From: Octopus sinensis
Lineage: Eukaryota
Length of the DNA stretch: 21,571 nucleotides
Reading direction: 5' to 3'
Assembly (NCBI RefSeq): GCF_006345805.1
Contig: NW_021823855.1
Span: 1-21,571, forward strand
Shown here: positions 1 through 21,571 of the stretch, piece after piece
Layout: each line of letters begins with the position of its first letter
Position numbering within the stretch: the first letter of the stretch is position 1
Notes under the pieces: model-generated
The model's database searches: none
Told to the model about the DNA's origin: nothing
The model's input: the letters and a program-made list of their open reading frames with translations, nothing else
Program-made: the position numbers and the translations under genes

Positions 1-445
1 ATCCATGGGGTGATTATAAGCAAAGTAAGCAACAAGAATATCTTCGGTAATTTGGTACGATCGTTTTATGCTACACCATTTTATTAAACATTGTAAGTAT
101 TACATCAGTTTTAAAATGTTGAGCAATATTCAGCCATTCATAGAGGTTTTCCATCAATAAATATACTTATTTCCATGTCAATTGCTAACATTATAAAGAG
201 GGTAGATCAACAGGCAGAGAGGCTGATTTGATTGTTTAGAATATCATAGTGTTACAATTTATCTTCTCACTGTAGATTTTTCTTTTAGTTATTTGTATCT
301 GCTAGTGAGGAGGGAGAGATATTCGGTTAAATGGAGACAAAGACTTTTTTCCATTTATAGATATAGGGAGGGGTAAAATAAATGTCAAAAGTTATTAATG
401 TTGAAGTTAAAGTGAGGAGATAAAATGTTATGTATTTGTACATAT

Positions 446-793
446 GGGGAAGCACTCCGTCGGTTACGACGACGAGGGTTCCGGTTGATCCGATCAACGG
501 AACAGCCTGCTCGTGAAATTAACGTGTACCTTAACGTAGTTCTTGGGGATATTCAGCGTGACACAGAGAGTGACAAGGCCGGCCCTTTGAAATACAGGTA
601 CAACAGAACAGAAGTAATGAGAAAGTTGTGGTGAAAGAGTATAGCAGGGATCACCACCATCCCTGCCGGAGCCTCGTGGAGCTTTAGGTGTTTTTCGCTC
701 AATAAACACTCACAACGCCCGGTCTTGGAATCGAAACCGCGATCCTACGACCGCGAGTCCGCTGCCCTAACCACTGGGCCATTGCGCCTCCAC
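446..793 (-). mobile_element. Full-length tRNA-derived SINE with 12-bp target-site duplication
   Basis: The minus-strand head GTGGAGGCGCAATGGCCCAGTGGTTAGGGCAGCGGAC...GGTTTCGATTCC has Pol III A-box and B-box motifs. An identical 12-mer ATTTGTACATAT flanks it at 434-445 and 794-805. Confidence 0.9.
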
Positions 794-856
794 ATTTGTA
801 CATATACATATACAGTCAAAATATGCTGATTCGTTCATGTTCGCACATATATGTGA

Positions 857-950
857 GCAAAGACCTTAAGATTTAATGGATGTTGGTTAAAACAATATAC
901 TTTCTTTCATAACCTCCCTACCAAGTAGACGGTCGGTCAAAATTTACTTT
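857..950 (+). mobile_element. Short diverged copy of the LINE ORF end/3'UTR seen at ~1577-1670
   Basis: By eye it aligns with 1577-1668: gcaaagacctt..agatttaatggatg..ttaaaacaatatactttctttcataacctccctaccaagtagacggtcggtcaaaattta vs gcaagaccttcttgagatttaaaggatgattttaaaacaaaatcctttccttgacaaccttgctaccaagcaggcagccggtcaaaattta. Confidence 0.55.
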
Positions 951-974
951 AAAATTAAATACATGCATGCTTCG

Positions 975-1314
975 GGTAAAGACCCCCTTCGGTCATGAAT
1001 GACCATGGGATTGCACCTAGAAAGTTACCCTCCTAGACACAAGTCTGGGCAAGGTTGTTTATGGAAGACCAGCAGTCGCCCATGCATACCAGCCTCCCCC
1101 CTCCACGTAACCAGTGTTATCCAAGGGAAAGACAAAGGTCGATACAGCTTGGCACCTGTGACGTCGCAACTCATTTCTACAGCTGAGTGAACTGGAACAA
1201 CGTGAAATAAAGTGCTTTGCTCAAGAACACAACACGTAGCCCGGTCCGGGATTCGAGCTCACAACCTCACGATCGTAAGCTCGACGCTCTAACCACTGAG
1301 CCATGCGCCTTCAC
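975..1314 (-). mobile_element. tRNA-derived SINE with CORE-like central domain
   Basis: The minus-strand head GTGAAGGCGCATGGCTCAGTGGTTAGAGCG...GAGCTCGAATCCC has A/B boxes. It is followed by GTGTTCTTGAGCAAAGCACTTTATTTCACGTTGTTCCAGTTCACTCAGCTGTAGAAATG, which resembles the CORE-SINE domain (recalled). A 3' stem-loop GGTCAT-GA-ATGACC lies near 991-1004. The 3' boundary is approximate. Confidence 0.8.
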
Positions 1315-1338
1315 TCGCTTACATACATACTTACATAC

Positions 1339-1670
1339 AATGTGGTCAGAAAAATGTAAGAGAAAGAGGACATTTATGGACCGTTGATATGGACCATGTA
1401 AATCCAGTACCCAAGATACACTTTCAGCTTCATACCTTTAATTATTATTGGAGCAAAAGGATACGTACCAGCCCGTCCGGCGCTAAATATGGCCGAACTT
1501 GGCCTCTTGGGAAGAGGAGGCAAATCCTTCATTACTATACTGTAAATGATCACGATATCTGGGACGATAAATGTCTGCAAGACCTTCTTGAGATTTAAAG
1601 GATGATTTTAAAACAAAATCCTTTCCTTGACAACCTTGCTACCAAGCAGGCAGCCGGTCAAAATTTATTC
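1339..1670 (+). mobile_element. Degenerate 3' end of an RLE-type non-LTR retrotransposon (endonuclease C-terminus + 3'UTR)
   Basis: Frame 1 from 1339 reads NVVRKM*EKEDIYGPLIWTM*IQYPRYTFSFIPLIIIGAKGYVP...IL*MITISGTINVCKTFLRFKG* (final stop 1603-1605). This fits the RLE C-terminal pattern K..KY..L / IPIIIGALG / GT..I.K..L. It carries three premature TAA stops and is absent from the ORF track. Confidence 0.65.
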
Positions 1671-1844
1671 GGAATTGCAAAAGAGAAAGAGAACAAACGT
1701 ACATGCATACACACATTACTAGCAAATTCGTGTTATCTGAATTCCAGTGAAGTCTTGTTTAAGTGTTACAAACCGCTTATTTATCTTTCCGGGAGAAATT
1801 TGAGAAATAAAACCAAATATAAATGCATATGCATACATTTATCT

Positions 1845-1945
1845 ACATGTGTGTGTGTGTGTTGTGTTTGTGCGTGAGTGATTGTGTGAGTGACCGAGTG
1901 TGTATGTGTGCGTGTGTGTGTATGTGTGTTGTGTTTGTGTGCATA
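1845..1945. repeat. Imperfect (GT)n microsatellite
   Basis: Seen directly in the sequence. Confidence 0.9.
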
Positions 1946-2354
1946 TACTTACATATATAGTCCTATATGTAATTGTCCTTATATATACAAAACAGGGCAC
2001 CCATGTGTCCATACCTCAGTGAGAATACTTTGTAACACTACAAATATGGTGGCATTTTCAAACAGTAATTTGAAATGAAATTAAACAGAGGGTAATATTT
2101 CCTGTAGATTCAAAATTTAATACTTTGTATTGACCAGCTTATGTGCTTACAAAAGTGTTTACAAAATCTACTTTTAGAAACTAAGCAAATTACAAATTGC
2201 TTCTAACACTATAGATTATGTTCGTTAATAAGGTAACAAATGAGATTTAAGATGGCACCCAAAGTGGATAAACAGAGAGAAGAAGAAAGAATTACAAGGG
2301 GGTGAAAGAGGGTAAAACAAACAAGCAACTTGAATTAAATTCAATCTTGTGTCT

Positions 2355-2432
2355 CTGTGTGTGTGTGTATGTGTGTGTTTGTGTTTTTTGTGTGTGTTTG
2401 TGTGTGTGTATGTTTGTGCGTGTGTGTGTGTA
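2355..2432. repeat. Imperfect (GT)n microsatellite
   Basis: Seen directly in the sequence. Confidence 0.9.
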
Positions 2433-2507
2433 CATACTTAAATACACACAGACAGACAGATAAAACTTATGCACGCACACATACACATCAATATATATAT
2501 ATATATA

Positions 2508-2675
2508 TAACGAAGATACATTTATGCAGAGAAATATATTTTCGTGTATACATTCATATGTATGTGTGTGAGTGTGTGTGTGTGTATGAATGTGTAGATA
2601 TGTATGTATCTATGTGTGTGAGTGTGTGTATATATATATATGTATGTGTGTGTTTATGTATCTATATATATATAT

Positions 2676-2737
<62 letters not shown>

Positions 2738-2782
2738 GTGTGTGTGTATGTATACATGTACATATACGTATGTATATATATG

Positions 2783-2819
<37 letters not shown>

Positions 2820-3630
2820 ATGTACGTATCTATGTTTGCATGAATGTAAGTACATGTGTATGTAGCATAATCAATAGTACCACAATAAATATCTCACTGA
2901 CTCACTGCTCTTTGCAGTAGCAATTGTTAAAACATCTCTGTTGCCAATAAAGTCTTAATTAAACCTCACCGTTCGGTACTCAGCTCATACAGTGAGTGTG
3001 TACGTTTATGTAAGTATATACGTATGTATGCGTGTATGTAAGCATATTTGTATATGCATATATATATATATATAATATATATATATATATATAACGAAGA
3101 TACATTTATGCAGAGAAATATATTTTCGTGTATACATTCATATGTATGTGTGTGAGTGTGTGTGTGTGTATGAATGTGTAGATATGTATGTATCTATGTG
3201 TGTGAGTGTGTGTATATATATATATGTATGTGTGTGTTTATGTATCTATATATATATATGGTATATATATATATATATATTATACTATATATATATATAT
3301 ATATATATAATAGTCTGTGTGTGTGTATTATACATGTACATATACGTATGTATAATATTATGTATATATATGTATATATATATATATATGTGTGTTATGT
3401 ACGTATCTATGTTTGCATGTATGTAAGTACATGTGTATGTAGCTTAATCAATAGTACCACATAAATATCTCACTGACTCACTGCTCTTTGCAGTAGCAAT
3501 TGTTAAAACATCTCTGTTGCCAATAAAGTCTTAATTAAACCTCACCGTTCGGTACTCAGCTCATACAGTGAGTGTGTACGTTTATGTAAGTATATACGTA
3601 TGTATGCGTGTATTTAAGCATATTTGTATA

Positions 3631-3670
<40 letters not shown>
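2508..3670. repeat. Two-copy direct tandem duplication, period 584 bp
   Basis: TAACGAAGATACATTTATGCAGAGAAAT starts at 2508 and again at 3092. The non-repetitive core (~2860-3050 vs ~3437-3630) is nearly identical. Confidence 0.95.
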
Positions 3671-3672
<2 letters not shown>

Positions 3673-3755
3673 TACGTATGTAGTTGAAGTAGCATTTTTT
3701 ATTATATCGACATAATAACTATAATGATAGGAGAAAAGAGAAAGAAAAGAGGAAT

Positions 3756-3818
3756 GAAGAAGAAGAAGAAGAAGAAGAAGATGAAGAAGAAGAAGAAGAA
3801 GAAGAAGAAGAAGAAGAA
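3756..3818. repeat. (GAA)n microsatellite
   Basis: Seen directly in the sequence. Confidence 0.95.
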
Positions 3819-3901
3819 ATTTCCTAATTACGCACAGTGCCTGAAGCAAGCAGGCTGAAAAGACTTCGCGATTTTCTCATAGTTACAATAGTAACAAAAA
3901 C

Positions 3902-3958
<57 letters not shown>
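3902..3958. repeat. (AAT)n microsatellite
   Basis: Seen directly in the sequence. Confidence 0.95.
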
Positions 3959-4073
3959 TTGATTTGCTGGAAACAACAAAACATACTTACTTATAACAAA
4001 CGTATATAGGTAGTTACAAAAAAATGTTTGGTAGACAAGCAAATTACATAAAAATGGAGTAAAAACGCTACAC

Positions 4074-4074
<1 letters not shown>

Positions 4075-4107
<33 letters not shown>

Positions 4108-4158
4108 CACACATACGCACGCACACACAGAGGCATATCTGCGCCCGCGCGCGCGCGC
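4075..4158. repeat. (CA)n tract followed by a short (CG)n tract
   Basis: Seen directly in the sequence. Confidence 0.85.
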
Positions 4159-4369
4159 ATTGTGTCTGTCAGACATTTTAATAATTTGTAACGAAGAATA
4201 ATTTCATGAAAATAGGATATTGCTGAAAATGCAAAATAATTAAGATATAGCTATAAACTTAAGGTCACTTATGTTGGATCAGAACAACCCACATATCTTC
4301 CCTCTACCTCTTTTAATATTGAGTTCTGATACATACACAGGTCTTTTGAGTCACGAAAATTCCAAAGAA

Positions 4370-5005
4370 CTCGCAGTCGATGGTCTCATTTTGTTGTCTA
4401 TACACGAAACGTTGGGCTATTGCCGTTATTTAATATGTTGGCTTGGTTGCTCATTGTATGTAAGCATTCATCCTGGGCTGCAATGATAAACCCTTCAGTT
4501 TCTGATTTTAAACCAGATGGATAAGGGCTTTGTCGACATCGGTATTATTAGCTCTCTTTGAGTATTTTCCATTGAGAGGCTTTTCTTGCCATTTATCAGA
4601 AAGAATATTTAAGGCAGCAGTTTTAGCATGGGTTTTCATGCGCTTAGCATCTTCTGTGATTGTTTCCTGTATGTTTAATTCTGGGATTTGTTTTATTTGA
4701 AATTCATTTAGATATTTCTTTTCCTGTTTTATTACTGATTATTATGTTTGCTTGTTTTCGTACTTCAAAACAAGTTTTAACATCCAGTCATCAGAGATTT
4801 TCAGGTAGGTGTTTAGGCCAACTGTGACAATCTTCATTGTTAATACCAGTTGTAAAAGTCCACAATCGCCTTCTTTTCTTGGCAGGTAAAGTCGTTCTGT
4901 ATCTGCCTTAGAGTGGTGCATTCTATGCATTGTCAACAGTTTACGTATTTTTCTGTCAAGCTTACATATTTCAGTAATTGACCAGTTAATACTATTAAAA
5001 CTATA
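4370..5005 (-). mobile_element. Decayed RLE-type (R4/Dong-like) LINE fragment: end of RT domain to zinc knuckle
   Basis: Minus-strand translation across stops and frameshifts: YSFNSINWSITEICKLDRKIRKLLTMHRMHHSKADTERLYLPRKEGDCGLLQL...KWQEKPLNGKY...DVDKALIH/SGLKSETEGFIIAAQD...ETID. These are typical motifs of RLE-bearing non-LTR elements. Confidence 0.85.
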
Positions 5006-5036
<31 letters not shown>

Positions 5037-5054
5037 TATTATTATTATTATTAC

Positions 5055-5106
<52 letters not shown>
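5006..5106. repeat. (ATT)n microsatellite
   Basis: Seen directly in the sequence. Confidence 0.95.
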
Positions 5107-5442
5107 GAGTGAGAGAGCAGTGCATGCCATCAAAGTGACACTGGGGTAAAATATACGAAGCCCAATATACCCATCATGACCGTCTGATAAAGGTACACCA
5201 GGCACATGCATCACAACCATATGTGCGCGACATGGTGATCTCATATCAAGATAAACAGCACATGACCTTGCAGGTGGGGCCCAGTTAGAATTTTCTTCAG
5301 GTTGAGTAGCCCATCCCGCTCAAAAGGTCTCTGAATAAGGGTTGTTTAAGGATGTTGAAAGCACCACCCATGTTTCCAGAGGTGAATTATTCAAACCCCA
5401 AAGAATCCCTCTCAACACATGGCTATGATGCTCCCCCACTAC

Positions 5443-5444
<2 letters not shown>
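5107..5444 (-). mobile_element. 5'-truncated copy of the ~560-bp non-coding retroelement
   Basis: It is the reverse complement of 7035-7376 with, by eye, 6 substitutions and one 4-bp deletion. ATT tracts lie on both sides. Confidence 0.85.
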
Positions 5445-5499
<55 letters not shown>

Positions 5500-5550
5500 T
5501 ATTATTATCATCATCATCATCATCATTATTATTATTATCGTTATTATTAT
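5445..5550. repeat. (ATT)n/(ATC)n compound microsatellite
   Basis: Seen directly in the sequence. Confidence 0.95.
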
Positions 5551-5848
5551 CACCAGAGAACACCCCATATCAATGTTGTCTTTTCTCTATCTCTTTATTA
5601 TAAATATGCAAACACTGAGAAGTGTTCCTCTTACTAGAAAGAGCTGTCAAACTCCTTATCGTCTTATAACAAAGCACTCCTAGGTGCATGAGTCATGAGA
5701 GCAGAGTCCTCAGGTACCTCTTCGAAAGGGTCCTATCAAAAGCAACCGTCATTAGACTTTCCGGCTGGATTTCCAAGCGCAACCAACTGGGATACTATCC
5801 AATCTTGTTCTTGGTCATAGGTTTGTTAAATCAAGCAAGATGCGTATC

Positions 5849-5851
<3 letters not shown>

Positions 5852-5890
<39 letters not shown>

Positions 5891-6114
5891 TGTATGTGTG
5901 GTGTGTGTTTGTGTGTTTGTGTGTGTGTGTGTGTGTGAGGTGTTTTTGTGTGTGTGTGTGTATGTGTGTGTGTGTGTGTTTGTGTGTTTGTGTGTGTGTG
6001 TGTGTGTGAGTGTGTTTGTGGTGTGTGTGTGTGTATGTGTGTGTGTGTGTGTTTGTGTGTTTGTGTGTGTGTGTGTGTGTGCTTGTGTGTGTGTGTATGT
6101 GTGTGTGTGTTTGT

Positions 6115-6157
<43 letters not shown>

Positions 6158-6193
6158 CGCGCGTGAACGCGTGTGTTTGTGTGTGTGTGTGTG
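5852..6193. repeat. Long imperfect (GT)n tract with internal (GC)n at 6149-6162
   Basis: Seen directly; it accounts for the CV/HT-repeat ORFs in the track. Confidence 0.95.
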
Positions 6194-6748
6194 TTCGGAA
6201 ATAGAGAATGCAAAATATATTGTAGGTTTCGTTGTTTCCAGAGAGAAGGGCTATCATTAACACACTTCACGCTGCTGGTTGTAAGTCTGGATCGACACCG
6301 TTTCTTTATGCTTCATTCTCCTTTTTACATGGTTCCTATGGAAAGAAATTAATTTCGTTTCAACAACGACAACTGCAACCACAACCAATAACCACAATGT
6401 ATTGCTGTCTGGTAGCTATCGATTTCTGTGTAATAAGCAACATATCGATCTGAGGTTTTTTCCTTTTCTTGTGGCACATCATGAGTTTTTACAAGTGATA
6501 AGCGATGAAGAATATGTCGCCTCATCATATATGAATTACATTGGTTCATTTTTTTCTTTTTTACTGTATGTTTGCCATTTCACTGTCAGTATTTTTTTGG
6601 TCAACCTAAATTCTTAACTGTCTGTCCGTCCGTCCAAAATAACAATAGTTGAATTAGTAATCGTTAAACAGTTCATAATTCAATGACAAATGTCCGTTTC
6701 TGTGTCTTTGTTTTTCGTCATCTCCACCACTGAAATAATAACACTAGC

Positions 6749-6804
<56 letters not shown>

Positions 6805-6815
6805 TAATAATAATA
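6749..6815. repeat. (AAT)n microsatellite
   Basis: Seen directly in the sequence. Confidence 0.95.
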
Positions 6816-7376
6816 AATGCCCTGATGCAGTACCAGGCAGTGGTTCTCATGGCTTCTGATCTTAAATGATTGGAAGTGTTATCATGTACATTGTTTTGTC
6901 TTGGTATAAAAGATGGGCTACAGCAAATATTCTGCTCAATACCACAGATTTGCTTGTCAGTTGTTTGACTTTAACCAGTTGAGCATGTCCCTTAGTGTGG
7001 GGCTGACGATATGTGCATCTCTGATCACGAGCAGAAGTAGTGGGCGAGCATCATAGCCATGTGTTGAGAGGAATTCTTTGGGGTTTGAATAATTCACCTC
7101 TGGAAACATGGGTGGTTCTTTCAACATCCTTAAACAACCCTTATCCAGGGACCTTTTGAGCGGGATGGGCTACTCAACCTGAAGAAAATTCTAACTGGGC
7201 CCCACCTGCAAGGTCATGTGCTGTTTATCTTGATATGAGATCACCATGTCGCGCACATATGGTTGTGATGCATGTGCCTGGTGTACCCTTATCAGACGGG
7301 TAGTCATGATGGGTATATTGGGCTTCGTATATTTTACCCCAGTGTCACTTTGATGGCATGCACTGCTCTCTCACTC
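6816..7376 (+). mobile_element. ~560-bp non-coding retroelement (SINE-like or LINE 3'UTR-derived) embedded in (AAT)n
   Basis: It runs AAATGCCCTGATGCAG...GCACTGCTCTCTCACTC with (AAT)n on both sides. A second inverted copy lies at 5107-5444. Orientation is inferred from which end the truncated copy retains. Confidence 0.8.
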
Positions 7377-7415
<39 letters not shown>

Positions 7416-7735
7416 TTTTGTCCACAGATTTTAAAAAATGTGATAATCTGTGGGCAAAACGGTGAAACCGTAAGGCATATTACCAGCCAATGTACGCCAC
7501 TAGCCCTGAAGGAATATAAGAGACTCCAAGACAATATAGCTAGGCTTGTCCATTGGACACTTTGCAACAAGTATGAACATGAAAGAGCAAATATTGATAT
7601 GACCACAAACCTGAAGCCATCGTCGAAAATAAAAATACAATGATCCTATGGGATTTTATGATTCAGTGCGACCATGAGATAGAGAATAGGAAGCCAGACA
7701 TAGTCTTAATTGAAAAAGAAAACAAACTATGCTGT
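7416..7735 (+). mobile_element. RLE-type LINE fragment: zinc knuckle and PD-(D/E)xK endonuclease start
   Basis: It translates to ICGQNGETVRHITSQCTPLALKEYKRLQDNIARLVHWTLC and ILWDFMIQCDHEIENRKPDIVLIEKENKLC (KPDI at 7691-7702), with a frameshift between the two blocks. Confidence 0.88.
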
Positions 7736-7753
7736 ATCTATATCTATGATATC

Positions 7754-7826
<73 letters not shown>

Positions 7827-7847
7827 GATTATATATATATATATATA
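7736..7847. repeat. Imperfect (AT)n microsatellite
   Basis: Seen directly in the sequence. Confidence 0.95.
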
Positions 7848-7851
7848 GTAC

Positions 7852-8050
7852 GAAAGAAGCAACAAGAATGGATTAGTTTTTAGTACAATTGTTTCATACA
7901 AAGACAGGCTTTATTACAAGTTGCAAAAATTGCAGCAGATAAAAGTGTCCCGTACACTTTTATCTGCTGCAATTTTTGCAACTTGTAATAAAGCCTGTCT
8001 TTGTATGAAACAATTCTACTAAAAACTAATCCATTCTTGTTGCTTCTTTC
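7852..8050. repeat. Near-perfect inverted repeat: 97-bp arms, 5-nt loop, one mismatch
   Basis: 7852-7948 is the reverse complement of 7954-8050. The loop is CCCGT (7949-7953) and the single mismatch is C7886/C8016. Confidence 0.97.
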
Positions 8051-8167
8051 TCGTTTATAATCACCCCACATTACTGTATGGTTAACACCATATAGTTTTT
8101 CTGGTCCATCTAAGTTAAGTACCATATTCAAGTAAATTCATTGGAATTGACTTGAATCTTAATTGCC

Positions 8168-8195
8168 TTGATTGTATATATATATGTATGTGTGT

Positions 8196-8231
<36 letters not shown>

Positions 8232-8242
8232 TGTGTGTGTGT
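8168..8242. repeat. (AT)/(GT)n microsatellite
   Basis: Seen directly in the sequence. Confidence 0.9.
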
Positions 8243-9120
8243 GTTGACAGAGCTCTTATCCATCAATAGTTAGCATCTGCCTTAAAATCAGAAACAGAAT
8301 TGTTTATTGAACCAGCCAGGGCCAGTGCCTATTTACAAGATGCTACCAGACCAACATCTTACAGGACGGCCATAGCCCAACGTGTCGTGTGTGTAAACAA
8401 CCATCGATCATTTTGTGTCCATGTGCAGTCTTCTTGCGTCCTCAGACTTTCAACAGGCATAATAGAGCAGCACAGTATATTTAGTGGGTAATTTACAAGT
8501 ATCTGGGCCTATCCCAGAATAAAAACGGGGAGGAACACAAACCACCCCCGATGCTTGAAAATGATCATATTTCACATCTATAGAATTTTTCTGCTCAAAC
8601 TAACTAAAATGTAAATGTAAATGGGTCAAACATTATATTGGATGATTTCAGACAAAAACTCTGTTTCATCATCGATATGATTATGCCAACAGTGAAAAAT
8701 GTATCTGTCAAAACCTATCAAAAACTGAGCAAGTATAAAGATCCTGAAATAGAACTTGGCAAAATGTCGAAACTCAAGACTAGAAAAATATTTGTTGTCA
8801 TAGGTGCTCTAGGAATGATAGACAAATGCGCTGATTCTAAGAAATCCAAAAATAGAAATTAAAAATATAGTCCTCATGGGAACTTTTCATATCCTACGAA
8901 AAATACTGTCTATGTAGTTCCAAGAACATTTTAATTTGTAAACACACTATCAAATGCACTTTTAAATGTACATAACAGCAAACACCTTACACTGTCAGCG
9001 TAAGATCACACATACATCTTATCACCAGACTACTTTTGAAACAAACTTTGAATCTTCTTGAAACCTGAAACACCTTTGGAGAAGCAAGATCCCCATATTG
9101 AGATCGATCTCGATAATTTC
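8243..9120 (+). mobile_element. Decayed RLE-type (R4/Dong-like) LINE 3' portion with probable 3'UTR
   Basis: It reads VDRALIHQ*LASALKSETE..., SPTCRVCKQ..IDH (zinc knuckle), CFIIDMIMP...KLSKYKDPEIEL...VVIGALGMI, then GTFHILRKILSM* (stop ~8917). It shares protein motifs with 4370-5005 but is oppositely oriented. The 3' limit is approximate. Confidence 0.8.
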
Positions 9121-9694
9121 AAGGTAGCTGTTCTGGCGAAGTTGTGAAACTGTCTGTCATTGTTGTGTTTAATGGTGAAAGCGATGTTTTGACAAGAATA
9201 ACTATCATAAACATTGTGTATATTAAAGAGCTTATATTTGTGTGTGGTGGGAAGTAGTGCTTTCGAAAGCTATATTCGTGTAGACGGATAAGTATAAGGA
9301 GTGGGTAAGTAAGATTATTTTCCTCTGATGGAAGAGGTGAGGTGTGCGTCTTATAAACTAGTTTCTCACTTAAGCTACTTTATTTATTGAATTTGTGAGC
9401 ACCTGTGAGTGCGTGAGTATGTGCGTGTGGTAGGAAAGTGATAGAACGCGTCAGGCAAACAATGTATTACGTTTTGATTTCAAAATCTACTCGGTTCTAC
9501 TTTGTCTTCCCCTCATCTGGAAGAGATTTAAATAACTATCTAATGAGCTCGTAGTAAGTTACAAGTGCTTATTCGTTCTTTATTACTATTGCTTCATATT
9601 TTTCTGTATTACACTGTAGTGTTTCATCAAGGCACTTTTCACAATAAAAGTATACATCATCATCATCGTCGTCGTTGTTGTTGTTATTACCGTC

Positions 9695-9875
9695 GCACGC
9701 CAGATAAAATGCTTGGCGGAATTTCACCCAATTTTACGTTCTGACTTCAAATTCCACCGAAGTTGATTTGCCTTTCATCTTTTCGGGGTCGATAAATTAA
9801 GTAAAACACTGGGATCGATGTAATCGACTAGTTCCCTCCCTAAAAATTTCATGCCTTGTGCCTATAGCAGAAAGG
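9695..9875 (+). mobile_element. Degenerate, 5'-eroded SINE of the family clustered at 18.2-19.3 kb
   Basis: It shares GTTCTGACTTCAAATTCCACCGAAGTTGATTTGCCTTTCATCTTTTCGGGGTCGATAAATTAAGTA...CCTTGTGCCTATAGCAGAAAGGATT with the copies at 18510 and 18801. Confidence 0.8.
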
Positions 9876-9882
9876 ATTGTTG

Positions 9883-9954
<72 letters not shown>

Positions 9955-9984
9955 TATTATATTATTAGTATTATTATTATTATT
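9876..9984. repeat. (GTT)/(ATT)n tract shared as tail by a + SINE and a - LINE
   Basis: Seen directly in the sequence. Confidence 0.9.
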
Positions 9985-10381
9985 CTTGTAGTTTTATTTT
10001 TATAGCGTGCTTTCACTTCACTACCAAGCGTGTGCCTTGGGTATGTGCTGTGATTTGTTGTGATGCTCTGATGGTTATTGTATGGAAAGTGTTCTGCGTA
10101 GGATGTGGTGCAGTGCCTAGTAGTGCAATTTTCTGTATGTTATATGTGTTTGTAAGTCCTGGTGTTTTTGTTATGTATTTGTCTGAATATTTTTTTATCA
10201 TGCCTAATGCACCTACTATGATAGGAATTGTTTCTGTTTTTAGATTCCACATTCTGGTTACCTCTATTTCCAGGTCTTTGTATTTTGAGAGTTTCTCCAT
10301 TTCTTTTAGAGACACGTTGTCATCAGCCGGTATTGATACATCAATTAGAAAGCATTTTTTCTTCATGATCTTTGACAACTA

Positions 10382-10384
<3 letters not shown>
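9985..10384 (-). mobile_element. Well-preserved 5'-truncated RLE-type (R4/Dong-like) LINE 3' end with 3'UTR and (AAT)n tail
   Basis: It reads KKCFLIDVSIPADDNVSLKEMEKLSKYKDLEIEVTRMWNLKTETIPIIVGALGMIKK...IQKIALLGTA, then a 1-bp frameshift, then HILRRTLSIQ*. The UTR ends ...AAAACTACAAG followed by (AAT)n. Confidence 0.9.
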
Positions 10385-10426
<42 letters not shown>

Positions 10427-10434
10427 CATTATTA

Positions 10435-11660
10435 TACCGCTTGACTGTCGTCTCTTGCCTTGTTTGCTGCTTGACCAAGCTGGTGCGCTTGCTCTTCTGC
10501 TTTCTGTGGAAGGGGCGCGTTCCACTGGTCAGGCGCTCTATCTGCTATAAACAGTCACTGAATGGAGGGCTGGGCTTGCCATGGTTACTGATGCGCAGAC
10601 TTGCGCTGAGGTTGCGGCATCTCCAGCGTTTCCTTGACGGTGAGCAGGTGTGGTCTCCGTTTGTAAGACACACTTTTCTACAGCTCGTCTCTTTAACAGA
10701 GCTGCAATCCTGGATTATACGTAGACCGTGGAAGGGCGCTTGGCACCTCGTGTGCCGTCAAGCGTTCATAGCCATCTGCTAGGCGGGCAATGCAGTCGAT
10801 GGTAGCTCTACTCTAGCGTTAAAAAGAGGGCTAGTGGAGGCAAGTGCGACGACTTTCTCGGGGTAACTCTGAGCGTCGATGAAGATCAACTAACCGGTCT
10901 GTTTCGGAGAACTTTCGGGCTTGGCCCAATGGATAATGTCCAGAAATCCCTTGCCTGACAGTGCTACCGAGAGGCGCTGCCTGTTCGGGATAAACTTTAC
11001 AGGCACGGACGTACCATCAGCCGGGCCTGCCCGAGGTGCGCCCAAAAGGATGAAACCGTTCTGCACGCCCTAGTTCAGTGCCCAAGTACTGTTGACCTGT
11101 GGGTTCATGTCAAACACCTGCTGTTCGTGTGGGACAGATCCACCTATCAGCTGAATCCATTGGGAAGATTACCCCGCGAGCCTCGTTTGGCTGTGAGGGG
11201 CAGGCAAGTTTTATTTGTCTAGTGGCTGCAGCGAAAGAGGTAGTATGGTGAATCCCTTTGAAAGGGCTACACACAGACACTTTTCTCTTTGACCAAGCCC
11301 GCTTCAACTTTTTCAAGTTTCACTTGAAAAGGAAGTTGATGGTGGAGAGGAAATTGTTACCTTGTAGCAAGTTTGTTGAAAAGTGTGTGAATGTTGGATG
11401 AATGGCCAGTGTGAAAGGATCAATTCTGAGCGCGCAGCTGTACACAAAAGGTGAAGGGCTCTTGCCCTCGTAGCTTTTGTGTTTTTTCCACGAGGTCCTT
11501 AAAGCGCCTCCTCTGGTGGGAGTTTTAAATTGTTTAATCTTTAATTATCTATATTGTTTACACGTCGTAAACCCTATTGTATCGTCCTGTTTTTGTCTTT
11601 TATGTTGTTGTATGTCTTTTAATGTAATTTTATGTGAGCTCTTGTGGCCAATAAAAGAAT
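10435..11660 (+). mobile_element. 5'-truncated Tx1/L1-like LINE (post-RT region, CCHC knuckle, 3'UTR, AATAAA)
   Basis: It reads FLWKGRVPLVRRSICYKQSLNGGLGLP (the 'P...GGLGL' motif of L1/Tx1 ORF2) and LPVRDKLYRHG...CPRCAQKDETVLHALVQCP..VDLW (C-x2-C-x8-H-x4-C from 11028). AATAAA lies at 11650-11655, followed by (ATC/ATT)n. Several stops and frameshifts are present. Confidence 0.85.
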
Positions 11661-11666
11661 GAATCA

Positions 11667-11735
<69 letters not shown>

Positions 11736-11736
11736 T
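11661..11736. repeat. (ATT)n microsatellite / LINE tail
   Basis: Seen directly in the sequence. Confidence 0.9.
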
Positions 11737-12130
11737 AAGTGAACGATATTTCGACATCTCGTGCAACTTCCACAGGTTAAATAAATAAACTTGCCAATCT
11801 ACTTCATTTTGGTAATATTTTTAGGATTAAGGTTACTCCTCCAGAAAGTACAGAAGCAAAAAAATAAATAAAAGATGTCATCAAGTGAAATATATTTGAC
11901 ATCTCGTGTGTGTTTTTTTTTTCTTGCTTCTATAGTTTCTGGGGGAATTATTTCAGTCGTATAAATGTTACCAAAATGAAGTAGATTGACAAGTTTATCT
12001 TTTTTAACCTGTGGAAGACACACAAGATGTGGAAATATCGTTCACTTGATAACAATGGCACTCTTCTTTGTTGGTTTTTTTTTTTTGCTTCTATACTTTC
12101 TTGATGAGTAACTTCAATCCTATAAATATT
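11737..12130. repeat. Imperfect fold-back repeat (~130-bp arms) plus a third partial copy
   Basis: 11737-11864 is the imperfect reverse complement of ~11913-12047. 12075-12130 is a second reverse-complement copy of ~11814-11866. Confidence 0.85.
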
Positions 12131-12134
12131 ATTA

Positions 12135-12189
<55 letters not shown>

Positions 12190-12242
12190 TATTTATCATC
12201 ATCATTATTATTATTATCATTATCATTATTATTATTATTATA

Positions 12243-12291
<49 letters not shown>

Positions 12292-12390
12292 CATTATTAT
12301 TATTATCATTATCATTATTATTATTATTACTATTATTATTATTATTATTATTATTATTATCATCATCATCATCATCATTATTATTATTAT
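12127..12390. repeat. Long (ATT)n/(ATC)n microsatellite
   Basis: Seen directly; it accounts for the poly-N/poly-I ORFs. Confidence 0.95.
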
Positions 12391-12531
12391 GTTTGACTTT
12401 TGCCTTGCATTTGTACAAACTGACTCCGGTCTCATCCAGAAACAATAAGTTAGAAGTCCAGGTCAATGTTATGAGTAGAGTGCCATATTTTTGTCATGTT
12501 GTTGTTGTTGTTGTTGTTGTTGCTAGTGATG

Positions 12532-12576
12532 CTAATGCTTTTATTGCCATTGATTGTCATCTTTTCTTTTTCCTAG
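12532..12576 (+). promoter_or_regulatory. 3' splice acceptor (putative branch point CTAAT, polypyrimidine tract, AG)
   Basis: CTAAT at 12532-12536 is followed by CATCTTTTCTTTTTCCTAG ending at 12576. The AG coincides with the in-frame TAG that bounds the open frame, and the S1 sequence begins immediately after it. Confidence 0.85.
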
Positions 12577-13644
12577 ATATATGGAATTACATCGTTTCTT
12601 TTCGTGGTCCTGTCCATTTTGGGTTTCTGCCTGGAAACGCTGCCTCAAGTCCGAGGCCCCACCAACATCACACGGCAATGCAACGGAGAGACTAGCGAAA
12701 GTCTGCAAGTGATGCAGTCCCATGATGCGCTAAACGTCATTGATGTCATCTGTACCATCTTCTTCACACTGGAGTTAATAGCCCGATTTATATTTGCTCC
12801 GCAGAAATTGAAGTTCGTTCGTTCTTTAATGAATATTATAGACTTACTGGCTCTCGTGCCACTTTACGTACAAGTCATTCTACATTCAACTGATCCAGAA
12901 TTCTGTTATCTAAATGAACGACTTGTGATGGAAATTATGTTTATTTTGCGTATTATTCGCATGTTTCGAATTTTCCATCTTGTTAAACATTACCAAGCGC
13001 TAAAAATATTAGTTTATGCCATGAAAGCAAGCATTCAAGAACTGCTTATGTTGGCTATATTTATGATTATTGCTATGCTTGTATTTGCTACAATGATCTA
13101 TTACGCAGAACGCAAAGATGCAACGAACGCTAGCGATTCGTTCAACACAATCCCTATGGGGTTTTGGTGGGCAATCATCACCATGACAACGGTTGGTTAC
13201 GGAGACGTTTATCCGTCTTCCACGATTGGCTATATTGTCGGTGCTGGATGTGCACTCAGTGGAGTGCTCCTAGTTGCCCTCACCATCCCTGTCATCTCGA
13301 ACAATTTCACCCTCTTTTACACACACGTCAGATCGCGCTCCAGCGAACGCCGGGTAAGTCGCACATTCCAAGGTGGATCCGAGATTCTCGAACACCACGA
13401 TCCCACCAATAATTTTGATCGTCGCTCGTCCAATTCGTCTGTGGTTCTGGAAACCTTCATGAATGGCACTGTGGCCGTTCATAAAATGAACAATCCGCTA
13501 TACGCGACTCTACCGTATGCCGACCGTACATCAATTTCAGACAATGGTATGGAAGACGACATGGACTCAGACCGAACCATAAGCAGAAATGGTTCTTTTC
13601 GAACACTAGACCTAACTGAGCCCAAGCCTGAAACACGTTTATGA
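12577..13644 (+). CDS. Shaw: Final (or major) coding exon of a Shaw/Kv3-family voltage-gated K+ channel subunit: S1-S6, pore and C-terminus (355 aa; T1 exon outside window)
   Basis: A phase-0 exon starts IYGITSFLFVVLSILGFCLETLP (S1). S2 is FFTLELIARF, S3 NIIDLLAL, S4 LRIIRMFRIFHLVKH, S5 ASIQELL...FATMIYYAER (matches the Kv3 motif), pore WWAIITMTTVGYGD (TVGYGD at 13189-13206) and S6 ...VISNNF. The stop TGA is at 13642-13644. The family call is solid; exact orthology within Kv3/Shaw is not established. Confidence 0.93.
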   Translation: MYGITSFLFVVLSILGFCLETLPQVRGPTNITRQCNGETSESLQVMQSHDALNVIDVICTIFFTLELIARFIFAPQKLKFVRSLMNIIDLLALVPLYVQVILHSTDPEFCYLNERLVMEIMFILRIIRMFRIFHLVKHYQALKILVYAMKASIQELLMLAIFMIIAMLVFATMIYYAERKDATNASDSFNTIPMGFWWAIITMTTVGYGDVYPSSTIGYIVGAGCALSGVLLVALTIPVISNNFTLFYTHVRSRSSERRVSRTFQGGSEILEHHDPTNNFDRRSSNSSVVLETFMNGTVAVHKMNNPLYATLPYADRTSISDNGMEDDMDSDRTISRNGSFRTLDLTEPKPETRL

Positions 13645-13731
13645 TATATAAATTCAAATACACAAACACTAAAACAAAAACAATACACAAACAACAAATA
13701 CAAAATCAAAAGGATAGGTGAAATATATAAC

Positions 13732-13737
13732 AATAAA
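13732..13737 (+). terminator. Candidate polyadenylation signal AATAAA (another near 13797)
   Basis: The hexamer lies ~90 nt after the stop in an A/C-rich stretch. It has low specificity in AT-rich DNA. Confidence 0.3.
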
Positions 13738-13984
13738 AAATATACAAAATTACAAAACTAAATCACAAAATAATGAGAAAAAACGAGACGAGTCAAATAA
13801 AACATTCACCAGGAAAAATTATCAAAAGAAAATATGTACATATGTGCGTGGTTATGTGTGTGTGTGTGTGTGCGTGCGTGGGTGCGTACATGTGTGTTTG
13901 AGTGTGTGAATTCTATAAGTGAAAGAAGATTCTGGAATAATTGATGTCTATCAATGGTATAAAGATGGTATATATAAATTTTAA

Positions 13985-14043
13985 AATGATAATAATAATA
14001 ATCATAATAATAATAATAATAATGATAATAATAATAATAATAA
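13985..14043. repeat. (AAT)n microsatellite
   Basis: Seen directly in the sequence. Confidence 0.9.
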
Positions 14044-14109
14044 CCACTGCATATATGCAAGTACACGCGTGATGACATATGTGTACATATACATATATAG
14101 ATGTGTGTA

Positions 14110-14120
14110 AATACATATAA

Positions 14121-14165
<45 letters not shown>

Positions 14166-14215
14166 TATAATAACGAATATATTAGATACATATATATATT
14201 TATGTATATGTAATA

Positions 14216-14251
<36 letters not shown>

Positions 14252-14768
14252 TGGTAAACAGGACTATTCGTCCATACCTAAAATTTTCGTGCAATCGAAT
14301 GTACTCCTATGTGTAACAGAACTTTTATCAGTGAGTTAAATAACAAAATAACAATTTAGGTACTAAAGAGTGTTGTATTCAATTGACTGGTCATTATAAT
14401 TCACGTAAGCCATACGACATTATCGATCACGTGACCAGTAAAAGGCATCCAACACGTTTAAATATACTCAGTAAATGTTTATTATTTCAGACTCGTTGAT
14501 CAGCACGCTTGACTGGAAAAGAAATCGATCGCACGAAACCATTAGGTAATAGAACATAACCCTGTTTATCCACATAAGCTAGTAACAGACACTACACATT
14601 TCTAACAGGGCTGTATATAGAACACTTAGGTGTTTTGTACGAAAAAAAAACAATCAATCAAAAATAACACTATCAAATGTATATATATATATATATATAT
14701 TTACATATAAGCATATACATAAATGCGCGTCTATGTGTACATATAGTTATATACATACATACATATAT

Positions 14769-14803
<35 letters not shown>

Positions 14804-14821
14804 CATATATATACATATCTA

Positions 14822-14902
<81 letters not shown>

Positions 14903-14914
14903 TATTACTATATA

Positions 14915-14962
<48 letters not shown>

Positions 14963-14994
14963 TATATATAATATATATCTATATATATATATTA

Positions 14995-15033
<39 letters not shown>

Positions 15034-15572
15034 TCTACCATTGCAAAAACGAAAATGGCAAATTATTTTTTTTTCTTCTATTTTTTACTAGTTTTCATCA
15101 AGTTTTTGTTTTTATTTTTTATTCTTAGATATATATTTTTTTTTATATTACAGCTTGCGTATTTTATTTTTTATTGTGCTGTTCAAGCTGTACAGATAAT
15201 GTCGAATGATATTTATCTACCCCTTTCTATTATATATTTCATTTGTATATGTAATTCTTTATTTTTGATTTACGTTTCGAGTCTGCATCAATCATTCTCA
15301 ATATTTTGTTGTTAAAACTCGGTGTAATGCTGAACAAGTACAATAAAAAAAGCAAAATCCGCAAGTTACAAAAAAACTTGACGGTAAACTACTTAAACCG
15401 TGTTATTGTCATTTTTTCAATGGTGCATACATCGAACAGAAAAATACTGATATCTCGCTGCGTCTTGTTAAAAATGTAAGATCATATATATATATATTGT
15501 GTGTGTGATGTGTGTGTGATGGGTGTGTGGTGGGTGTGTGCTTATATATGTATATTTTATATACATATATAT

Positions 15573-15620
<48 letters not shown>

Positions 15621-15624
15621 ATAT

Positions 15625-15655
<31 letters not shown>

Positions 15656-15847
15656 GTATATATATATAATATATATAATATATATATATATATATATGCA
15701 TGTTGTATTTATGTGTACACGGCGGGAATGTGTACTCTAATGATTAAAAACACGCATAAAATATACATATGTTTGCATGCGATGGATTGTTAAATTTATA
15801 TAATATAATATATTATTATATATATTATATATTTAATATATATATTA

Positions 15848-15879
<32 letters not shown>

Positions 15880-15937
15880 CAATACATATATATATATTGA
15901 ATATATATATATATACATATATATATATTATATATAT

Positions 15938-15984
<47 letters not shown>

Positions 15985-16601
15985 CGTATATATATATAAA
16001 CGTACATCGGTACATTTAAATCTGTAATTAATTGCAGCTGCAACAAATCGACTAACACTACAATGATGACAATTTCAGAAAGCTATTTTTCTCCGTTTTC
16101 TCCTCCTCCCCATACAATATATACACATATATATATATATATATATATTAATATATATAATATATATAAATATATATATATATATATGTATGTATGTATG
16201 TATAGTGTATATATAAGTATCTATATCCATCCATCGACGATTAAAATATTGCATACATACATACAAGCATACATACATTGATAGAAAGATACTTATTTCT
16301 TTTTCTCTAATAGTCTTCTCACGGGAAACCATCACAAGTCTTTCATTGCCCTTGCTGTCTTTTCTATTTCAACGTATTCCGCTTGGAATTTACCAAACGT
16401 ATATTTGAATGTGAACATATATATGTCAGTGTACGTATGTATGGATTGATGGCTGGAAGGATGCATATTTGTAACTCTAACCTTGTGTAAGAGTGTGATG
16501 TATGCGTTTTACATTATCCCTGGTGGAGCATTTTGCTTATATTCATATGTATGTGTCTGCCTGTTTGCGTGTATGAATGTAAATATATATATATATGTGT
16601 G

Positions 16602-16634
<33 letters not shown>

Positions 16635-17037
16635 GTGTATTTATATATATACATATATATATATAGGTATGTATGTATGTATGTATATATGTATGCATGT
16701 ATGTTTGAAATTGTGTCATATTTTTATGTACGCACAAACACACGCTCTCGCACGCTCACATATACACACACACGCACACACACGCATTTATTCTCTGTGA
16801 GAAGTATAGAAAAGTGAACTTTAATTAATATTATTATTAACATTATTATTGGTATTATTATTATTATCATCATTATTATTATTATTATTGTTACCGTAAA
16901 TTTCATGTGTAATCTTAGATACATCATTTGATATTCTGTGTTTAATCAATTTTATGCATATATATATTTATATATATAATATATAATATTGATATATATA
17001 TAATGTATATATATATAGTATATGTATATATTATATA

Positions 17038-17085
<48 letters not shown>

Positions 17086-17300
17086 ATAATAGATATACGC
17101 ACACACACACATATATATATATGCATGCATGCGTGTTTATACATATACATTGCACATATATATATTATAGTTCTTAGGCATATAAGGACATGTTAATATG
17201 GATGCATATATATATATATATACCTGCATTATTACATTAGATATGTATATATTCATATTATACATGCATATATACATATATAGATATATATATATATAGA
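14110..17300. repeat. Field of imperfect (AT)n microsatellites (main blocks ~14110-14250, 14676-15030, 15480-15697, 15795-16000, 16110-16215, 16585-16700, 16955-17120, 17200-17305) separated by unique AT-rich DNA
   Basis: Seen directly; it accounts for the poly-IY ORFs. Confidence 0.9.
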
Positions 17301-17460
17301 TATATTACGTGCAATATAATGTGTGCACCATAATCCCAGATTGTGTAAGGTACAACATAAACACTTTAACATGCAGATATATTATCCATCCGTACATACA
17401 TACATACATAGAAACGTGTATACCTACATACATAGAAATATACATACATTCACACTCTAA

Positions 17461-17502
17461 CATACATACATACATACATACATACATACATACATACATA
17501 CA

Positions 17503-17536
<34 letters not shown>

Positions 17537-17538
17537 CA
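17461..17538. repeat. (ACAT)n tetranucleotide microsatellite
   Basis: Seen directly in the sequence. Confidence 0.95.
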
Positions 17539-17904
17539 TTGGAAATGTTTATATATTTACTTATATATTTTATCTCTCCAATCATTGCAAAGCCTTTGTT
17601 TGTTCTTTTTTATATATTCTTTAAGTAATTGTTTTCTCATTTCACTTATTTCTTCACCTCACCAATAAACTCACTCACTCATTCACCAGCTAAATTCCTT
17701 CAACTACTCACCCTCTCCTTCTCTCTCTTTCTCTCTATATCTCTTTCTATCCCTCTATCTCCTTCTCTGTCTTTCTCTCTGTCTATCTATCTCTTTTCTC
17801 CCCTTTCCTGTTCACTCTTTTTAACTCATTTACTTTTTAAATATTGAAAGTAAAATATAACGTGATATTATTAATCGAGTTCTGAGCTTCATCTTATGTG
17901 TGTT

Positions 17905-17935
<31 letters not shown>

Positions 17936-18243
17936 ATAGAATAATGTATATACATATATATATATGTATTTTATGCATGAGTGTGTGTTGTTTTCGTTGC
18001 ATTCATATTTTGTTTCTTTTTATCTATGTATTTTTTAACGTAAATAACTTCGTTATAATTTTTTTTTTCTTCCTGTGAATGCCATCTCTCTTTAAACATT
18101 AAAAAAAAAATTGGCGAAATTTTACACAGGTTGAATGGGGAGCAGGAAAGAGATGGCGGGATATGCAGATTACAAGAAGAAATTTAGCAGGAAATAAGCA
18201 CATTTGTGAACAAAGGGCATCGGTAGTGCTGACTGTGATATTG

Positions 18244-18400
18244 AGCAGCGAGGTGGTTGACTTAGTAGAGCGTTGGGCGAGGTGTCTGATCGTAGTTAAA
18301 TTTATCGTCTTATTTTCTGTTTTCAAGCTGTAAACTCGGTCAAATTTTGTTTTCAATCTTTTGGGGGTCGATAAAATAAAGTACCAGTCAAGCACTGACA
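18244..18400 (+). mobile_element. Highly degenerate SINE (same family)
   Basis: It retains TTTTGGGGGTCGATAAAATAAAGTACCAGTCAAGCACTG and an eroded tRNA-like head. Confidence 0.6.
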
Positions 18401-18426
18401 TCGTAAAGAAAATCATTATTTAATTA

Positions 18427-18474
<48 letters not shown>

Positions 18475-18509
18475 GTTGTTGTTGTTGTTGTTGTTATTAT
18501 TATTATTAT

Positions 18510-18719
18510 GGCGGCGTGCTAACAGAATCGTTAGCACGCTGGACGAGATGCTAAGCTGTATTTCGTCTATCGCTACGTTCTGAGTTCAAATTCCGCCGAG
18601 ATCGACTTTGCCTCTCATCATTTCGGGGTCGATAAATTAAGTACTAGTTGAGTACTGGGATCGATATAATCGGCTTACTCCTCCCCCATATTTCAAGCCT
18701 TGTGCCCATAGTAGAAAGA

Positions 18720-18720
<1 letters not shown>
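18510..18720 (+). mobile_element. tRNA-derived SINE with Meta-like central domain
   Basis: It reads GGCGGCGTGCTAACAGAATCGTTAGCACG (A-box region)...GAGTTCAAATTCC (B box)...CTCTCATCATTTCGGGGTCGATAAATTAAGTACTAG...CCTTGTGCCCATAGTAGAAAGAA then (ATT)n. The Meta-domain resemblance is from recall. Confidence 0.88.
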
Positions 18721-18795
<75 letters not shown>

Positions 18796-18800
18796 AATTA

Positions 18801-19013
18801 GGGTGGCGAGTTGGCAGAGTCGTTAGCGCGATGGACGAAATACATAGCCTTATTTCGCCAGTCGCTACGTTCTGGGTTCAAATTTCGCCAATTTCGACAT
18901 TGCCTTCCATTCTTTTAGGGTCGATAAATTCAATGCCAGTTACGCACTGGAGCCAATGTAATCGACTAGCCCTCTCACCCCAAATTTCAGGCCTTGGGCC
19001 CATAGTAGAAAGG
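18801..19013 (+). mobile_element. tRNA-derived SINE, same family
   Basis: It is collinear with 18510-18720 and has (ATT)n on both sides. Confidence 0.88.
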
Positions 19014-19049
19014 ATTATTATTATTATTATTATATTATTATTATTATTA

Positions 19050-19088
<39 letters not shown>

Positions 19089-19116
19089 CATCATCATTAT
19101 TATTATTATTATTATT

Positions 19117-19331
19117 AAGTTGGCAAGCTGACAGAATCGTTAGCACGCTGGATGAAATGCTTGGCGGTATTTCGTCTGTCGTTACGTTCTGAGTTCAAAT
19201 TCCACCAAGGTTGACTTTGCAATTCCTCCCTTTCGGAGTCGATAAAATAAGTACCAGTTGAACACTTGCGTCGATCTAATCAATTCATCCCCTCCCCCAG
19301 AACCGCACTCCTTGTAACAAAATTTGAAACC
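19117..19331 (+). mobile_element. tRNA-derived SINE, same head and core, different 3' tail
   Basis: The head and core match the previous copies. The tail ends CTTGTAACAAAATTTGAAACC followed by (ATT/ATC)n. Confidence 0.85.
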
Positions 19332-19560
19332 ATTATTATCATTATCATTGTCATCATTATTATTATTATTATTATATTATTATATTATTATTATTATCAT
19401 CATCATATCATCATCATCCATCATCATCATCATATCATCATTATTATTATATTATTATGTTATTATTATTATTATAAATATTATTATTATTATTATATTA
19501 TATTATTATTATTATGATTATTATTATTATTATTATTATCATCTCATCATCATCATCTTA
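19332..19560. repeat. (ATT)n/(ATC)n compound microsatellite
   Basis: Seen directly in the sequence. Confidence 0.9.
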
Positions 19561-19833
19561 GTAGTAGTAATATTATTAGTGTTTTGAATAGTTACTCTTA
19601 GTTGTTATTTCAATAAACAGCGACACAGAGGGTATTTCGTTTATTGGAACTAATAAAATGAAAAATCCACAACTGAGAACTTCGATTATGATCTAAATAT
19701 TGTTTTATATATGATACTTTTCTTTTCCATTGTTACGCCAAACTAAGAATAAAACCACAGACACACATACGCCCACACACGTACCCAACACATGCACACA
19801 ATCTATGAAATATATATGTGTGGTGTGTTTATG

Positions 19834-19834
<1 letters not shown>

Positions 19835-19869
<35 letters not shown>

Positions 19870-19911
19870 ATATAAAACATATATTATATATCTATATATA
19901 TATATATAATA

Positions 19912-19956
<45 letters not shown>

Positions 19957-19980
19957 GAGAGAGAGTGAGGGAGAGAGAGT
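19835..19980. repeat. (AT)n then (AG)n microsatellite
   Basis: Seen directly in the sequence. Confidence 0.9.
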
Positions 19981-20770
19981 GGTGGTGGGAAGAGGCAGAA
20001 ATGGTAGCGTGTGTTAAAATAAAATAGTTGCCAGTCATATCTCTTTATAAGTAGAAGTTCTATTATGGTGAGTGTTGTGCCAAAAGTTGGCAAGATTTCA
20101 TGGCTCTTTAATATCACTTTTTGAAATTACGTCGGGGATCGGCTCTAACAAACTTGTCGTCATTTCGGGTTTGATTTTAAAATGTAACAGTTAACTACTT
20201 GAATTGATTTAATCATCTACAAGATCTATTCTTCTGTGCCAATTATTTTGAATCCTTAAGGATCGGGGAAATCGACTGTACACCTCCGCTGTCTATATAA
20301 AATATTACCGTTGTTATTGCTTCTTTCGTTTGTATAATCATAACTATCGTTGCTGTCATCATTATTCATTTTGAATATAGATGTATGGAGGCTGAAAAAT
20401 TCAGTACTTACGTAGAATATGTCTGCGGAATGTGTAAGAAAGTCTGAAAAAGCCTAAAAGTGTGAGCTGTGAAAGACAAAATACACCGAGTTGCTAAGAC
20501 GAAAGGATTGGTATTTTAAATGGACGACATATTGGATGAAAATGTCCCGTAGTGTACTGGCAGGAGCTAAGGTATTTAGGCTGTTATAGACAGAATCCAA
20601 AAAGGAAATTGTGAAGTCTAGTGATTTTCGGAGAGGCGTTCTTTATATGCCCTTCTGCAAATCTGTCCTGTCACTGCTAGACTTTGATAGGATAGCGTAA
20701 TAAAGCGTATCTTAAACCGGTGATAAGAAGGGAGGAGGAAGAGAGGAGGAGAAGAGGGGGGGAGGAGGAG

Positions 20771-20970
20771 AGCTAGAGCGTCGAAAAAAATGCCTTGCAA
20801 TTTATTTCTTCTGGATCTTTACGTTCCCGAGTTCAAATTTCGCCGAGTCAACTTTACCTTTTATCCCTCCAAAGTTGATAAAATAAAGTACCAACCATGT
20901 ACAGCGATGGATAGAGCATGATTAACCTTTTCTTCTCACAAACTGTTTGCATTGTGCCTAAATCAAAACC
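20771..20970 (+). mobile_element. Degenerate SINE of the 19117-type subfamily
   Basis: It reads TTACGTTCCCGAGTTCAAATTTCGCCGAG...GTTGATAAAATAAAGTACC...TTGTGCCTAAATCAAAACC then ATT/GTT. Confidence 0.7.
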
Positions 20971-21176
20971 ATTATTGTTGTTGTTGTTGTTGTTGCTGTT
21001 ATTATATTATTTGATTATTATCATTATTATTATAATTGTTGTTGTTGTTGTTATTATTATTATCATTACTGGATTAGCAGAATTTTTAGATCGTCAAAAA
21101 ATGTGCTTTGCGGTTTGATTTTCTGAGTTTAAATCTACCCGAAGTCAAATTGGCCTGTGTTCGTATGTGAGAAATT

Positions 21177-21214
21177 ACTATTATTATTATTATTATTATT
21201 ATTTATTGCTACTG

Positions 21215-21251
<37 letters not shown>

Positions 21252-21318
21252 TACTACTACTACTATTATTATTATTATTATTGTTATTATTATTATTATT
21301 ATGTTATTATCATTATTA
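21177..21318. repeat. (ATT)n/(ACT)n compound microsatellite
   Basis: Seen directly in the sequence. Confidence 0.9.
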
Positions 21319-21571
21319 CTTTTGGATTGCATGTACCGCATTCCTGCCATATTACTTAAGGATTCTTTCCCTCCAATCTTGTTTTGTTCGCTGTAAATTT
21401 GCTGTGTAAATAAAAATAGCCAATACTCTCATTTGATGAGAGATGAAACTAAAACTCAAGTTACTTTCCTTTCTAAATAAAACATTGCAAAATAAAGCAT
21501 GATAAATATCTACACCCAGCTGATGAGATGAAGATATGAAGGAACCGTCCGACTAAAAAAGAGCTGAATTT

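What the first reader, a model, noticed from the sequence alone, without database searches (positions are those of the whole stretch)
13261..13308. Kv3/Shaw subunit with a broken S6 gate (TIPVIS instead of PVPVIV): candidate regulatory/'silent' subunit in a cephalopod
Seen: S6 reads GVLLVAL-TIPVIS-NNF (TIPVIS at 13282-13299), while the filter TVGYGD and the hinge Gly are intact and the frame has no lesions. Established: homotetramer-forming Kv1, Kv3 and Kv4 channels carry PVPVIV (Kv2 carries PIPIIV). Vertebrate KvS subunits (Kv5/6/8/9) and cnidarian regulatory Shaker-family subunits have substitutions in this motif and function only as heteromers. Inference: this may be an independently evolved regulatory Shaw subunit, with the first proline lost (P>T) plus V>I and V>S. 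A-to-I editing cannot turn ACC back into a Pro codon, so the change is hard-wired. I do not know of a functional description of such a subunit in cephalopods, but cannot search.
Basis: partly seen in the sequence, partly recalled or inferred. Interest (0 to 1): 0.78.

Follow-up and report, generated by a model that had tools for sequence, protein, structure and literature searches.

The report
Octopus ortholog of Aplysia aKv5.1 channel
The odd S6 motif is real, but it is the ancient, strictly conserved signature of a mollusc/annelid branch of Shaw-type potassium channels whose Aplysia member was cloned in 1994 as a working non-inactivating channel, so it is most likely not a newly evolved "silent" subunit.

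Summary
Window 13261-13308 (+) encodes GVLLVALTIPVISNNF, with TIPVIS at 13282-13299. It lies in one long terminal exon (12577-13644) encoding S1-S6 and the C-tail of a Kv alpha subunit.

The "independently evolved silent subunit in a cephalopod" reading is not supported.
- The exon product is 100% identical to Octopus vulgaris "voltage-gated channel Shaw-like".
- All 120 best database relatives carry TIPVIS or a one-residue variant. They include cephalopods, gastropods and bivalves. The annelid Owenia, found in a separate search, also has TIPVIS.
- Aplysia "noninactivating potassium channel" (aKv5.1, Zhao et al. 1994) has the same S4, filter and S6.
- Vertebrate silent KvS subunits lose the second proline of PXP. 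This clade loses the first. All 186 aligned Shaw-like and outgroup cores keep the second, and 144 lack the first.
- Against a cephalopod cDNA, dN/dS in the S1-S6 core is 0.006, and 7 of 16 S6 codons differ only synonymously. This excludes an assembly error or a pseudogene.
- The T1 domain of the orthologs is Shaw/Kv3-type.

Most likely this is a functional, non-inactivating aKv5.1-type channel. The octopus protein itself has not been tested. The finding is already known and of low interest.

The parts
12577..13644 (+). Last coding exon of the Octopus aKv5.1-type Shaw-family Kv channel gene. It encodes S1-S6 plus the cytoplasmic C-tail (355 aa) and the TGA stop at 13642-13644.
   Evidence: Translation. 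Pfam Ion_trans 5.9e-43. 100% identical to O. vulgaris CAI9727187.1 and 354/355 identical to O. bimaculoides XP_014773845.1.
12555..12576 (+). Polypyrimidine tract and AG splice acceptor (AG at 12575-12576) of the intron before S1. The T1-domain exons lie upstream, outside the window.
   Evidence: Sequence GTCATCTTTTCTTTTTCCTAG|ATAT. The junction ...RPAM|IYGITS is seen in the gene models and in the cDNA. tblastn finds no T1 exon in the window. The gene spans about 149 kb in O. bimaculoides.
12922..12990 (+). S4 voltage sensor LVMEIMFILRIIRMFRIFHLVKH. Relative to Kv3.1, R1 is Phe, R2-R4 are Arg, K5 is His and R6 is Lys.
   Evidence: Alignment to Kv3.1. The segment FILRIIRMFRIFHLVKHYQALK is identical in Octopus, Argonauta, Aplysia aKv5.1 and Lottia.
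13189..13206 (+). Selectivity filter TVGYGD.
   Evidence: G-Y-G-D are invariant in alignment A1.
13225..13320 (+). S6 inner helix IGYIVGAGCALSGVLLVALTIPVISNNFTLFY. The hinge Gly is retained. The first PXP proline is Thr and the second proline is retained. The residue equivalent to Shaker gate residue V478 is Ser, and the F484 equivalent is retained.
   Evidence: T236, P238, I240, S241, N243 and F244 are invariant in 59 clade members. [quoted passage not shown]
13282..13299 (+). TIPVIS, the flagged motif (ACC ATC CCT GTC ATC TCG).
   Evidence: The cDNA ortholog reads ACT ATC CCG GTT ATC TCC, the same amino acids through 4 synonymous changes.
13321..13641 (+). Cytoplasmic C-terminal tail, Ser-rich and faster evolving.
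   Evidence: dN/dS is 0.131 in the tail against 0.006 in the S1-S6 core.

Best explanation
The window holds the terminal exon of the Octopus ortholog of Aplysia aKv5.1 ('noninactivating potassium channel'). This is a divergent, lophotrochozoan branch of the Shaw/Kv3 family.

TIPVIS is not a broken gate. It is the ancestral S6 of this branch, held under very strong purifying selection. S6 keeps the hinge Gly and the second proline of PXP (the Shaker P475 equivalent), which all 186 aligned relatives and outgroups keep. It lacks only the first proline, and it carries Ser at the hydrophobic gate position (the Shaker V478 equivalent).

My inference is that four such subunits, assembled through a Shaw-type Zn-binding T1 domain, form a conducting, voltage-dependent, non-inactivating K+ channel like aKv5.1. 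I also infer that the polar gate residue and the altered S4 (R1 to F, K5 to H) bias the channel toward opening near rest, so that it contributes to resting potential and firing pattern.

Shown here: gene identity, orthology, motif conservation, selection, and T1 type in the orthologs. Inferred: homotetramer function in octopus, and any link between the S6/S4 substitutions and the gating phenotype.
For: - Identity: 100% to O. vulgaris 'Shaw-like', 354/355 to O. bimaculoides 'Shaw', 96% to Argonauta.
- Clade: all 120 best hits have TIPVIS (82), TFPVIS (34) or a one-residue variant. The annelid Owenia has TIPVIS.
- NJ tree: the mollusc clade has n=108 and bootstrap 0.93; a second TIPVIS clade containing Owenia has n=13 and bootstrap 0.90.
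- Aplysia aKv5.1 (NP_001191593.1/AAA62590.1/Q16976) is 69% identical over 295 aa. It is identical in S4 (FILRIIRMFRIFHLVKHYQALK), in the filter and in S6 (SGVLLVALTIPVISNNFTLFY).
- Function of the archetype: the title of Zhao et al. 1994, and its citation as an S-K channel candidate of the Shaker family (PMC2229393).
- Selection: against cDNA contig L001, dN/dS is 0.006 in the S1-S6 core with dS above 2.
- Expression: an uninterrupted 553-aa ORF sits on a 2.2-kb RNA-seq contig, although the gene spans 149-251 kb in genomes.
- T1 of the ortholog: Kv3.1 125 bits, Aplysia Shaw T1 (3KVT) 119, Kv2.1 92, Kv4 66, Kv1 46. The HX5CX20CC motif is readable in P0001, P0002 and P0263.
- Prolines: the second proline is present in 186/186 aligned cores and the first is absent in 144/186.
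- Fold search on the predicted structure: Kv3.1 is the best match.
Against: - No functional data exist for the octopus protein.
- I could not read Zhao et al. 1994. That aKv5.1 gave currents when expressed alone rests on its title, the database name, a citing paper and my memory.
- Alanine substitutions of the PXP prolines are poorly tolerated in Kv1.5 and Shaker (PMC3440756), so loss of the first proline is not trivially neutral.
- The first half of the T1 domain is missing from both Octopus gene models (one starts with a Mos1 transposase HTH). I could not verify it in Octopus DNA.
- The NJ backbone joining this clade to canonical Shaw is weak (bootstrap 0.49 or less).
- Strong conservation alone does not separate a conducting subunit from a silent one.
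Confidence: 0.75

Rival explanations
1. One reading: an obligate-heteromer ('silent' or regulatory) Shaw subunit that conducts only when co-assembled with canonical PVPVIV Shaw subunits.
For: - The T1 domain is Shaw-type, so co-assembly with other Shaw subunits is structurally plausible.
- The PXP motif is altered, and PXP prolines are sensitive to mutation in Kv1.5 and Shaker.
- Shaw genes are strongly expanded in lophotrochozoans (Lottia 13, Capitella 9). For the cnidarian Shaw and Shal expansions, Jegla et al. speculate that some members may be regulatory subunits (PMC3519636).
Against: - The Aplysia ortholog, with identical S4, filter and S6, is the 'noninactivating potassium channel' aKv5.1.
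- KvS subunits lack the second proline, which is retained here.
- The motif is not a cephalopod innovation.
- First-proline-less S6 variants are widespread among Shaw-like proteins.
Confidence: 0.1
2. A conducting subunit that also heteromerises in vivo with other Shaw-family paralogs through the shared T1 type, so that its native role is partly modulatory.
For: The T1 is Shaw/Kv3-like. Molluscs carry many Shaw paralogs.
Against: No co-expression or co-assembly data exist. T1 similarity to Kv3.1 does not prove compatibility between paralogs that diverged this long ago.
Confidence: 0.12
3. Artefact: an assembly or sequencing error, or a decaying pseudogene exon.
For: The window is a short, repeat-rich 21.6-kb contig. 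Both Octopus gene models have defective N-termini.
Against: The same motif appears in four independent cephalopod sources, including cDNA. dN/dS is 0.006 in the core. The frame is open for 355 codons with an intact acceptor and stop.
Confidence: 0.01
4. A channel whose main conductance is non-canonical, such as an omega (gating-pore) current like flatworm N.at-Kv3.2, because S4 lacks a basic residue at R1.
For: R1 is Phe and K5 is His. N.at-Kv3.2 is a lophotrochozoan Shaw-family channel with His at R1 and Gly at R3, and it conducts through the gating pore (PMC2443804).
Against: Here R1 is a bulky Phe, not a small residue, and R2-R4 are all Arg. Omega currents in Shaker arise when R1 is replaced by His, Ala, Cys, Ser or Val. 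The database name and the citing paper present aKv5.1 simply as a K+ channel. That its current is K+-selective rests on my memory of the paper.
Confidence: 0.02

Closest known systems
Aplysia californica aKv5.1, 'noninactivating potassium channel' (NP_001191593.1 / AAA62590.1 / UniProt Q16976; Zhao et al. 1994, Neuron 13:1205)
   Same: Same clade (bootstrap 0.93). 69% identical over 295 aligned residues. Identical S4 core, TVGYGD filter and S6 SGVLLVALTIPVISNNFTLFY. Same T1 type in the orthologs.
   Different: Different class of mollusc. The C-terminal tail has diverged. The octopus protein has never been expressed or recorded.
Canonical Shaw/Kv3 channels (human Kv3.1, PDB 7PHH; Aplysia Shaw T1, PDB 3KVT; insect-type and Lymnaea PVPVIV Shaw)
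   Same: Best PDB match for both the TM core (202 bits) and the T1 domain (125 and 119 bits). Same six-TM architecture. NNF follows the S6 motif. Zn-binding HX5CX20CC in T1.
   Different: S6 is TIPVIS rather than PVPVIV. The filter is TVGYGD rather than TLGYGD. In S4, R1 is Phe and K5 is His. Only 36-43% identical in the core. Grouping with canonical Shaw in the NJ tree is weakly supported.
Vertebrate electrically silent KvS subunits (Kv5, Kv6, Kv8, Kv9)
   Same: Shaker-superfamily alpha subunits with a non-canonical PXP motif.
   Different: KvS subunits lack the SECOND proline (PMC3440756), whereas this protein lacks the first and keeps the second. KvS subunits belong to the Shab/Kv2 expansion (PMC3519636), whereas this protein has a Shaw-type T1. 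The archetype of this clade was described as a current-carrying channel.
Cnidarian regulatory Shaker subunits (NvShakR1-14; Jegla et al. 2012, PMC3519636)
   Same: A lineage-specific expansion of a Kv subfamily.
   Different: They belong to the Shaker/Kv1 subfamily. Their silent phenotype was established by experiment, not from S6 motifs. They have no specific relationship to this clade.
Flatworm N.at-Kv3.2 (PMC2443804)
   Same: A lophotrochozoan Shaw-family channel with a non-basic residue at S4 position R1.
   Different: It has His at R1 and Gly at R3 and conducts an omega current. Here R1 is Phe and R3 is Arg.

Membership tests
Shaker-superfamily voltage-gated K+ channel alpha subunit (Kv1-4 type) | Six-TM ion-transport domain with an S4 basic repeat | tested here: met
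   Pfam Ion_trans 5.9e-43. S4 is LRIIRMFRIFHLVKH with three Arg, one His and one Lys at every-third positions.
Shaker-superfamily voltage-gated K+ channel alpha subunit (Kv1-4 type) | K+ selectivity filter T-V-G-Y-G-D | tested here: met
   TVGYGD at 13189-13206.
Shaker-superfamily voltage-gated K+ channel alpha subunit (Kv1-4 type) | S6 hinge Gly plus the PXP motif | tested here: inconclusive
   The hinge Gly and the second proline are present. The first proline is Thr. In 186 aligned relatives and outgroups the second proline is universal and the first is absent in 144.
Shaker-superfamily voltage-gated K+ channel alpha subunit (Kv1-4 type) | N-terminal T1 (BTB_2) tetramerisation domain | tested here: inconclusive
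   Not encoded in the window. Complete in the Argonauta ortholog and the cephalopod cDNA ortholog (PF02214). Only the C-terminal half is present in the two Octopus gene models, whose N-termini are mispredicted.
Shaw / Kv3 subfamily | T1 domain of the Shaw type with the Zn-binding HX5CX20CC motif | tested here: met
   Ortholog T1 scores: Kv3.1 125 bits, 3KVT 119, Kv2.1 92, Kv4 66, Kv1 46. H-VPLDV-C-(20 residues)-CC is readable in P0001, P0002 and P0263.
Shaw / Kv3 subfamily | Phylogenetic grouping with canonical Shaw to the exclusion of Kv1, Kv2 and Kv4 | tested here: inconclusive
   In the NJ tree all Shaw-like sequences separate from the Kv1-like and Kv2-like outgroups at bootstrap 0.49 only. 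PDB core scores are Kv3.1 202, Kv1.3 192 and Kv2.1 178 bits. Lottia L.gig_103377, a member of this clade, was used in the Jegla et al. 2012 phylogeny, which counts 13 Shaw genes in Lottia. Its placement among them is inferred, not read directly.
aKv5.1-type clade (lophotrochozoan 'noninactivating K+ channel') | Signature S6 AL-T-[I/F]-P-V-I-S-N-N-F with signature S4 FILRIIRMFRIFHLVKHYQALK | tested here: met
   Identical to Aplysia aKv5.1 in both segments. Invariant T, P, I, S, N and F in 59 aligned members.
aKv5.1-type clade (lophotrochozoan 'noninactivating K+ channel') | Monophyly with aKv5.1 | tested here: met
   Mollusc clade of 108 sequences, bootstrap 0.93 (NJ, 200 replicates).
aKv5.1-type clade (lophotrochozoan 'noninactivating K+ channel') | Non-inactivating K+ current when expressed alone | not testable with these tools
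   Needs electrophysiology. For Aplysia it rests on Zhao et al. 1994 (title and citing text only).
Electrically silent / regulatory Kv subunits (KvS-like) | Loss of the second proline of PXP (the KvS hallmark) | tested here: not met
   The second proline is retained (CCT at 13288-13290). The KvS hallmark is stated in PMC3440756.
Electrically silent / regulatory Kv subunits (KvS-like) | No current as a homotetramer, and modulation of a partner in heteromers | not testable with these tools
   Needs expression. The ortholog's published description argues against it.

The most novel reading that the evidence does not exclude
The T-x-P / Ser-gate S6, together with the R1-less, His-at-K5 S4, is a coupled and 500-My-conserved solution that turns a Shaw-type Kv channel into a voltage-dependent 'background' K+ conductance (S-K-like) across Lophotrochozoa. 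Under this reading the octopus ortholog sets resting potential in cephalopod neurons, possibly also tuning canonical Shaw channels through T1-compatible heteromers. The S6 and S4 determinants of this phenotype have, as far as I could find, never been dissected.
Probability: 0.15. Interest if true: 0.45.

Novelty: already known. Interest (0 to 1): 0.15.

Why it matters
As filed (a newly evolved silent Shaw subunit in cephalopods) it would have been a third independent origin of regulatory Kv subunits. The evidence says otherwise. It is the annotated octopus ortholog of a channel class cloned from Aplysia in 1994, and the motif is that class's ancestral S6.

Some modest value remains. Across 186 Shaw-like and outgroup cores the second PXP proline is universal while the first is absent in 144. 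A whole clade also carries Ser at the hydrophobic gate position. That is a natural experiment for the role of each proline and of the V478-equivalent residue in Kv gating.

The work also flags that both Octopus gene models for this locus have mispredicted N-termini.

Tried and rejected
- T1 exon in the window: tblastn with the ortholog N-termini found nothing. The gene DNA could not be fetched because the gene spans 149 kb in O. bimaculoides and 251 kb in Argonauta. Exon 1 in Octopus is therefore unverified.
- Zhao et al. 1994 is not held in the library, and a guessed PMC id for a paper on S-like K+ channels also failed. Full-text searches for aKv5.1 returned only citing papers without biophysical detail.
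- The search for cephalopod Shaw/Kv3 literature found nothing relevant.
- The AlphaFold2 monomer of the core was only moderate (mean pLDDT 73, pTM 0.49). DSSP shows S6 as one continuous helix, so the model says nothing useful about the kink. Foldseek only confirmed Kv3.1 as the best match.
- The NJ bootstrap tree resolves the clade but not the backbone. No ML or Bayesian program was available.
- Rfam and tRNA scans of the window were empty.
- Pfam found nothing in the retroelement-like intron ORFs.
- Pseudogene or assembly artefact was considered and rejected.
- An omega-current analogy with N.at-Kv3.2 was considered and judged unlikely.

Full report
**1. Observation**

Window 13261-13308 (+) reads GGA GTG CTC CTA GTT GCC CTC ACC ATC CCT GTC ATC TCG AAC AAT TTC, which is GVLLVALTIPVISNNF. 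TIPVIS lies at 13282-13299.

It sits in a single open exon. A pyrimidine tract and AG acceptor end at 12576. Coding runs from 12577 to 13641 and is followed by TGA at 13642-13644.

The 355-aa product contains:
- S1 (12586-12642), S2 (12730-12795), S3 (12826-12882) and S4 (12922-12990);
- the S4-S5 linker and S5;
- the pore helix and TVGYGD filter (13189-13206);
- S6 (13225-13320) and a Ser-rich tail.

Pfam Ion_trans scores E=5.9e-43.

**2. What the gene is**

The exon product is 100% identical to Octopus vulgaris CAI9727187.1 "voltage-gated channel Shaw-like". It is 354/355 identical to O. bimaculoides XP_014773845.1 "potassium voltage-gated channel protein Shaw" and 96% identical to Argonauta hians "Shaw-like". 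A 355-aa protein from a 21,571-bp NCBI contig sits in the same cluster, so the window appears to be a whole contig of an Octopus assembly.

Only the last coding exon is in the window. tblastn with the ortholog N-termini finds no T1 exon. The gene spans about 149 kb in O. bimaculoides and about 251 kb in Argonauta.

The T1 domain of the Argonauta ortholog scores as follows against solved structures:
- Kv3.1: 125 bits
- Aplysia Shaw T1 (3KVT): 119 bits
- Kv2.1: 92 bits
- Kv4: 66 bits
- Kv1: 46 bits

The non-Shaker Zn motif HX5CX20CC is readable in the Octopus models too (HVPLDVCGAVVKRELDFWEIDEFEIKACC).

The TM core is less decisive: Kv3.1 202 bits, Kv1.3 192, Shaker 184, Kv2.1 178 and Kv4.2 160. 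An AlphaFold2 model of moderate quality (mean pLDDT 73) also hits Kv3.1 first. So Shaw-family membership is supported mainly by the T1 domain and by database names.

**3. The motif defines an old clade, not a cephalopod novelty**

All 120 best hits in the 5.8-billion-protein search carry T-[I/F]-P-V-I-S or a one-residue variant: 82 TIPVIS, 34 TFPVIS, one TIPIIS, and three TIPVIS followed by MNF or HNF. They come from cephalopods, gastropods (Haliotis, Patella, Lottia, Aplysia, Lymnaea, Pomacea and others) and bivalves (Mytilus, Pecten, Mercenaria and others).

An exhaustive HMMER search of 1.84 billion representatives adds the annelid Owenia fusiformis with TIPVIS.

I built an NJ tree of 186 complete cores with 200 bootstraps.
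- The molluscan T[I/F]PVIS clade has 108 sequences and bootstrap 0.93.
- A second TIPVIS clade that contains Owenia has 13 sequences and bootstrap 0.90.
- The union of the two clades and the deeper backbone are weakly supported.

In a 59-member alignment, T236, P238, I240, S241, N243 and F244 are invariant.

**4. The first proline is widely dispensable in Shaw-like channels; the second is not**

All 186 aligned cores have Pro at the third motif position. 144 of them lack Pro at the first position.

Besides TIPVIS and TFPVIS, lophotrochozoan Shaw-like proteins show:
- TVPIIV (Elysia)
- SVPVIV (Lottia 171056)
- AVPIIA (the nemertean Lineus)
- SVPAIV, TVPIVV and TIPILS (sources unnamed)

Canonical PVPVIV is found in vertebrate Kv3, in insect-like Shaw and in a Lymnaea Shaw.

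Jegla et al. 2012 already reported the Shaw expansion in lophotrochozoans: 13 Shaw genes in Lottia and 9 in Capitella. They included Lottia 103377, a member of this clade, in their phylogeny (PMC3519636).

**5. Not an artefact or pseudogene**

A 2,172-nt Logan contig from run SRR25158133 (L001) carries an uninterrupted 553-aa ortholog with a complete T1 domain. Given the very large genomic introns, this must be cDNA.

Nei-Gojobori comparison with the window exon gives the following:
- S1-S6 core: dS above 2 (saturated), dN = 0.017, dN/dS = 0.006.
- C-terminal tail: dN/dS = 0.131.

Within the 16 S6 codons, 7 differ and all 7 changes are synonymous. These include the Thr, Pro, Val and Ser codons of the motif.

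**6. Function**

The Aplysia member of the clade is P0012, which is NP_001191593.1 / AAA62590.1 / UniProt Q16976, named "noninactivating potassium channel". It is 69% identical over 295 residues. It is identical to the octopus protein in S4 (FILRIIRMFRIFHLVKHYQALK), in the filter and in S6 (SGVLLVALTIPVISNNFTLFY).

This is aKv5.1 of Zhao et al. [quoted passage not shown] I could not read the original paper. That the clone was expressed alone in oocytes and neurons is from my memory, and is consistent with the title and the database name.

On this basis the most likely function of the octopus gene is a conducting, non-inactivating Kv channel.

**7. Mechanistic reading (inference)**

Labro and Snyders state that S6 bends at PXP, that Shaker V478 and F484 are the proposed gate residues, and that all silent KvS subunits lack the second proline (PMC3440756).

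Using Shaker numbering, the octopus S6 has T473, I474, P475, V476, I477, S478, N479, N480, F481, T482, L483 and F484. It therefore keeps the universally conserved P475 and F484, loses P473, and places a polar Ser at the hydrophobic seal (V478).

S4 has Phe at R1, Arg at R2-R4, His at K5 and Lys at R6.

I infer that a less hydrophobic gate, together with an altered sensor, favours opening at negative voltages. This would fit a channel said to contribute to the resting potential. It is untested.

**8.

The family and taxon calls are right, and the motif is real. The "independently evolved silent subunit" inference is not supported, for four reasons:
- the motif is ancestral to molluscs and is shared with an annelid;
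- the archetype of the clade is a described channel;
- the KvS analogy concerns the other proline;
- first-proline-less S6 variants are common in Shaw-like proteins.

A partly modulatory role through T1-compatible heteromers cannot be excluded.

**9. Novelty and score**

The gene is annotated, its family archetype was cloned in 1994, and the lophotrochozoan Shaw expansion was published in 2012. The finding is therefore already known and of low interest (0.15).

Some interest remains in the natural variation at the two PXP prolines and at the gate residue.

Noticed in passing
outside the window: N-termini of XP_014773845.1 (P0001) and CAI9727187.1 (P0263): Both Octopus gene models for this locus look mispredicted at the 5' end. 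P0001 starts with about 105 aa that match a Mos1 transposase HTH (PF17906, E=4.9e-14) in place of the first half of T1. P0263 starts 22 aa before 'GELHVPLDV'. Argonauta and the cDNA contig have a complete T1.
   Followed up: partly
window 5068-5444 and 7035-7415: Long inverted repeat in the intron. The arms are about 380 nt in total (265 nt at 98% plus 113 nt at 100% complementary) and enclose about 1.6 kb. ORFs on the arms share 'SHDGYIGLRIFYPSVTLMACTALSLNNN'. It may be a foldback or TIR element, or an inverted duplication.
   Followed up: no
window 7852-8050: Near-perfect palindrome with 97-nt arms, 99% complementary, and a 5-nt spacer.
   Followed up: no
window 2482-3650: Two copies, about 576-584 bp apart, of a block rich in TG/TA microsatellite. 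2490-2725 matches 3074-3309 at 98%, and 2885-3074 matches 3461-3650 at 99%.
   Followed up: no
window 8638-8862 (+) and 10013-10378 (-): Two ORF fragments share a motif (C-F-[IL]-ID...P...NV..K...KLSKYKD.EIE...M..LKT..I...GALGMI). They look like remnants of one interspersed repeat, possibly the tail of a retroelement ORF. No Pfam match.
   Followed up: partly
window 10500-11500: An island of 44-51% GC in an intron that is otherwise 20-38% GC. No tRNA or Rfam hit, and no Pfam match in its longest ORF. Unexplained.
   Followed up: no
window 12120-12390 and throughout: Very dense microsatellites: (ATT/ATC)n for about 270 nt about 190 nt upstream of the splice acceptor, (TG)n at 5830-6200, (TA)n at 14090-15050, and more. 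They generate most of the long spurious ORFs.
   Followed up: no
window 13138-13140: This is the only amino-acid difference from the O. bimaculoides protein. The window, O. vulgaris, Argonauta and the cDNA ortholog have Ser188 (TCG). O. bimaculoides has Ala.
   Followed up: yes
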